Shown piece by piece: positions 1 through 64,000 of a DNA stretch of 64,000 nt. Every line of letters begins with the position of its first letter. Position 1 is the first letter of the stretch. The notes under the pieces are model-generated. The model had not been told where the DNA came from, searched no databases, and saw only the letters and a program-made list of their open reading frames with translations. Source of the DNA: Bacillota bacterium (GTDB lineage: Bacteria > Bacillota > DTU025); contig JBMNJT010000002.1 of NCBI GenBank assembly GCA_050951805.1, positions 1,056,001 through 1,120,000 on the forward strand. The letters are read 5' to 3'. Made by a program: the position numbers and the translations under genes.

Positions 1-457
1 GAAACTTGCCGAAGCTGAAGAACTCGCCGAGAAGGTTGTGATCGAAGACGAGCCTATCGGCGAGGCATGCCCCGAATGCGGCGCCGAGCTAGTCATAAAA
101 AGCGGACGTTATGGCAAGTTCATTGCTTGCCCCATGTATCCTAAATGCACGTATAGGCGGAGCATAGTGAAGAAGCTGGACGTGAAGTGCCCGAAATGCG
201 GCGGGGATGTAGTCGAACGGAGGAGCAAGAAGGGACGAACTTTCTATGGTTGTTCCAACTATCCCAATTGCAATTTCGTGGCGTGGAATCGCCCGTCGAA
301 GGTTAGTTGCCCGATGTGCGGCTCGTTTACCACTGTGAGGCAGAGGAAGGACGAGATGATCTACAAATGCGCTGATGCCGAATGTGGGCATACATGGAAG
401 GAGGCCGCAGACTCCGGCAGTGGCGCACAACAGGGAGGGACCGGGGTTGCAGAATGA
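1..457 (+). CDS. topA: DNA topoisomerase I, C-terminal zinc-ribbon region (5' truncated by window)
   Basis: Repeated CPxCG...C zinc ribbons ([37 protein letters not shown]); canonical topA-trmFO-xerC-hslVU-codY order. Confidence 0.93.
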
Positions 458-1763
458 GGTTATCGTTATCGGCGCCGGCCTTGCAGGGAGTGAAGCCGCT
501 TGGCAGGCTTCGCAGATGGGCGCGGATGTCAAGTTGTATGAGATGCGCCCAATCGTGTCAACTCCTGCACATTCCACTGGCAATTTCGCCGAACTCGTCT
601 GCAGCAACTCTCTCGGGTCTGATCGAGAGGGGACCGCTCCCGGATTGCTCAAAGAGGAGCTTCGGGCATTAGGCTCCATTATAATGCGTTGCGCCGACAG
701 GACACGTGTTCCTGCAGGACAGGCTCTCGCGGTTGACAGGGGGCTTTTCAGTGCTCTAGTTACAAAGGAGCTCGAGGCGGCGCCGAATATAGAGGTGATC
801 CGGGAGGAAGTTGTCAGGGTGCCTCGGGAGGGCGTGGTGGTTATTGCCACTGGCCCCCTCACGTCCCCGGCTTTCTCGGAAGAAATCGCATCGTTGCTCG
901 GCACCGACCACCTTTACTTTTTTGACGCTATGGCTCCCATAATAAGCGGTCATTCTGTAAATTGGTCACGTGCATATTGGGCATCAAGATACGGCAGGGG
1001 TGATTCGGATTACGCGAACTGTGCCATGAACAGGGAAGAATACGAGTGGTTTTGGGAAAATTTGATTGAAGCTGAGACAGCAGAGATGCATGAGTTCGAA
1101 TCTCTCCAGCTGTTTGAGGGGTGTATGCCAATCGAGGAGATTGCCAGACGGGGCCGTGACACTCTGCGCTACGGCCCTTTGAAACCGGTTGGCCTTGTCG
1201 ATCCTCGCACCGGTAGGCGACCTTATGCTGTTGTCCAGTTGCGCAGGGAGAATGTGCCGGGCTCCCTCTTTAACATGGTCGGGTTTCAGACAAGGCTCAA
1301 ACAAGGGGAGCAGAGTCGTGTTTTCCGGATGATACCAGGCCTCGAAGAGGCGGAGTTTGTCCGTTATGGGATGATGCACAGGAACACCTTTGTGAACGGA
1401 CCTGAACACCTGAGCGCAACCCTTCAACTCACAGAAAGTGAGCGGATCTTCATGGCGGGCCAGATCACAGGGGTGGAGGGTTACATGGAATCTGTTGCGA
1501 CGGGTCTTGTGTGCGGGATGAATGCGGGCAGATTGGCCATGGGAAAGGATCCATTGACGTTCCCGAGCAAGACTGCCATCGGTTCGCTCTGTTCTTACGT
1601 TTCTACTCCGTGCAAAGGCAGGTATCAGCCGATGAATGTCAACTTTGGTCTGCTCCCAGAGCCTCCGAGAGCGCTCAAGAAGAATGAGAGACGGATGTGG
1701 AAGGTTGCTTTGGCGAGGCAGTCTTTGCATGATTTTGCAGGTTCGTTGAGGGGCGGCTGTTAG
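447..1763 (+). CDS. trmFO: Folate/FAD-dependent tRNA (uracil-5-)-methyltransferase TrmFO
   Basis: [38 protein letters not shown] motifs; TTG start at 447 after GGAGG. Confidence 0.95.
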
Positions 1764-1883
1764 GCGCGCTGGCCTCAAGTATTGCAATCCCGGCCCAGGC
1801 TCGAGAATAACCTATTCTCCGTCATGTCGGGTTCCGTGTCGCCGGAGCGCGATTTTGCCGGGACGGCTGTGGAGTGGATTCTT

Positions 1884-2786
1884 TTGGACCATTTAGACGA
1901 TTTTGCCCGTTACCTGGAGGCAGAACGCAACTTGTCTCCTAGGACGGTGGATGCATACATTAGGGATGTTGGGCAATTCATATCCTTCTGCGAAAAGAGC
2001 GGGACGTGGCAGGGGATTGCAGGCACAGGAGTCGATGCTTATCAGCTGAGCATGCTCAGGAAGTATCTTGCTACACTCCAATCCCGTGGGCTTGCCCATA
2101 GCAGCATATCTAGGAAGATGAGCGCTATCAGGTCATACTTGAAGTTCCTTGCGCGGGAGGGCGTTATCGAATCGAACCCTACTGTCGCCATGTCGCAGGT
2201 CAGGCGCCCTAGGAGGCTGCCTCGGACACTGTCGCAGCAGGAGGTGGAGCGCCTGATATCCGTCTGTGGCGACGGTTCCCCGCTTGATATCAGGGATCGG
2301 GCCATCCTCGAGCTGTTGTATTCGTCTGGGATAAGATTGGCAGAACTGGTGGGACTGGATGTTAAAGATTACAATGCCTCGTCAGGGACTGTTCGCGTTT
2401 TCGGAAAGGGCGCTAAGGAACGGATAGCTCCCGTGGGACAACCGGCGGTGCGGGCGCTTGATGACTACATAGCCAATGCCCGACCTCACCTTGCGTCCAA
2501 CAGCGAAGAGACGGCGCTTTTTCTGAACAGAGGCGGGGGGAGGCTCTCAGGGCGTTCAGTGGAGCGGATGATGAAAAAGCGCTTGATGGAGGCAGGACTT
2601 CCGCAGACGGCGACCCCCCATTCAATGCGCCACTCGTTTGCAACTCATCTGACTGATTCAGGGGCAGACCTCCGCGCGGTCCAGGAGCTTCTCGGGCACG
2701 CCGACATTTCGACTACGCAGATTTACACGAGTGTCTCGAAAGAGAGGCTATACAGGGTATACAACAAGACCCATCCGAGGGCATAG
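1884..2786 (+). CDS. xerC: Tyrosine recombinase XerC (CodV)
   Basis: RDRAILELLYSSGIR, GKGAKER, HSMRHSFATH, LLGHADISTTQIY catalytic residues; start uncertain (TTG 1884). Confidence 0.9.
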   Translation: MDHLDDFARYLEAERNLSPRTVDAYIRDVGQFISFCEKSGTWQGIAGTGVDAYQLSMLRKYLATLQSRGLAHSSISRKMSAIRSYLKFLAREGVIESNPTVAMSQVRRPRRLPRTLSQQEVERLISVCGDGSPLDIRDRAILELLYSSGIRLAELVGLDVKDYNASSGTVRVFGKGAKERIAPVGQPAVRALDDYIANARPHLASNSEETALFLNRGGGRLSGRSVERMMKKRLMEAGLPQTATPHSMRHSFATHLTDSGADLRAVQELLGHADISTTQIYTSVSKERLYRVYNKTHPRA

Positions 2787-2822
2787 GTTCTTTTTTCAGT
2801 TCATTAGGAGGCTTCAGACAGA

Positions 2823-3371
2823 ATGAATGAATCAGATTCAATAAGGATGACTGGCACGACCGTTGTAGCCGTCATTCGTGATGGGAAGTGCGCCATGGGT
2901 TCCGACGGCCAGGTAACCTTGGGGGATACCGTCGTCAAACACGGGGCCCGCAAGATCCGGAAACTGTCTGACTGGAATGTGCTGGCTGGTTTCGCCGGTT
3001 CGGCTTCTGACTCTATGGCGCTTCTTGAGCGCTTTGAAGGCAAGCTCTCTGAATACAAGGGTAACCTTGTTCGGGCAGCGAGCGACCTTGGCCGGGAGTG
3101 GCGCACAGACCGGGTCTTGAGAAGGTTGGAGGCTATGATGATAGTCACTGACGGAAACAGGATACTGCTACTTTCAGGAAATGGCGAGGTCCTGGAACCG
3201 GATGACGCCATCACCGCCGTGGGCTCCGGAGGCCCATATGCCTTGGCTGCGGGAAGGGCTCTTCTCAGGAATACAGACCTTGAGGCTGTGGAGATAGTCC
3301 GCAAGTCGCTGGAGATCGCATCCGAGATTTGCATATACACGAACGGAAAGATCAACATAGAGGAATTGTAG
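2823..3371 (+). CDS. hslV: ATP-dependent protease subunit HslV (ClpQ)
   Basis: GTTVVAV..DGQVTLG, GFAGS, GSGGPYA, ICIYTN. Confidence 0.96.
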
Positions 3372-3386
3372 TCGGGAGGCGTTGTA

Positions 3387-4781
3387 ATGCAGGACCTAAC
3401 TCCTCGCGCGATCGTGCGCGAACTCGACAAATACATAGTAGGGCAGGCCTCCGCTAAGAAGGCCGTGGCCATTGCGCTGCGAAACCGGCAACGCAGGCTG
3501 GCGTTGGCTCCGGAAATGCAGGACGACATAATACCCAAGAATATACTGATGATCGGCCCCACTGGAGTAGGGAAAACCGAAATAGCCAGACGCTTGGCTC
3601 GGCTCGTCAACGCTCCTTTCGTGAAGGTGGAGGCGACGAAGTTTACTGAAGTCGGATATGTTGGACGCGATGTCGACAGCATTGTGCGGGAGCTCGTAGA
3701 GACTTCAGTGAGGATGGTAAAAGCAGATAAGATGTCGGGCGTGCAGGAGCAAGCGAAAATACTGGGCGAGGAGCGTCTGCTGGATGCCTTAGCGCCGTTG
3801 CCGACTCGCGATCGTTCTCAGGCCAACCCGTTTGCCGCCCTCTGGGGCATGCCTGTCGGGCAGCCGCAGGATGACCGGATGTTTGAGTCGAAACTGGCCA
3901 GCGCACGGGCGCGCAGGGAAGAGACGAGGGAACGCCTGAGAAGGGGCGAACTGGAAGATGTGATCATTGAGATCGAGATCGATGACGTACAGGGCGGGAT
4001 GATAGAGATCTTTTCCGGGGCCGGAGTGGAAGAGATGGGGATAAACCTTCAGGACCTCATGGGCGAGATGTTGCCTCCGCGCCGCCGCCGCAGAAAATTG
4101 CCTGTTTGTGAAGCTCGAAAAATCCTCATTACCGAGGAGGCCGCGAAGCTCATTGACATGGATGAGGTTGCTGAAGAGGCTATCGCCCGTGCGGAACAGA
4201 GCGGCATAGTATTCATCGACGAGATCGATAAGATCGCCGTCAAAGGGCAGGGCGCAGGGCCCGATGTGTCCCGTGAAGGCGTTCAGAGAGATATCCTGCC
4301 TATAGTGGAGGGGTCGACTGTCCAGACGAAATACGGGCCTGTAAAGACAGGGCACATGTTGTTTATTGCGGCTGGCGCTTTTCACATGTCGAAACCTTCT
4401 GATCTCATTCCGGAGCTGCAAGGGAGATTTCCAATAAGGGTGGAGCTTTCAAGCCTCACCAAAGATGATTTTGTGAGAATACTGACTGAGCCGAAGAACG
4501 CTCTGACCAAGCAATACATGGCTCTTCTTGCTACTGACGGGGTCGATTTGGTGTTTACGGATGATGGGGTTGAAGAGATAGCTAGAATTGCCGACGAGGT
4601 CAATTCCAGCAGTGAGAATATAGGCGCCCGAAGGCTCCATACGATTCTCGAAAAAGTGCTGGAGGAGGTATCTTTCAACGCGCCGGAGCATTCAGAGAGG
4701 GTTGTGGTAGATGCCGACTATGTGCGGTCCAGGCTGGAGCAGTTGGTTACTGAGAGCGATCTTTCGGACTACATTCTGTAG
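3387..4781 (+). CDS. hslU: ATP-dependent protease ATPase subunit HslU (ClpY)
   Basis: [45 protein letters not shown]. Confidence 0.97.
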
Positions 4782-4900
4782 CGTCGGCAGATGGCGTGTG
4801 TGATGAAACGCAAATGTTTGGACAAGATAAAAGAGCATAACTTGCTCCTAATCTGAAGCGCACGGACATGCGTCCGTGGTTGGTGAGAGGAGGTCTCAAA

Positions 4901-5695
4901 GTGAACTCACTACTGGAGCGCACACGGAAGCTAGGCAGGCTGATCCAGAGTTCCCCAGGACATGCAGGACGTTTTGAGGAGATTGCCCACGCGCTTGCAG
5001 AGGCCGTGTCAGGCCAGGCCTTTGTTGTTGCGAAAAATGGGAAGATATTGGGCCATTCTCTGCCCCACCTGACTGACGATGATTTTGAAGTATTGGATTC
5101 CGAAATCCTTGGGAACGGCTACGTGCCACAGAAGGTGAATGAAGAGTTTCTCGCGATATTTGAGACAGCCGCGAATCGCAGGCCCAGTAATGGGATGCGC
5201 GCGTTCTGCAATGAGATGTTGGGGGGATCGTCAGAATCGTGTCGCTTGACTGTCGCTCCGATATATGGCGGGGGTGAGCGAGTCGGAACGTTGCTTCTTT
5301 CGAAGTCCGACGGCGAACTCGGCGAAAACGACATAATGCTCGCTGAATATGGCGCAACATTCATAGGAATGGAAATCTACAGGTCAAGAAGTGAGAAGGC
5401 CGAGGAAGAGGCGAGAAAGCGCGCAGCTGTGCAGATGGCCCTCGAAACGCTCTCGTATTCAGAACAGGAGGCGGTCGAGCACATCTTTGACGAACTTGCC
5501 GGCGATGAAGGGCTTCTCGTGGCCTCCAAAATCGCTGACAGAGTGGGCATAACGAGGTCTGTAATCGTCAATGCGCTGCGCAAGTTCGAGAGTGCCGGCG
5601 TGATCGAATCGCGCTCGCTCGGGATGAAGGGCACATACATACGGGTTCTCAATGACAAATTATTCGACGAACTTGATAGGCTGCGCGCTCGTTAG
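4901..5695 (+). CDS. codY: GTP/BCAA-sensing transcriptional repressor CodY
   Basis: LSYSE, ASKIADRVGITRSVIVNALRKFESAGVIESRSLGMKGTYI HTH; GTG after GAGGAGG. Confidence 0.97.
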   Translation: MNSLLERTRKLGRLIQSSPGHAGRFEEIAHALAEAVSGQAFVVAKNGKILGHSLPHLTDDDFEVLDSEILGNGYVPQKVNEEFLAIFETAANRRPSNGMRAFCNEMLGGSSESCRLTVAPIYGGGERVGTLLLSKSDGELGENDIMLAEYGATFIGMEIYRSRSEKAEEEARKRAAVQMALETLSYSEQEAVEHIFDELAGDEGLLVASKIADRVGITRSVIVNALRKFESAGVIESRSLGMKGTYIRVLNDKLFDELDRLRAR

Positions 5696-5829
5696 GTTTG
5701 GGCTGCAGTAAGTGGGAGGGTCAAGTCCTGGCTGCTTACGTGACAAAAGGAGACGTTGTTGCTGTTGCAAACGAAAATGGCAAGGCAACAGGTTGCTCGT
5801 GCACTGTGTGATGCGCCCTTGTGGCGAGA

Positions 5830-5858
5830 TTGCAGGCCGCTTCAGCGTGTGATATACT
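5830..5858 (+). promoter_or_regulatory. sigma-A promoter of rpsB-tsf
   Basis: TTGCAG-17 nt-TATACT with extended TG. Confidence 0.65.
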
Positions 5859-5871
5859 TACCGCTGTGCGA

Positions 5872-5960
5872 CTACACACGACCTTATGATCGGGGTTGGC
5901 GGTGCTGGGCGCCAGGTGGGCGTCTGGTGGAACTCCGGGATGATGAGGTCGGAGGGGAAA
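5872..5960 (+). promoter_or_regulatory. rpsB (S2) autoregulatory leader
   Basis: ACACACG...CGGAG frame with nested stems (ACCTTAT/ATGAGGT, CGGGGTT/AACTCCG) in the rpsB 5' UTR. Confidence 0.6.
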
Positions 5961-5984
5961 CCGCTGCGGGAGGAGGTGATTGGC

Positions 5985-6785
5985 ATGGCAGTGGTGACTA
6001 TGAAGCAACTGCTCGAAGCAGGCGTACATTTTGGACACCAGACAAGGCGCTGGAATCCTAAAATGAAGCCGTACATCTTCACTTCGCGAAATGGCATCTA
6101 CATCATCGACCTCCAGCAGACTGTGAGAAAACTGGACGAGGCTTATGATTTCGTCCGTGAAACCGTACAGGACGGCGGAACGGTGCTTTTCGTGGGCACG
6201 AAGAAGCAGGCACGCGATACGATCGCTGAAGAAGCTCAGCGGTGTGGAATGTATTGGGTGAATGAGCGCTGGCTAGGCGGGATGCTTACTAACTTCGCCA
6301 CCATGCGCAAACGCGTGGAGTGGATGAAGAAGCTTGAGCAGATGGAAGAGGACGGTTCCTTTGACGCGCTGCCCAAAAAGGAAGTCCAAAAGCTTATTGC
6401 CGAAAGGACTAAGTTGCAGAAGCGTCTGATTGGAATACGTGACATGAAGCAACTCCCCAGTGCTGTGTTTGTTGTGGATCCTCGCAAGGAGAGGATTGCA
6501 GTGGCTGAAGCCAGAAGGCTCGATATCCCGATCATTGCGATCGTCGATACCAACTGCGATCCTGACGAGGTGGACTACGTGATCCCAGGCAACGATGATG
6601 CGATTCGTGCTGTAAGGCTTCTTACATCCAAGATCGCCGATGCTGTTATCGAAGGCCGTGAAGGCTTGGATCAGGCTCTTGCCGAGGAAGAACAAGATGA
6701 GGGATTCAGCGCGGATGGCAACAACGGGGAATTCCAAGCGTCTGCAAAGTCGGATGATGCCGACGAATTCGAGGACGCTGAGTAA
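5985..6785 (+). CDS. rpsB: 30S ribosomal protein S2
   Basis: [47 protein letters not shown]. Confidence 0.98.
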
Positions 6786-6805
6786 ACGCGGGGGGACGTC
6801 TGCTG

Positions 6806-7405
6806 ATGGAAATCACTGCATCCATGGTAAAGGAGCTTCGTGAACGTACGGGCGCGGGGATGATGGACTGCAAGAGGGCGCTTGTCGAGACCGATGGGGA
6901 TTTTGACAAGGCTGTAACACTCCTTCGCGAGAAGGGCCTTGCTGCGGCGTCAAAGCGTGCCGGGAGGGAGACTGCGGAGGGTGTAGTTGAGTCCTACATC
7001 CACATGGGTGGCAGGATAGGCGTGCTGATTGAGGTCAATTGTGAGACGGATTTCGTTGCTAAGACCGATCAGTTTCGCACCCTGGCGCGGGATTTGGCCA
7101 TGCAAGTGGCTGCCTCAAGGCCGCTGTACGTATCACGCGACGAAGTGCCGGAAGATGTGATCGAACGTGAACGTCAAATATACCGAACTCAGGCGCTTAA
7201 CGAGGGCAAGCCGGAGAAGGTTGCTGACAGAATCGTAGAGGGCAAGCTGGAGAAGTTCTATCAAGAAGTTTGCCTTCTCGATCAACCCTTCATCCGTGAA
7301 CCGGAAAAATCCGTGAGTGACCTCGTTCGCGAGACGATAGGGACTTTGGGTGAAAACATCACAGTGAGAAGATTTGCCCGATTCGAACGCGGAGAGGCGC
7401 TTTGA
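6806..7405 (+). CDS. tsf: Elongation factor Ts (short 199-aa form)
   Basis: [29 protein letters not shown]. Confidence 0.97.
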
Positions 7406-7421
7406 TAAGGTCAATCAGGTG

Positions 7422-7452
7422 AGGAGAGAACACGTCCGGTGTTCTCTCCTTC
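7422..7452 (+). terminator. Hairpin downstream of tsf
   Basis: AGGAGAGAACAC/GTGTTCTCTCCT 12-bp stem; weak U tract. Confidence 0.6.
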
Positions 7453-7486
7453 GCATAGCCGCCGTGGTGTATGAAACGGATTTAGA

Positions 7487-7511
7487 AGGAAAATTGGCGT
7501 TCGCATAGAAT
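7487..7511 (+). promoter_or_regulatory. sigma-H-type promoter upstream of pyrH
   Basis: AGGA-17 nt-GAAT. Confidence 0.5.
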
Positions 7512-7530
7512 CCAACGGGGAGTGACAATC

Positions 7531-8250
7531 TTGGAAAGGCCCAAATACAGCCGGGTAGTCCTGAAGCTGTCCGGGGAGGCGCTTGCAGGAGAACGGGGAT
7601 TTGGTGTTGATATCGACACTGTAAGATGGATAGCCGGCCAAGTTTCGGAAGCGTATGCCTTGGGTACGCAATTGGCTATAGTTGTTGGCGGAGGTAACAT
7701 CTGGCGGGGATCTGAGGCAAGTCGGATGGGCATGGATCGAAGCAGTGCAGACTATGCGGGCATGCTCGCTACAGTGATAAATTCCGTAGTGCTGCAGGAA
7801 GCCCTTGAGGATTCAGGAATACCGACGAGGGTGCTAACAGCCATAGAGATACGCGAGGTGGCTGAACCATACATACGGCGCAGAGCCATACGTCATCTGG
7901 AGAAAGGCCGGATCGTAATCTTCGGAGCGGGTACTGGAAATCCGTTTTTCTCGACTGACACCGCAGCGGCTTTGCGGGCGGCTGAGATAGAGGCGGATGT
8001 GATCTTGATGGCGAAAAGGGTCGATGGAGTATACGATCGTGATCCGCTGAAGAATCCAGAAGCAAAGTTTTACGAGAAATTATCATTCATTGATGTCATC
8101 AGTCGCGAGCTTGGCGTGATGGATTCCACGGCAGCTTCGCTTTGCATGGACAATGGGATACCGATTGTTGTCTTCAACTTGCTCACCGAAGGGAACATAA
8201 AAAGGGCGCTCATGGGTGAGCCGGTTGGGACGTGGATTGGGGGGGACTAG
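7531..8250 (+). CDS. pyrH: UMP kinase
   Basis: [34 protein letters not shown]. Confidence 0.97.
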
Positions 8251-8252
8251 GT

Positions 8253-8810
8253 GTGTACAAGGACGAGCTAGAACTGGCAGAGGAACGGATGAAGGAAGTG
8301 GTCGAATCCACAAGTCGAGATTTTGCTGGAGTCCGCACCGGGCGTGCCAATCCAGCCCTCCTGGATAGGATAGTGGTAGACTATTATGACACTCCGACAC
8401 CTCTGACACAGATAGCTAGCGTTTCGGCGCCTGAACCGCGTTTGCTCGTGGTAACGCCATGGGATAAATCGGTTTTGGGTAAGATCGAGAAAGCGATTCA
8501 AAAATCCGATATTGGTCTGGTTCCTACGAATGATGGCAATGTTATCCGCATGGCTATTCCGCATCTTACAGAGGAACGCAGACGTGAATTGGTCAAGCTC
8601 GTTAGGAAGATGGCTGAGGAGAAGCGAATCAGCATCAGGGGGATAAGGCGTGACGCCATAGAGGAGTTTCGTGTTCTCGAGAAAGACGGCATAATCACCG
8701 AAGATGAACTGCGGCGAGCTCAGGACGAAATTCAAAAACTGACTGACAAGTATATTGCAGACATCGATAATATGTTGGCCGATAAGGAAGTCGAGATAAT
8801 GCAGGTCTGA
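8253..8810 (+). CDS. frr: Ribosome recycling factor
   Basis: RTGRANPALLD, PHLTEERRRELVK. Confidence 0.97.
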   Translation: MYKDELELAEERMKEVVESTSRDFAGVRTGRANPALLDRIVVDYYDTPTPLTQIASVSAPEPRLLVVTPWDKSVLGKIEKAIQKSDIGLVPTNDGNVIRMAIPHLTEERRRELVKLVRKMAEEKRISIRGIRRDAIEEFRVLEKDGIITEDELRRAQDEIQKLTDKYIADIDNMLADKEVEIMQV

Positions 8811-8834
8811 GCCTTGTGCATTGCTAAGGCTTAC

Positions 8835-8860
8835 AACCCCCTCGATTCGAGGGGGTTTAT
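8835..8860 (+). terminator. Hairpin downstream of frr
   Basis: AACCCCCTCG/CGAGGGGGTT perfect stem. Confidence 0.55.
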
Positions 8861-8939
8861 AGTATGATCTCAATCTTCTCTCGGCGTGATGCCGCGATGG
8901 GCGATGTCACCTTGAATCGCCCCGAAGGGAGGAAACCAT

Positions 8940-9671
8940 TTGCTTCCAGAGCATATAGGGATAATCATGGACGGAAATGGCAGGTGGGCTCAGCGACAGG
9001 GAAAGCCGCGCCTATATGGCCACCAAGTCGGGGCGAATAGAGCTAAGAACATCGTTCTTGCCGCACGCGACAGGGGAATAGGGTACGTTACCTTGTTTGC
9101 ATTTTCCACTGAGAATTGGAAGAGGCCTATTTCTGAAGTCCAGGGCTTGTTTCTGCTGATGGAGGAGTTCTTCAGGGAAAACGCTGATGAACTGGCTGAG
9201 AGTGGCGTTAAGGTGAATGTCATCGGCGACAGGAGCCGACTTCCGAGGTCGATTCGCACAGTAGCCGCTAATGCTGAGAGGATCACGGCGAATGCCTCCA
9301 GGATTATTGTTAACATTGCCCTCAACTACGGAGGCAGATGGGATGTGGCTTCGGCTCTTCGTCGAATCGCGGAAGATGTTGCTGCAGGGAGGCTGGACGC
9401 GTCGGACATTGACGAGGATCTGATTTCGTCAAGGCTTGCCACCGCTGGTCAGCCAGATCCGGACTTGATAATCCGCACTGGCGGTGAGAGCAGGATCAGC
9501 AACTTCATGCTGTGGCAGGTCGCGTATGCTGAAATATACGTGACCCAGACGCTATGGCCGGATTTTCGCGATGAGGATCTCGATGCCGCCATCTCATTTT
9601 TTCTCTCAAGGACGAGACGCTATGGCGGGCTAAAGACCGCGCCTCACAACGGTCGAGGTGAAGGCGGATGA
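8940..9671 (+). CDS. uppS: Undecaprenyl diphosphate synthase
   Basis: HIGIIMDGNGRWA, FSTENWKR, IRTGGESRISNFMLWQ. Confidence 0.96.
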   Translation: MLPEHIGIIMDGNGRWAQRQGKPRLYGHQVGANRAKNIVLAARDRGIGYVTLFAFSTENWKRPISEVQGLFLLMEEFFRENADELAESGVKVNVIGDRSRLPRSIRTVAANAERITANASRIIVNIALNYGGRWDVASALRRIAEDVAAGRLDASDIDEDLISSRLATAGQPDPDLIIRTGGESRISNFMLWQVAYAEIYVTQTLWPDFRDEDLDAAISFFLSRTRRYGGLKTAPHNGRGEGG

Positions 9672-10480
9672 TGAGGACGAGGGTGTTGGTTGGTCTGATA
9701 GGCGCGCCCATTGGCATATTCGTGTTGTGGTTGGGCGGGGTGCCCTTAGCCATTGTAGGGGCTGTTTTGGCGGTCGTAGGCGGTATGGAATACGCCAGGA
9801 TGTGCAAGACAAAGGCATGGACTCCGAGTCAGCCGCTGATATCTGCGGGATCTGCCCTTTTTGTTGTCGATGCTGTTTTAGCCGGTGGCAGGTTCAGCGG
9901 CTCGTTGCTCTCCTTGGTTTTGGCTCTTTCCCTTGCCGGGCAGGTGATGAAGGCGAAGCCTACGGGTTCCATGGCCGTTCCGGCCCTTGAAGTGTTCGGG
10001 GTTGTGTACTGTGGATGGACCTTAAGCCGCTTCTGTCTGATAAGGGGCACTTTTGGCGATGCTGGGCTAGGCCTATCCCTTCTGATGATGGTGCTTGTGT
10101 GGTTTAATGATATGGGCGCATTCTTTGTTGGAAGAGCGATCGGACGGCGTAAGCTGGCTCCAAGCATGTCGCCAAACAAGACTATTGAAGGCTCCATAGG
10201 CGGTTTCGTCTGGGCTGTGCTTGCATCAATCGCATACAAGGCTTTGGGAGACGTGACTGGCTTATGGTATACTCTCAGTTGGCCACAGGCTATCATTTTC
10301 GCGCTTCTTGTGGCGGCGTCCGGCCAGATCGGGGATCTTGCTGAGTCTGGCATGAAACGCGATGCAGGTGTGAAGGATGCGGGGAGGATGTTCCCGGGCC
10401 ATGGCGGGGTGTTGGACAGATTTGATAGCTTCTTCTTCGTCAGCCCGATCGCATACTATTACCTGAGATTGATGCTTTAA
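9668..10480 (+). CDS. cdsA: Phosphatidate cytidylyltransferase
   Basis: SPNKTIEG, GDLAESGMKRDAGVKD..PGHGGVLDRFDS; multi-TM. Confidence 0.95.
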   Translation: MMRTRVLVGLIGAPIGIFVLWLGGVPLAIVGAVLAVVGGMEYARMCKTKAWTPSQPLISAGSALFVVDAVLAGGRFSGSLLSLVLALSLAGQVMKAKPTGSMAVPALEVFGVVYCGWTLSRFCLIRGTFGDAGLGLSLLMMVLVWFNDMGAFFVGRAIGRRKLAPSMSPNKTIEGSIGGFVWAVLASIAYKALGDVTGLWYTLSWPQAIIFALLVAASGQIGDLAESGMKRDAGVKDAGRMFPGHGGVLDRFDSFFFVSPIAYYYLRLML

Positions 10481-10514
10481 TTCGTCGAAGACGCACATGC
10501 GCGGAGGTGTCTCG

Positions 10515-11558
10515 GTGAGCAACAACGCCAAGGCCGCGATATCCCTTGGGGGGCTAATAGTAGGAACATATCTGGTGATCATGTATGTGCTTCCCCTTTT
10601 CAGGCCTTTCGTGATCGCGCTTTTCTTGGCCATCATGATAGAGCCTGGAGTCAAGCTTGTACAAAAGAACCCCAAGATTTCCAGGGGAGTTGCCGTTGCA
10701 ATAGTGCTTGTAGTGTTGGGGCTCGTGCTTGGGCTGCTCATTGCCTTGGGAGTTACCGAAATAGCAAAGGAAATTGACCAGCTATCGCGGAATATGGGTG
10801 GCCTTAGCCGGTCGTTCAGTGAGTCCTTGGACAACCTTGTGGGAAGGACCGAGGATTTCTTCGCCTACTTGCCAGTTCCTTTTGTAGAAGCCCTAAGGGA
10901 AAATCAGGATAAGCTGTTTCAGGTGGTTCGAACGGGGGTCTCTGGAGTTGCATCTTTTCTGGGGGGCCTTCCCGAATTCACGCTGGTCTTCATGCTCAGC
11001 ATTATCTCTACGTTTTTCATATCCCGCGATCACCCGCGTTTCTCCGAGAATCTTTTGAAGGCGTTGCCGAGATCGTGGCGAAAGCAAGCGCGAAAGGTCA
11101 GAGGCGAACTGCTTGCCGGGTTTGTGGGTTATCTGAGATCAAGATTTGTATTGATGTGCATGACTGGCATAATGACGGTTATCGGGTTTTCTATCATGGG
11201 CATCAGCTATGCGTGGCTTTTGGGGTTGGTCTGTGCACTCCTCGACCTGATGCCGGTCGTAGGCCCGTCTCTTCTCATTCTGCCATGGGCCGGCTATCAT
11301 TTCGTAGTTGGCCACTTCGGTTTTGGGTTGGGTCTAATTATAGTGTTGGCGGTCAACTCTATTGTGCGCCAGATTGCTGAGGGAAAAGTGATGGGGGAGA
11401 ATCTCGACCTTCATCCGCTCGTCGCTCTCGTGTCTATATACGTGGGAATTCGCCTGTTTGGCACAAAGGGCTTTATAGCAGGGCCGCTGGCAGTGATATT
11501 TATCAAAGCAGTATATCAGTCGGTAATCCTGCCAATGTTTCCATTTGATGAGGAGTAA
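10515..11558 (+). CDS. ytvI: YtvI-like AI-2E family membrane protein
   Basis: Multi-TM; LDLMPVVGP, RQIAEGKVMG..LHPL, GFIAGP motifs. Confidence 0.75.
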   Translation: MSNNAKAAISLGGLIVGTYLVIMYVLPLFRPFVIALFLAIMIEPGVKLVQKNPKISRGVAVAIVLVVLGLVLGLLIALGVTEIAKEIDQLSRNMGGLSRSFSESLDNLVGRTEDFFAYLPVPFVEALRENQDKLFQVVRTGVSGVASFLGGLPEFTLVFMLSIISTFFISRDHPRFSENLLKALPRSWRKQARKVRGELLAGFVGYLRSRFVLMCMTGIMTVIGFSIMGISYAWLLGLVCALLDLMPVVGPSLLILPWAGYHFVVGHFGFGLGLIIVLAVNSIVRQIAEGKVMGENLDLHPLVALVSIYVGIRLFGTKGFIAGPLAVIFIKAVYQSVILPMFPFDEE

Positions 11559-11561
11559 GAT

Positions 11562-12716
11562 ATGACATCTATTTGCATTCTTGGCTCCACCGGATCGGTG
11601 GGTGTTCAATCTCTTGAGGTTGCGCGTTCTCTAGGGCTGAAGGTGAGTGGCTTATCAGCTTATTCCGAAGTCGAGCTCCTAGCTGAGCAGGCGCGCCAGT
11701 TCGGTCCCGCCATGGTTGGAATTGGCGATGTGCGCGCCGAAGCGCGGGCGAGAGCTTTATTCTCCCGCATGAGTACGCCGCCGGAATTGTTTTTTGGGCC
11801 AGAAGGCGTTTCACAGGTCGCGGCGGCAGCGGAACACGATTTAGTGGTCAATGCCATCGTGGGGTTTGCGGGGGTATGGCCTACCTTGGCTGCGATCGAT
11901 GCTGGGCACGACGTGGCGCTCGCCAACAAGGAGACACTTGTGGCTGCAGGTTCTGTGGTAATGGATCGGGCTCGGCAGGAGGGAGTGGCCATTAGGCCGA
12001 TAGACAGCGAGCATTCAGCCATATACCAATGCATCCAGGGACAGGGCAGGGAAGCTGTCGCACGCATCATTCTTACGGCGTCAGGCGGCCCATTCATTGA
12101 CAGGTATGATTTTGCTGATATCTCTGTGGCGGAAGCCATATCCCATCCTAATTGGAACATGGGTCCCAAGATTTCCGTGGATTCGGCCACGATGATCAAC
12201 AAGGCGTTGGAGGTCGTAGAAGCTCGCTGGCTTTTCGATGTGGATTCGGAGATGATAGATATCGTGGTCCACCGCGAAAGCGTCATCCATTCAATGGTGG
12301 AGTACTGCGATGGCTCGATAATCGCGCAGCTGGGGACGGCAGACATGCGCACTCCGATACAATATGCCCTGACATGCCCCGAAAGGGTCGAAGGGCTGGC
12401 TGCCAAGCTCGACTTGAGCTCCATCGGGAAACTGACCTTTGAGAAACCTGATCTTTCCAGGTTTCCTGGGGCGGGATTGGGACATGAAGCTTTGAGGCAT
12501 AAAGGCGTGGTTCCTGCAGTCATGTCGGCCGCAAATGAGGAGGCTGTGCGCCTATTTCTCCACGGTGATGTGCGTTTCGTCGACATTGTGGACCTCGTGA
12601 TGGAAGCGATGGAATCATCTCCCCGAATAGAAGAACCTTCTTTGGATGACATAGTTGAAGCGGATGTATGGGCCAGGGAGTTTGTGAGAGGAAGGTGTCG
12701 CTCATGTACGCGCTAG
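11562..12716 (+). CDS. dxr: 1-deoxy-D-xylulose-5-phosphate reductoisomerase
   Basis: LGSTGSVG, LANKETLV, PIDSEHSA, TASGGPF, HPNWNMGPKISVDSATM. Confidence 0.97.
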   Translation: MTSICILGSTGSVGVQSLEVARSLGLKVSGLSAYSEVELLAEQARQFGPAMVGIGDVRAEARARALFSRMSTPPELFFGPEGVSQVAAAAEHDLVVNAIVGFAGVWPTLAAIDAGHDVALANKETLVAAGSVVMDRARQEGVAIRPIDSEHSAIYQCIQGQGREAVARIILTASGGPFIDRYDFADISVAEAISHPNWNMGPKISVDSATMINKALEVVEARWLFDVDSEMIDIVVHRESVIHSMVEYCDGSIIAQLGTADMRTPIQYALTCPERVEGLAAKLDLSSIGKLTFEKPDLSRFPGAGLGHEALRHKGVVPAVMSAANEEAVRLFLHGDVRFVDIVDLVMEAMESSPRIEEPSLDDIVEADVWAREFVRGRCRSCTR

Positions 12717-13744
12717 CCTTCTTGGTGGTGCTTGGAATTGTCGTGCTTGTCCACGAGTATGGTCATTTCGCCGCGGCGAGAGCTTGTGGGGTGAAGGTCT
12801 ACGAATTTGCCATTGGTTTCGGACCCCAGCTGTTTTCTTGGAAGAGAGGGGAGACGCTCTATGCCGTGCGAGCCCTCCCACTAGGGGGCATGTGCAGGCT
12901 TGCAGGTATGGACGATTCGGACCTCCCGGAGGAGCAGATGGAGGAGGATGATCCCAGGAGCTTCCTCAACCGCCCTATATGGCAGAGAGTGCTCATAGTT
13001 GTCGCGGGGCCGCTTATGAACTTCGTCCTTGCCGTGGTCATACTCTCGGTTCTCTTCTCGTCATACGGTGTCCCCATGGCATCAGTTGTCGAAGTCTTCG
13101 ATGGAAGTCCGGCGGAGGCAGCAGGGTTTGAGTCGGGCGACAAGATAGTAAGCATAGACGGAAAGCCCGTAGCGAGTGTGGCTGGGTTTATAAACACCGT
13201 GGCTTCGAGCGCGGGAAAGAAACTCATAGTGGAGGCATTGCGCGATGGGGAGACGATCATCATCGATGTGACCCCTATCCGCGATGCAGAGGAGAATATA
13301 GGTCGGGTAGGTATGAGCCTCGTAGAGGTCTATAGCAAGACTGGGACGGGCGCTGCCATAGTTGGTTCGTTGAGGTATACATGGGGGATAGTCGACACTA
13401 CCTTGGCTTCGATGGGAGCGGCGCTTGCGGGAAGGGTCAAGCCCGAGGTGGCGGGCCCTGTAGGGATAGCTGGCATGTCGGCGCAGGCGGCCCGGGCCGG
13501 CTTTCCGAGCTTGATGATGCTTGTGGCCCTCATCTCTACAAGCCTGGGGCTGCTCAATCTGATGCCAATTCCTTTTCTCGATGGCGGATGGGTTCTGTTT
13601 CTGATCATCGAAGCTGTGAGGGGGAAGCCGCTTTCTCCTCAAGTAGAGGGTTTTCTCAGGTTTATCGGGCTAGCGTTGCTCATGCTCTTGCTCGTGTATG
13701 CTACTGTGAGCGATATTTCGAGGATTATGGTTCAACGCATGTAG
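12704..13744 (+). CDS. rseP: RIP metalloprotease RseP/RasP
   Basis: HEYGH zinc motif, PDZ region, NLMPIPFLDGG. Confidence 0.94.
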   Translation: MYALAFLVVLGIVVLVHEYGHFAAARACGVKVYEFAIGFGPQLFSWKRGETLYAVRALPLGGMCRLAGMDDSDLPEEQMEEDDPRSFLNRPIWQRVLIVVAGPLMNFVLAVVILSVLFSSYGVPMASVVEVFDGSPAEAAGFESGDKIVSIDGKPVASVAGFINTVASSAGKKLIVEALRDGETIIIDVTPIRDAEENIGRVGMSLVEVYSKTGTGAAIVGSLRYTWGIVDTTLASMGAALAGRVKPEVAGPVGIAGMSAQAARAGFPSLMMLVALISTSLGLLNLMPIPFLDGGWVLFLIIEAVRGKPLSPQVEGFLRFIGLALLMLLLVYATVSDISRIMVQRM

Positions 13745-13783
13745 ACTATGCGGCTTACTGCCAGATCAGGCGGTGTTTGTCAA

Positions 13784-14863
13784 ATGGCGACTCGCGAAGA
13801 GACAAGACAGGTAATGGCAGGATCTGTTCCGATAGGGGGCGGCGCCCCTATTTCTGTCCAGTCAATGACTACAGCTGATACGCGTGATGCTGATGCTGCC
13901 ATCAAGCAGATCCGGCAGCTTGCCGCTGTGGGATGCGAGATTGTTAGGGTTGCTGTCCCAGATGAGGAAGCAGCCGACTCCTTGCGGAGCATACGCAAAG
14001 CATCTAGCGTCCCGTTGGTGGCCGACATACACTTCAACTACAAGTTGGCTTTGGCCAGCATAGAGGCGGGCGTCGATAAATTGCGCATCAACCCCGGCAA
14101 CATCGGGGGTGCAGACAGGGTTCGAGAGGTCGCTCATGCGGCCGCAGACAGGGGTATCCCCATTCGCATAGGAGTGAATGCAGGCTCGCTCCCAGCCGAC
14201 TTGGTGTCAAAGTATGGCCGTACTCCCGAGGCCATGGTGGAGGCCGCTCTCCGCCATGTCAGTCTCCTTGAAAGGGAAGGATTTGAATCGATTGTCCTTT
14301 CACTCAAGGCGTCGGACGTTAAGAGAACGACGGAAGCATACCGATTGATCGCGCGTAGGGCGCCGTATCCTCTTCATGTGGGAATCACTGAAGCAGGCCC
14401 GCCCCCCGGCGGTCTCATTAAGTCGGCTATCGGTATTGGGATGGTTCTTTCTGAAGGATTGGGGGATACGATCAGGGTGAGTCTCACTGGAGATCCCCGG
14501 GATGAAGTAATCGCGGGCCGTGAGATCCTTGCCAGCCTTGGCCTGAGGCGATTCGGACCAACGATAGTGTCGTGTCCGACATGTGGAAGGTGTAGAACTG
14601 ATCTTGCGGGCATTGTGAAGGAAGTCAAGGATGGCTTGTCGCACCTGGACGCACCACTCGTAGTTGCTATAATGGGATGCGAGGTGAACGGGCCCGGAGA
14701 GGCGAGCGAAGCAGATGTTGGGCTTGCATGTGGAAACGGGGTAGGCCTGATCTTCTCGGGCGGGAGGGTGGTTCGCAAAGTCCGGGAGGCAGAGATGGTA
14801 GGGGCGCTCGTGGAGGCCGCCGAATCGATGGCGGCGAACCGGCACGAGAAGTCACACGGTTAA
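13784..14863 (+). CDS. ispG: HMBPP synthase
   Basis: VQSMTT, ADIHF, RINPGN, CPTCGR, MGCEVNGPGE. Confidence 0.97.
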   Translation: MATREETRQVMAGSVPIGGGAPISVQSMTTADTRDADAAIKQIRQLAAVGCEIVRVAVPDEEAADSLRSIRKASSVPLVADIHFNYKLALASIEAGVDKLRINPGNIGGADRVREVAHAAADRGIPIRIGVNAGSLPADLVSKYGRTPEAMVEAALRHVSLLEREGFESIVLSLKASDVKRTTEAYRLIARRAPYPLHVGITEAGPPPGGLIKSAIGIGMVLSEGLGDTIRVSLTGDPRDEVIAGREILASLGLRRFGPTIVSCPTCGRCRTDLAGIVKEVKDGLSHLDAPLVVAIMGCEVNGPGEASEADVGLACGNGVGLIFSGGRVVRKVREAEMVGALVEAAESMAANRHEKSHG

Positions 14864-14885
14864 CTGCTAGAGGAGTTGGTTTACG

Positions 14886-16625
14886 ATGAGGATGTCGCAG
14901 ATGTTTGCGCCTACGTTGCGGGAAGTGCCGTCCGAGGCGGATATTCCGAGCCATCAGCTGATGCTAAGGGCGGGTATGGTAAGAAAGACTGTCTCTGGGG
15001 TTTATTCTTACCTTCATCTCGGTTGTCGTGTGGTTCGCAAGGTAGAAAAGATAGTCCGTGAGGAGATGGATAGGCAGGGAGCGCAGGAGGTTCTCATGCC
15101 AGCCATTCAGTCCGCCGACATATGGCGCGAAACGGGCAGATGGGATGATTACGGCAGCGAGATGTTCCGTCTTAAGGATCGAAACGGAAGGGAAATGTGC
15201 CTTGGACCTACGCATGAAGAGATAATCACGGTAACGGTGAGGGATGAAATAAGGTCGTACCGACAGTTGCCGAAGATCCTCTATCAGATCCAGACGAAAT
15301 ATCGGGACGAGATCAGGCCGCGTTTTGGGGTAATGCGTTCGCGCGAGTTTATAATGAAGGACGCATACAGCTTTGACAGGGATAATGAGGGCCTTGACCG
15401 CAGTTACGAGAAGATGTATGAGGCCTATTGCAGGGTGTTTTCCAGATGCGGTGTGGACTATAGGGTGGTTGAAGCCGACGCCGGAGCAATTGGCGGAAGC
15501 CAGAACCATGAGTTTATGGTTGTGTCGGAGGTTGGCGAAGATGCCCTGGTTTTCTGCGACGCGTGTGGATATGCGGCTAACGTTGAGCGCGCTGAATCGG
15601 CTAAGCCGGCAGAGAGGGTTGCTGACACCGAGAAAGTTCGTACTGGAATAAGGAAGATATCGACACCGGGTATGCGGACTATCGAGGAGGTTACAGGCTA
15701 TCTCAAGGTGGAGCCTCGGGTGCTGCTGAAAACTCTTGTCTACGTGGCAGACGGTACACCCGTAGCTGCCATAGTGCGCGGGGACCGCGATCTTAACGAG
15801 GCCAAACTCAAAAGGGTTTTGGGCTGTCGTGAGCTGGAGCTTGCCACGCCTGAAGTGATTGAGCGCGTAAGCGGTGCGCCTGTTGGGTTCACAGGGCCGG
15901 TTGGGCTTAGGGAGCGAATCAAGATCGTTGCCGACTGGGAGGCAACTGTTGTTGAGGATGCCGTGGTTGGGGCCAATGCCGTCGATGCGCACCTGGTAGG
16001 TGCAGAGTATGGTGTAGACTATACAGCAGATATCGTTGCAGATATAAGAAATGTGGTCGCCGGCGATGCCTGTCCTAGATGTGGAGCGGAGCTCTGCGGG
16101 GCGCGTGGCGTAGAGGTTGGCCACCTGTTTAAGCTTGGGACGAAATATAGTTCTGCTTTAGGGGCAAAATACCTTGATGAGGGTGGAGTCGAGCATCCGA
16201 TAATAATGGGATGCTATGGAATAGGAATCACGCGCACGGTTGCCTCCGTCATTGAGGAGCATCATGATGACGATGGCATAATATGGCCGATGTCGGTGGC
16301 TCCATATCAGGCCGTGGTTATGCCGCTGAATACTTCGGAAAGCGCGCAAGTGGAAGCCGCAGAGCGGATATATTCCGAACTGTGCAAGCATGGAGTGGAA
16401 GCCGTTATGGACGATCGAGACGAACGCCCGGGGGTGAAGTTTAAGGACGCCGATTTGATCGGATTTCCTATTCGCGTGATAGTAGGGCCCAAACACCTCG
16501 GAGACGGCGAAGTTGAGGTGAGCATGAGGCGTGACGGCACCGTTGAGCTTGTAAAGATCGAGAATGTTGCAGTGCGTGTCAAAGAGATCGTGGATCGTGA
16601 ACTTGCAGCGCTCATGCCCGAGTAG
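14886..16625 (+). CDS. proS: Proline--tRNA ligase (with editing insertion)
   Basis: LGPTHEE, RDEIRPRFGVMRSREFIMKDAYSF, MGCYGIG. Confidence 0.97.
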   Translation: MRMSQMFAPTLREVPSEADIPSHQLMLRAGMVRKTVSGVYSYLHLGCRVVRKVEKIVREEMDRQGAQEVLMPAIQSADIWRETGRWDDYGSEMFRLKDRNGREMCLGPTHEEIITVTVRDEIRSYRQLPKILYQIQTKYRDEIRPRFGVMRSREFIMKDAYSFDRDNEGLDRSYEKMYEAYCRVFSRCGVDYRVVEADAGAIGGSQNHEFMVVSEVGEDALVFCDACGYAANVERAESAKPAERVADTEKVRTGIRKISTPGMRTIEEVTGYLKVEPRVLLKTLVYVADGTPVAAIVRGDRDLNEAKLKRVLGCRELELATPEVIERVSGAPVGFTGPVGLRERIKIVADWEATVVEDAVVGANAVDAHLVGAEYGVDYTADIVADIRNVVAGDACPRCGAELCGARGVEVGHLFKLGTKYSSALGAKYLDEGGVEHPIIMGCYGIGITRTVASVIEEHHDDDGIIWPMSVAPYQAVVMPLNTSESAQVEAAERIYSELCKHGVEAVMDDRDERPGVKFKDADLIGFPIRVIVGPKHLGDGEVEVSMRRDGTVELVKIENVAVRVKEIVDRELAALMPE

Positions 16626-16637
16626 GAGGTGACAAGC

Positions 16638-17267
16638 ATGCGTGTAGCCGCAATCATTCCCGCGTACAACGAGGGACCTAGAATTGCGTCAGTGCTTGAT
16701 GTCGTGCGTGCGAGCCCTCTGGTGGACGAGATCATAGTTGTAGATGATGGCTCTGATGATGATACTGCTGAAGTAGCCAGAGCCCATGGAGCGAATGTCA
16801 TAAGGCTTGGGGAGAATACGGGCAAAGGTGGGGCTGTAGCGCGGGGACTCGAGGCTACACTGGGAGATGTGATTCTCTTTCTAGATGCTGACCTCATTGG
16901 GTTGACCGTTGATCATGTGAACGCCCTGATCGAACCGGTTTGCAGTGGGGAAGCGGATATGACGATCGGGATTTTTGGCAATGGACGCACAGCCACCGAC
17001 CTTGCGCAGGCCTTGACGCCTTGGCTGTCGGGGCAGAGGGCTATCAAGCGCAGCGTGTTGGAAGGTTTGGAGCTCGACATTTCCAGATTCGGAGTTGAGG
17101 CCGTGCTGACGCGACATGCCAAGGAATCCGGGCTCAAGGTGGTTGACGTGAAGCTTCCGAGACTGACTCATGTGATGAAAGAAGAGAAGATGGGCACTGT
17201 AAAGGGTATGGCCTCACGTGCCCGAATGTACTGGGAGGTCCTCAAATCAATCGTTGATTGGGATTAG
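16638..17267 (+). CDS. Glycosyltransferase family 2 protein
   Basis: IIPAYNE, VVDDGSDD, GKGGA, FLDAD motifs. Confidence 0.85.
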   Translation: MRVAAIIPAYNEGPRIASVLDVVRASPLVDEIIVVDDGSDDDTAEVARAHGANVIRLGENTGKGGAVARGLEATLGDVILFLDADLIGLTVDHVNALIEPVCSGEADMTIGIFGNGRTATDLAQALTPWLSGQRAIKRSVLEGLELDISRFGVEAVLTRHAKESGLKVVDVKLPRLTHVMKEEKMGTVKGMASRARMYWEVLKSIVDWD

Positions 17268-17292
17268 GGCCCGCCGGATTGCTGGAGGGTAG

Positions 17293-20200
17293 TTGTTGTC
17301 TACGGTATTTGTCCTTCGTCCATCTAGTGAAAAGGCTCAACTCAAACATATATTCAAATCTGCCGGCATGAGTGTTCCGCTGGCCTTGTATGACTCCTGC
17401 TCAATAGATACTATCTGTATAGATTCGGAGTCAAAGCATTGGACAGTGCGCCTGGCCGGCGCTGTTTTTCCTGGAGCTGAGTGCATCGATCAGATATGTG
17501 CCGCTTTTCGAAAAATTCTAGGAAATGCAATCACTGTCTCTGTTGAACCCGCGTCAGGTGGCCCTGACGATTGGACTCCAAGTGACGAGATAATAGAGAA
17601 ATACTGGCCTGATGTGGTCGAACGGGTGTGCAAGAACTCTCCGAGCGTCGGCGTTTGGCTGGCTCAGGCTCGATGCCGGGCCGATTCGGTAGGTGTCATT
17701 GTCGAAGTTCCAGGGGTTGTACAAGTTGCCAAGCTGAAGGAGAAAGCTGGCGACCGCGATATTGCTCAAGCGTTTTCGGAACTATGTGACCATTGCCCAA
17801 AGGTCAGAATCGAAGTCGGCGAGTTTGAAGAGCCCGCCGTTCCTGTCGAGCTCGATGAGCCGATGGCCCCGCTGGAAAGCGTTGTCTCTGCTAAGGCGGA
17901 ACGGCAAGGGAGTAGTTCGAGGTCGCCTGGTCGGCGACGCTCGAGGGGGAAGCCCGCAGAAGGCGCCATACTGGGGAGAATGATCTCAGATTCTCCGCAG
18001 TCCATTTCCGAGCTGCATGAAGGGCAGAAGAAGGTTGTCGTTGCGGGACAAGTCTTCAAATTCGAGGAGAGGCATACGCGAAACGGCTTCATCATTACGG
18101 AATTTGCCATTACCGACAAATCCGACTCTATAATGTGTAAATGTTTCTTCCGCGGGGATGAGTCCAGGTTTCATCTGGAGAGCGGCCAATGGGTTCGTGT
18201 CAGAGGAGAGGTTCAATACGACCACTATGCTCGTGAGATAGTTCTAATGGCGTCTGACATTGTTCCCCATCAGATAGAGGAAAAGATCGACCTGGCCTCT
18301 GAAAAGCGTGTGGAGTTGCATTTGCATACGAAGATGAGTTCGATGGATTCGGTGTGCAATGTTGAAGATGCCGTGGTGCGCGCGGCGTCGTGGGGCCATC
18401 CTGCTATCGCCATAACAGACCACGGTGTAGCACAAGCTTTTCCCGATGCCTGCAATGTGGCGCGAAAGCATGGCATAAAGGTGATATACGGGATAGAGGG
18501 CTATCTTGTCGATGACCCCTCTGATGAAAACGGACATACGTACCATGTCACGTTGCTTGCTAAGAACCTCGAAGGTCTCCGTGATCTTTACCGGTTGATA
18601 TCCCTCTCCCACCTGGAACATTTTTATCGCCATCCCAGGATTCCCAGGAGCGAACTCGAGCAGGCAAGGTCGAACATGCTAATAGGGTCGGCGTGCGGAG
18701 CGGGAGAGCTCTGTAGGACCATTCTCTCGGGCGCGGATGATGATGAAGTGGCCAAGGTCGCGTCCTTCTATGACTACCTTGAGATCATGCCTTCGGGAAA
18801 CAACGCTTGGCTGGTCAGATCCGGGCGGCTCGCAAGCATCGAAGAGGTGGAGGAGATATCGGTTCGCATATACAGGCTCGGCAAGGAGCTTGGAATCCCT
18901 GTTGTGGCCACCGGCGACGTTCACTTCCTCGATCCACAAGACGAGGTCTATCGCAGGATTCTCATGGCGGGCCAGGGCTACGAGGATGCGGACCATCAGG
19001 CGCCCTTGTATTTCCGCACAACCGAGGAAATGCTTCGAGAATTCTCATTTCTGGGGCCCGATGCCAGTTATGAGGTGGTTGTAGCTAACACGCGCCAGAT
19101 TGCTGACGAGGTGGAGGCAGTTCGCCCTGTTCCCGACGAACTTGCTACCCCCGAGATAGAGGGGGCAGATGAAGAGGTAAGGACGCGTGCCCGCGCAAGG
19201 GCTCGCGAGCTTTACGGCGAGCCGCTCCCGGAAATCGTCAATGTGCGCCTTGAAAGGGAACTGGACGCGATCTGCGGAAATGGATACGCCGTAAACTACG
19301 ATATCGCGGCCAAGCTAGTGCACAAGTCGGTGTCAGACGGGTATCCAGTCGGGTCTAGGGGATCGGTGGGATCTTCTTTCGTGGCATCCATGTGCGGGAT
19401 AACCGAGGTTAATCCGTTGCCACCGCATTATCTGTGTTCCGAATGCAAGCTGAGCGTCTTCGATCACGGGCATGATGTGGAGTCGGGGTATGATCTGCCG
19501 TCTGCCAACTGTCCGCGCTGTGGCGCATCGATGCGGAAGGAAGGACAGAATATTCCCTTCGAAACGTTCCTCGGGTTCGAAGGCGACAAGGTGCCCGATA
19601 TCGACCTCAACTTCTCAAGCGAGTATCAGTCTACGGTTCACAAGTACGCCGAGGAGATATTCGGAGCTGATCATGTGTTTCGGGCCGGCACGATCGCAAC
19701 CGTGGCTGAAAAAACGGCATACGGATTTGTGAAGGCGTACTGCGAGTCTAGGGGAATAGTCAAACGCAGTGTGGAAATGGATCGGCTCGCCCTGGGCTGC
19801 ACAGGCGTGAAACGCACCACTGGGCAGCATCCGGGCGGAATCATGATAGTCCCCGGCAGCCGGGATGTGCACGAGTTTACGCCTGTGCAACGTCCTGCTA
19901 ACGATAGAGACTCCGACACTATCACTACGCATTTTGATTACAAGAACATACACGAGTGCCTTCTAAAGCTCGATTTGCTGGGCCATGATGACCCGACCAT
20001 GATTAAGATGCTGGAGGACATGACCGGGGTTGATGCTTCGACAATTCCCATGGACGATCCTGACACTATGAAGATTTTTTCCGGTGTCGAGTCTTTGGGG
20101 CTTGATCCCGAGACAAGCGGGTTCGTAATTGGAACCGTTGGCATTCCGGAATTCGGAACGAAATTTGTCAGAGGGATGCTGGAGCAGACGAGGCCTACGA

Positions 20201-21012
20201 CCTTCGGAGAGCTCGTGAGGATAAGTGGACTTTCACATGGGACAGATGTGTGGCTCAACAACGCGCAGGAGTTGATCGAGTCTGGCCAGGCCCGGCTTTC
20301 AGAAGTTATCGCGTGCCGCGACGACATAATGAACAGACTCATAAGTGATGGGATTGCGCCTCGAGACGCCTTTAGGATCATGGAGCGGGTAAGAAAGGGC
20401 AAGATGCTAGCCGATGGTGACCCGGAGCTCATGCGTGAACACGGGGTGCCGGAATGGTATATCGATTCCTGCAATAAAATAAAGTACATGTTTCCCAAAG
20501 CCCATGCAGTGGCGTATGTGATGATGGCGTTCAGGATAGCATGGTTTAAAGTGCACTGGCCCAGGGAATTCTACGCAGCGTATTTCAGCATAAGGGCTTC
20601 CGATTTCGACGCGTCCATTGTGGGCATGAGCATGGAAGATATTATCGCCACAAGAAACGCAATAGAGGAGAAGAACGATGCTACATCGAGGGAGAGGAAT
20701 CTGGCTACCGTACTCGAGGCGGCGCAGGAAGGAATGATGCGAGGTATCCGCTTTTTGCCGGTGCACGTATGTCATTCCGATGCTGCTCGATTCGTCATAG
20801 AAGAGGAAGGGCTTCGTCCTCCCCTCATTACCGTGCCTACGCTTGGCGATACTGCGGCTTCCAGCGTTATTGAGGCGAGGAGGGAACGCGTGTTCACCTC
20901 GGTTCACGACCTTTGGTCGCGGACGAAGTTGACCAGGACGCACATAGATACGCTGGCAGAAATAGGGGCTACTGCTGGCCTTCCCGAGTCGGATCAGTTG
21001 TCCCTTTTCTGA
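17293..21012 (+). CDS. polC: DNA polymerase III PolC-type alpha subunit lacking the inserted DEDDh exonuclease
   Basis: OB fold; PHP motifs HLHTKMS, AITDH, GDVH; GSRGSVGSS, PDIDLNFS, GQHPGG, KLDLLGHD, FPKAHA. Confidence 0.95.
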   Translation: MLSTVFVLRPSSEKAQLKHIFKSAGMSVPLALYDSCSIDTICIDSESKHWTVRLAGAVFPGAECIDQICAAFRKILGNAITVSVEPASGGPDDWTPSDEIIEKYWPDVVERVCKNSPSVGVWLAQARCRADSVGVIVEVPGVVQVAKLKEKAGDRDIAQAFSELCDHCPKVRIEVGEFEEPAVPVELDEPMAPLESVVSAKAERQGSSSRSPGRRRSRGKPAEGAILGRMISDSPQSISELHEGQKKVVVAGQVFKFEERHTRNGFIITEFAITDKSDSIMCKCFFRGDESRFHLESGQWVRVRGEVQYDHYAREIVLMASDIVPHQIEEKIDLASEKRVELHLHTKMSSMDSVCNVEDAVVRAASWGHPAIAITDHGVAQAFPDACNVARKHGIKVIYGIEGYLVDDPSDENGHTYHVTLLAKNLEGLRDLYRLISLSHLEHFYRHPRIPRSELEQARSNMLIGSACGAGELCRTILSGADDDEVAKVASFYDYLEIMPSGNNAWLVRSGRLASIEEVEEISVRIYRLGKELGIPVVATGDVHFLDPQDEVYRRILMAGQGYEDADHQAPLYFRTTEEMLREFSFLGPDASYEVVVANTRQIADEVEAVRPVPDELATPEIEGADEEVRTRARARARELYGEPLPEIVNVRLERELDAICGNGYAVNYDIAAKLVHKSVSDGYPVGSRGSVGSSFVASMCGITEVNPLPPHYLCSECKLSVFDHGHDVESGYDLPSANCPRCGASMRKEGQNIPFETFLGFEGDKVPDIDLNFSSEYQSTVHKYAEEIFGADHVFRAGTIATVAEKTAYGFVKAYCESRGIVKRSVEMDRLALGCTGVKRTTGQHPGGIMIVPGSRDVHEFTPVQRPANDRDSDTITTHFDYKNIHECLLKLDLLGHDDPTMIKMLEDMTGVDASTIPMDDPDTMKIFSGVESLGLDPETSGFVIGTVGIPEFGTKFVRGMLEQTRPTTFGELVRISGLSHGTDVWLNNAQELIESGQARLSEVIACRDDIMNRLISDGIAPRDAFRIMERVRKGKMLADGDPELMREHGVPEWYIDSCNKIKYMFPKAHAVAYVMMAFRIAWFKVHWPREFYAAYFSIRASDFDASIVGMSMEDIIATRNAIEEKNDATSRERNLATVLEAAQEGMMRGIRFLPVHVCHSDAARFVIEEEGLRPPLITVPTLGDTAASSVIEARRERVFTSVHDLWSRTKLTRTHIDTLAEIGATAGLPESDQLSLF

Positions 21013-21048
21013 GCGGGGCTAGCCGCGCGGTTGGCGGGTTGGGCGATC

Positions 21049-21077
21049 TTGCATGGATCTTTGGCGTGTGATATATT
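21049..21077 (+). promoter_or_regulatory. sigma-A promoter of rimP-nusA-infB operon
   Basis: TTGCAT-17 nt-TATATT with extended TG. Confidence 0.55.
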
Positions 21078-21125
21078 GGTATGTGTGAGGATTGTCCTCA
21101 GCAGGCATGTGTGATGTGTGGTCAG

Positions 21126-21152
21126 GGAGAGTGGGTCCGTCCCACTCTTTCA
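21126..21152 (+). promoter_or_regulatory. rimP leader hairpin (attenuator-like)
   Basis: AGAGTGGG/CCCACTCT + TTT, the hairpin typically found upstream of rimP in Firmicutes. Confidence 0.65.
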
Positions 21153-21216
21153 TCATGTCTGTCCCCTTGCAGGGCAAAAGCCCTGCGCTTTTACTCATTA
21201 GGAGGGAAGGCCAACT

Positions 21217-21696
21217 ATGGATCGTCGGCAAATCGAATCCCGTGCGAACGCTATATCTCAGTCAGCTGCTAACTCCTTAGGGCTCGAGGTAGTCGACACC
21301 GAATTTGTGAAGGATTCCGGTACTTGGTATTTGCGTGTTTATATAGAAAAGCCAGGGGGAGTTGGGATAGACGATTGCGCCGATCTGTCTCGACTGGTCG
21401 GATCGGAGTTGGACCGTGAGGATTTCATCCCGCAAAGCTACATATTGGAGGTATCGTCCTCAGGCGAGAAGCCGATACGGAGAGATGAGGAATACGACAG
21501 GTTTGAGGGAAGATGGGCGCTTATAACGACGTATAAGGAAATAGACGGGCGTAAGCGCTTTGAAGGTGTGCTGCGGGGCAACCGTGGCGATTCTGTCTTG
21601 ATTGAGGTGGACGGCGTTGTTGTACAAGTGCCGCGTTCCAGCATCAACACAGCAAGGCTGGCTGTCCGCCTCGAGGAGGTTTTCGGTGATGACTGA
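21217..21696 (+). CDS. rimP: Ribosome maturation factor RimP
   Basis: LRVYIEKPGGVGIDDC, YILEVSS. Confidence 0.94.
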   Translation: MDRRQIESRANAISQSAANSLGLEVVDTEFVKDSGTWYLRVYIEKPGGVGIDDCADLSRLVGSELDREDFIPQSYILEVSSSGEKPIRRDEEYDRFEGRWALITTYKEIDGRKRFEGVLRGNRGDSVLIEVDGVVVQVPRSSINTARLAVRLEEVFGDD

Positions 21697-22768
21697 GCGT
21701 GAAGGCTTGGAGATAGTCCAGGCTCTCGATGAACTTGAGCGGGAGCGGGGAGTTCCCAAAGCAGTCCTTCTGGAGGCTTTGGAAGCTGCTCTGGTGTCCG
21801 CGTTTAAGAGGCATTATGGCTCGTCTCAAAATGTGAGGGTGAATATAGACCCGGAAACAGGACACATTCTCGTGCTTGCGCGGAAAAACGTGGTCGAAGA
21901 GGCGGATGATCCAAAGACAGAAATCTCGCTGGAAGAAGCGAGGCAGTTGGATCCAAACTACCAGGTGGGCGACGTAGTGGAGGACGAAGTTACCCCGAAG
22001 GAGTTTGGGAGAATCGCTGCTCAGACCGCGAAGCAAGTGGTGGTTCAGCGCATACGCGAGGCGGAACGCGGCGTCATCTATGATGAGTATTCTGAACGCG
22101 AGGGGGATGTGGTCACCGGAACAGTGGGCCGTGTGGACGCGCGTAATGTCATAGTGGACCTTGGGAAGACGGAGGCTAGCTTGCCGCCACACGAGCAGAT
22201 TCCGGGTGAAACTTACGAGCCAGGCATGAGGCTCAAGTGTTACGTAGTTGAGGTGCGGAAGACAGGTCGAGGTCCGCTTGTGATGCTGTCGAGAACTCAT
22301 CCAGGTCTTCTCAGGCGACTTCTTGAGCTGGAAGTGCCGGAGATTGCCGAGGGAGTTGTGGAGATAAAGGGGATAGCACGCGAGGCAGGGGCACGATCGA
22401 AGGTGGCAGTTGCTGCCCAAGACCCGAACGTGGACCCTGTAGGCGCCTGTGTGGGCCCTAGGGGGGCAAGGATACAAGCCATAGTTTCGGAGCTCGCCGG
22501 GGAGAAGATAGATGTGATACCATGGAATGAGGATTATTCGGTATTCATTGCTAACGCTCTCAGCCCGGCGAAGGTTCTAGAGGTTAGGCCCGACTTCATA
22601 TCGAAGGTTGCGACTGTAGTTGTCCCCGATTACCAGCTATCTTTGGCTATCGGTAGGGAAGGGCAGAACGCGCGCCTCGCTGCCAAGATTACGGGCTGGA
22701 AGATAGATATTAAGAGCGAGTCTCAGGTCGGTTTGGTCAGCATGCCAAAATTCGAGATAGATTTTTAG
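21689..22768 (+). CDS. nusA: Transcription factor NusA
   Basis: [13 protein letters not shown]1/KH domains, [14 protein letters not shown]. Confidence 0.97.
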
Positions 22769-22780
22769 GGGTGCGGTTGT

Positions 22781-23047
22781 ATGGCCAAGGCGAGAAAGGT
22801 TCCTCAGAGGACGTGCGTTGGTTGCGGCGCTGTTCGGGATAAGCGCGATCTTGTTAGGGTGGTGCGTACGCCCGAAGGTCAAGTGCTTTTGGACCCGAGC
22901 GGGAAACGCGCGGGACGTGGCGCATATTTGTGCCCGAACCGCGATTGTCTGGCCAAAGCCGCTCGAGGCGGCAAGCTTTCGAGGGCGCTTGAAACAGATA
23001 TGCCGGATGAAATCATCGCGCGTCTCCAGGAGGAACTGTCTGACTGA
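22781..23047 (+). CDS. ylxR: YlxR/RnpM family RNA-binding protein
   Basis: PQRTCVGC, GRGAYLC. Confidence 0.93.
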   Translation: MAKARKVPQRTCVGCGAVRDKRDLVRVVRTPEGQVLLDPSGKRAGRGAYLCPNRDCLAKAARGGKLSRALETDMPDEIIARLQEELSD

Positions 23048-23079
23048 ATTGCTTGTGGGGTTGATCAATGATAAGCGGC

Positions 23080-23213
23080 ATGAATTGTAAAATGTTGTTG
23101 AGTTCTGCGGTCTCGCGCAAGCGGCCGGAATTTCATGATAGGAGCCGATACGGACCTTGCGTGCGCCTCGGGGTTATCGTATGCTCGGCGAGAATCTGGC
23201 CCGATGCGAGTGA
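23080..23213 (+). pseudogene. Possible decayed ylxQ (L7Ae-family) remnant
   Basis: Syntenic slot of ylxQ; broken fragments CGLAQAAG and LGENLAR resemble YlxQ N- and C-terminal motifs. Confidence 0.35.
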
Positions 23214-23228
23214 TGGGGGTGAGTGCCA

Positions 23229-25799
23229 ATGGGAAAAGTGAGAGTGTTTGAGCTGGCTAGAGATTTGAACATGCAGAGCAAAGACCTTGTCGATCTCCTC
23301 AACGAGTTGGGCGTCAAGGCCAAGAACCATATGAGTTCTATCGATGAGAATGCGGCACGATATGTGATGCGCAAGTATGGTCCCGACGCGCCAGGCGCCA
23401 AAGCCGATGCCCAGCAGAAAGATGGGAAGTCTGAGGAATCGGCGCAACAGGCTGAGCCAGCCAGAAAGCCGGAGCAATCTCCCCCGAGTGCCCAGGGGAG
23501 CGCTAGGCAAGAGGAGAAGGTTCAACGTCAACCTGGCGGGGGCCGGGCATATCCTCAAGCGGCGTCGCGCCCAGCTGGTGCGGGCAAGCCTCAGGGTGCT
23601 CGGCAGGAGGGCGGGGCAGCCCCCCCATATCGTGATGATCGCAGAGATCGGGGAGGGAATAGCGGCCCTGTGCGCGACCGGTCCAGGCTTCCTGGAGATG
23701 CGTCTCATGCTGGCGGGCGTCAGAACAGTGAACGTGGCCTCGGCGCATCCGCTCAGCAACAGCCACGTGCTCCACAAGGGTCCCCTGCTAAACAACAGGG
23801 TAAGGGTAGGCAACGCCCATCTGAGGGTGGACGTGGTCGGCGCGAGGATTACGTTGATGATGAACTAGGACCGCGACGTGCCGAGCGCAAGGGAGATCGG
23901 CGTGGCCGCAAAAAGCCGCCTACTTCGAAGCCGCTTGAAGATGCGAGGGTGCTCGAGCATCGAGTGAGGACAGGGGATATCGAGGACATAGATGAGATCG
24001 CTGTGAAGCGGGGAGGCCGCAAGCGCGAGAAGGCGCCTAAGGTCAGGCGTATCGAGGTGGGGGAGACTATCAGCGTTCGTGAACTCGCTGCCAAACTTGA
24101 GATATCGGCCAGTGATTGTCTGCGCAGACTCATGAAGCTTGGCGTGATGGTTCGGATCAATGACGAGATTGAAGGCGAAGTAGCGCAGATACTCGCGTCA
24201 GAGCTTGGCTTTGAGGCGGAGCTTACCTCCGAAAGGGAGGAACGCGAACTTGTCATAGCTGAGATAGAGGATCCTCCGGAAAGCTTGAAACCAAGGCCCC
24301 CGGTGGTAACCATAATGGGCCATGTTGACCATGGCAAGACTTCTCTTCTCGACGCCATACGAGAGGCCAATGTGACTGCAACGGAGGCAGGCGGGATAAC
24401 ACAGCATATAGGCGCATACCAGGTGGAACTTGACGGCAGGAAGATAACCTTCTTGGATACGCCTGGGCACGAGGCTTTTACGGCCATGCGGGCTCGTGGC
24501 GCGCATGCGACTGACGTTGCGGTGCTGGTCGTAGCCGCAGATGACGGTGTAATGCCCCAGACTGTCGAGGCGATAAACCACGCTAAGGATGCCAAGGTGC
24601 CGATAGTGGTTGCGGTGAACAAGATCGACAAGCCCGATGCCAATCCTGAGCGGGTGGCGACACAGCTGTCCGAACGCGGGCTTGTGCCTGAAAAATGGGG
24701 CGGGGATACAGTGATGGTCCCTGTATCGGCCTTGCATAAGCAGGGCATTGAGGATCTCCTCGAGATGATCCTTCTGATCGCGGACATGAGTGAACTGAAG
24801 GCTAATCCTGACAGGCCAGCCATGGGAATCGTCATCGAGGCCAAGGTTGACAAGGGACGTGGACCGGTCGCTACTGTGTTGATCCAGAAGGGGACGCTCA
24901 GGGTGGGCGACTACTTCCTCGTCGGTCAAGTGCATGGTAGAGTCAGAGCCATGACGAACTACAAGGGCGAGCCTGTGAAGGAGGCCACGCCATCCATGCC
25001 AGTTGAAGTTCTGGGTTTGGGCGATGTTCCGCTGGCGGGCGACGTGTTCCAAGTCGTTGTGGATGAGCGCGAGGCTAAACAGGTTGCCGCTAGACGGGCA
25101 GAACGGCGGCGCATTGAGACCATTGGCGAAGCTCCCAAGAAGGTATCTCTTGAAGAACTGTTCAGTCAGATCCAAGAAGGGGAAGTCAAAGAACTCAGAG
25201 TGATTATCAAGGCGGATGTTCAGGGATCTGTTGAGGCAGTTCGGCAGGCGATCGAGCAGCTTTCCACTGATGAGGTGCGTGTCGATGTGATCCACGGAGG
25301 CGTCGGAGCTATCAGCGAGTCCGACATCATGTTGGCCTCTGCATCTAATGCAGTCGTAATCGGTTTCAATGTCAGGCCTGATCCGGTAGCTTCCATGTGT
25401 GCAGAGGACGAGAAGGTCGATGTCAGGCTTTACAGGGTCATATACGACGCCATTGACGACGTGAAGAAGGCCCTCGAGGGATTGCTGGAGCCCGAATACC
25501 GCGAGGTCGTGTATGGACAGGCAGAAGTGAGGGCAACCTTCAAGGTGCCCAAGGCCGGGGTTGTAGCCGGGTGCTATGTTACTGAGGGCAGAGTGCCGCG
25601 GAGTGCGTCGGTGCGCGTTGTGCGCGACGGCGTGGTTGTTCATGAAGGGAAGATTGCGTCTCTCAGGCGCTTCAAGGATGATGTTCGCGAGGTTGCGGCG
25701 GGCTTTGAATGTGGAATCGGCATCGAAAACTGGAATGATGTTCGCGAAGGCGATATCATCGAAGCCTACGGGAAGGAAGAAGTGAGGCGGGAACTATAG
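23229..25799 (+). CDS. infB: Translation initiation factor IF-2
   Basis: KVRVFELA N-terminus; [25 protein letters not shown]. Confidence 0.98.
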
Positions 25800-25818
25800 G
25801 GGCCGGGGTGATTATGCG

Positions 25819-26100
25819 GTGGTCATAGGCGCCATGCGTTGCGTGCTATTGATAGAAGGCAGCCGGTCTCTCAAAGAGAAGAAACGTGTAATCCAGGGGA
25901 TGATGGCCCGAATCAGACATCGGTTCAATGTGGCCGTTGCTGAAGTCGACTGCCAGGATATATGGAATAAGGCGCAGATAGGCATCGTCTGCGTGAGCAA
26001 CGATTCAGGGCATGCCCACAGCATTTTGGAAGCAGTTGCCAGAATGATCGATTTGTCTCCGGATGTCGTGTTATACTCGTACGAAATTGAAATACTCTGA
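25819..26100 (+). CDS. ylxP: DUF503 (YlxP) family protein
   Basis: SLKEKKRV, FNVAVAEVD..D.W; position between infB and rbfA. Confidence 0.85.
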   Translation: MVIGAMRCVLLIEGSRSLKEKKRVIQGMMARIRHRFNVAVAEVDCQDIWNKAQIGIVCVSNDSGHAHSILEAVARMIDLSPDVVLYSYEIEIL

Positions 26101-26132
26101 GTTCTTGCAGGACTCTCTGGAGGTGCTGTCCG

Positions 26133-26510
26133 ATGTCGAGCTATCGGCCTGATCGCGTCAAAGCCGCAATACGGGAAGAGGTTTCCAATATTCTTCAGCG
26201 CGATCTGAAGGATCCTAGACTAGGATTTGCGACTGTGACTGATGTGGACATAAGCGGGGATCTTCAACATGTGAAGATATACGTCAGCATACTTGGCGAA
26301 GAAGAATCCCGCACAGAAACCATGAAGGCCCTGGAAAGCGCAAAGGGCTACATTAGGTCGGAGATCGGGCGTCGCGTGCCATTGCGCTTAACTCCCGAAA
26401 TCACTTTCGAGTATGATGAATCCATTGAAAGAGGAGCTCGCATACTCAAATTGATCGAGGAGGTCCAGAGCGGACGGAACGATGAGGAAAGCGGTGACAT
26501 GCCTAAGTGA
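26133..26510 (+). CDS. rbfA: Ribosome-binding factor A
   Basis: LKDPRL, DLQHVKIYVS, LRLTPEITF.YDES. Confidence 0.96.
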   Translation: MSSYRPDRVKAAIREEVSNILQRDLKDPRLGFATVTDVDISGDLQHVKIYVSILGEEESRTETMKALESAKGYIRSEIGRRVPLRLTPEITFEYDESIERGARILKLIEEVQSGRNDEESGDMPK

Positions 26511-27493
26511 GCTCTCCAGAAGAACTGTTGCAGGCCATTATGGACGCAAAGTCCATCCTGATCACTACCCATGTGGCTCCTGATGGTGATGCTATCGGAT
26601 CTGCACTGGCACTCAAGATAGCGCTGGACAGAATGGGAAAAGGCCCGCGGGTTGGCCTTTCTGATCCCGTTCCCGAGTTTCTTAGATTTTTGCCGGAGGC
26701 TGACTCGATAGAGACGGCGGAATGTGTGGGCGGGCCGTTCGACTTGGCTTTAGTGCTCGACTGCGGCTCGTTGGATCGGGTGGGAAAGTGTGAAAACGCC
26801 GTAGTAAGCAGCAGGAAGGTTGCTAATGTAGACCACCACACCACGAACACTCATTTCGCCGATATCAACTGGGTAGATTCGGAAGCAGCTGCCACAGCTC
26901 AGATGGCAGCTGGTATTATCCGTGATCTTGGGGTGGAGTTCGACCCGGATATTGCGGCCTGCCTTTTCGCAGGGTTGTCCACTGATACGGGTTCATTCAG
27001 GTATTCGAATACTTCCGCGGATACGTTTCGTGTAGCTGCTGCCCTTGTAGACGCGGGGGCCAGGCCATGGGAGATTGCGCAGAACATATATGACACCAAA
27101 CCCTATAAGTCCCTTTCGGCTTTGGCCGAGGCAATCCTCGGGATTCAGTTCTCGAGTGGAGGCCTGATCGCGTCCATGGAGATCACAGCAGAGATGATGG
27201 AACGCCATGGCATTACGGAGAGTGAGACCGAAGGATTCATCGGCTATGCTCGATCAATTGAGGGCGTAGAAGTGGCTGTTGCTTTTCGAGAGGTAGAGGA
27301 TGGACTGATCAGAATCGGATTTCGCTCGAAAGAGAAGGTGGACGTGGCCGAGATTGCTGCGGAATACGGCGGCGGAGGGCATGTGCGCGCTTCAGGGTGC
27401 ACTGTTCCAGGTCCCCTTGCAGAAGTGAAATCGAATGTGATTTCCAGGCTGAACCGGGCATTGGCGGAGGCTGGGTATACTTGGACGGAATAA
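26507..27493 (+). CDS. nrnA: DHH-family oligoribonuclease/pAp phosphatase NrnA
   Basis: HVAPDGDAIGS, DHH, TDTGSF, GGGHVRASG. Confidence 0.9.
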   Translation: MSSPEELLQAIMDAKSILITTHVAPDGDAIGSALALKIALDRMGKGPRVGLSDPVPEFLRFLPEADSIETAECVGGPFDLALVLDCGSLDRVGKCENAVVSSRKVANVDHHTTNTHFADINWVDSEAAATAQMAAGIIRDLGVEFDPDIAACLFAGLSTDTGSFRYSNTSADTFRVAAALVDAGARPWEIAQNIYDTKPYKSLSALAEAILGIQFSSGGLIASMEITAEMMERHGITESETEGFIGYARSIEGVEVAVAFREVEDGLIRIGFRSKEKVDVAEIAAEYGGGGHVRASGCTVPGPLAEVKSNVISRLNRALAEAGYTWTE

Positions 27494-28404
27494 TCATCAT
27501 CAACAAGCCGAAAGGCATGACATCACATGATGTTGTTGCTGAAGTGAGGCGGATCACCGGCGAGCGCTCATGCGGCCACACTGGAACGTTGGACCCTGAT
27601 GCCACCGGGGTCCTCGTTGTTTGTATGGGAAGGGCTACCCGGCTTTCAAGGTTCATGATGGAGACGCCCAAAGAATACGAGGCGGTTATTGTCTTCGGCA
27701 TATCTACTGACACGGGGGACGCTTCAGGCAAGGTCGTTGCTGTAAGTGAGGACGTCAAGGTTCCGCGGGAAAGAGTATTCGAGGCCTTCCAGCGCTTTGT
27801 AGGCGATATTGAGCAGATTCCTCCCATGGTTTCGGCAGTGCGTCACCGTGGGCGGCGCCTTTATGAGCTCGCTCGCGAAGGGATAACTGTTGAGAGGGAA
27901 CCAAGGAGAGTAACGATATACGAAATAGAGCCAGCATCTTTGGAAGATTGGCCGGAAGTTGTGAGGCTTGGCTCGCAAGGCTCTATGCGCGTGGTCTGTT
28001 CGAAAGGGACTTACATAAGAACGCTGTGCGAGGACATTTGTGCGAGCATTGGGATAGAAGGGCACATGGGGGCGCTTGAACGTACGGCCTCGTCCGGATT
28101 TCGGCTGTCGGAAGCATGCACCCTCAACGAGCTTCGCCAGGCAGCTGCGTATGGCGAGCTTGATAATCTTGTCAGGCCAATCGTTGAAGGCGTGGGCCAC
28201 ATGCCGAAATGCGTGGTTTCAGAAGATGAAGCTTCGCGTATCAAGCACGGGACTCAGATAGAGTGGGATCCGAACCGGGCAGAGCTTGTCTGCGGAATAG
28301 GGGACTATATCGCGCTGCTCGGTGCTGATGGGGCCCTTGTTGCCGTGGGCGAGGTTCGTCTGATGGATGGACGAGCACTTATCCAACCAAGAGTTGTGTT
28401 GTAG
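27481..28404 (+). CDS. truB: tRNA pseudouridine(55) synthase
   Basis: NKPKGMTSHDVV, GHTGTLDP, CSKGTYIRTL. Confidence 0.96.
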   Translation: MDGIIIINKPKGMTSHDVVAEVRRITGERSCGHTGTLDPDATGVLVVCMGRATRLSRFMMETPKEYEAVIVFGISTDTGDASGKVVAVSEDVKVPRERVFEAFQRFVGDIEQIPPMVSAVRHRGRRLYELAREGITVEREPRRVTIYEIEPASLEDWPEVVRLGSQGSMRVVCSKGTYIRTLCEDICASIGIEGHMGALERTASSGFRLSEACTLNELRQAAAYGELDNLVRPIVEGVGHMPKCVVSEDEASRIKHGTQIEWDPNRAELVCGIGDYIALLGADGALVAVGEVRLMDGRALIQPRVVL

Positions 28405-28424
28405 TTTCTGAGGTGTTGTGTCAT

Positions 28425-29399
28425 ATGGAGCGCTTCTTCATTTCCACATCAGAAAGACCTCCTGTTACGGCTCAGGTGTTTGCCTTAGGGACATTTGACG
28501 GAGTCCATCTGGGCCATATGGAGCTGATCCGCGAGGCCATCTCGCTTGCGCGCGACAAAGGCGAAGGGTCAAGAAGCGGCGTATACACTTTCGATGTTCA
28601 TCCTCTTGCAGTGCTTGACCCCTCGAAGGCGCCGCCGCTGCTCACATCATTAGATGACAGGCTGAAGCTTATTGAAAGCGCAGGCATAGATGTCGCGGTT
28701 GTCCAGTCTTTCGATGCGGAACTGGCAGACATGTCGCCGGAGTCCTTTGTTGCAGATATTCTGTGGCGCAAACTCCGTGCTCGGCATGTCGTTGTGGGAT
28801 TCAACTACACTTTCGGTCGTTATGGCAACGCCGGTGCCAGCGAGCTTGAGGAAATGTGCGCCAGATATGGAATTGGCACAACTGTGGTTCCCCCTGTGAC
28901 TTGCGAAGGCATTACGGTGGCGAGTACGGCTGTTCGAACAGCGCTCGCCGAGGGAGACGTAGCCCTCGCTAGCAGGCTGCTTGGCAGGCCTTATTTTCTG
29001 AGAGGGATTGTTGAACGCGGTCGTGGCGTGGGGAAATCGATAGGTGTGCCCACTGCCAACCTCAGACTTCCAAATGGGCATGCTATTCCAGCCCATGGAG
29101 TTTATGCGGCCAAAGCATCTTGGGGAGATGGCCAGTGTGCAATGGCTGTGTGCAATATAGGCGTTCGGCCCACATTCAGAGACGAGGGTCGAGGGACCAC
29201 GTGCGAGGTTCATTTGGTCGATGTTTCGCAGGCGTTGTACGGGGAAATGCTAATGGTGGAATTTGTGGCTAGGATTCGTGACGAGAAGCGGTTTGCCAGC
29301 CCGTCTCACCTAAAGGCGCAGATCGCGTCGGATGTCGAGGTTACCCGAGCTCTCATAGGCAATTGGAGTTTACACCCAATATCATCTGTGCTAGAATGA
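28425..29399 (+). CDS. ribF: Bifunctional riboflavin kinase/FAD synthetase
   Basis: GTFDGVHLGH, GVPTAN, NIGVRPTF, RIRDEKRF. Confidence 0.95.
   Translation: MERFFISTSERPPVTAQVFALGTFDGVHLGHMELIREAISLARDKGEGSRSGVYTFDVHPLAVLDPSKAPPLLTSLDDRLKLIESAGIDVAVVQSFDAELADMSPESFVADILWRKLRARHVVVGFNYTFGRYGNAGASELEEMCARYGIGTTVVPPVTCEGITVASTAVRTALAEGDVALASRLLGRPYFLRGIVERGRGVGKSIGVPTANLRLPNGHAIPAHGVYAAKASWGDGQCAMAVCNIGVRPTFRDEGRGTTCEVHLVDVSQALYGEMLMVEFVARIRDEKRFASPSHLKAQIASDVEVTRALIGNWSLHPISSVLE
29369..29397 (+). promoter_or_regulatory. sigma-A promoter of rpsO
   Basis: TTTACA-17 nt-TAGAAT with extended TG. Confidence 0.6.
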
Positions 29400-29429
29400 A
29401 CTCCGCAAGCGTGCATCATTCGGGCTTGC

Positions 29430-29500
29430 TTGACCCTTGGCTAGGATTGCCGATCCTCCGACGGCATTCTTGGCAAGGGCGTACGAAAAACAGGAGGTGC
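29430..29500 (+). promoter_or_regulatory. S15 (rpsO) autoregulatory leader
   Basis: Long stem CCCTTG-GCTAGGA-TGCCG/CGGCA-TTCTTGGC-AAGGG upstream of the rpsO SD. Confidence 0.6.
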
Positions 29501-29508
29501 AACAGCCC

Positions 29509-29778
29509 TTGAGCCTTACAACTGAAGAAAAGAAAAGCATTATCGAAAAGTATCAGCTCCATGAGTCTGATACGGGTTCTCCAGAGGTTCAGATAGCGAT
29601 CCTTACAGAAAGGATAAACTATCTTACTGAACACCTGAAAGTCCACAAGAAGGATCATCACTCTAGGCGCGGCCTTCTTAAGATGGTTGGTAAACGTCGG
29701 GCGCTTCTAGACTACCTAAAGGATAGCGACATCGAAAGGTATAGAGCGCTCATAGAAGAACTCGGACTTCGCAAGTAG
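29509..29778 (+). CDS. rpsO: 30S ribosomal protein S15
   Basis: [29 protein letters not shown]. Confidence 0.98.
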
Positions 29779-29790
29779 CGCAGAGTGAAT

Positions 29791-29823
29791 GAGAGCGGGT
29801 ATTTGTGCCCCGCTCTCTTGTTC
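29791..29823 (+). terminator. Hairpin after rpsO
   Basis: GAGAGCGGG/CCCGCTCTC followed by TTGTT. Confidence 0.6.
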
Positions 29824-29863
29824 ATGAGTGCAACAAGGCAATGTGTAGGAGGTAAACAACTTA

Positions 29864-32056
29864 ATGCATCAAGTTTTCCAGGCGGACATAGCTGGGAAGA
29901 GACTGGTAGTCGAGACTGGCTACGTAGCCCAGCAGGCTAATGGATCTGTTCTGTGCCGGTACGGCGACACTGTGGTGCTCGTCACTGCAACAGCGTCCAA
30001 GGAACCCAGAGAAGGCATAGACTTCTTCCCGCTTCTCGTGGATTACGAGGAGAAACTCTATGCCGTGGGCAAGATCCCAGGCGGGTTCATCAAGCGCGAG
30101 GGGAGGCCGGGAGAGGCGGCTATCCTTGCGGCGCGACTGATCGACAGGCCTATCAGGCCGTTGTTCCCCGACGGATTTCGCAACGACGTTCAGGTTGTTG
30201 CTACAGTCTTTTCGGTGGAACCCGGGATTGATCCTGCGCTCTTGGCGATGAATGGCGCGTCAATTGCTCTCTCTATTTCTGACATACCGTTTGACGGCCC
30301 AATTGCCGGCGTCAAAGTGGGGCTCGTTGATGGGCAGTTCATTATCAACCCCGGAGTTGACGAGTCAGAGAGGTCAACACTCTCTCTGACAGTGGCGGGA
30401 ACCGAGGATGCCGTTCTCATGGTGGAGGCGGGGGCCAATGAAGTCCCCGAAGAGCAGGTGCTGGATGCGATCATATTCGGCCACGAAACGATCAAAGAGA
30501 TAATCCAATTCCAGAAGAAAATAGTAGCTGAGGTTGGGGTTCCTAAGAAGGAGTTCGTGGCTTTTACGCCAGACCCGGAGATCGCAGAGAAGGTAGAAGA
30601 GTATGCGTACGACAAGCTCAATCAAGCAGTGCGCAATCCTGACAAGGTAGCTCGCGAGGAGCTGACAAATGCTGTAAGGGAAGACGTGCTGGCCCATTTC
30701 GCCGAAATATACGGTGAAGAGGTTCCCGTTCGGGACATCAACGGTGTTTTGGATGTTCTGCTCAAACAGATAGTTCGCAGGATGATCACGCAGGAGCAAA
30801 CCCGTCCCGACGGAAGAGCTCTTGATGAGATTCGCAAGATTACGTGTGACGTTGGGCTTTTGCCTCGGGTTCATGGTTCTGCGATGTTTAGGCGCGGACA
30901 GACTCAGGTGATAACCGCGTGCACTTTGGGTGCAATAGGCGAAGAGCAGATCCTGGACGATCTAGGGCTAGAAGAATCTAAGAGGTATATGCACCATTAC
31001 AATTTCCCGCCATACAGTGTGGGCGAAGTAAAGCCGATGCGCGGCCCTGGCAGGCGTGAAATAGGGCATGGCGCTCTTGCAGAGCGGGCTTTGCTGCCCG
31101 TCATACCTGACGACGAAGAATTTCCGTACACTATAAGAGTTGTTTCGGAGGTTGTGGAGTCTAACGGGTCTTCGAGCATGGCATCGGTATGCGGAAGTAC
31201 GCTTTCACTAATGGACGCGGGAGTGCCGATCAAGAAACCAGTGGCTGGAGTAGCCATGGGGCTTGTCAAATACGGCGACGACTTCGCTATACTCACAGAC
31301 ATACAGGGCATAGAGGATGCCCTTGGGGATATGGACTTCAAGGTGGCAGGGACGCGCGACGGAATCACCGCCGTTCAAATGGATATCAAGGTTCGGGGCA
31401 TTTCCAGAGAAATACTCCAGGCAGCGCTTGAGCAGGCACGCCGCGGAAGACTTTTCATCATGGACAGGATGCTCGAGACGATTCCTCAGCCCCGAGCGGA
31501 ATTGTCGCCGTATGCGCCACGAATGCTGACGATAAACATAGATCCCGACAAGATCCGAGATGTGATCGGGCCCGGCGGAAAGATGATTCGGAAGATCATC
31601 GATCTTACGGGGACCAAGATCGATATAGAGGACGATGGAAGGGTTTTTGTGTCCGCAGTCGACGAGGCACAGGCCCAAAAGGCCATAAACATGATTTTGG
31701 AGTTGGTGCATGATCCTGAGCCAGGCGAGGTATACACCGGCAAGGTGACGCGTATCATGCCTTTTGGTGCCTTCGTAGAAATACTTCCCGGCAAGGAAGG
31801 GCTAGTGCACATCTCTCAGCTTGCTCACGAGAGAGTAGCCACTGTTGAGGATGTCGTGCAAGTGGGCGACGATATCAACGTGCGAGTCACGGAAATCGAT
31901 AGCCAAGGCAGGATAAACCTCTCACGCAAGGATCTTCTGCCGAGGCCTGAGGGCATGCCTGACTCTCCGCCCCCACGCGGAGATAGAAGACCGCCATCAG
32001 GAACTCGTGGTGGTGGAGCCCCTCGGGGAAGAAGCGGGGGTAGGGACCGCAGATAA
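29864..32056 (+). CDS. pnp: Polyribonucleotide nucleotidyltransferase
   Basis: [36 protein letters not shown] and S1 domains. Confidence 0.98.
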
Positions 32057-32113
32057 AGAGCGTATGACTTCGATGCGAATAGTGTGAAGAGGATACAGCG
32101 CTTGTAGCAAGAT

Positions 32114-32144
32114 AGCCGGAATAGCTCCGGCTTTTTTGTTTTTT
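32114..32144 (+). terminator. Rho-independent terminator after pnp
   Basis: AGCCGGA/TCCGGCT + long T tract. Confidence 0.85.
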
Positions 32145-32146
32145 GA

Positions 32147-32171
32147 AGGGACTCGGCTACCAAAGTAGAAT
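32147..32171 (+). promoter_or_regulatory. sigma-H-type promoter of buk operon
   Basis: AGGG-17 nt-GAAT. Confidence 0.4.
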
Positions 32172-32201
32172 ATACAATACTGTGTACGACTTGGGAAGGC
32201 G

Positions 32202-33299
32202 GTGGGTCCGTTGGGATGCATTGATCGGACTTTCACAGTTCTCGTGGTAAACACAGGTTCCACATCCACCAAGATTGCGGTTTTCTGCGGCTGCAAACTG
32301 CTCTTTTCAGACAACATACAACATCCCCCTGATGAACTGGCGCGATATGCCAGAATCCCTGAGCAACTCGAATATCGCAAAGATGTGATCCAGCGCAGCC
32401 TCGCTAGTAGTGGTGTAGCGCTCGAGCAGATAGACGCGATCATATCCCGCGGTGGCGCCCTCAAGCCGGTGCCTGGCGGAGTCTATCTGATAGATGAAGC
32501 TGTGGTAGACGACCTTCTCAACCGTCCATCCACGGAGCATGCCGCTAATCTGGCCGCTCCGATTGCCCGTGCCTTTGCCGACTCATTGGGAGTCCCCGCT
32601 TATTTTGCCGATCCAATATCAGTAGATGAGTATGAGCCTCTTGCGAGGCTATCCGGATTGCCGGAGATCTCGCGGGTGTCCAAACTACATGCGCTTTCCA
32701 TCCGAAGCACTGCAGCAAAAGCCGCTGCGAGTCTCGGCAAGGCGCTGAAAGAGGCAAACCTTGTGGTCGCCCATCTTGGCAGCGGGATATCGATATCCCC
32801 GGTCAAGGCTGGTAAAATGGTGGACGCCAATGGGGCGGATGATGAAGGCCCGTTCTCGCCGGAACGCTCAGGTTCTGTGCCCATGAGCGATCTGGTGACT
32901 TTGTGTTATTCGGGGCAGTATGATGAGGGCGAATTGATTCATCTACTCACCCATGGAAGCGGGCTTTTTGCACATCTAGGGACTACCGATGCTCGCGAGG
33001 TCGAGAAGATGATCCTTGCGGGAAATACGCGTGCGTCAGATGTAGAGCAGGCCATGGCCTACCAGATATCCAAGGAGATAGGAGCCATGGCAACAGTTCT
33101 TTGTGGGCGTGTTGACGCGATTGTTCTTACCGGAGGGCTTGCAGCTTGGGATCGCCTGGTTGGACACATCACAGAGAGATGCTGCTTCATAGCGCCCGTA
33201 ATCACCTATCCTGGCGAGAACGAGATGGAAGCTTTAGCGAGCAGCGTCATAAGAGTGCTTGCCGGGGAGGAAGAAGCAAGAGTATATGCATCAGTCTGA
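32202..33299 (+). CDS. buk: Butyrate/branched-chain carboxylate kinase (paralog 1)
   Basis: NTGSTSTK, GPFSPERSG, YPGENEM. Confidence 0.9.
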   Translation: MGPLGCIDRTFTVLVVNTGSTSTKIAVFCGCKLLFSDNIQHPPDELARYARIPEQLEYRKDVIQRSLASSGVALEQIDAIISRGGALKPVPGGVYLIDEAVVDDLLNRPSTEHAANLAAPIARAFADSLGVPAYFADPISVDEYEPLARLSGLPEISRVSKLHALSIRSTAAKAAASLGKALKEANLVVAHLGSGISISPVKAGKMVDANGADDEGPFSPERSGSVPMSDLVTLCYSGQYDEGELIHLLTHGSGLFAHLGTTDAREVEKMILAGNTRASDVEQAMAYQISKEIGAMATVLCGRVDAIVLTGGLAAWDRLVGHITERCCFIAPVITYPGENEMEALASSVIRVLAGEEEARVYASV

Positions 33300-33346
33300 T
33301 CAGATTGGGATTTGATCCGAAGACATACCTGAGGGAGGAGATGTCG

Positions 33347-34243
33347 ATGCTTGCAGCTTTCGATGAGGTTGTAGCGCGCGCGAAGAAGCGCCCTTCAGCT
33401 AAGGTGGCAGTTGCTGTTGCACAAGATCGTGAAGTGCTCGAAGCCATTCAAATGGCTCATGGGATTGGGATGGGCGCGTTCGTCCTCGTAGGGGATGAGA
33501 AGTTGATACGACCGCTGGCGTCAGAAGTGGGCCTTGACCTTTCTGAATTGGAAATTGTCCATGAACCTGATGCCAGGACTGCTGCCCTGCACGCGGTTGA
33601 ACTAGTCAGCTCTGGGCAGGCGGGCATATTGATGAAAGGCCTGATCCCAACTGCCGATTTCCTTAGGGCTGTTTTAGATAAGGAGGTTGGTCTCCGGACC
33701 GGGAAGCTATTGAGCCATGTGGCGGTCTTCAAATCTCCGAGGTACGATAGGCTGATTTACATGACCGATGGTGCTATGGTAGTGGCGCCCACGCTTCAAG
33801 ACAAAGTACAGATAATTCAGAACGCAGTAGGGGTGGCACACAAGCTCGACAACGAAGTGCCTAAGGTTGCGTGCATAGCCGCTGTCGAGGTGGTCAATCC
33901 AGACATGCCTGAGACTGTTGAAGCGGCAGCGCTGGCCAAGATGTGCGATAGGAACCAGATACGCGGATGCATTGTAGATGGCCCTCTTGGCCTTGACAAT
34001 GCAGTTTCTGAGGAGTCTGCACGCCACAAGGGAGTGGATGGCCCTGTGGCCGGCAGAGCAGACATTTTGCTTGTTCCAAACATTGTTGCAGGAAACGTCA
34101 TATACAAAACCCTGGTTTATTTCGGCCAAGTTGAGACCGCGGCTATACTGACCGGAGCTCGTGCTCCAATCGTGCTCACGTCGCGCTCAGACTCTCCTGA
34201 AGCCAGGCTGAACTCGCTCGCGCTGGCTATTGCAACGTCATAG
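33347..34243 (+). CDS. ptb: Phosphate butyryltransferase
   Basis: LMKG, LLSHVAVF, DGPLGLDNA, VLTSRSD. Confidence 0.9.
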   Translation: MLAAFDEVVARAKKRPSAKVAVAVAQDREVLEAIQMAHGIGMGAFVLVGDEKLIRPLASEVGLDLSELEIVHEPDARTAALHAVELVSSGQAGILMKGLIPTADFLRAVLDKEVGLRTGKLLSHVAVFKSPRYDRLIYMTDGAMVVAPTLQDKVQIIQNAVGVAHKLDNEVPKVACIAAVEVVNPDMPETVEAAALAKMCDRNQIRGCIVDGPLGLDNAVSEESARHKGVDGPVAGRADILLVPNIVAGNVIYKTLVYFGQVETAAILTGARAPIVLTSRSDSPEARLNSLALAIATS

Positions 34244-34260
34244 TAACGGAGGTGGTTGGA

Positions 34261-35349
34261 GTGAGCGATTTCAGGGTTCTCGTCATTAACCCCGGGTCCA
34301 CTTCAACGAAGGTAGCCGTCTTTGAAGGAGATCGTTCAGCGGCGTCCGAAAGTCTCAGACATGATGCCGATATGATAGCTTCCTACCCCCGCATCTTCGA
34401 TCAGTTTGATATGCGAAAGGAAGCGGTGTTCGACTTCATGGAAAGGTTACCGTTTCCTGCAGATACTCTGTCAGCCGTGGTTGGACGTGGTGGGGTATTG
34501 CCTCCCATGGAGGGCGGAGTCTACATCGTAGATGATGTGCTGGTGGATGCCCTGTATGAATGGGGATGGAATCACGCTTCAAGCCTTGGTGGAATCATAG
34601 CCAAGGAAATAGCCGATTCTCTGGGGATTCCCTCTTATATTGCTGACCCAACAACAACTGACGAGCTTGACAACATTGCCCGCATGACTGGCATTCCCGG
34701 GATTGAACGCCGGAGTGTCTTCCATGCCCTCAATCAAAAGGCGATGGCGCGCAAAGCCGCGCGCGATTTGGGGCGGAAATATGAGGAGTGTAACTTCATA
34801 GTGGTTCACCTCGGTGGGGGCATCAGTATAGGCGGACACAAGCGCGGGCGCGTTGTCGAGGTCAGCAACGCGTTGGATGGAGAAGGTCCATATTCATCTG
34901 AGCGGTCCGGTAGCCTTCCCAATACGTCTTTGGTGAAGCTCTGCTTCTCAGGAAAATACACAGAGGCGGAAATGAGAAGGAAGATAACCGGACAAGGCGG
35001 CCTTGTGGCATATCTTGGAACAAATTCGTTGCTGGATGTTGAGAAGAAGATTGAGGAAGGAGATGATTATGCCAGGATTTGCTATGAAGGTATGGCCTAT
35101 CAAGTAGCAAAGGAGATAGGCCGTGTGGCTTGTGCCCTTTCAGGAGATGTGGATGCGATCATCCTTACAGGAGGCGCTGCGAATTCGAAAATGCTTGTGT
35201 CCTGGATTGAGGAGCGAGTCAAATTCATTGCCAGCGTGATGGTGTATCCTGGTGAAGCAGAGATGGAGGCGCTGGCCGATGCAGGCCTCAGGGTCCTCCG
35301 GGGTCTTGAGGAACCCAAACGAATGATGTTGGGAGGAGGCGGCCGATGA
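34261..35349 (+). CDS. buk: Butyrate/branched-chain carboxylate kinase (paralog 2)
   Basis: INPGSTSTK, FHALNQKA, HLGGGIS, YPGEAEM. Confidence 0.92.
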   Translation: MSDFRVLVINPGSTSTKVAVFEGDRSAASESLRHDADMIASYPRIFDQFDMRKEAVFDFMERLPFPADTLSAVVGRGGVLPPMEGGVYIVDDVLVDALYEWGWNHASSLGGIIAKEIADSLGIPSYIADPTTTDELDNIARMTGIPGIERRSVFHALNQKAMARKAARDLGRKYEECNFIVVHLGGGISIGGHKRGRVVEVSNALDGEGPYSSERSGSLPNTSLVKLCFSGKYTEAEMRRKITGQGGLVAYLGTNSLLDVEKKIEEGDDYARICYEGMAYQVAKEIGRVACALSGDVDAIILTGGAANSKMLVSWIEERVKFIASVMVYPGEAEMEALADAGLRVLRGLEEPKRMMLGGGGR

Positions 35350-35552
35350 CGAAAGTTGTATTTGACGAGGAAAAGTGCAAGGGTTGTGGGTTGTGTGTGC
35401 AGTTTTGCCCCAAGAAAGCGATAATTATGGCCGAGAGGATAAACACCAAAGGCTATCACCCCGCTGTCCTCGCAGATGAGGAGAACTGTATTTCTTGCGG
35501 GATTTGCGCACGAATGTGTCCTGACGCTGTTATCGAAGTATTCAAACCCTGA
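35346..35552 (+). CDS. 2[4Fe-4S] ferredoxin, delta subunit of 2-oxoacid oxidoreductase
   Basis: CKGCGLCVQFCP and CISCGICARMCP. Confidence 0.9.
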   Translation: MTKVVFDEEKCKGCGLCVQFCPKKAIIMAERINTKGYHPAVLADEENCISCGICARMCPDAVIEVFKP

Positions 35553-35566
35553 GGAGGGCAGTATGC

Positions 35567-36637
35567 ATGGCAGAACGCAAATTGTTTAAAGGAAATGAAG
35601 CCGTTGCTGAGGCTGCCGTCAGGGCTGGGTGCAGGTACTTCTTCGGGTATCCGATAACTCCCCAGAACGAAATCCCTGAGTACATGGCCCGAAGGTTGCC
35701 TGAAGTCGGCGGCCTGTTTCTGCAGGCTGAGAGTGAAGTAGCGGCTATAAACATGGTTTATGGGGCTGCTGGAACCGGAGCGCGCGTAATGACTTCATCA
35801 TCGAGCCCTGGCATTAGTCTCAAGCAGGAAGGAATATCTTACATAGCCGGAGCCGAGTTGCCGTGTCTCATAGTCAACATGGTCCGGGGAGGACCGGGGC
35901 TGGGCGGAATTCAGCCGGCTCAGAGCGACTATTTCCAGGCAGTGAAGGGCGGCGGACATGGCGATTATTACACAATCGTATATGCCCCTGCATCGATACA
36001 GGAAATGGTTGACTTGACTATGCAGGCATTCGATGTGGCCGAAACATACCGCATGCCGGTGATGATCCTTGGAGACGGGGTGCTCGGTCAGATGATGGAA
36101 CCAGTAGAGTTCCGGGATCCTGTGCCAAGAGAACTCCCGCCCAAGGACTGGGCGACTACCGGGGCAAAAGATGGACGCGCCCCACGTCTGATAAACTCTA
36201 TCTACCTGAAACCCGATGAGCTGTTCAAACATAACCTCAAGATAGCCGAAAGGTTCGAACAGGCGAAGAAGAACGAAGTGATGTGCGAGAAGGCGAATAC
36301 TGATGATGCCGACATCGTGCTAGTGGCCTACGGGACCACTGCTAGGGTGTGCCGGTCAGTGATGGACAGGGCTCGCGCTGCCGGGCTCAAGGTCGGACTG
36401 ATCCGTCCCATCACGGTCTCTCCGTTCCCATACGATGACATTGCCGAGGTTGCTCGCACTGCCAAGGCTTTCTTGACGGTGGAGATGAGCCTTGGGCAGA
36501 TGGTGGAAGACGTGAAAGTGGCGGTGTACGGTGCTGCTCCAGTCCACTTTTACGGAACTACCGGCGGCGTGATTCCAACTGCCGCCGATATTATGGCGCG
36601 CGTCGAGGAGATTGCCAGGGCGGAGGTGCGGAAATGA
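35567..36637 (+). CDS. 2-oxoisovalerate:ferredoxin oxidoreductase alpha-type subunit (VorB-like)
   Basis: [25 protein letters not shown]. Confidence 0.88.
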
Positions 36638-37383
36638 AGCAAGTATATTCTGTTCCAAAGTCACTGCAACCAAGGTCGACGCATTACTGCCCCGGTTGCA
36701 CCCATGGGATAGTGCACAAACTGGTTGCGGAGGCCATCGACGATCTCGAGATCAGGGACCGCGCCATTGGAGTGGCGCCGGTGGGGTGCGCAGTCTTCGC
36801 ATACGACTACTTCGACTGCGATTTCCAGCAGGCGGCACATGGGCGTGCCCCGGCTGTTGCTACAGGAATAAAGCGGGCAGTGCCCGACTCGGTCGTATTC
36901 ACGTATCAGGGTGATGGCGATTTGGCTTCGATTGGAGCCGCTGAAATAGTCCATGCCGCGATGAGAGGCGAGCGCATTACTGTGATATTCGTCAACAACG
37001 CCATATACGGCATGACCGGCGGCCAGATGGCTCCGACTACGTTGGTGGGCCAGAAAGCCACTACCGCGCCTTTTGGCAGACAGAAGGAGCACTGCGGCAG
37101 CCCGCTTCGGATTTCAGAGATGTTGGCCACGATTCCCGGTGCAGCATACATCGCCAGGGTTGCACTTTCATCCCCGGGAAATGTTGCAAAGGCAAAGACT
37201 GCTATCAGGAAGGCATTCGAGACGCAACTGGCCGGCGAGGGATTTGCCCTTGTGGAGTGCTTGTCTACATGTCCGACAAACTGGGGAATGGCGCCATACG
37301 AGGCAATGCAATGGCTGGAGGAGAACATGATACCATACTATCCCCTTGGAGAGTTCCGAACTCCGGAAGGGGGGGCTGAATAA
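36634..37383 (+). CDS. 2-oxoacid:ferredoxin oxidoreductase TPP-binding beta subunit
   Basis: YCPGC, HGRAPA, GDGD...[11 protein letters not shown]. Confidence 0.9.
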
Positions 37384-37919
37384 TGCTTGAGGAACTGATC
37401 ATATCTGGATTCGGCGGGCAGGGCGTAATGGTTATTGGCCAGTTGCTGTCCTATGCAGGCCTGCTCGAAGGGAAAAACGTGTCGTGGATACCTTCATATG
37501 GGCCTGAGATGCGTGGTGGCACCGCCAACTGCTCGGTTGTGATATCAACAGATCCGATAGGTTCGCCTATCGTGTCGGAGCCATTATCGGTCATAGTCAT
37601 GAATAGGCCTTCACTCGACAGGTTCGAATCCGCACTGAGGCCAGGGGGACTGCTCGTATACAACAGTTCTCTGATAGATAGAGCTCCGATTCGCACGGAT
37701 GTAAGGGTGATTGCAGTTCCAGTCAACGACATGGCTGCCGAGCTTGGATCTGATCGGGTGGGCAACATGTGCGCCCTTGGCGCGTATCTTGCTGCGACAC
37801 GCGTGGTATCAATTGATTCCATAGCTGAGAGTCTTAAGGAGGTACTGCCTCCAAGGAGGCATGACCTTATACCACTCAACCTCAAAGCGTTGGAAGCTGG
37901 AAGAGAACTGATTAAGTAG
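37383..37919 (+). CDS. 2-oxoacid:ferredoxin oxidoreductase gamma subunit
   Basis: GFGGQG, SYGPEMRGG. Confidence 0.9.
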   Translation: MLEELIISGFGGQGVMVIGQLLSYAGLLEGKNVSWIPSYGPEMRGGTANCSVVISTDPIGSPIVSEPLSVIVMNRPSLDRFESALRPGGLLVYNSSLIDRAPIRTDVRVIAVPVNDMAAELGSDRVGNMCALGAYLAATRVVSIDSIAESLKEVLPPRRHDLIPLNLKALEAGRELIK

Positions 37920-38410
37920 GCGCAAATACCCATGGATCAGGCATTTCTTGAGGAGCTGTTGTGCCTGTGCGGAGCCTGTTTTGGAATAGTGGCACATCAC
38001 ATCGCCGCTGAAACTCGATGCGCGGCAAAGATGGCAATTGGTGATCAATTGCGAGCTCAGCAAGACAATCAAGGCGGCACTGAACATGGTGTAGCGCAAA
38101 ATACGGTGCTCGCTATCGATACAGTGTTAGGTATGATGTTGAAGGTCAATATAGCATGCAAGTAGTACAACGCTTGAAACATGGCCGGCCTGAGGCGGGA
38201 GGATCTGTAGCCGCTATCGGGCCGGCTGTGATTTGACGGTGAAGGAGCATTTCGCAGAAACATACCCGACATGGGTATAGCACGCTCGCAGCGCCTGGCA
38301 TCAGGCTGGCTACGGGTTGAGAATGCCAAGGCTTGTAGCTGGGCATAAATGAACGAGGCCTTGCGGCCAGCATGCCATGGTTGTGGCGGCACAGTGCAGC
38401 GGTAGATCAT

Positions 38411-38440
38411 GGCAAAGGGACGCCGGTCAGTGGCGTCCCT
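38411..38440 (-). terminator. Terminator hairpin after gdh
   Basis: AGGGACGCC/GGCGTCCCT stem followed by TTT on the minus strand. Confidence 0.6.
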
Positions 38441-38476
38441 CGGGATCAGGTTAGTTTTGGGTCATTTCGGCCGCGA

Positions 38477-39727
38477 TCACGGGAAAATGCCCCGCATTTT
38501 GATGGCGTCCGCTACCCTTTTCACTCCGAGAATATAGGCGCCTGTACGGAGACTGAGATCTTCTTCATGAGCGAAATCCCAGACTTCTGCGAAGCTATGG
38601 GTCATAATCTTGTCCAGCCTCGAGTTGACTTCTTCCTCAGTCCAGTAGAAGTTCTGGAGATTCTGCACCCACTCGAAGTAGGAACAGATGACTCCGCCTG
38701 CATTTGCAAGGATATCCGGGACAACGAGGACGCCGTTTGCCGCGAGGATCTTGTCGGCCTCGGCAGTAGTGGGCCCGTTTGCGCCTTCAACGATAAACTT
38801 TGCTCTGACGTCTTCTGCGTTTTCTTCAGTGATCTGATTCTGCAATGCGGCCGGGATAAGAAGATCGACGTCGAGGGTGAGAAGGTCAGCATTTGATATA
38901 TTGCTGACTCCCGGTTCGCTGTAGCCTTCAAGAACTCTATTCTCCTCGACATACTTGGTTATGTGAGGTATGTTGAGTCCTCCCGGGTTGTAGTGTCCGC
39001 CGCTAATGTCGCTCACGGCTACTACCTTGCAACCCATTTCGTGGGCTAAGGTAGCGGCAACTGAACCGACATTTCCGTAGCCTTGCACTGCACATGTGAT
39101 CTCAGAAGGCTTCTTATTGAGCCGAAGCAGCAACTCGCGGACGGCGAAGACCACACCGCGTCCAGTGGCTTCGCGTCGCCCAATTGACCCGCCGATCGGG
39201 ACTGGCTTGCCTGTGACTACACCCGGACTGTAGACTCCGTTAAGGACGGAATAGGTATCGACGAACCAGCCCATGATCTGGGCGTTTGTTCCCATGTCCG
39301 GAGCGGGTATGTCTTTTTCAGGCCCTATAATGGGGTAGATAGCGTAGACATAACGTCGTGTCAATCGTTTTAGCTCGTTCTCTGAAAGTTGTGTAGGATC
39401 AACGCGAATGCCGCCTTTGCCGCCCCCATAAGGGATTCCGGCGACAGCGCATTTCCAGGTCATCCACGAAGAGAGAGCCTTCACTTCGTCCATGCATACG
39501 TCCATGGCATAACGAACTCCACCTTTTGCGGGACCGCGTACGGTGGAGTGCTGGCACCTGTATCCAGTAAATACCTTGATGCTCCCGTCGTCCATTTCGA
39601 TGGGAAGCGCAACCTCGAGGGTGCGCTCTGGTTCTGCGAGGATCTCGAATATGCCGGGCTCAAGATTGAGGATTCGAGCTGCCTCGCGAAGCCGCGCTAG
39701 TACCTGCTCATACTGGCCGCCTGCCAT
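38477..39727 (-). CDS. gdh: Glu/Leu/Phe/Val family (glutamate) dehydrogenase
   Basis: GPAKGGVR, GGGKGG, DIPAPD, GYGNVG, EGANGP, PDILANAGGV. Confidence 0.92.
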   Translation of the reverse strand: MAGGQYEQVLARLREAARILNLEPGIFEILAEPERTLEVALPIEMDDGSIKVFTGYRCQHSTVRGPAKGGVRYAMDVCMDEVKALSSWMTWKCAVAGIPYGGGKGGIRVDPTQLSENELKRLTRRYVYAIYPIIGPEKDIPAPDMGTNAQIMGWFVDTYSVLNGVYSPGVVTGKPVPIGGSIGRREATGRGVVFAVRELLLRLNKKPSEITCAVQGYGNVGSVAATLAHEMGCKVVAVSDISGGHYNPGGLNIPHITKYVEENRVLEGYSEPGVSNISNADLLTLDVDLLIPAALQNQITEENAEDVRAKFIVEGANGPTTAEADKILAANGVLVVPDILANAGGVICSYFEWVQNLQNFYWTEEEVNSRLDKIMTHSFAEVWDFAHEEDLSLRTGAYILGVKRVADAIKMRGIFP

Positions 39728-39771
39728 TTTATTACCTCCATATATACTATGATCGCGGTTATAATTTAATA

Positions 39772-39796
39772 ATTCTCCATTTTCTTTCCCACTCCT
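39772..39796 (-). promoter_or_regulatory. sigma-H-type promoter of gdh
   Basis: Minus strand GCAGGA-17 nt-GAAT. Confidence 0.5.
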
Positions 39797-40182
39797 GCTG
39801 CATAAAGTGGCGACTTATTCACTGATGCATATCGACCACACACTCAGGATAGGACTGGGCACCAATCTCATTTTAGATGGCGACTGCCTCGGTGGTGAGC
39901 ATGGGCGATGCATGATGTAAGTGTGCATACATCGCAAGTCGAGTTGCTGACGAGAAAGAGCTTGTGTTAGTTCGGATGGCGCATCTTTATGGACGTGGCT
40001 AGTTGAGTAACTCGGGAAAGCAAACGACTGTACGGATAAGGTCCGTGGCATGGAGTTTGACGCGCCAAGACGCGGAGCAAGACTGTTTGGAGTGGAGAAG
40101 AGAGGACACTATGAGGCTATTTCGCATCAACCGCTGACCGCGTTGACATGGTTGAGCGATGAAACTCAGCCCATTATTGGGA

Positions 40183-40207
40183 AGGAGTTGGCCATTACAT
40201 AGCGAAG
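40183..40207 (+). promoter_or_regulatory. sigma-H-type promoter of nucleoside ABC operon
   Basis: AGGA-17 nt-GAAG. Confidence 0.4.
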
Positions 40208-40250
40208 TCTAACCTCAGATTCAAACCACCTTAAAGGGGAGGATTATTGA

Positions 40251-41273
40251 ATGAGCTCTCTCAAACGTGTCCTAGTTGTTTTCCTGGCTGCGGGAATGCT
40301 CGTGGGTTGTGCATTCAACGGCTTTGCAGCTCCTGCGCCCAAAGTTGGAATTGTATTTGACATCGGCGGTCTAGGTGACCAGTCCTTTAATGACTCAGCC
40401 AATGTAGGCCTCGAGCGTCTCAAGAAAGAGTTGGGTTATGGCACTCGATATGTCGAATCGAACACACCATCTGACTATGAGCCTAACCTTGCTAGCCTTG
40501 CCAGAGAAGGCTATGATGTCGTTTGGGGTATCGGCTTTTTGATGGCTGACGCCGTTCAGAAGGTAGCCAAGCAGTTCCCGAATACCAAGTTTGGAATCAT
40601 TGACCATGGCTACAGTGATGCAGAATACAAGGAAATCCCCAACGTTCTCGGAATATTGTACAAAGAGCACGAGGGCTCCTTCCTAGTCGGAGTACTAGCG
40701 GCGCTGACCACAAAGACGAACACTGTGGGCTTTGTTGGCGGCATGGATATTCCGGTAATCCACAGATTTGAAGCTGGATACAAGGCCGGAGTATGGAAGA
40801 CCAATCCAAACATAAACATCATAGTGAACTACAGTGGCGCCTTTGACGATCCTGGCAAGGGCAAGACCATTGCCGAGTCGATGTTCCGCAGAAATGCCGA
40901 CGTGGTGTTCCACGCTGCCGGTTCCACCGGAATCGGGGTTATCCGCGCAGCCGAGGATCATGGCAAGTGGGCCATAGGTGTCGATTCCGACCAGAACCAT
41001 CTGGCCCCGAATAACGTCTTGAACTCAATGATAAAGAGAGTGGACGTTGGGGTTTTTGAGGGCACCAAGATGTTGCTGAAGCCGGGCTTTACGGGACGGA
41101 CGGTCGTTCTGGGCTTGCGCGAAAATGCAGTTGGGCTTGCTCCCGAAAAGTCTAACAGGGCGTCCGCGGCAGCCACGGCCAAGGCTCGCGAATGGGCAAA
41201 CATCATTGCCAGGGGCGAGTACGTAGTTCCCGAGTTTCCTGCAGAGGCAGACAAGCTTTACAAGAAGAAGTAG
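40251..41273 (+). CDS. BMP-family (purine nucleoside) ABC substrate-binding protein
   Basis: Signal peptide; GGLGDQSFN, FVGGM, IGVDSDQ, SMIKRVD. Confidence 0.9.
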   Translation: MSSLKRVLVVFLAAGMLVGCAFNGFAAPAPKVGIVFDIGGLGDQSFNDSANVGLERLKKELGYGTRYVESNTPSDYEPNLASLAREGYDVVWGIGFLMADAVQKVAKQFPNTKFGIIDHGYSDAEYKEIPNVLGILYKEHEGSFLVGVLAALTTKTNTVGFVGGMDIPVIHRFEAGYKAGVWKTNPNINIIVNYSGAFDDPGKGKTIAESMFRRNADVVFHAAGSTGIGVIRAAEDHGKWAIGVDSDQNHLAPNNVLNSMIKRVDVGVFEGTKMLLKPGFTGRTVVLGLRENAVGLAPEKSNRASAAATAKAREWANIIARGEYVVPEFPAEADKLYKKK

Positions 41274-41383
41274 AAGAGAAACGAGGCAGCGATCTTTGGC
41301 AGCGGTTTTCTTATCTGATTCGAACAATTGGAGAACTGTGAATCAAGGTATTGCTGAAACAGCGCGAACCTAATGTAGTCTGA

Positions 41384-41421
41384 GGTTGGGCGCCAGCTGC
41401 CTCAGGGTCTGGCGCCCAACC
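41384..41421 (+). other. Intercistronic 13-bp stem-loop
   Basis: GGTTGGGCGCCAG/CTGGCGCCCAACC without U tract, between SBP and ATPase genes. Confidence 0.6.
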
Positions 41422-41460
41422 GTGCTATCTTCATAATGCTATCTTACTGGAGGGACTTGT

Positions 41461-43023
41461 ATGGGAAGGCCCCAGAGTGTCCCAGTGCTCGAAATGCGCG
41501 GTATTACCAAGCAGTTTCCTGGAGTCCTTGCAAACGACAATGTCGATTTCAGATTGGAGAAGGGCGAGATCCACGCGCTGCTTGGAGAGAATGGTGCCGG
41601 AAAGACGACGCTCATGAAGATCCTCTACGGATTGTACGAGGCCGACGAGGGAATGGTTCTTGTTGATGGAGAAGAGGTTTCCATCAAGGAGCCTAATGAT
41701 GCCATCAATCTTGGCATTGGCATGGTGCATCAACACTTCATGCTCATACCTCCTTTTACTGTTGCAGAAAACCTTGTGCTGGGAGCTGAGCCCGTAAAGA
41801 ACGGGCTTTTCATGGACATGGAGAAGGCCATAGCAAAGGCCAACGAGGTATCCGAAACCTATGGCTTGGCTGTGGACCCCAATGCCAAGGTCGTCGATAT
41901 TTCAGTGGGCATGCAGCAAAGGGTGGAAATACTCAAGGCACTGCTGCGCGGCGCTGAAATACTGGTGCTTGATGAACCTACAGCGGTGTTGACTCCCCAA
42001 GAGGTAACTGAGCTTTTCGAGATCATGCGGAACCTTACGGAACAAGGGAAATCGATCATTTTCATCAGCCACAAGCTCAAAGAGGTGCTGGATATATCAG
42101 ATCATGTGACTGTGCTCAGACGGGGCAAGTCCATAGGCACAGTTGCGACCGCCAAAACAACTCAACAAGAACTTGCCAGGATGATGGTGGGCCGCGATGT
42201 TGAACTCGTCGTTGAAAAGGGGCCTGCAAAGCCGGGCAAAAACATACTGCAAGTGAGCGAGTTGCACGTGCTCGATCAGCGGCATCTTCCAGCGGTTCGT
42301 GGAGTCTCGTTTTCAGTTCGTGCAGGAGAAATCTTCGGGATTGCCGGCGTAGATGGAAACGGCCAGAGCGAGCTCGTTGAGGCCATCACCGGGATGCGTC
42401 GGCCGACATCTGGGCGCGTTGTCATTAACGGTCATGATCTTACCGGCGCTCGCCCACGTGAGGTCTTTGAGTCCGGGGTCGTTCACATACCGTCTGACCG
42501 TCATCGACACGGACTTGTTCTGGACTTCACGATTGCAGAAAATATGATTCTTCAGACTTACTACAAACCTCCATTCAGCAACCGTGGGGAACTTGACTGG
42601 GAGACCATTCATCAAGAGGCGCGCAGGCTGATAGAGGAGTTCGACGTGAGAACCCCGAGCGAAAAGGTGGCGGCGGGCTCTTTGTCAGGAGGAAACCAAC
42701 AGAAAGTGATAGTTGCCAGAGAGCTTTCGCGACAGCCTGAGCTCATAGTAGCTGCCCAACCCACTCGTGGGCTTGATGTGGGCGCGATCGAATTCGTGCA
42801 TAGGAAGCTGGTAGAGGCAAGAGACGACGGAAAGGCCGTTCTCCTCGTCTCGCTCGAGCTCGACGAAATCCTGGCCCTGGCCGACAGAATTGCAGTGATG
42901 TATGAAGGCGAAATAGTAGGGGTAGTTGATTCTGATACGGTAACAGAAGAAGAGCTTGGATTGATGATGGCAGGAGCGATGCGCGGCCCCAAGGCCGAGA
43001 CGGCGGGAGGCGGAGGCAGATGA
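41461..43023 (+). CDS. Nucleoside/sugar ABC transporter ATP-binding protein (two ABC domains)
   Basis: GENGAGKT, LDEPT, LSGGNQQK. Confidence 0.93.
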   Translation: MGRPQSVPVLEMRGITKQFPGVLANDNVDFRLEKGEIHALLGENGAGKTTLMKILYGLYEADEGMVLVDGEEVSIKEPNDAINLGIGMVHQHFMLIPPFTVAENLVLGAEPVKNGLFMDMEKAIAKANEVSETYGLAVDPNAKVVDISVGMQQRVEILKALLRGAEILVLDEPTAVLTPQEVTELFEIMRNLTEQGKSIIFISHKLKEVLDISDHVTVLRRGKSIGTVATAKTTQQELARMMVGRDVELVVEKGPAKPGKNILQVSELHVLDQRHLPAVRGVSFSVRAGEIFGIAGVDGNGQSELVEAITGMRRPTSGRVVINGHDLTGARPREVFESGVVHIPSDRHRHGLVLDFTIAENMILQTYYKPPFSNRGELDWETIHQEARRLIEEFDVRTPSEKVAAGSLSGGNQQKVIVARELSRQPELIVAAQPTRGLDVGAIEFVHRKLVEARDDGKAVLLVSLELDEILALADRIAVMYEGEIVGVVDSDTVTEEELGLMMAGAMRGPKAETAGGGGR

Positions 43024-44117
43024 GCGTGGAGAGTAAACGGAAGGCGTGGTGGCGTCAGCTGATTGTCCCCATTATTGCGGTGGTCTTGGGACTCCTAATT
43101 GGGGCGATTTTCATGTTATTCACTGGCGCGAAGCCCCTCGATGCGTATGGCGCACTGCTCAGCGGATGTTTCGGATCGGCAGTGAACATTTCGGAGACGG
43201 TTGTATATATTACGCCTCTCATATGCACTGGCCTGTCCATTGCAGTCGCATTTCGTGCTGGATTGTTTAACATCGGCGCAGAAGGCCAGATGATCGTGGG
43301 AATGTTGGCCTCGGCAATCATCGGCTACAAGCTGGCTGGTTTGCCCCGGATAATCCATCTTCCACTCACGATCTTTTTTGGAATGCTGGCGGGAGCGCTC
43401 TGGGCTGCAGTTCCAGGTTATCTCAAGGCTAAGTTCGGTGTACACGAGGTAGTGAACAGCATTATGATGAACTACATCGCGCTGTACCTATCCCACTACT
43501 TGGTAAATGGTCCGATAAAGGATCCGAATTTCGCGTCGCCGTATAGCCCTGAAATTGCGGACTCGGCTAAGCTGTGGAGATTCGTTGGCGGACATGGATC
43601 GGAATTCAGGGTCAACTCCGGTATTCTCATTGCGATCGCTGCAGCCATTCTCATATATCGTCTGCTTTACAAGACGACGCGGGGGTATGAGATAAGGGCA
43701 GTGGGTCTCAATGCTGAAGCGGCGCGATATGCAGGCATTGACGTCCCTTCTGCTATGGCAAGGTCTATGCTGATTGCAGGTTCCATGGCCGGGCTGGCAG
43801 GTGCTATACAAGTGTGCGGAATTCAGTACAAGTTTCTTGACCTTTTTGCGTTTGAGGGCTTTGGATTTGATGGAATAGCTGTGGCATTGCTTGCGCAGGG
43901 CAATCCCTACGGCATTTTGGCGGCGGCTTCGCTCTTTGGCGTGCTCAACAGAGGCTCACAGATGATGCAACTGTTGGCCAGGGTTCCAAAGGAGACTGCA
44001 GGCATCATCCAGGCTTCAGTAGTTTTCCTGGTGGCCGCTGAAGGAATTGTCGAAGGTTGGCTCCCGGTTCGTCGGACGGCCGGCCTTGAGGCTGCCGGGA
44101 AGGAGGAGACGCAATAA
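43020..44117 (+). CDS. Nucleoside ABC transporter permease
   Basis: [18 protein letters not shown]; multi-TM. Confidence 0.9.
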
Positions 44118-44118
44118 T

Positions 44119-45060
44119 ATGGAATTCCTATATTTCGTGGCTGACGCGTTAGCTACTACGGTGTCCCTCGCGGCACCTCTGATACTCACGGCCATTGGTG
44201 GTGTGTTTTCAGAGAGGTCGGGTGTGGTCAACATAGGGCTGGAAGGCATGATGCTGATCGGTTCTTTCATGGGCGTTCTCTTCTCCCATCTTACCGGCAA
44301 TGCCTGGATAGGGTTTTGGATGGGCGCTTTGTCTGGAGCCGCGGTGGCTGCTTTGCATGCATGGGTATGCATAAAGCACGGCGCAAACCAGACAGTATCG
44401 GGCGTGGCGATCAACATACTAGGGGCAGCTCTAACAGGCTACCTGTTGAGGGCCATATTCAACAGAGCAGGGCAGACTGAACCTGTTCCGGGCCTTGCGG
44501 CATGGACCATTCCCTTCTTGAAAGATGTTCCGATTCTCGGAGATATCTTCTACAGGAATATGCCTCCTGTATATATCGCCTTCATTGTCGTCATAGTCGC
44601 TCAGATAGTGCTTTTCAAAACTCCGCTGGGGCTCAGGATAAGGGCTTGCGGCGAACACCCGGAGGCCTCGGACACAGTAGGCGTGAACGTCGCTGGTATC
44701 AGATACTTGTGCGTGATACTCAGTGGATTCCTTGCAGGCATGGGAGGCGTCACGTTATCCCTTGGCCAACTCTCCCTCTTCAGGGAGGGAATGAGCGCGG
44801 GCAAGGGGTTCATAGCTTTGGCGGCGGTCATATTCGGCAGATGGACTCCTGTGGGAGCCATGTGGGCTTCGCTCCTGTTTGGTCTGGCAGACGGATTGCA
44901 GCTGACAGCACAGAACTGGGGATTTACTGCAATTCCGAGGGAGTTCTTGATCATGACGCCGTACATCGTTACTATGGCGGCATTGGCGGGCATCATCGGG
45001 CGGTCGGTTCCGCCGGCTGCAAGCGGGAAACCCTATGTCAGGCGTGGCGGGGGCGCTTGA
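44119..45060 (+). CDS. Nucleoside ABC transporter permease
   Basis: [24 protein letters not shown]. Confidence 0.9.
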
Positions 45061-45186
45061 TTACTTTGCTAGGCGGTGGAGCGGGACACGGCTTGGACGC
45101 ATCTTGAATGACAGGTGCCCAATACAGTACTGCTGTGGACATGTCGACGCCATTTACATGAGGCTGAGATGGCGCAGATGGTATTG

Positions 45187-45219
45187 AGAGGCGACCCCTC
45201 CCGTGACAGGGTCGCCTTT
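45187..45219 (+). terminator. Terminator-like hairpin ending the ABC operon; lies directly before the intron
   Basis: AGGCGACCC/GGGTCGCCT + TT. Confidence 0.7.
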
Positions 45220-45224
45220 GTGTC

Positions 45225-46089
45225 GTTCGCCCGGCATGTTTGTTGAGCCGATGGACTGAAAGAAGTCCTGTCACCTAACCAGCGGGAAGACAACCCCAAG
45301 GCAAGGGCGTCGCTGGTAACGGCGGGGTCTGAAGGAAGCTTTAAGGGGGAACACGGAACGTAGCGAAAGCGAACCGAAGTTGGCCTGTCAGGTGGGTAAC
45401 CTTGCGAAGTATGGGAAAGCCCGAAAGCTGGATAACCTGGGGGGTTTTGACGGACGGGTTCGTGTTCAGGCAGACAAACTTAACCGGGGAAGCCCTGCAT
45501 CATCCAGATAGCTGGTAAGCCCAAACAAGCGGAGACGCAAGGATGGGAATATGTGGTGTGGGGTGGCAGATGAGTCCGTAGTAGTTATGAACCCTCAGCC
45601 CATGAAAGCTGGCAACAGACCGGAGGATAAAACTGAGGGGACAGTGGCCAGGAGTCGCTGGGCTGCATAGGCCAAAAGCCTATGCAGTTGCGAAGGGACG
45701 AAGGCAAACCAAAGCGTGCAACCTAGTTACAGGCAAGCATGGGAGAGAGATAACAGAGGCTGAAATGCCGATGGGAACGGGGGAGCCGGGGGCGACGAGT
45801 CTGCTGGTCCCTGCGCCCGCTCAGCAGAGTATCAAAGTTTCGCGGGGTAGATTGCCTTAGAGCTAGAGACGCCTCGCAGGCCTTGGGAAGAAACTGCAAC
45901 CATGCAAGCTTGATGGCCAAGGAAGCACGGCGAGATGAATTGACCTCACGAAGTATGAGGTCGGCGTCTTGCATCTCTTCTATGAAGCGAAGTGACTAAG
46001 GTTTGCCAGGAGCCGTGTACGGGGCCCGTACGCACGGTTCTGTGAGAGGGATGACGCCAGGCCGATTACCTGGCGCCACCCTACTCGAT
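45225..46089 (+). mobile_element. ORF-less group II intron (IIC-like compact domain I, short domain V with AGC triad)
   Basis: 5' GTTCGCCCGGCATG; D1 motif GCAAGGG..GGTAAC..TCTGAAGGAAGC; D1 closes at TTAACCGGG; D5 GAGCCGTG-TACGG-GGC-CCGTA-CG-CACGGTTC; D6 GAGAGGG..CCCT(A)CTC with bulged A 46083; 3' end CTCGAT; no RT ORF. Confidence 0.9.
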
Positions 46090-46246
46090 GTTGAAATGGC
46101 ATTGAAAATGGGCAAGCTTTCATTGGGAGTGGATCAGTGTCGTGATGCGATGGAACCTGCGCTTCGGTTCGCAACATAGGTTGCCACATAGGTAGCTTAC
46201 GGAGGGCGGGAGCGCGCCGACGGAGGATTTCTTGTGATTTGGTGGA

Positions 46247-47344
46247 ATGATTAAGACTGTGGATATAAAGAACATGTCATTTGAGGAATGCAGAGGGTTT
46301 TTCGCGTCGCTCGGGGAGCCGGCCTACAGGGCGGACCAGGTTTTCGAGTGGCTTCATGGCAAGCGGACGGCGGCATACGATGAAATGACAAATCTCCCTG
46401 TCTCGCTCCGCAGAACGCTTGCGGAGGTCGCTCCCTTGCGTCCTCCAGAGGTCCTCGCCGTGCACTCCTCGCCCGGAGGTGCCACGAAATACCTGATAGG
46501 CCTGGCAGATGGCAATGCTGTTGAGACGGTCTTGATGGAGCATGACTACGGATTGAGCTTGTGCGTTTCGTCTCAGGTAGGCTGCGGTATGGGGTGTGCT
46601 TTTTGTGCTTCAGGCCTTGAGGGCCTCGTGAGGAACCTGACATGCGGCGAAATGATAGACCAGATATTGGCCGTGAGCAATGGCATCGCCAACGAAAGTC
46701 CCAACAGGCGCGTCAGTTCGGTCGTTATGATGGGAAGCGGAGAGCCCTTGGCCAATTACGATAACGTTCTCAAGTTTGTGCGACTTATCAACTGGAAGAG
46801 AGGCTACGGGATAGGCTACAGGCACATAACCATCTCGACATGCGGAATCGTGCCTGGCATACGCAGGCTTGCTCAAGAAGGGCTGCCTGTGACGCTTTCC
46901 GTATCACTCCATGCGCCGGATGATCACACACGGTCTGCATTGATGAAGATAAACCAGGTCTATCCAGTGGGGCAGCTGATCGAGGCATGTATTGATTATG
47001 CGAATTCCACGGGAAGACGCGTGACGTACGAGTATTCTCTGATAGGCGGTGTTAATGATTCGAGGGACCATGCCCTGCGGCTGGCGCGCCTCTTGGGGGG
47101 CACTTTGTGCCATGTCAACCTCATACCACTCAATCCCGTGCCGGAGACGGGGTTCGCTCGTCCCTCTCAGGAGGCAGTCAATGTGTTCGCTTGCACACTT
47201 CGTTCCGCTGGGATCGAAACCACTATCAGGCGTGAGATGGGCGGCGATATAGACGCAGCCTGTGGCCAGCTGAGGCGGAGGTGGGCAGGGCGTCCAGGGG
47301 CGTCTGATCCGAGCAAAAGGCGAGATGAGGGGGGTAGAGATTGA
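46247..47344 (+). CDS. rlmN: Dual-specificity 23S rRNA/tRNA m2A methyltransferase RlmN
   Basis: CVSSQVGCGMGCAFC radical SAM motif, MGSGEP, DIDAACGQL. Confidence 0.96.
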   Translation: MIKTVDIKNMSFEECRGFFASLGEPAYRADQVFEWLHGKRTAAYDEMTNLPVSLRRTLAEVAPLRPPEVLAVHSSPGGATKYLIGLADGNAVETVLMEHDYGLSLCVSSQVGCGMGCAFCASGLEGLVRNLTCGEMIDQILAVSNGIANESPNRRVSSVVMMGSGEPLANYDNVLKFVRLINWKRGYGIGYRHITISTCGIVPGIRRLAQEGLPVTLSVSLHAPDDHTRSALMKINQVYPVGQLIEACIDYANSTGRRVTYEYSLIGGVNDSRDHALRLARLLGGTLCHVNLIPLNPVPETGFARPSQEAVNVFACTLRSAGIETTIRREMGGDIDAACGQLRRRWAGRPGASDPSKRRDEGGRD

Positions 47345-47539
47345 ATGGTCCGTGTGGCGCTGGCAATCCTTAGGCTTGCGTGCGTGGCCTCGCTCTACTT
47401 CTTTCTATATCGCGTTTGTAGGGCTCTGGTCCTCGACGTTTCTTTTGATGCCGATTCGGATAATTTTGACGATGAAAAAATGTTGGAAGGCCAGTCTGCC
47501 GCTGTGCCCGATGCTGCTGGCGGCGATGATGCGTCTTGA
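47345..47539 (+). CDS. Small membrane protein resembling the N-terminal anchor of FhaB-type FHA proteins, FHA domain absent
   Basis: LAILRLACVASLYFFLYRVCRAL..D hydrophobic helix then acidic tail; SD GGGGT; sits in the FHA-gene slot before PP2C. Confidence 0.5.
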   Translation: MVRVALAILRLACVASLYFFLYRVCRALVLDVSFDADSDNFDDEKMLEGQSAAVPDAAGGDDAS

Positions 47540-47576
47540 GTTTGTCTATGCTAGCCTGGATGGGGTGAGGGACGTG

Positions 47577-48332
47577 ATGGTTGGGTTTGCTACCGATATT
47601 GGTCTGGTGCGCGACCGCAACGAGGATGCATATCTTGCCGCGGATGGATGTTATGCCGTAGCCGACGGCATGGGCGGGCACAGGGCCGGAGAGGTGGCAT
47701 CTGAGATTGCAATCGGGGTTGTTTCGGCGGAATGCGCTAATGTTGACCTTGGCAGTCTCGACATGGCTCAGTGCATTGAGAAGGCCAACCGCAGTGTGAT
47801 TGAGGCTTCACGGCGCTGCGACGAACTGGAAGGCATGGGCACTACGTTGACGGTGGCTGCTTTTTGTGAGGGAACGCTAAGAGTAGGGCATGTGGGCGAT
47901 TCCCGCGCGTACCTGATGCGCGGGGGCGACATTATTCAGCTCACCGACGACCACTCTGTGGTGGGCGAACTGCTCAGATCTGGAATGCTCACGCCTGAAG
48001 AGGCAGAGTGTCATCCTCAACGCCATGCGATCACGAGGGCACTTGGCTTTTCTGAAAGCCTCGAAGTAGATATCGTCGAGAGGCAAGTTGAGCCGGGAGA
48101 TGTAGTTTTGCTGTGCACAGATGGCCTTCACGATATCGTTGGGGATAATGAGATAGCTGAGACGATCAAGAGGTTGCGTGACCCTAGGGAGGCATGCATG
48201 GAGCTTGTCAGATTAGCCCGTGCGCGCGGCGGGCATGACAACATAACTGTAGTCCTTGTCCGAGTCGAGGAATCGGATGTCTCATCGTCTTCGTCTTCTG
48301 CCCGCGCGTGTTCAGGGGGACTAGTGATATGA
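47577..48332 (+). CDS. stp: PP2C/Stp1-type Ser/Thr phosphatase
   Basis: RDRNEDA, VADGMGGH, MGTT, HVGDSRAY, LCTDGL, GHDNIT; start uncertain. Confidence 0.93.
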   Translation: MVGFATDIGLVRDRNEDAYLAADGCYAVADGMGGHRAGEVASEIAIGVVSAECANVDLGSLDMAQCIEKANRSVIEASRRCDELEGMGTTLTVAAFCEGTLRVGHVGDSRAYLMRGGDIIQLTDDHSVVGELLRSGMLTPEEAECHPQRHAITRALGFSESLEVDIVERQVEPGDVVLLCTDGLHDIVGDNEIAETIKRLRDPREACMELVRLARARGGHDNITVVLVRVEESDVSSSSSSARACSGGLVI

Positions 48333-49648
48333 TGGAGGATGGCAGTCTGCCAGCGAGTGCCCAAGGCACTGCGCGTCCCATAAGGGAGACGGAACGTTCG
48401 CTATTGGGGATAGTCATGCTCATGTCGCTGACGGCTGGATTCTCTTTGTCGCTTGCTAGGAATGGGACGCTGACCGGCGAGGAAGCAGCGCTCTGTTTTG
48501 TGTCATCAGCGCCATTTGCCATGACTCATCTGGTTTTTGTTGCTAAGGGTTTCGATGGCGATGAGTTAATACTGCCGCTTGCAGCTGCGGCGACAGTAAT
48601 GGGTTATCCTGTGGTATACAGGCTTAGGCCTGACTTGGCAGTTCGGCAGCTTGCCTTCATATGGCTTGGATCGGCTGTTATGGCTGTTCTTGCTATTCTT
48701 CAGAATCAAAAAAAGCTGGAGGGCTGGGGAGTTCCGGCTTTGGGCGGGTCAATTGCTCTGCTGGTCCTCACTTTGATGGTAGGAGAGGAACGCGGAGGAG
48801 CTCGCTCATGGCTGTTCTTGGGCGATATGGGGTTTCAAACGTCTGAGCTTGCCAAGATCACATGTATATTGGCGGGTGCCGAAGGGTTGTCGAAGATGCA
48901 CACTGCCGATTCCATGGCGACTGCCAGAGCGTCCGCAAGGGAGATATGGGAGTGTTCTCAGGCTAGAAGGGTGATAGTGATGTGGGCGGCCGTGATGTTG
49001 CTCACTGTGGCGCAGCGCGATGTGGGCACTGCCATGGTCATATACATTTCTTGTGTTGCAATGGCCTACGTGGCCACGGGAAACAGATTGTTGGTTCTAG
49101 TTTCGATTGGGATTGGGGCAGCTGCTGTGGCGGTCGCAGGGAGGGTCTTCCCACATGTTGGCGTCAGATTTTCCACGTGGCTGAACCCGTGGGCTGATGC
49201 AGCAGGCTCAGGTTATCAGGTAACGCAGTCGATCTATGCCCTGGCCAGTGGCGGGATACTTGGGCGGGGATACGGATGCGGGTCTCCTTGGTTGATCCCG
49301 GCTGCAGTTACCGACATGTTGTTCTCGGCATCTGCTGAGGAGATAGGGCTTGCTGGATCGATCGGCTTGATAGCGATATACTTTTTAATGGTAGGGCACG
49401 GTTATGCATGCGCTCAGCGGGCGGATTCAAGATACTCTGCACTGGTTGCGGTGGGTGCTGCCAACATGATAGCCGTGCAGACATTTGTCATTATCGGGGG
49501 GAATCTGGGTGTATTGCCCCTCACAGGCGTTACGCTTCCCTTGGCGAGTTACGGGGGAAGCTCCATGCTTACTAGCTTGGCCATCGTCGGAATTCTGCTC
49601 GGCTCTACGCGGCGCCTGCATTCCATTGATGGAGGCGCTTTGAGTTGA
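48329..49648 (+). CDS. rodA: FtsW/RodA/SpoVE family SEDS protein
   Basis: GARSW, QRDVG, TDMLFS..EEIG, PLTGVTLP..SYGGSS. Confidence 0.88.
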   Translation: MMEDGSLPASAQGTARPIRETERSLLGIVMLMSLTAGFSLSLARNGTLTGEEAALCFVSSAPFAMTHLVFVAKGFDGDELILPLAAAATVMGYPVVYRLRPDLAVRQLAFIWLGSAVMAVLAILQNQKKLEGWGVPALGGSIALLVLTLMVGEERGGARSWLFLGDMGFQTSELAKITCILAGAEGLSKMHTADSMATARASAREIWECSQARRVIVMWAAVMLLTVAQRDVGTAMVIYISCVAMAYVATGNRLLVLVSIGIGAAAVAVAGRVFPHVGVRFSTWLNPWADAAGSGYQVTQSIYALASGGILGRGYGCGSPWLIPAAVTDMLFSASAEEIGLAGSIGLIAIYFLMVGHGYACAQRADSRYSALVAVGAANMIAVQTFVIIGGNLGVLPLTGVTLPLASYGGSSMLTSLAIVGILLGSTRRLHSIDGGALS

Positions 49649-51051
49649 ACAGGAGGATACGCAGGCTTGTCCAGGCGTGGATTGCGGGATGTGCTGTTTT
49701 GGTGGTTGCGGCAACATATTATCAGGCAATAAGCGCCGATAAACTCTCCTCAAGTCAGGCTAATCCGCGGTTGGCCAACCTTGAGCGGGATGTGATTCGC
49801 GGACCGATTCTGGACCGTAACGGTGGTGTGATATGTGATTCGGTTGGTCCTGGGTTATCGACGAGAGTATGGCGGGGGCCAGATTCGCTTGCGCCGCTCG
49901 TAGGCTATGTCAATCCCGTGCTGGGCAAGTCGGGGCTGGAGGCCGCATATGATGTTTGGCTTTCCGGCAGGCGTGGGCCATATGATGTGACAGGTCTGCT
50001 TGCGACCCTTGCCGGCCAGCCCGATCATGGTTGTGCGGTTCGGTTGACGATCGATGCCAATGTGCAGAAGGCGTGCGAGTCGGCATTGAGAGGACGCAGA
50101 GGAGCTGCGATTGTGATCAATGCGGGGACTGGAGAACTCCTCGCTGTTGCGAGCAGCCCGTGGTATTCTATGAAAGGGTTGGAGTTGTCGTGGGACAACA
50201 TCGTTTCCCGGAATGATTCGCCTCTTGTTTGTCGCCCAATCAACGGGATGTACCCGCCTGGATCCACAATCAAGATGGCCATTGCAGCCATAGCCCTCGA
50301 CAGCGGGGTAACCGACCCTAATGAGGTCTATGAGTGCGAGGGTTCTATCAGGGCGGGGGGGTCTGTTGTTCACGATCCAACGGGCGCTCATGGGGCGATC
50401 GATATAGTTGATGCCTTGGCTGTCTCCTGCAACACCACCTTTGTTGATCTCGGGCTTAGACTGGGTCCGAAACTATATGAGGAGCTTCGACGTTTCTTCT
50501 TTGATAGGAGCGTACCTTTGGATATCCCGACACCGCCTGCGAACCTTGATGTGCGCAATGCTGATGTTAGCGGAGACGCCATTGGGCAGTTGGCCATTGG
50601 GCAGGGGAACCTTCTTGTGACTCCTATGCACGTGGCAATGATGGCAGCTGCCGTCGCCAATAGGGGAATAATGATGCGCCCCTATGTTGTGGCCGATATT
50701 TCTGCAGTTGACGGCGTCCCGGTCATGGTTGCTAGTGAAAGGGCTCTTGCATCCGTCATGACGCCATCATCCGCTGATATAGTTGCCAGAGGCATGAGGC
50801 AAGCGGTGAAACGAGGGACGGCCCGTTCAGCGGCGAGGTGGGGATATGATATTGCCGGCAAGACCGGAACAGCGCAGAATCCGCATGGAAATCCTCATGC
50901 ATGGTTTGCTGGTTTTGGCGTGAACGGCAATAACAGAGTTGCCGCTGCGATAATCTTGGAAAACGCCGGCTCAGGCGGGACGGCAGCGGCGCCGCTGGGC
51001 GGCGATATTATCAGAGTAGCCCTCGATTCTATGGACAGAGCTAGGAGGTGA
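49645..51051 (+). CDS. Class B penicillin-binding protein (PbpA-like)
   Basis: RGPILDRNG, PGSTIK (SxxK), SCN, KTGTA. Confidence 0.9.
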   Translation: MNRRIRRLVQAWIAGCAVLVVAATYYQAISADKLSSSQANPRLANLERDVIRGPILDRNGGVICDSVGPGLSTRVWRGPDSLAPLVGYVNPVLGKSGLEAAYDVWLSGRRGPYDVTGLLATLAGQPDHGCAVRLTIDANVQKACESALRGRRGAAIVINAGTGELLAVASSPWYSMKGLELSWDNIVSRNDSPLVCRPINGMYPPGSTIKMAIAAIALDSGVTDPNEVYECEGSIRAGGSVVHDPTGAHGAIDIVDALAVSCNTTFVDLGLRLGPKLYEELRRFFFDRSVPLDIPTPPANLDVRNADVSGDAIGQLAIGQGNLLVTPMHVAMMAAAVANRGIMMRPYVVADISAVDGVPVMVASERALASVMTPSSADIVARGMRQAVKRGTARSAARWGYDIAGKTGTAQNPHGNPHAWFAGFGVNGNNRVAAAIILENAGSGGTAAAPLGGDIIRVALDSMDRARR

Positions 51052-51055
51052 GCGG

Positions 51056-53053
51056 ATGACCGGTGAGATTCTGGGCGGACGATATTCCATACTCGACACC
51101 ATCGGCGAAGGTGGCATGGCCATAGTGTATCGGGCGAAGGATATGTTGCTCAACAGAGTAGTTGCCATCAAGGTGTTGCGGGGACAGTACGCCTCGGATT
51201 CCGAATTCAGGGAGAGGTTTAGACGAGAGGCCCAGAGCGCGGCGGCTCTGTCTCACCCTAACATAGTCAACGTATACGACGTAGGGGAGGATTCCGGTTC
51301 CAACTACATCGTCATGGAGTGGGTGGACGGCCAGACGCTCAACGATATCATTATGCGTGATGGTCGGCTTACCGTGGATGTAGTCGCAGATTACAGCGTT
51401 CAGATTCTTGATGCATTGGATCATGCGCACCGCAGCGGCGTTATCCATCGCGACATCAAGCCTCATAACATTCTAATAACGAGGGATGGTCGCGTTAAGG
51501 TGACGGACTTCGGGATAGCGCGCGCGGCATCGGCAAGTGCTCTTACCGAGGCAGGGCAGGTGATCGGCACTGTCAACTATACTTCGCCGGAGCAGGCCCG
51601 TGGAGCCTCCGCTACTGCCGAGTCAGACATATACTCGCTTGGCGTAGTGATGTATGAGATGCTTACGGGTAGGCTGCCATTTGTTGGGGATACTCCAGTG
51701 GCAGTGGCGCTCAAGCATGTGCAGGAAGACGCATTGCCCCTTTCGGTGTACAATAAGGCGGTGCCTGTGGAGTTCGAGCGAGTGGTGATGAAGGCGTTGG
51801 CCAAGGATCCGCAAGACAGATGGCATACGGCCAGGGCATTCAAGAATGCCATATTGCGTGCCCATCCCACAGAGGTCAAAAAGGTGCCCGATGGCCAACA
51901 AGTTGAGGATCTTCCGATGGCTTCCGGCAGTGAAGGGGCAGCTACACCCCATTCGCGCATTACCAATGGCGTAGATGATGACCTCAACATTACCAGGCCG
52001 TTTGACAAGGTTGGGGAGGCTTTCGAGTTGGAGAACGATCAGGAGACGCCTAAACGGGCAGATCGCCAGGCAAAGACATGGACCACGATTATCGTTGTCA
52101 TGTTGGTCGTGGCCGGTGCCGTTCTGGGCGCGCTCTATTCCTTCCGTCAATGGATTCAGGTGGAAGAAGTCGTAGTTCCTGACGTTGTTAACATGACGTT
52201 GCCGGATGCCGAAAGCCTGGCGCGTCGGAGTAGGCTTGCTTTGGATTCATCGGTAAAGCGCTACGACAACAAAGTCGAGTACAATCGCATTATCGAGCAA
52301 GATCCGCCTGCAGGCGCCAAAAGGAAGGTCCATTCGCCGATCAAGGTGATAGTAAGTCTTGGGCCTGAAATGGTGACGGTTCCCGATCTCTTTAACAAGT
52401 CCGAGAGGGAAGCCCGGCTTGAACTGGAACGTTCGAACTTAGTTCTTGGCGCCAAAAGCCAAGATTATCATGAGGATGTGAGGCCCGGGCGCATAGTCGA
52501 TCAGGAGCCGGAGGTCGGCACATACGTGCCGAGGGGCTCGACGGTGAACTATACCGTATCCATAGGCCCGCCACCGCCTCCGCCTGAGGTTCCGCTCGTA
52601 ATAGGAATGACTCTGGAGCGGGCCACGGATACTCTGAAGCGGGCGGGTTTTGCAGTGGGCGAGGTAAGGAAGAGGATAAGCATCCTCTACGAGGATGGCA
52701 CAGTCATAGAGCAGAACCCTGGGCCGTACCAGATGGCGGAAAGCGGAACCACGATCGACCTCGTGGTGGCTCAGAGATCTGGGTTTCCGTCTGCTTCCCC
52801 TTCTCAATCGGACGATGGCGGTGGCCAGATAGACATGTCGTATCGGCGTTATGATGTGACATATCAGGTTCAGCCGGGGTCTGAGGTCCAGGAGATAGTG
52901 ATCAAGGTGAATGATAGTTACGGGGAGCGAACAAGCTATGGCCCCCAATTGCACAGACCTGGGGATTGGATACGGCACACTGTGGAAGTTTACGGGCCCG
53001 GCAAGATCGAAGTGTGGGTAGACGGATACCCTGTGAAGACGGAAAATGTATGA
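51056..53053 (+). CDS. pknB: PASTA-domain Ser/Thr kinase PknB/PrkC
   Basis: IGEGGMA, HRDIKPHN, DFGIA; TM helix, three PASTA repeats. Confidence 0.95.
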   Translation: MTGEILGGRYSILDTIGEGGMAIVYRAKDMLLNRVVAIKVLRGQYASDSEFRERFRREAQSAAALSHPNIVNVYDVGEDSGSNYIVMEWVDGQTLNDIIMRDGRLTVDVVADYSVQILDALDHAHRSGVIHRDIKPHNILITRDGRVKVTDFGIARAASASALTEAGQVIGTVNYTSPEQARGASATAESDIYSLGVVMYEMLTGRLPFVGDTPVAVALKHVQEDALPLSVYNKAVPVEFERVVMKALAKDPQDRWHTARAFKNAILRAHPTEVKKVPDGQQVEDLPMASGSEGAATPHSRITNGVDDDLNITRPFDKVGEAFELENDQETPKRADRQAKTWTTIIVVMLVVAGAVLGALYSFRQWIQVEEVVVPDVVNMTLPDAESLARRSRLALDSSVKRYDNKVEYNRIIEQDPPAGAKRKVHSPIKVIVSLGPEMVTVPDLFNKSEREARLELERSNLVLGAKSQDYHEDVRPGRIVDQEPEVGTYVPRGSTVNYTVSIGPPPPPPEVPLVIGMTLERATDTLKRAGFAVGEVRKRISILYEDGTVIEQNPGPYQMAESGTTIDLVVAQRSGFPSASPSQSDDGGGQIDMSYRRYDVTYQVQPGSEVQEIVIKVNDSYGERTSYGPQLHRPGDWIRHTVEVYGPGKIEVWVDGYPVKTENV

Positions 53054-53933
53054 TATCGGTCGTATCGTAAGGATTTCTGGCGGGCTGTGTTGGGTGTTGC
53101 CCGACGGTGAACAGGAGACAGTTCCGTGCGTCGCGCGGGGCAATGTGAAGCGGCGCGAAGAGGGTGTAGCGGTCGGAGATCGCGTTAGGATACTGCGGCA
53201 AAACGGCACTGGCGTGGTCGAGGAAGTGTTGCCCCGACGCACATACCTTGTGAGGCCGACCGTGGCCAACGTGGACCAGGCAATAGTCGTTGCGGCAGCT
53301 GCACAGCCCGACCCTAACCCGTATCTTCTGGACAGGCTATTGGTCATATCGGAGTACGCGGGCCTTGATGCGGTGGTTTGCATAAACAAAGCGGATCTTG
53401 TGACGCGAGAAGAGTGCGAATCGTTGCTTCGTCTATACTCGGACATCGGCTACAAAACCATCCTCGCCAGCGCCCGGACCGGCCTTGGGCTAGAGGCTCT
53501 CTCTGCTGCACTTGCCGGAAACACATCGGTCTTTGCCGGACCGTCGGGGGTGGGCAAATCCGCGCTTCTCAATATGGTTCAGCCCGGGCACGACCTTGTC
53601 GAAGGAGAGATAAGCGAGAAGATCGGGCGAGGACGGCATACCACAAGGGAAGTGCGGCTCATTCCGCTCGATGTGGGAGGGTTTGTAGCCGACACTCCTG
53701 GTTTCTCCTCTTTGGACATTACCTCTATTTCGCCTCGCGAGCTTGCCCACGTGTTTCCCGAGATTTCCCGTCTTGCATCGGAATGCAAGTTCGTTGGATG
53801 CCTCCACGACAAGGAGCCGGATTGCGCGGTGAAGGAAGCTGTAGAGCGCGGCGTCGTAGATCCGGGTCGGTACGCACATTACCTCAGTTTCCTGGAAGAG
53901 CTTCGCGAGGCAGAGAAACGGCAGTACAGATAA
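53046..53933 (+). CDS. rsgA: Small-subunit-dependent GTPase RsgA (CpgA)
   Basis: NKAD, GPSGVGKS, GRHTT, DTPG, C-terminal CKF.GC.H..EPDC. Confidence 0.96.
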   Translation: MYDIGRIVRISGGLCWVLPDGEQETVPCVARGNVKRREEGVAVGDRVRILRQNGTGVVEEVLPRRTYLVRPTVANVDQAIVVAAAAQPDPNPYLLDRLLVISEYAGLDAVVCINKADLVTREECESLLRLYSDIGYKTILASARTGLGLEALSAALAGNTSVFAGPSGVGKSALLNMVQPGHDLVEGEISEKIGRGRHTTREVRLIPLDVGGFVADTPGFSSLDITSISPRELAHVFPEISRLASECKFVGCLHDKEPDCAVKEAVERGVVDPGRYAHYLSFLEELREAEKRQYR

Positions 53934-54058
53934 TCGATACACCCTTGATGCATGGGGGCTTCTGGCTCTTTGAGCCGGCGGCGCGCCAGTGTTGCATATC
54001 GCGTTGCAGGGGGGATGGACGCGAGGCGTAAAGCCTGGGGCATGGACGATGAAAGCAG

Positions 54059-54757
54059 GTGTTGGATTTGATAAAGATAGCTCCATCTATTCTTTCCGCT
54101 GATTTTGGAATCCTGGCCGAGGAGATCAGAGGGATAGCCAATGACGCTGATATGATCCACATTGACGTAATGGACGGTAGTTTTGTGCCAAACATCACAC
54201 TTGGACAGCCGGTCGTAAGGCGTATCCGACAGGCTACAGATCTTCCTTTCGACGTGCACCTCATGATCGTCAATCCCGAAGAACACATAGATTCGTTTGC
54301 AGATGCTGGCGCAGATGCGATAACTGTTCATGCAGAGGCTTCTCGCCACCTCCATCGCACTTTGGAAGGGATAAGGCAGAGAGGCGTCAGGGCGGGTGTG
54401 GCCCTCAATCCCGCTACGCCTGTCTGCGCCATAGAGCATGTCTTGCACATGGTGGACATGGTGCTCGTCATGACTGTGAACCCAGGTTTTGGGGGCCAGA
54501 GCATGATAGTTGAGGCTCTAAACAAGGTGGAGGCCATAGCGGCACTGGCTCGCAGGAATGGCTTGAGCTTCGATATCGAGGTTGATGGGGGAATAAATGA
54601 CGAGACTATAGGTGCTGCCGCCCGGGCTGGGGCGAACGTCTTTGTTGCGGGCAGCTATGTATTTGGCGCCGAGAATCCTCGGGAGGCCATCGGTGTCCTC
54701 CGGGCGGCAGCCATTGCGGCGGCGGAAAGCTCGCAAAGAGCCCAGCAGATGATCTGA
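54059..54757 (+). CDS. rpe: Ribulose-phosphate 3-epimerase
   Basis: IAPSILSADF, HIDVMDG, MTVNPGFGGQ, EVDGG. Confidence 0.97.
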   Translation: MLDLIKIAPSILSADFGILAEEIRGIANDADMIHIDVMDGSFVPNITLGQPVVRRIRQATDLPFDVHLMIVNPEEHIDSFADAGADAITVHAEASRHLHRTLEGIRQRGVRAGVALNPATPVCAIEHVLHMVDMVLVMTVNPGFGGQSMIVEALNKVEAIAALARRNGLSFDIEVDGGINDETIGAAARAGANVFVAGSYVFGAENPREAIGVLRAAAIAAAESSQRAQQMI

Positions 54758-54910
54758 TTGCTTGAAGAGCGGCTAATTTCGCTGTACCTGCTTGCGCCCC
54801 TCTGTAGATGTACGGAGGGGTTTCCACGTACTTACAGAGATATTGCAAAGAGTGTATGTTATAATCATCCGTGCAGCTAAAAGGCCATATGCCAGAAAGG
54901 AGGCGGGGCC

Positions 54911-55513
54911 TTGAAGTTACCGGACATAAATATCAAAGTAGTGCTGGCAAGCGTGGCGGTGGCCGCGGTTCTTCTTTTTGGAGGGCGAGAAGTGTTTCTC
55001 AGGACCTCTGTTGCAATGCCAATGGATAGGGCTTTCGCTTCTATGTCCGAGATCGAATCGTATTCATTTGAGCGTTCGGCTTATGGCGCAGTAGTGGAAG
55101 TGAAGCTTGGCAACGTGGACGACCTTTCAGAGACTGTGAGGAAAGTAGAAGCGGCCGTAGCGAAGCTGCCTGCCGACGGCAGACTATGGGTGAGGATATC
55201 GGACACGCGTGACGTGCTTTTGCAGGATGTGTACTACAGAATGCACTTCGACATAGAGGAAGCGATAGCCACTGGATCTTTCTCGGACCTAAAGAGGCGT
55301 GCTGACGAGAAGGCCTGGCAGGCCGGGCTCTCAGGTTGTGTTGTTCAAGTGGATGCAGACAATGTTTATGTCAGCCTTGAAAACGGCGAGCACCGGCTTT
55401 ACGCAGTTGTATCGCGTGCGTCTGGAGCAGTCCAGGGCGGAACGGTTGTCCGATCCGACGCAAGATGGCTCTCTACCTGTTCGCCCCGGGGAAAGGCAGG
55501 CGTGGGCAGATGA
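54911..55513 (+). CDS. Hypothetical membrane-anchored protein
   Basis: Strong SD AGGAGG; single N-terminal hydrophobic helix; overlaps next gene (ATGA). Confidence 0.75.
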   Translation: MKLPDINIKVVLASVAVAAVLLFGGREVFLRTSVAMPMDRAFASMSEIESYSFERSAYGAVVEVKLGNVDDLSETVRKVEAAVAKLPADGRLWVRISDTRDVLLQDVYYRMHFDIEEAIATGSFSDLKRRADEKAWQAGLSGCVVQVDADNVYVSLENGEHRLYAVVSRASGAVQGGTVVRSDARWLSTCSPRGKAGVGR

Positions 55514-57000
55514 TAAGAGATGTGTTGATAGGCACAGGCATCGCTGCCTTCCTGTTCTGTATCGTGTATGGGTACGATGTGACCCCTATCATCTTTGCGG
55601 GCGGTCTATACGCTGCATTTGAGTTGATGATGTCAGGGCGGGTTGGCGATCGCAAGTTCGAGGTCATTCAAGAGGCAGAATCTGGCGGCAGGGTATCCAA
55701 GCTTACTTTTGGAGATGTTGGAGGTCAGGAGACTGCCAAACGAGAGCTAGTCGAAGCCCTAGAGTTCATAAACAACGAAGAAAAGGCGGTCAAGCTTGGC
55801 ATCAGACCCCTCAGAGGCATTTTGCTAAGCGGTCCTCCTGGAACCGGCAAGACGCTCCTGGCGAAAGCCGCGGCCAACTACACAGACGCCGTGTTCATTT
55901 CAGTGGCCGGGTCTGACTTCATAGAGATGTACGCAGGAGTTGGAGCCAAGCGCGTCCGGGATCTGTTTGGAACCGCGCGCTCCACTGCGCGTGCGTGCAA
56001 GAAGAAGACAGCAGTGATATTCATAGACGAAATAGATGTCTTAGGCGGAGTACGCGGCACGCATCAGGGGCACCTTGAGTATGATCAAACCCTCAACCAG
56101 CTCCTTGTAGAGATGGACGGGCTGACATCTGCTTCCCGCGAGGGTGTACGGGTCCTGGTGATCGGAGCGACAAACCGGGCGGACCTTCTCGATCCAGCGC
56201 TTCTTAGACCTGGGAGATTCGACCGCTTGGTAGATGTGGACCTCCCTGATAGGGAAGGAAGACGCCATATTCTGGAGATACACACCAGGCACAAGCCGCT
56301 CGCTGAGGATGTCGACATTGACAAGGTGGCTGCGGAGACTTACGGATTCTCCGGGGCTCACCTCGAAAGCTTGACCAATGAAGCGGCGATCATGGCGCTC
56401 AGGGCCGGGCGGGTCCGGATCACAATGAATGACTTTTCTGAAGCGATGGAAAAAGTGATCATGGGGGAAAGGATAGAGCGAAAGCCGGATGAGGAAGAGC
56501 TCCGGCGCGTCGCAGTCCACGAGCTTGGCCATGCTGTCGTGAGCGAGCTGCTCAAGCCAGGGTCAGTGGCGGCTGTAACAGTGTCCTCGCGCGGGAAAGC
56601 TCTGGGATACGTGAGACATGCTCCGAGGTCTGATAAATATATCGAAACAGCGGCAGAGCTCGAAGCCAGAATCAGCGTGCTTCTTGCCGGGGCGATGGCG
56701 GAAGAGCTGATTCTGGGGGAGCGAAGCACTGGGGCGTCACAAGACATCCAACAAGCGGTGGAAACTGCAAGGAAGATTGTTAACTGTGGCCTGTCGGATC
56801 TGGGGATCATAAGCGAGGAGGACATCCCTCGAGACCAATATCATACGGCCGTGACCAGGCTTGTTCAGGCTCAGGAGGAACGGGCAAAGTCGTTGCTCGT
56901 CCCCAATGCGGAATTTATCAGAAAGACTGCAGGCGAACTCATGTCAGTGGAGAAAATGAATGGGGATACTTTCAGGGCTGAGCTCTCGCAGACGGCCTGA
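55510..57000 (+). CDS. Short FtsH-like AAA+ zinc metalloprotease
   Basis: GPPGTGKT, FIDEID, LDPALLRPGRFDR, HELGH; very short N-terminal membrane region. Confidence 0.88.
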   Translation: MIRDVLIGTGIAAFLFCIVYGYDVTPIIFAGGLYAAFELMMSGRVGDRKFEVIQEAESGGRVSKLTFGDVGGQETAKRELVEALEFINNEEKAVKLGIRPLRGILLSGPPGTGKTLLAKAAANYTDAVFISVAGSDFIEMYAGVGAKRVRDLFGTARSTARACKKKTAVIFIDEIDVLGGVRGTHQGHLEYDQTLNQLLVEMDGLTSASREGVRVLVIGATNRADLLDPALLRPGRFDRLVDVDLPDREGRRHILEIHTRHKPLAEDVDIDKVAAETYGFSGAHLESLTNEAAIMALRAGRVRITMNDFSEAMEKVIMGERIERKPDEEELRRVAVHELGHAVVSELLKPGSVAAVTVSSRGKALGYVRHAPRSDKYIETAAELEARISVLLAGAMAEELILGERSTGASQDIQQAVETARKIVNCGLSDLGIISEEDIPRDQYHTAVTRLVQAQEERAKSLLVPNAEFIRKTAGELMSVEKMNGDTFRAELSQTA

Positions 57001-57078
57001 TTGGGGTGGCACGAATCCGCTTTCGGCCGTCTCTGTCAGGCCGACAGCGGTGTGCTCGGACCTGTCGGAGGGTTTTGC

Positions 57079-58347
57079 ATGAAAGCGGAGATCATATCCG
57101 TCGGAACGGAATTACTCTTGGGCCAGACGGTGGACACCAACGCTGCGCATATCGCGAGATCGCTTGCCGGGTTGGGGTTCTCCCTATACAGAAAAACGAC
57201 TGTCGGCGATAATAGGGCGAGGCTCGCCACTGTGGTTCGCGAAGCGCTTGAGCGGGCTGATGTGGTGATCACTAGCGGTGGACTCGGACCCACCGAAGAC
57301 GACCTGACAAAGGAGACCGTTGCTGAGGTCCTCGGAATCCATCTCGTGGAGAGTCCCGAGGTCCTTTCGGATATCGAAGGGTTCTTTGCCTCCCGCGGTA
57401 CTCGCATGACAGCGAATAACAGGAAGCAAGCACTCGTGCCCGAGCCTAGCTCGGGCACGTTCTTTCGCAATGCGGTGGGCACAGCGCCAGCAGTGGTGTT
57501 CGAATCGGGAAAGAAGAGGGTCATCTGTCTTCCGGGGGTTCCTCGCGAGATGGCCTATCTCATCAACTCTGGCGTCGAGCCGTATCTCCGCGCCTATTTA
57601 ACGCGAAACGGCGCTGGTGAAGTCATCGTTTCCAGGATAATTCGAACCATAGGCATTGGCGAGGCTTCCCTGGAAGAACGTATACTCGATCTTGCTTGCG
57701 AGGGAGTTAACCCCACAGTAGCCATATATGCGAGCGAGGGAGAATGTCAGATCAGAGTCACGGCATGCGCCAGAGAAGAGAAGGAAGCTTGGATGTTAAT
57801 TGAGCCAGTAGAGAGGGAACTCGAGGCTAGGCTGGGCAGGTCCATATATGGGTACGACGACGACACCCTCGAAGTAGTTGTCGCCAGGCGCCTCATATCT
57901 GCTGGCGCAAGGCTTTCGGTCGCTGAGTCGTGCACTGGAGGACTCATATGCGGGATGCTTACAGGTGTGCCCGGATCTTCATCCTTTCTGGAGAGGGGAA
58001 TCGTGACATACAGCAACTCGGCGAAGAGAGATGAGCTTGGAGTGGACGAATCGACATTGCGCGTCCATGGTGCCGTAAGCCGTGAGACGGCTGTGGAAAT
58101 GGCGTGTGGGGTGGTTCGGACGGCACGGGCGGACCTCGGCCTTTCAGTAACGGGGATAGCAGGCCCCGGTGGCGGGAGCGCCGACAAGCCTGTGGGCCTT
58201 GTCTACTTCTGCCTGGCAGACACTGAGAAGACCTCTGTCATTACTGCTCGAATGATGTTCGGTGGTGACCGGCGTTCTGTGAGGACGCGAGCGTGCAAGT
58301 TCGGCCTCGATTTGCTCAGGAGGCATCTTGAGGATGCTTGGACATAG
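57079..58347 (+). CDS. cinA: Competence/damage-inducible protein CinA (NMN deamidase)
   Basis: GTELLLG..DTN, GGLGPTEDDLT, AESCTGG, TGIAGPGG. Confidence 0.95.
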   Translation: MKAEIISVGTELLLGQTVDTNAAHIARSLAGLGFSLYRKTTVGDNRARLATVVREALERADVVITSGGLGPTEDDLTKETVAEVLGIHLVESPEVLSDIEGFFASRGTRMTANNRKQALVPEPSSGTFFRNAVGTAPAVVFESGKKRVICLPGVPREMAYLINSGVEPYLRAYLTRNGAGEVIVSRIIRTIGIGEASLEERILDLACEGVNPTVAIYASEGECQIRVTACAREEKEAWMLIEPVERELEARLGRSIYGYDDDTLEVVVARRLISAGARLSVAESCTGGLICGMLTGVPGSSSFLERGIVTYSNSAKRDELGVDESTLRVHGAVSRETAVEMACGVVRTARADLGLSVTGIAGPGGGSADKPVGLVYFCLADTEKTSVITARMMFGGDRRSVRTRACKFGLDLLRRHLEDAWT

Positions 58348-58421
58348 GGGCAACGTTCCCGCATCCACAAATCACCCTCTTTTTGCTGGAGAATAGCCCT
58401 TACGGGCGATGACGCGGGTGA

Positions 58422-58446
58422 AGGATTCTCGGCTCTAATCTGGAAT
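58422..58446 (+). promoter_or_regulatory. sigma-H-type promoter of thpR
   Basis: AGGA-17 nt-GAAT. Confidence 0.5.
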
Positions 58447-58471
58447 CTGATACTGCAAAGGGGGGACGGCA

Positions 58472-59038
58472 TTGGATACTGTCCGAACATTCATAGCTGT
58501 GCCCGTAGCGGGCCCTGCAGCCCATTCGGTGGCGGATCTCGTTGACGAGATGCGCAAGGTTGGTGCGTCTGTCAAATGGGTTGAAACACGTAATCTCCAC
58601 TTAACGCTGAAGTTTTTGGGCGACGTGCCGTTGTCGCGCATTCCTGCTCTTGCCGGAGCTGTCAGGAAGGCAGTGGAGGGTGATACCAAGTTCGAAATGA
58701 CGTTGCAGGGAGCGGGGGCTTTTCCCGATGTCACCAGGGCGAGGACTCTGTGGGTAGGAGTTGACCGCGGCGCTCAGCGCCTTGCAGGGCTTGCCGAAGC
58801 CGTTGACCGGGCTACAGTGGATGCTGGATTTGCCCCTGCCGACAAGGCGTTCAGGCCTCACCTTACCATAGGCAGAGCGCGCGAACGCTCTGCGGACGCT
58901 GGTATATCGCGGATCATCTCCAAGAACGCCGACATCTATCTGGGCGCCGTCGATGTCGAGGCTGTCCACATCTATTCGAGCAAGCTTACGCCTTCGGGCC
59001 CCATCTACACGTCCCTGGCCGAAATCCCTCTTGAGTGA
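58472..59038 (+). CDS. thpR: RNA 2',3'-cyclic phosphodiesterase (2H family)
   Basis: RTFIA, two HxT motifs (HLTLKFLG, HLTIGR). Confidence 0.92.
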   Translation: MDTVRTFIAVPVAGPAAHSVADLVDEMRKVGASVKWVETRNLHLTLKFLGDVPLSRIPALAGAVRKAVEGDTKFEMTLQGAGAFPDVTRARTLWVGVDRGAQRLAGLAEAVDRATVDAGFAPADKAFRPHLTIGRARERSADAGISRIISKNADIYLGAVDVEAVHIYSSKLTPSGPIYTSLAEIPLE

Positions 59039-59042
59039 CGAC

Positions 59043-59056
59043 CGAACATATGTGCG
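59043..59056 (+). promoter_or_regulatory. LexA (SOS/Cheo) box upstream of recA
   Basis: CGAACATATGTGCG, one mismatch to CGAAC-N4-GTTCG; TG-N-TATGCT -10 downstream. Confidence 0.7.
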
Positions 59057-59224
59057 GTTATACGTGAAATGTGGTATGCTTTAGATGGGTTGTCCCCGCA
59101 TTGCTCAGAGAGAAATGCAGGACGTCTCTTGATCGTGTCGCTCCTTACACAGGGGCGCAGGTGAAATGAAACGAAATCGAATTAGACGTGCAAATGGGAT
59201 GAAATGCGGAAGGGGCGATGGGAT

Positions 59225-60322
59225 TTGAGCGACAGGGAAAAGGCGCTTGAGGTGGCGCTGACTCAGATTGAAAAGGACTTCGGGAAGGGGTCCATTATGC
59301 GCCTGGGCGAATCCGGTGGAGTGATGCAGGTGGATGCGATTCCGACTGGCGCAATAGCCCTTGACATCGCGTTAGGCGTTGGCGGCATGCCTCGCGGCAG
59401 GGTCGCCGAGATATATGGACCTGAATCATCGGGCAAGACCACTGTCGCGCTCCATGTAATCGCGGAGGCTCAGAAGCTTGGAGGGATCGCTGCATTTATC
59501 GACGCAGAGCATGCTCTCGATGCTACATACGCCAAGCGGCTTGGGGTGGACATCGACAACCTGCTCGTTTCCCAACCGGATACAGGAGAGCAAGCACTGG
59601 AGATTACCGAGGCATTGGTTCGTAGCGGCGCCGTAGACGTTATTGTAGTAGACTCAGTGGCGGCATTGGTGCCGCGATCGGAGATAGAGGGTGAGATGGG
59701 CGATTCCTTCGTCGGGCTGCAGGCGAGGTTGATGTCTCAGGCCTTGCGCAAACTGACCGGGGCAATATCGAAATCGAATACATGCGTGATATTCATCAAT
59801 CAGATCCGTGAAAAAGTGGGGATAATGTACGGCAATCCTGAAGTTACTCCGGGTGGTCGAGCCCTCAAGTTTTACTCGTCCGTACGCCTTGAGATCAGAA
59901 GGGTTGAGTCTCTGAAGCAAGGTTCTGAACAGATCGGAAACCGCACTCGTGGAAAGGTGGTAAAAAACAAAGTGGCGCCGCCTTTCAAGGAAGCGGAGTT
60001 TGACATAATCTACGGCGAAGGGATCTCGAAAGAGGGGTCTCTGCTTGATGTAGGTGAGGCCCAGGGGATCATCATCCGAAGTGGAACATGGTATTCCTAT
60101 GGCGATCTCAGGCTTGGGCAGGGAAAAGAGAATTGTAGGCAGTTTCTCAAGTCTAACCCGGAACTGGCGGCAGAAATAGAGGTCAAGGTGAGGGAGAGTG
60201 TTGGGCTTCCCCTTGCGGGGTCACCCGCGTCCGGCAGCGGGGCGGCTTCTGACGCCAAAGATGGCGGCAAGGACGCTGATGGCAGCGGCAAGAAGGACGG
60301 ACAGAGGAAATCAAAAAGTTGA
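59225..60322 (+). CDS. recA: Recombinase RecA
   Basis: [36 protein letters not shown]; start TTG 59225 or ATG 59204. Confidence 0.98.
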
Positions 60323-60939
60323 TGAACGGGGGCAGTGGGCGGCTGGATCTTCCAGGCGTCTCCGGGCAATCTGGCAAGCCAGGAGACGAACACTCCCCGG
60401 TCGCGAGATCATCCGGCCAGTCTTTGCCTTGGCATTCGGATTCCGACGTGAACGCGTCTTGCAGTCGCGCTCATAGCGACGCCCGGGCCCAAGCGTACAA
60501 GATCCTGTCAGTGCGCGCTCGCACAGAGAAGGAGCTGCGAGATGCCCTTTCTAAGAAGGGCCACGATTCCGCAGTCGTCGACGACATAGTTGGAGAGATG
60601 ATCCGTTGCGGGTACATCGATGATGTTGACGCGGCCCACCGGTGGGCCGCGATGTGCGTCGACGAGAGGCGCCATGGGGCGAAAGGGATCGCTATGCGGT
60701 TGGTGCGCCGGGGAATAGACCCCGATTTGGCTGATGAGGCTGCACGATCGGCATATTCAGCTGCAGGGCTTGAGGAGTTTGAAGTAGCTTTGGAGCTGGC
60801 CGAAAAGCGCGTAAAAGATGACGATCTGTGCGATGATAAGGCTCGCTTGCGTTCACAGAGACGTGTAGCCGGATTTCTTGCCCGCCGAGGATTTCGATCC
60901 GATACCATTGCGCGCGTTGTGCGCGAGCTATTTCGTTGA
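60319..60939 (+). CDS. recX: Regulatory protein RecX
   Basis: [23 protein letters not shown]; follows recA. Confidence 0.88.
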
Positions 60940-60950
60940 TGGCATCTAGC

Positions 60951-60980
60951 TTGACATTAGCTGCAAACTACATATAGAAT
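60951..60980 (+). promoter_or_regulatory. sigma-A promoter of rny
   Basis: TTGACA-18 nt-TAGAAT. Confidence 0.65.
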
Positions 60981-61153
60981 CATCGTTGGAGCCGGATGCT
61001 CAAGTTTGGTGCTCCGGAACTGCATCGCCGCAGGCGTGCTGTTCTTGCCGCCGCCTGTTTGAAGCCGAGTTACCGCTCGGCTTCAGCTATAATGCGTGAT
61101 TAGACCGACAATTCAACAATAGTCATTGGTTTGGTAAAGGGGGGTGGATTAGC

Positions 61154-62695
61154 ATTAGCCCATTTATTCAGGCATTAATTTATGTAGCTGTAGTGGCTCT
61201 CTCCGCTTATCTGGGATACCTTGCGCGAAAGAAGATTGCCGAGGCCAAAATCTCGGTTGCGGAGGATGCTGCAAAGAACATAATTGAAGAGGCTGAGAGG
61301 GAAGCCGAAGCCAAGAAGCGCGAGGCTGTTATCGAAGCCAAAGAAGAAGTACATCGAATGCGGAGCGAGTTCGATCGCGAATGCCGTGACAGACGCAACG
61401 AACTCCAACGTGTGGAGAGGCGTATACTTCAGAAAGAGGAGTCGCTCGACAGGAAGTCCGATCAACTAGAGAGAAAAGAAAGCCAGATCGATCGGCGTGA
61501 AAAAGAAATAGACAGAACTCAGGCTGAAATAGTGAAGATTCATCAGGAGCAAAGGCAGGAGCTCGAGCGCATCGCCGGCCTAACTACCGACCAAGCTCGT
61601 GAACAGCTCTTACGAGAAGCTGAGGAAGAGATAACTCATGATGTGGCTGTCATGATCAAAGAAGCTGAGTCGCAGGCTCGGGAGGAGGCAGAAAGGCGCG
61701 CCCGGGAGATCGTTACACAGGCGATACAGAGGTGCGCGGCGGATCAGGTTGCAGAAGGCGCCGTGTCCGTAGTCGCTCTTCCCAACGACGAGATGAAGGG
61801 ACGCATAATAGGTCGTGAGGGAAGGAATATTCGGGCACTTGAAACCCTGACAGGGATCGATCTTATCATTGACGATACTCCTGAGGCGGTCATATTGTCC
61901 GGGTTTGACCCGGTGAGGCGCGAGGTCGCCCGTATTGCCCTTGAAAAACTGATTCAGGATGGCCGAATTCATCCTGCCCGCATTGAAGAGATGGTGGAGC
62001 GTGCACAGAAGGAAGTGGACGCCGTTATTCGGGAGGAAGGGGAACGCGCAACTTTTGAGGTTGGAGTTCATAGCATCCATCCTGAATTGGTCAGGCTTTT
62101 GGGCAGGCTCAAATACCGAACGAGCTATGGGCAAAATGTCCTGCAACACTCTATAGAGGTTTCGCATCTTGCAGGGATAATGGCTTCGGAGATCGGAGCC
62201 GACGTCGCCATGGCGAAGCGTGCAGGATTGCTTCATGATATAGGGAAGGCTACTGACCACGAGATGGAAGGGCCTCATGTTACTATTGGTGCAGATCTGG
62301 CGCGAAAATACCGTGAATCCCCGGCGGTGGTCAATGCCATTGCGGCACACCATGGGGATGAGGAACCGCAGACGATCGAGGCGGTACTCGTTCAGGCGGC
62401 TGATGCTGTCTCGGCTGCGCGCCCGGGCGCGCGGCGGGAAACTCTTGAGGCATATATCAAACGCCTTGAGAAGTTGGAACAAATTGCTGACTCGTTCGAA
62501 GGAGTCGACAAGGCATATGCGATACAGGCTGGTCGGGAAATAAGAATCATGGTCAAGCCCGACAAGATAGATGATCTTGCATCCGTTAAGCTGGCACGGG
62601 ATATTGTGAAAAAGATCGAACAGGAACTGGAGTATCCCGGCCAGATTAAGGTGACAGTAATACGCGAAACAAGATCGGTCGATTACGCCAAGTAA
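61154..62695 (+). CDS. rny: Ribonuclease Y (probable ATT start)
   Basis: N-terminal TM, coiled coil, KH ([13 protein letters not shown]), HD (LLHDIGK). Confidence 0.95.
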
Positions 62696-62735
62696 TTGTG
62701 GGCTATCGAAGTCCGGTACGCGTAAGATGGTCAGC

Positions 62736-62760
62736 AGGAATCGCTTCTGTGAAAGAGAAG
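62736..62760 (+). promoter_or_regulatory. sigma-H-type promoter
   Basis: GCAGGA-17 nt-GAAG. Confidence 0.4.
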
Positions 62761-62780
62761 TTCGTTACAGGAGCGGAGAG

Positions 62781-63332
62781 ATGAAGAAGAAGGTGATAGC
62801 GGTGAAAGAGGTGCGAACTAAGGAAATCGATGGATCATCGGCCAGCATTGGACTGCTCGTGTCCATACTCGTCCGGTATCCAGAGGTCTGCACAGTTTCG
62901 TACACGCCAGATGCAAAGATGCTCGGGTTCTCGTTCATGGTGTCGAGGCGCCTTGAAGACGATGAGGTTGAAGGCTTTCGCAGTAGCGTTCTTGACAGCA
63001 TCTCTGTTTACCTGGACCTTCTGAAGTTCGGGGAGACGCCCACGGTAGAGGTGTGCGCCGTATATCTTGGAAGCATCACCCAGATACAGGTGACAAGGGA
63101 CGTTGCAACCCTCACAGGCGATGAGATATCGCTTCTGATTGGGCTCATAATAGATGCTTTCGATGATGATCTCGTAACGGACAGGTCGGAAGACCTCGAA
63201 GAGGAAGAGATGATCGTCCAGGAGGAGTTCATCGCTAATCTCCTTGTTGATTTGAAAGAGACGACTCAAGAGAAGAGGCTAATCGGGTTTCGCGAGGGGG
63301 GCCGTGTAATAGTGTACAATCGGCCCGCGTGA
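62781..63332 (+). CDS. Hypothetical acidic protein between rny and ymdB
   Basis: Open frame with SD GGAG, host-like composition; no motif recognised. Confidence 0.7.
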   Translation: MKKKVIAVKEVRTKEIDGSSASIGLLVSILVRYPEVCTVSYTPDAKMLGFSFMVSRRLEDDEVEGFRSSVLDSISVYLDLLKFGETPTVEVCAVYLGSITQIQVTRDVATLTGDEISLLIGLIIDAFDDDLVTDRSEDLEEEEMIVQEEFIANLLVDLKETTQEKRLIGFREGGRVIVYNRPA

Positions 63333-63365
63333 TCTGGCGGAAACTGAGCCTCTTGAGAATATGTT

Positions 63366-63408
63366 CGAATAAGGCGGGCAGGTTTACAGATGAACCTGCC
63401 CTTATTCG
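63366..63408 (+). other. Long stem-loop upstream of ymdB
   Basis: CGAATAAG..GGCAGGTT/AACCTGCC.CTTATTCG. Confidence 0.5.
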
Positions 63409-63435
63409 TCCTAAAGAAGAAACGGAGGAGTGCCG

Positions 63436-64000
63436 TTGAGAGTTGCAATGCTTGGGGATATCATAGGCAGGCCCGGACGGAGGCACACGCTTCGCTGGAT
63501 AGCAGATCTCAGATCCCGCGAAGAACTCGATTTCGTTGTTGTTAATGGGGAGAATGCCGCAGGAGGCATCGGCCTTACACCAGATGTGTCACTGGAGATA
63601 TTCGACGCGGGGGTTGACGTAATAACCACAGGAAATCACGTCTGGCGTAACAGGGAGATGGCCGGGTTCCTCCAGACCGAAAAACGCGTGCTACGTCCGG
63701 CCAACTATCCGCAAGGTGTGCCCGGAAATGGATGGACCATAGTGACCAGGGGCGCCTTGCGCCTTGCCGTGCTTAACCTTCAGGGCCGCGTTTTCATGCA
63801 GCCTATTGACTGCCCTTTCATTTGCGCCGATCGAGCTATTGAGCAGATAGGTTCCAACGCAGACGCCATTGTTGTGGATTTTCACGCCGAAGCCACCAGC
63901 GAAAAACAGGCTCTCGGGCTTTATCTTGATGGCAGAGTGTCAGCGGTGGTTGGCACGCATACGCATGTACAGACATCTGATGAGCGGGTCCTTGCGAACG
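63436..64000 (+). CDS. ymdB: YmdB-family metallophosphoesterase (3' truncated by window)
   Basis: Manual translation: LGDIIGRPGR, NGENAAGG, TTGNH, LRPANYP, DFHAEATSEK, GTHTHVQT. Confidence 0.93.
   Translation, partial: MRVAMLGDIIGRPGRRHTLRWIADLRSREELDFVVVNGENAAGGIGLTPDVSLEIFDAGVDVITTGNHVWRNREMAGFLQTEKRVLRPANYPQGVPGNGWTIVTRGALRLAVLNLQGRVFMQPIDCPFICADRAIEQIGSNADAIVVDFHAEATSEKQALGLYLDGRVSAVVGTHTHVQTSDERVLAN

Follow-up and report, generated by a model that had tools for sequence, protein, structure and literature searches.

A class C type group II intron without its ORF in a Bacillota genome most likely derives from a resident full-length intron by a single 1227-nt deletion in domain IV

The window, the whole 64,000-nt stretch of DNA analyzed here, carries a group II intron on its + strand, in the intergenic gap between the end of an ABC-transporter permease gene at 45060 and rlmN at 46247-47344 (TIGR00048, 405 bits). 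The intron, its parts and its immediate upstream surroundings are as follows:

45187..45219, + strand: GC-rich terminator-like hairpin of the 5' exon (13 pairs, dG -19.6 by RNAfold of the upstream 50 nt)
45220-45224, + strand: spacer of 5 nt between hairpin and intron
45225..46089, + strand: group II intron of class C type, complete but ORF-less, 865 nt, 5' GUUCG ... AU 3'
45225..45702, + strand: ribozyme domains I-III (RF02001 match; similarity to relatives)
45703..46007, + strand: domain IV in its ORF-less form, made up of a 237-nt 5' leader (45703-45939), what is left of the IEP gene's 3' end, and the closing strand
45939..45940, + strand: deletion junction (1227 nt missing relative to full-length copies; the same in 5/5 ORF-less copies)
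45939..45995, + strand: IEP gene remnant, the last 18 codons and a TGA stop (tblastn with the 423-aa IEP)
46008..46089, + strand: domains V and VI (RF00029 model positions 1-77, 48.5 bits; gathering score 40)

To find related copies, we searched the intron's own genome, in which the window is C2:1056001-1120000, with positions 45215-46100 as the query and repeated the search with blastn, which gave 33 matching places. Ten copies have identical termini (5' GTTCGCCCGG, 3' CTACTCGAT) and unrelated flanks, and these fix the ends of the intron at 45225-46089. Group II introns have the boundary consensus 5' GUGYG and 3' AY; the 3' AU fits, and the 5' GUUCG, found in 10/10 copies, deviates at positions 3-4. 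Rfam model RF02001 (group-II-D1D4-3, domains I-IV) matches 45310-45479 with 61.7 bits (gathering score 32), and domains I-III are 66-84% identical to those of full-length relatives in other genomes. Between the RF02001 and RF00029 matches, the Rfam scan found no additional family at E <= 1. Scanning 45000-46300 for sigma-70 promoters returned 0 sites, and a terminator scan did not report the full target hairpin.

The hairpin at 45187-45219, together with its spacer, is the intron's DNA target motif. In 10/10 copies of this genome a hairpin ends 0-6 nt upstream of the intron, with dG values from -13.8 to -28.7. For 500 random 50-mers the mean is -10.9 +/- 4.2 and the 5th percentile -18.3, and eight of the ten hairpins are more stable than the latter. 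One copy has domain VI of a full-length intron as its target hairpin, giving a head-to-tail pair on contig C7. Insertion behind terminator-like hairpins is described for class C introns (PMC4424553; PMC1702495).

The IEP encoded by the full-length copies agrees with this target choice. It has 423 aa and two Pfam domains only, RVT_1 (2.7e-40) and GIIM (3.6e-22), and it scores 428 bits against the NCBIfam model group_II_RT_mat. The closest solved proteins are the GsI-IIC RT (8.4e-103) and a IIC maturase (3.9e-87), with LtrA behind (1.1e-46), so that the IEP lineage is of class C type, without an endonuclease domain. Because an En-less, IIC-like IEP occurs together with hairpin targets, the element follows the class C pattern; we made this assignment from similarity to solved IEPs, Pfam domains and the target pattern. 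The IEP frame is intact, with its YADD motif, in 3/5 ORF-carrying copies (423/424 aa). Scanning species-representative genomes with the IEP yielded 58 loci at 41-82% identity, mostly in Bacillota, with some in Desulfuromonadales, Bacteroidota and others. The layout around the gene is constant: the IEP starts 234-247 nt past the end of domain III in 11/11 loci where the alignment reaches that point, and it stops 1-18 nt before domain V in 24/25 loci, the remaining locus having a premature stop. DNA resembling domain IV was found in 5/60 other related genomes searched.

What remains of this gene in the window is its very end. In a tblastn search with the IEP, residues 406-423 match 45939-45992 at 100% identity (E 4e-9), and the remaining matches all have E >= 0.36. 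The protein ends in IDLTKYEVGVLHLFYEAK*, which is what the window reads at these codons before TGA. The remnant is C-terminal only; N-terminal codons are absent. A preliminary description, made from the letters of the window, had seen no RT motif in domain IV, and rightly so, the RT domain having been deleted. It had also held that domain IV is a folded RNA "rather than a decayed RT gene", an opposition that falls away: the region is a full-length domain IV minus a 1227-nt ORF loop, with 18 IEP codons kept.

Comparison of the copies within the genome reveals how the two forms are related. Five copies have the ORF-less 865-nt form (the window copy, C7:28591-29455(-), C2:930928-931792, C4:16380-17243(-) and C2:464085-464949), and three have the full-length 2092-nt form (C7:21996-24087, C7:29456-31547(-) and C2:831218-833309). 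In ORF-carrying copies the match to the query splits at its position 725, which is window position 45939; the full-length match is unbroken to 45939 and resumes at 45940, with 1227 extra nt between. The inserted DNA of the long copies starts with GGAGCTAATTGATG, a ribosome-binding site and start codon (GGAG, with ATG, directly 3' of the breakpoint), and the deleted part as a whole takes in the Shine-Dalgarno site together with IEP codons 1-405, start codon included. Microhomology at the junction is at most 1 nt. When the five ORF-less and five ORF-carrying copies are aligned, every base of the 305 nt of the window's domain IV is also present at the corresponding position of the full-length intron.

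The two forms have hardly diverged. The ORF-less copy C7:28591 differs from the full-length copy C7:21996 at 0/865 shared positions, and the window copy differs from it at 5/865. Because there are only 0-5 differences per 865 nt relative to a full-length copy, the ORF-less form is a recent ORF deletion that then spread, and not the old, long-lived ORF-less lineage that had been suggested at first. The preliminary description had set its reading against a simple recent ORF deletion that leaves fused N- and C-termini of an IEP and no covariation. What we find is a simple recent ORF deletion that kept the C-terminus only, along with covariation, which lies in helices other than five of those it had proposed. 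Taken together, it is highly probable that the 305 nt represent domain IV of a class C intron that is non-autonomous and derives from the 2092-nt intron of its own genome through one 1227-nt deletion. With that deletion went the ribosome-binding site and the start codon, and in all 405 of the IEP's 423 codons. The five ORF-less copies lie at different hairpin sites, and by analogy with known introns their separate locations would fit spread as RNA.

The way in which the copies differ from one another bears on how they spread. SNPs at 45447/8, 45669, 45682 and 45879 occur in ORF-less and full-length copies alike, and among the eight close copies they appear in all four combinations with the deletion. 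These combinations point to gene conversion between copies, repeated identical deletions seeming less likely, and some ORF-less copies may stem from gene conversion of resident full-length copies and not from retromobility. Going further, a single deletion allele could have been copied onto resident full-length insertions by homologous recombination or gene conversion throughout, with ORF-less copies that may be immobile; the copy at C4:98674, a mosaic of 98% and ~75% identical segments, argues in the same direction as the SNPs. We think it unlikely that the copies arose in this way. The head-to-tail pair, in which an ORF-less copy follows a full-length one, is a case of insertion and not of conversion; and with five ORF-less copies to three intact full-length ones, all of them at proper hairpin targets, the numbers fit retromobility of the kind described for TeI3 introns (PMC2882425). 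Even so, the same deletion derivative results, and the mode of spread alone differs.

The genome also contains derivatives that are cut elsewhere. At C4:98674, which is without domains V-VI, GATGAAGG is joined to GCCTCA; at C2:1485624, GATGAAGGA is joined to CCACGAGG; and at C8:451131, which is without 45663-45808 and has the same form in a congeneric genome (G002), GGAGCT is joined to CAC. These three junctions may share one origin, but they differ from the junction in the window. At least two distinct junctions thus fall within ~6 nt of each other at the 5' breakpoint and 13 nt at the 3' breakpoint, which means that at least two deletions ended within a few nt of each other; other derivatives did not keep the leader. 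The copies at C2:860890 and C2:1021855, and those in genomes G058 and G001, are shorter or cut differently, with parts of the leader lost. The near coincidence of distinct junctions, and the linkage of one and the same junction to SNPs of different full-length copies, are hints of recurrent loss.

We also looked for the locus in public sequencing runs, where it is present in runs of 16 studies covering digesters, bioreactors, landfill and sludge. Contigs from four RNA runs were examined, and these show presence, not expression, as DNA may be in the libraries. Two of the contigs cover the ORF-less junction: record 14 of run X17 (761 nt, 45297-46057) and record 24 of run X20 (893 nt, 45225-46037). 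Since the junction occurs in two runs of different studies, the ORF-less form is not an artefact of this assembly.

Other forms appear among these contigs as well. In X18, loose ends at 45939 read the end of the full-length ORF. In X15 there is a form in which 1086 letters of other sequence separate 45864 from 45978, and its start point matches that of the second deletion variant. Contigs in both X18 and X20 join 46089 to 45225, as tandem DNA like that on contig C7 or an RNA circle would. An intron-less contig in X18 joins the 5' exon to 3'-exon-like sequence, with 25 letters on the short side and ~95% identity; it may be a spliced transcript, a relative's empty site, or chance.

We then asked what the 305 nt form as an RNA. 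Their MFE is -119 kcal/mol, compared to -101.4 +/- 4.8 for shuffles (z -3.65; 0/100 shuffles as good), so that the region folds better than shuffled sequence. The elements of the comparative model are these:

45703-10 / 46000-07, + strand: closing helix GGCAAACC/GGTTTGCC, 8/8 pairs in the MFE structure
45716..45928, + strand: leader subdomain, closed by GTGC (45716-19) / GCAC (45925-28), enclosing two hairpins (45754-45773, 45778-45815) and, on its 3' side, a long arm
45754-60 / 45767-73, + strand: leader hairpin (comparative model)
45778-89 / 45804-15, + strand: leader stem (comparative model)
45824..45897, + strand: long three-helix arm, capped by a motif, candidate D4a-type arm; 15 pairs, all in the MFE structure
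45824-27 / 45894-97, + strand: GCAG/CTGC helix, 83% paired in A1, compensatory changes in 3/3 pairs
45832-37 / 45881-86, + strand: TCAAAG/CCTTGG helix, 66% paired in A1, compensatory changes in 6/6 pairs
45842-47 / 45872-77, + strand: innermost helix GCGGGG/CCTCGC, 49% paired in A1 and 35-40% in A2, compensatory changes in 5/6 pairs
45930-37 / 45965-72, + strand: helix GCGAGATG/CGTCTTGC closing the ORF loop, 8/8 pairs in the MFE structure
45942-48 / 45956-62, + strand: GACCTCA/TGAGGTC hairpin in the remnant coding sequence, 7/7 pairs in the MFE structure, 60% paired in relatives
45974-80 / 45989-95, + strand: stop-codon hairpin TCTCTTC/GAAGTGA, with one U-U mismatch in this genome

Pairs were counted on MAFFT alignments unfitted to structure, A1 with 20 and A2 with 26 sequences; in A2 the window row is gapped at the tail columns, where MAFFT put the tail over the ORF start, and the relative L006 served as the coordinate reference. 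RNAalifold gave a partial consensus only, both on the 26 sequences (leader and tail blocks joined) and on A1 (18 pairs), so we added helices of the close clade by eye, partly from sequences that were later counted, and tested them with shuffles and slides.

The helices of this model are conserved by compensatory change. In the closing helix, 94.8% of cells are paired and 7/8 pairs show compensatory changes (26 sequences). For the GTGC/GCAC helix the paired share is 96.2% over 20 sequences and 91.3% over 26, and 4/4 pairs show compensatory changes; the helix closing the ORF loop is 86.3% paired, with compensatory changes in 4/7 pairs (26 sequences). The stop-codon hairpin is 80.6% paired in relatives, with many gapped cells and with compensatory variants judged by eye. 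The low pairing of the innermost arm helix, GCGGGG/CCTCGC, probably comes from MAFFT misalignment; the cap above it, TAGATTGCC...GCTAGAGAC at 45848-45870, is near-invariant among the aligned leaders.

Taken as groups, the leader helices are 76.5% paired in 20 sequences compared to 57.7% in shuffles, with a covariation score of 0.493 compared to 0.193; adding the distant sequences (26) gives 66.9% and 50.2%, with scores of 0.444 and 0.187. The long-range and tail helices, in 26 sequences, are 79.4% paired compared to 65.5%, with scores of 0.338 and 0.162. In all three tests 0/500 shuffles score as high, and slid controls reach at most 0.198 over the tests and at most 0.168 for the leader helices in 20 sequences. 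Of the comparative pairs, 55/62 are found in the window's MFE structure. These results bear out the preliminary description in two respects: the region is domain IV of a group II intron that lacks its ORF, and its RNA is folded and selected. Judged by its covariation, domain IV is a real structured RNA under selection, and the structure belongs to the full-length intron.

The particular fold that had been proposed fares less well. The preliminary description had drawn a continuous arm of nested pairings from seven helices, whose strings lie where it placed them (14/14), with every pair canonical or G-U. Enforcing all seven gives -102.5 kcal/mol, approximately the shuffle mean, and 15/53 of their pairs are in the MFE structure. 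The closing helix stands, as the covariation shows; the GACCTCA hairpin is weakly supported (60%); and the five others have 0 pairs in the MFE structure. Two of these, TCTGCTG/CAGCAGA and CCTTGG/CCAAGG, are 54.8% paired compared to 54.2% in shuffles (189/500 as good), with a covariation score of 0.165 for both helices and shuffles (234/500 as high; 20 sequences). The three long-range helices, TAGTTAC/GTGACTA, CATGGGAGAGA/TCTCTTCTATG and AGACGCC/GGCGTCT, are 50.7% paired compared to 49.7% (117/500 shuffles as good), with a score of 0.108 compared to 0.090 (22/500 as high; 26 sequences).

The leader also contains a 31-codon ORF at 45765-45860 behind AGAGG, which had been pointed out before and does exist. 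In favor of a small protein encoded there, the frame stays open in the window copy as well as in the relatives L022, L023 and L051. Yet the ATG is absent in 9/20 aligned leaders, an ATG followed by at least 25 open codons is present in only 5/20, and the ATG falls in the loop of a covarying hairpin; Pfam searches with three small ORFs of domain IV, this one included, gave no match. We give the coding reading next to no credence.

A structured, covarying domain IV could also be read as an independently selected RNA module, either a passenger ncRNA or a special platform, carried by a long-lived ORF-less lineage. That it folds better than shuffles and that much of it covaries would suit such a module, and so would older ORF-less copies in this genome, at 72-93% identity, one type of which is also present in a congeneric genome. 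The comparison with the full-length intron speaks against it: all 305 nt are present there at the same place, the copies differ by so little, and the 3' 57 nt are IEP codons. The covarying helices belong to ORF-carrying relatives, leaving nothing specific to the ORF-less form, and only intron models match in Rfam at E <= 1. An independent module is therefore very improbable, and the window intron carries no new RNA module: it is a non-autonomous copy of the ordinary kind. Of the two kinds of cargo first suggested, the passenger ncRNA drops out, and a platform for a maturase acting in trans is the most plausible role of the retained part.

For the deletion derivative, the position of the breakpoints would account for the intact fold. 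In the full-length RNA the ORF would form a loop closed by the GCGAGATG/CGTCTTGC helix, and every helix survives because the deletion starts 2 nt after the GCGAGATG strand and stops 2 nt before the next hairpin. All paired elements of domain IV would thereby be kept: the closing helix, the ~215-nt leader subdomain, the ORF-loop helix and the two hairpins in the last codons. The covarying helices most likely form a D4a-type maturase platform, by analogy with solved introns, and such a role would explain their retention. In the solved IIC RNP, D4a is described as a long arm that is a high-affinity maturase site and helps to hold the DNA target (PMC10190682). The intron family studied here likewise has a long arm in domain IV, 5' of where the ORF lies, and following that account of D4a (PMC10190682) we propose the arm at 45824-45897 as its natural candidate, with binding predicted. 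The ORF-less RNA would be spliced and retro-mobilized in trans by the IEP of full-length copies, which would bind the retained leader arm as the D4a equivalent; the RNP would then reverse-splice into DNA directly 3' of terminator-like hairpins. The leader would be kept since copies without an IEP platform could not be mobilized.

Several known systems offer a comparison. TeI3 introns are IIB-type introns with an En domain, and solved IIC RNPs use engineered ORF deletions. A 2015 review describes bacterial ORF-less introns as rare and nearly always found beside related IEP-encoding introns (PMC4424553). The ORF-less TeI3 introns of Thermosynechococcus elongatus, reported to share one common deletion and shown experimentally to be mobilized in trans (PMC2882425), are similar in several respects: one loss of the ORF from domain IV, whose breakpoints agree in all copies, an ORF remnant and IEP-binding subdomain that are kept, IEP-encoding sisters in the same genome, and proliferation to new sites (PMC2882425). 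They are described as 17 copies in diverged families with both N- and C-terminal remnants (PMC2882425), whereas the window intron is of class C, has a C-terminal remnant only and five copies with almost no divergence, and its mobility is inferred.

With the IIC introns B.h.I1 and the Eubacterium rectale intron of MarathonRT, as these are described, the window intron shares an En-less IEP of ~420 aa and insertion after terminator-like hairpins (PMC1702495, PMC10190682); unlike them, it starts with GUUCG and is a natural ORF-less derivative. The ORF-less introns in Trichodesmium dnaN are reported to depend for splicing on the RT that a related intron with an ORF encodes (PMC12584367), and the likeness is that ORF-less copies rely on a related intron's RT as a general maturase (PMC12584367). 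Those introns interrupt a housekeeping gene (PMC12584367), whereas the window intron is intergenic behind a terminator, where its splicing would matter little to the host. A word-based literature search for ORF-less IIC introns or a IIC domain IV leader returned nothing specific to this clade, the 2008 survey (Simon et al., PMC2525955) lying outside its scope.

A broader reading can be put forward, though we regard it as speculative and rather doubtful. The leader, with its ~215-nt subdomain, its near-invariant apical motif and a spacing of 234-247 nt throughout the relatives examined, could be a class-wide element of this IIC clade with a function beyond maturase binding, such as tying the binding of the IEP to repression of its translation; and/or the ORF-loop helix could make ORF loss recurrent and structure-guided, through RT jumps over the base of the helix during cDNA synthesis. 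If recurrent RT jumps were real, the element would regularly shed MITE-like ORF-less copies.

The highly probable account, a recent deletion derivative of a resident intron, corrects the first reading: the fold comes down from the full-length intron, and of the seven helices proposed for it five are unconserved. As a five-copy IIC example it adds a data point on ORF-less bacterial introns and opens no new question. What the locus captures is a class C intron just after the loss of its IEP gene, with donor and derivative still the same in sequence, and hence a natural deletion map of what domain IV needs. The comparative model of the leader comprises a closing helix, a pair of hairpins and a long arm whose cap is invariant, and it provides candidate maturase-binding sites in this clade.

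All ten of the ten intron copies in the source genome begin with GUUCG (window 45225-45229); the usual group II intron 5' end is GUGYG.

A second deletion variant is present at two places in this genome, G000:C3:143717-145566 (L010, L016) and G000:C4:101073-102895 (L011, L019). In both, the deletion removes 242 nt and is bounded by a 10-nt repeat, CCTTAGAGCT, whose two copies lie as follows.

Copies of the repeat flanking the 242-nt deletion
Window 45855-45864, 10 nt: copy 1, in the leader
About codons 16-19 of the IEP, 10 nt: copy 2

The loss takes out the ribosome-binding site and start codon of the IEP, and the open frame of this variant runs upstream into the leader, spanning 404-408 codons without an early Met. 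The relative from Thermotalea metallivorans (L055:1201-1494) carries a premature stop at codon 98 of the IEP; despite this stop, the leader and tail of its domain IV still resemble those of intact relatives.

Two introns abut at G000:C7:28591-31547 (L002, L007, L014): directly behind a full-length intron, head-to-tail and with no spacer, lies an ORF-less copy whose target hairpin is domain VI of the full-length intron. The corresponding end-to-start joint, 46089->45225, also occurs in contigs from RNA runs of two studies, where it could reflect either a tandem arrangement or an intron circle.

Another locus, G000:C2:1485480-1486680 (L012, L018), holds a composite copy made up of three segments.

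Segments of the composite copy at G000:C2:1485480-1486680
First 376 nt: 99% identity to the window intron
Next ~400 nt: start resembles the 5' end of a different group II intron
Last segment: domain IV, 79% identical, with its own junction

This copy may have arisen by nesting or recombination of introns. On the downstream side of the ORF-less copy at C4:16380-17243 (-), the 3' flank (G000:C4:16340-16380; GCCCGGCAAGTCTGTTGAG...) resembles, apart from several changes, the initial ~30 nt of another intron copy and may be what is left of an older insertion.

A diverged ORF-less copy, with 72-83% identity, is found at G000:C8:451131-451759 (L013) and in a congeneric genome at G002:C282:1-500 (L024). 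Its domain IV is shorter, and the closing helix has lost its 5' strand. The same junction is found in this second species of the genus; the diverged form therefore either predates the window's family or was transferred.

Follow-up and report, generated by a model that had tools for sequence, protein, structure and literature searches.

Positions 45225-46089 of the window, our term for the entire 64,000-nucleotide stretch of DNA analysed here, raise the question of how a group II intron that carries no reverse transcriptase (RT) gene came to lie behind an ABC-transporter operon, and of which class it belongs to. The initial annotation read this segment as an apparently intact, ORF-less intron of hybrid architecture that fitted class IIC poorly. 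It offered an IIE-like lineage as an alternative, and took the element to be either a non-autonomous retroelement mobilised in trans or a domesticated structured RNA.

Intron identity, ends and fold

A covariance-model search, the check proposed with that annotation, placed both a D1-D4 and a D5/D6 match above the Rfam gathering cut-offs. These are the only two matches at gathering thresholds in the whole 64-kb window, and both fall within 45225-46089: RF02001 (group-II-D1D4-3) at 45310-45479 with 61.7 bits (cut-off 32), and RF00029 (Intron_gpII, D5/D6) at 46008-46089 with 48.5 bits (cut-off 40). The intron is complete, spans 865 nt, begins with GUUCG and ends in ...CUACUCGAU. Both ends are independently fixed, because a BLAST search of the host genome with the 865-nt sequence finds five copies that match over the whole length, bases 1 to 865, and diverge beyond, and because an empty-site contig joins 45224 to 46090. 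The intron and its domains are:

45225-46089, plus strand: complete ORF-less group II intron (Rfam, BLAST copies, MFE fold, empty-site contig)
45230-45488, plus strand: domain 1, which holds the RF02001 match (MFE fold, Rfam, covariation)
45489-45567, plus strand: domain 2, enlarged, 79 nt (MFE fold, covariation)
45574-45699, plus strand: domain 3, enlarged, 126 nt, with three hairpins (MFE fold, covariation of helices 16-19)
45703-46007, plus strand: domain 4, comprising a 237-nt conserved leader, a deletion junction and an ORF remnant (copy alignment, relatives, MFE fold)
46010-46040, plus strand: domain 5, 31 nt, with the AGC triad at 46011-46013 and a two-base CG bulge (Rfam, MFE fold)
46044-46086, plus strand: domain 6; its branch point is the bulged A at 46083, the seventh base counting back from the 3' end (Rfam, MFE fold)

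The unconstrained MFE fold of 45225-46089 has an energy of -348.7 kcal/mol (z = -4.19; none of 20 shuffles equalled it) and resolves into six top-level helices (45230-45488, 45489-45567, 45574-45699, 45703-46007, 46009-46041 and 46044-46086), to within 3 nt of which the domains had already been paired by eye. The positions first given for the bulged A, the AGC triad and the CG bulge likewise agree with fold and sequence. The A sits above a 3-bp basal helix of D6, and three apical positions are missing from the Rfam alignment of D5. The ribozyme measures ~560 nt minus D4, and 865 nt counting the D4 that it retains.

Covariation supports the D1-D4 helices. In an alignment of 25 related sequences, pairing holds in 92.9% of cells, compared with 72.3% in shuffles, and both sides have changed in 80 of 106 pairs, a count that averages 55.9 +/- 2.8 in shuffles and is reached by none of 500; slid controls give 35-46 such pairs. 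In the same 25 sequences, compensatory changes occur at four of the five pairs of the D1 closing helix, and both-side changes at 10 of the 11 pairs of D2 helices 14-15. The window copy carries four private substitutions in D3 (45645, 45650, 45655 and 45656), three of which preserve all seven stem pairs while the fourth lies in a loop, so that no base pair is lost. Together, the Rfam matches, the six-domain fold and the covariation among 25 relatives bear out the reading of 45225-46089 as an intact ORF-less group II intron. No ORF within the intron matches Pfam, and the sole coding trace is a 17-codon RT remnant; we set aside an 83-codon minus-strand ORF (45723-45974) and a 58-codon plus-strand ORF (46003-46179), both without a Pfam match, as chance frames.

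Full-length parents and the deletion in domain 4

The statement that no RT lies inside or near the intron holds for the window, since none of the eight RT matches in the genome falls within C2:1056001-1120000, and fails for the genome as a whole. Three 2092-nt copies elsewhere in the host genome each contain a 424-codon open frame that encodes an intact 423-aa RT/maturase (P0001), the nearest of these RT-bearing parents being on the window's own contig, ~268 kb upstream. The BLAST search suggested at the outset, for extra copies, RT-bearing relatives and an empty site, thus yielded all three: the 865-nt query has 33 matches in the host genome, which include the five ORF-less and the three 2092-nt copies, and run X2 supplied the empty site.

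The deletion was mapped on an alignment of the five ORF-less copies with three full-length and two variant copies. The 865-nt form equals the 2092-nt element minus a single 1227-nt block in D4, with the six ribozyme domains otherwise unchanged, and differs from the full-length copies at 0-18 of ~865 shared positions. With the block went the ribosome-binding site and, apart from its last 17 codons, the whole RT gene, start codon included. Two features mark the event:

45939-45940, plus strand: deletion junction, identical in all five ORF-less copies (copy alignment)
45940-45995, plus strand: RT/maturase ORF remnant, the last 17 codons plus stop, matching the C-terminus of the 423-aa P0001

Microhomology at the junction amounts to one base only, and nothing in the sequence there suggested a mechanism that would direct the deletion to recur. 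ORF-less and full-length copies nevertheless have polymorphisms in common, at intron positions 223/224, 445, 458 and 655. These shared polymorphisms are at odds with a simple tree of one deletion followed by clonal spread: either copies have exchanged sequence through recombination or gene conversion, or the deletion has recurred.

Across the genome, 10 of 11 RF00029 matches score above the cut-off, all five ORF-less copies included. Four solitary 3'-end fragments of the intron are consistent with incomplete reverse transcription. Decayed relatives lie at C8:451131-451759 and C2:1021855-1022286 and, as a ~230-nt mini form, at C2:704430-704660, with D5/D6 matches that are absent or below threshold.

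Insertion sites

The window intron lies downstream of an ABC-permease gene, on the same strand, and upstream of rlmN, and interrupts no coding sequence:

44047-45060, plus strand: second of two ABC-transporter permease genes (BPD_transp_2; ORF list; Pfam PF02653, E 9.9e-40)
45190-45216, plus strand: terminator-like 5' exon hairpin with an 8-bp G+C-rich stem, 45190-45197 / 45209-45216 (sequence; upstream fold -19.6 kcal/mol)
45217-45224, plus strand: U-rich tail of the hairpin, its last three bases (45222-45224) being the presumed short IBS1 (conservation over 12 copies)
46247-47344, plus strand: rlmN-type radical SAM rRNA methyltransferase gene (Pfam RlmN_N + Radical_SAM)

A simple terminator scan recovered only a partial version of the 45190-45216 hairpin, whose loop exceeds the limit of the tool. 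The five ORF-less copies occupy five places with five different flanks, and no larger segmental duplication was seen around them, the flanks differing at all five sites. A hairpin precedes every one of the 12 related copies in the genome. The 45-nt segments upstream of 11 of these 12 fall below the 5th percentile of 2000 random genomic segments, with a mean fold of -21.5 kcal/mol versus -8.8 for the random set, and exon conservation over the 12 copies is confined to positions -3 to -1 (G/T, T, C/T). IIC introns insert shortly downstream of hairpins that resemble intrinsic terminators or attC sites (PMC4424553). Judged by these flanks, the target type of this intron family in the genome is that of IIC, and not the EBS1+EBS2 type of IIE and IIF.

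Class assignment

The solved proteins closest to P0001 are all from IIC introns: the GsI-IIC RT (8.4e-103), the E. rectale IIC maturase 7uim (3.9e-87) and 5hhj/5hhl; LtrA scores 1.1e-46 and TeI4h 1.8e-44. Its 423 aa contain two Pfam domains, RVT_1 and GIIM, and no En domain, and TIGR04416 matches at 428 bits (cut-off 300). Taking the few solved RTs together with the target type and the RNA features, the parent intron would be assigned to class C / IIC.

IIC introns have a shortened D5, of about 32 nt rather than 34. We compared the element with the RT-bearing IIC introns GsI-IIC of Geobacillus stearothermophilus, those of E. rectale/R. intestinalis, B.h.I1 and O.i.I1. It resembles them in the RT of its sister copies, which is closest to solved IIC RTs and has no En domain, in its insertion behind terminator-like hairpins with ~3 conserved exon bases, and in its short D5; as in most IIC introns, the bulged A of D6 stands above a 3-bp basal helix (PMC4748821). 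Unlike them, the window copy has no ORF, and its 5' end is GUUCG. Its triad is AGC, whereas CGC is implied by the triplex listing for O. iheyensis (PMC7583470).

These departures, with a D2 of 79 nt and a D3 of 126 nt, are what speaks for a new or hybrid structural class in which an IIC-like D1 and D5 are joined to IIB- or IIE-like features. Size points the same way: the small ribozyme of ~400-490 nt without ORF that excerpted descriptions give as typical of IIC, with O. iheyensis constructs of 412-486 nt (O.i.I1), is not found here, where D2, D3 and the 237-nt conserved D4 leader enlarge the RNA and ~560 nt remain without D4. Ribozyme size, however, is a typical trait and no class criterion in the papers cited. 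In the excerpted text of PMC3753933, the IIC criterion is a short IBS1 with no EBS2/IBS2, while IIE and IIF have a IIB-like RNA whose EBS1 and EBS2 each pair over >=5 bp with the 5' exon. We rejected IIE/IIF for this intron: no bases beyond three are conserved upstream of the 12 copies, and the target is a hairpin, so that the IIE-like alternative, which calls for an EBS1+EBS2-type target, falls away. The similarity of the RT, its lack of an En domain, a hairpin target for 12 of 12 copies, the three conserved exon bases with no conserved IBS2, and the 31-nt D5 all lead to IIC, against the hybrid architecture first proposed.

The unusual traits are, moreover, uniform in the lineage. The 5' GUUCG, the AGC triad, a 31-nt D5, large D2 and D3, and ~720 nt ahead of the ORF recur among relatives, whose records come from Bacillota, Bacteroidota, Desulfobacterota and Planctomycetota. 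D5 could be delimited by fold in 43 of 47 loci (missed in L040, L042, L046 and L057) and is 30-31 nt long with an AGC triad in all 43; AGC is also present in the sequences of the four missed loci. The 5' end is GUUYG in 20 of the 22 sequences listed. Even L079, the most distant Bacillaceae match (RT 44% identical), has AGC, with a D5 of 34 nt. No CGC-type IIC comparator was obtained among the relative loci fetched. The 5' exons of the 21 relatives listed end mostly in T-rich runs, and a search for EBS1/IBS1 covariation across relatives did not locate EBS1, nearly all 5' exon tails being U-rich and offering too little variation. The AGC triad, the GUUYG end, the larger D2 and D3 and the long leader in D4 are traits of a lineage and not signs of a chimera.

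This lineage has probably been catalogued already. The relatives of P0001 include proteins from Pelotomaculum (76% identity), Alkaliphilus (58%) and Desulfobulbaceae-type records (51-54%), and excerpts of Toro and Martinez-Abarca (2013; PMC3552965) list D.p.I1, Al.or.I2 and Pe.th.I1 as divergent class C ORFs; their genera or families match those of the P0001 relatives, an identification drawn from taxon names. We give a new or hybrid class almost no credence. The claim of novelty was to fall if close homologs all carried an RT and belonged to a described class, and this is essentially what we found; the window intron reveals no new class or mechanism.

Polymorphism and RNA-library contigs

In run X2, which belongs to another study, one DNA contig of 6290 nt passes directly from 45224 to 46090 and skips exactly 865 nt, with 0 mismatches on either flank; in run X3 the intron is present at the window site. 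We read the window insertion as recent and mobile, its site being empty in a near-identical strain, and the absence of the insertion from that strain contradicts a domesticated structured RNA.

RNA-library contigs of two studies span the ORF-less junction (X15 record 3 and X16 record 14). The ligated-exon joint 45224|46090 does not occur in the assembled RNA-library contigs of X15 and X16, although such contigs cannot show absence. The intergenic flanks at 45053-45205 and 46124-46225 are uncovered in these contigs, and the window copy may be poorly transcribed. Word depth over the intron is 112 and 22 in the RNA contigs versus 5.5-7 in neighbouring genes, but is confounded by the >=10 (at least ten) intron copies per genome and was dropped as a measure of expression.

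Probable mobilisation in trans and its alternatives

We conclude with considerable confidence that the window element derives from a class C / IIC intron retroelement, as a non-autonomous copy that lost its ORF by deletion and has spread with full-length helpers. Mobilisation in trans, already among the proposals of the initial annotation, is most likely and remains the best reading given five copies with one junction and intact RT sisters. We envisage that a single deletion event gave rise to the ORF-less form, that the shortened RNA would be transcribed through read-through from upstream genes, and that maturase from the full-length copies would aid its folding and splicing. The RNP would then reverse-splice into single-stranded DNA directly 3' of terminator-like hairpins; there the hairpin would take the place of the EBS2/IBS2 pairing that is lacking, together with a short IBS1/EBS1 and an IBS3/EBS3 contact. 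The same protein would copy the inserted RNA to DNA, presumably from a replication-fork primer because it has no endonuclease. By this route the window copy would have landed behind the terminator of the ABC-permease operon.

Loss of the RT gene with copying aided by full-length sisters is a known, if uncommon, lifestyle among bacterial introns. In Thermosynechococcus elongatus, 17 ORF-less TeI3 introns with one breakpoint have been mobilised experimentally by IEPs in trans, according to the excerpted account of Mohr, Ghanem and Lambowitz (2010; PMC2882425). As described there, they resemble the present copies in their identical breakpoints, ORF remnants, ORF-bearing sisters in the same genome and many sites. 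TeI3, however, is a CL/IIB1 intron with an En-containing IEP, long EBS/IBS homing sites and 17 ORF-less versus 8 ORF-bearing copies in that account, whereas ours is a IIC intron with hairpin targeting, five ORF-less versus three intact ORF-bearing copies, and is known from sequence alone. One consideration weighs against helper-dependent spread: in IIA introns the start-codon region forms part of DIVa, the high-affinity maturase-binding site (excerpts of PMC2882425), and the deletion removes the ribosome-binding site and start-codon region that, by analogy, would be its counterpart. Within the retained D4, conserved blocks near 45849-45875 are candidates for a maturase-binding element that outlasts the deletion.

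The same loss, of a region that is part of the maturase-binding site in other classes according to those excerpts, would suit a window copy, or a whole set of ORF-less copies, that is dead and sits harmlessly behind terminators without splicing or moving. Decayed relatives clearly exist in the genome, and the 5' exon-intron boundary of the locus is uncovered in RNA contigs, with no spliced junction seen there. Such an inert state nonetheless seems improbable to us. Five copies that share one junction and are 97.7-100% identical to the window copy sit behind five unrelated hairpins, the window insertion is polymorphic between near-identical strains, every private change of the window copy keeps pairing, and all the ORF-less copies are among the RF00029 matches that pass the cut-off.

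An ORF-less IIC intron might also act by itself. HYERs (Liu et al. 2024, Science, as relayed in PMC11754743 and PMC12990946) are natural group IIC introns without a protein-coding region, and the excerpted accounts describe efficient, hydrolytic cleavage of RNA and DNA guided by a recognition site of ~6 nt, as well as palindromic D3 pairing in dimers of HYER1/5. The window intron is likened to them by description, as a IIC intron without a protein-coding region, and at 865 nt is longer than HYER1 (637 nt in those accounts) owing to the long D4 that it retains. The X15 and X16 contigs that bridge the ORF-less junction would accord with a HYER-type, protein-independent hydrolytic endonuclease on DNA or RNA, or with another host use. 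We hold a role of this kind to be very improbable: nothing here tells it apart from simple parasitic spread, strains differ in whether they carry the insertion, and with three intact cognate RT copies a protein-free cycle is unneeded.

A related suggestion, which we rate as unlikely though worth stating, is that the 865-nt RNA is a natural HYER-like ribozyme of a divergent, enlarged IIC sub-lineage (AGC, expanded D2/D3, 237-nt D4 leader), whose extra structure would let it fold, cut or integrate largely or wholly unaided by protein, or make it a better binder of the maturase than its parent. Either property, if real, could explain why ORF-less copies outnumber intact ORF-bearing ones (5 versus 3), and under a HYER-like activity the recombinant shared polymorphisms could reflect repeated template switching in co-packaged reverse transcription.

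Under the helper-dependent reading that we prefer, the locus offers a clean natural IIC case, with what would be one deletion event, five dispersed copies, helper copies in the genome and a documented empty site. It should lend itself to studying how a IIC maturase can recognise its RNA after the start-codon region is lost and whether compact ORF-less forms outspread their parents. It may also provide a new, larger scaffold for HYER-type ribozymes. For genome annotation, all five ORF-less copies would escape RT-based intron finders.

Anatomy of the ORF-less intron

The element at window positions 45225–46089 (+; 865 nt) was read in the initial annotation as an intact group II intron devoid of an open reading frame (ORF), a reading now supported by two Rfam matches above their cut-offs, a six-domain fold, and the absence of Pfam matches among ORFs within the intron. 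At curated thresholds the 64-kb window yields two Rfam matches in all, both inside the element: RF02001 (group-II-D1D4-3) at 45310–45479 (61.7 bits, cut-off 32) and RF00029 (group II D5/D6) at 46008–46089 (48.5 bits, cut-off 40), the latter being the covariance-model check proposed for D5/D6. A permissive rescan of 45100–46200 added nothing further of substance. The unconstrained fold of the element reaches −348.7 kcal/mol (z = −4.19; equaled by 0 of 20 shuffles), and its six top-level helices agree to within 3 bases with the domain coordinates initially assigned by eye:

45230–45488, D1
45489–45567, D2
45574–45699, D3
45703–46007, D4
46009–46041, D5 (31 nt at 46010–46040; AGC at 46011–46013; CG bulge)
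46044–46086, D6 (bulged A at 46083, 7 bases from the intron end)

Five substitutions are private to this copy. Three lie in one D3 stem (C-G to U.G, G.U to G-C, and G-C to G.U), where all 7 pairs are kept; the others fall in the loop of the same D3 hairpin and in the D6 loop.

Derivation from full-length copies

A BLAST search of the host assembly (8 contigs, 2.75 Mb) with the 865 nt returned 33 matches, among them both the extra copies and the reverse transcriptase (RT)-bearing relatives that the initial annotation had proposed to look for. Five copies align over bases 1–865 at 97.7–100% identity. Three full-length copies of 2,092 nt match bases 1–715 and 715–865 with 1,227 nt between, and carry a 424-codon open frame. 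Two variants share another deletion of about 242 nt, from intron position 640 into the 5′ end of the ORF, which removes part of D4 and the start of the ORF and leaves open frames of 408 (C3) and 404 (C4) codons without a normal start:

C2:1101225, ORF-less (the window copy)
C7:28591 (−), ORF-less
C2:930928, ORF-less
C4:16381 (−), ORF-less
C2:464085, ORF-less
C7:21996–24087, full-length
C7:29456–31547 (−), full-length
C2:831218–833309, full-length
C3:143717–145566, variant, 1,850 nt
C4:101073–102895, variant, 1,823 nt

In an alignment of ten sequences the deletion junction, 45939|45940, is identical in all five ORF-less copies; what is lost comprises the ribosome-binding site and nearly the entire ORF from its start codon on, with only the final 17 codons remaining. 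ORF-less and full-length copies differ at 0–18 of about 865 shared positions, with one ORF-less/full-length pair showing no difference at all. By this sequence comparison, the 865-nt form is the full-length element minus one deleted block. Polymorphisms in the eight copies at intron positions 223/224, 445, 458, and 655 (window 45447/45448, 45669, 45682, and 45879) are each common to some ORF-less and some full-length copies. Because all four combinations of allele and deletion state occur, recombination or gene conversion, RT template switching, or recurrent deletion is needed. The variant form also appears in a contig of the RNA-library run X15 (45864 joined to 45978, with 1,086 letters between).

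Class of the parent element and its relatives

The RT/maturase of the full-length copies (P0001, 423 aa) consists of RVT_1 and a group II maturase domain and no other, has a YADD motif, and scores 428 bits against the NCBIfam group II RT/maturase equivalog (cut-off 300). Its best four matches among solved structures are all IIC: GsI-IIC RT (8.4e-103), the Eubacterium rectale IIC maturase 7uim (3.9e-87), and 5hhj/5hhl (~1e-67), compared with 1.1e-46 for LtrA (IIA) and 1.8e-44 for TeI4h (IIB). Of the eight RT matches in the host genome, three are the intact copies, two are the N-truncated variants, and three are weak fragments; the 64-kb window contains none of them.

Scanning one genome per species with P0001 identified 58 related loci (RT identity 41–82%) in Bacillota (Pelotomaculum, Desulforamulus, Desulforadius, Thermotalea, Alkaliphilus, Acetobacterium), Bacteroidota (Phaeodactylibacter, Salegentibacter), Desulfobacterota, Planctomycetota, and others. 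With nhmmer, the window's D1 was found in 42 of these and D5–D6 in 47. Length is 2,084–2,136 nt in 28 of the 31 loci with both ends set by script, and the ORF starts about 720–780 nt from the intron 5′ end throughout. Among 22 sequences (the window copy and 21 relatives) the 5′ end is GUUUG in 16, GUUCG in 4, and GUGCG in 2. All 43 D5 sequences delimited by script contain AGC and measure 30–31 nt, and AGC is also present in the printed sequences of the other 4 of the 47 loci examined. Across a 25-sequence alignment of the 5′ part, conservation spans D1, D2, and D3 and reaches the D4 leader. In the RNAalifold structure of these sequences 92.9% of cells pair (72.3% in shuffles), and 80 of 106 pairs show both-sided changes, against 55.9 ± 2.8 in shuffles (0 of 500) and 35–46 for slid partners; the helices of the enlarged D2 and D3 rank among those with the best support.

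The initial annotation had proposed a hybrid architecture, with IIE-like lineages as an alternative to IIC. On the comparative sequence evidence the supposedly hybrid traits are lineage traits, and both parent RT and target type are IIC. The hosts of the relatives overlap those of divergent class C introns in a passage of PMC3552965; given this overlap of hosts, the lineage is probably already catalogued as divergent class C.

In the Pelotomaculum propionicicum locus (L039), positions 3856–3945 match RF02005, another D1–D4 family (60.8 bits; truncated where the locus ends). For the related intron the 3′ nhmmer match runs as far as 3821, and the RF02005 match starts close to the point where that intron is estimated to end, which suggests a second intron at this 3′ end or immediately beyond it.

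Target sites

A G+C-rich hairpin precedes all 12 copies or large fragments in the host. Folding of the upstream 45 nt averages −21.5 kcal/mol, versus −8.8 (sd 3.9) for 2,000 random genomic windows, and 11 of the 12 segments fall below the control's 5th percentile. Exon conservation across the 12 sites is limited to the last three bases (G/T, T, C/T). The window target follows the stop codon of an ABC-permease gene by about 130 nt and precedes rlmN by about 160 nt:

45190–45216, hairpin
45217–45224, tail

Across the window copy and its 21 listed relatives, most 5′ exons end in T-rich runs, and a hairpin precedes those printed with more upstream sequence. Hairpin-type targets are described as a hallmark of IIC/class C introns in passages of PMC4424553 and PMC12584367, and the host copies share this target type. 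IIE and IIF introns, by contrast, use EBS1 and EBS2 pairings of 5 bp or more in passages of PMC3753933, the opposite of the target type seen here.

Distribution and probable mobility

The five ORF-less copies share one junction and no common flank. Sequence of the 44900–46400 stretch turned up in 20 public runs spread over 17 studies, which places the organism and its intron family in metagenomes of anaerobic digesters, landfill, bioreactors, sediment, and sludge; six RNA-library runs contain 0.56–0.61 of its sampled words, about the intron's share (865/1501 bases). The proposed search for an empty site succeeded: in a 6,290-nt contig of the DNA run X2, from another study, 45224 is joined to 46090, skipping exactly 865 nt (GT..AT), with 0 mismatches over the 325 + 311 flanking bases compared. 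Contigs of run X3 bridge both intron–exon junctions at the window site, so the insertion is polymorphic among near-identical strains. Two same-genus genomes (G001, G002) have rlmN homologues at 76–77% identity, and no intron matches were reported on the contigs bearing them. In two studies, RNA-library contigs (X15 record 3; X16 record 14, 761 nt) extend across the deletion junction; these contigs contain no exon–exon joint and do not cover the locus's intergenic flanks.

Two ORF-less copies adjoin other introns:

C7:28591–31547 (−), full-length copy (31547–29456), then ORF-less copy (29455–28591), with 0 spacer bases (29455|29456)
C4:16381–17245 (−), ORF-less copy within an older, diverged intron, 4 bases in from that intron's 5′ end

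The C7 tandem reflects either two insertions at a single terminator site or a second insertion for which the first copy's D6 provided the hairpin. At C4, the TTC triplet comes from the opening bases of the old intron, and what remains of that intron's 5′ end continues after the 3′ end of the new copy.

Alongside the demonstrated anatomy, single-deletion derivation, helper copies, IIC-type sites, and polymorphism, a route of mobilization can be proposed by analogy with IIC introns and those of T. elongatus. The ORF-less intron would be transcribed by read-through, its RNA bound in trans by maturase from helper copies, and the RNA would reverse-splice downstream of hairpins into single-stranded DNA. 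The replication fork would supply the primer for reverse transcription, since the intron-encoded protein (IEP) lacks an endonuclease (excerpts of PMC4424553; PMC2882425). In kind, the nearest precedent comes from T. elongatus, whose 17 ORF-less introns share one common breakpoint and are mobilized by sister IEPs, according to portions of PMC2882425; by class, the nearest are HYERs, described in papers citing them as IIC introns that lack an ORF and have hydrolytic activity. Passages of PMC4424553 call ORF-less introns rare in bacteria and nearly always co-resident with related IEP-encoding introns. The window element fits that description exactly and is not a new architecture; its usefulness lies in offering a clean, natural IIC case for which an empty site exists, and in being a possible scaffold for ribozymes.

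Fragments and relics

The host also carries partial elements, the solitary ones spanning 34–78 nt:

C2:156194–156271, solitary 3′ end (D5/D6)
C2:1393240–1393273, solitary 3′ end (D5/D6)
C3:4485–4527, solitary 3′ end (D5/D6)
C8:222587–222629, solitary 5′ end (within the first ~44 intron bases)
C8:364995–365031, solitary 5′ end (within the first ~44 intron bases)
C2:704430–704660, ~230-nt relic behind a hairpin (intron 5′ end, D1 pieces, 36-nt linker, D5, D6-like stem)
C4:98677–99460, 784-nt copy without D5/D6, 93% identical to positions 1–785
C8:451131–451759, shorter, diverged ORF-less relative (72–83% identity) without intron positions ~439–617

The 3′-end fragments fit 5′-truncated insertions from incomplete reverse transcription, and the two 5′-end fragments, with similar downstream sequence, look like a duplicated relic. 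The C2 relic lacks D2–D4 and scores 33 bits with RF00029, below cut-off; its joint (45446 to 46010, 36 letters between) recurs in an X3 contig. The 784-nt copy lies 1.6 kb upstream of the C4:101073 variant, and the 1,612 nt after it hold only unannotated open frames of 100–165 codons. No D5/D6 match was found at C8:451131–451759 at E ≤ 0.001. This type probably represents an ORF-less lineage that is older and in decay, and the same architecture occurs in a same-genus genome (G002:C282:1–497).
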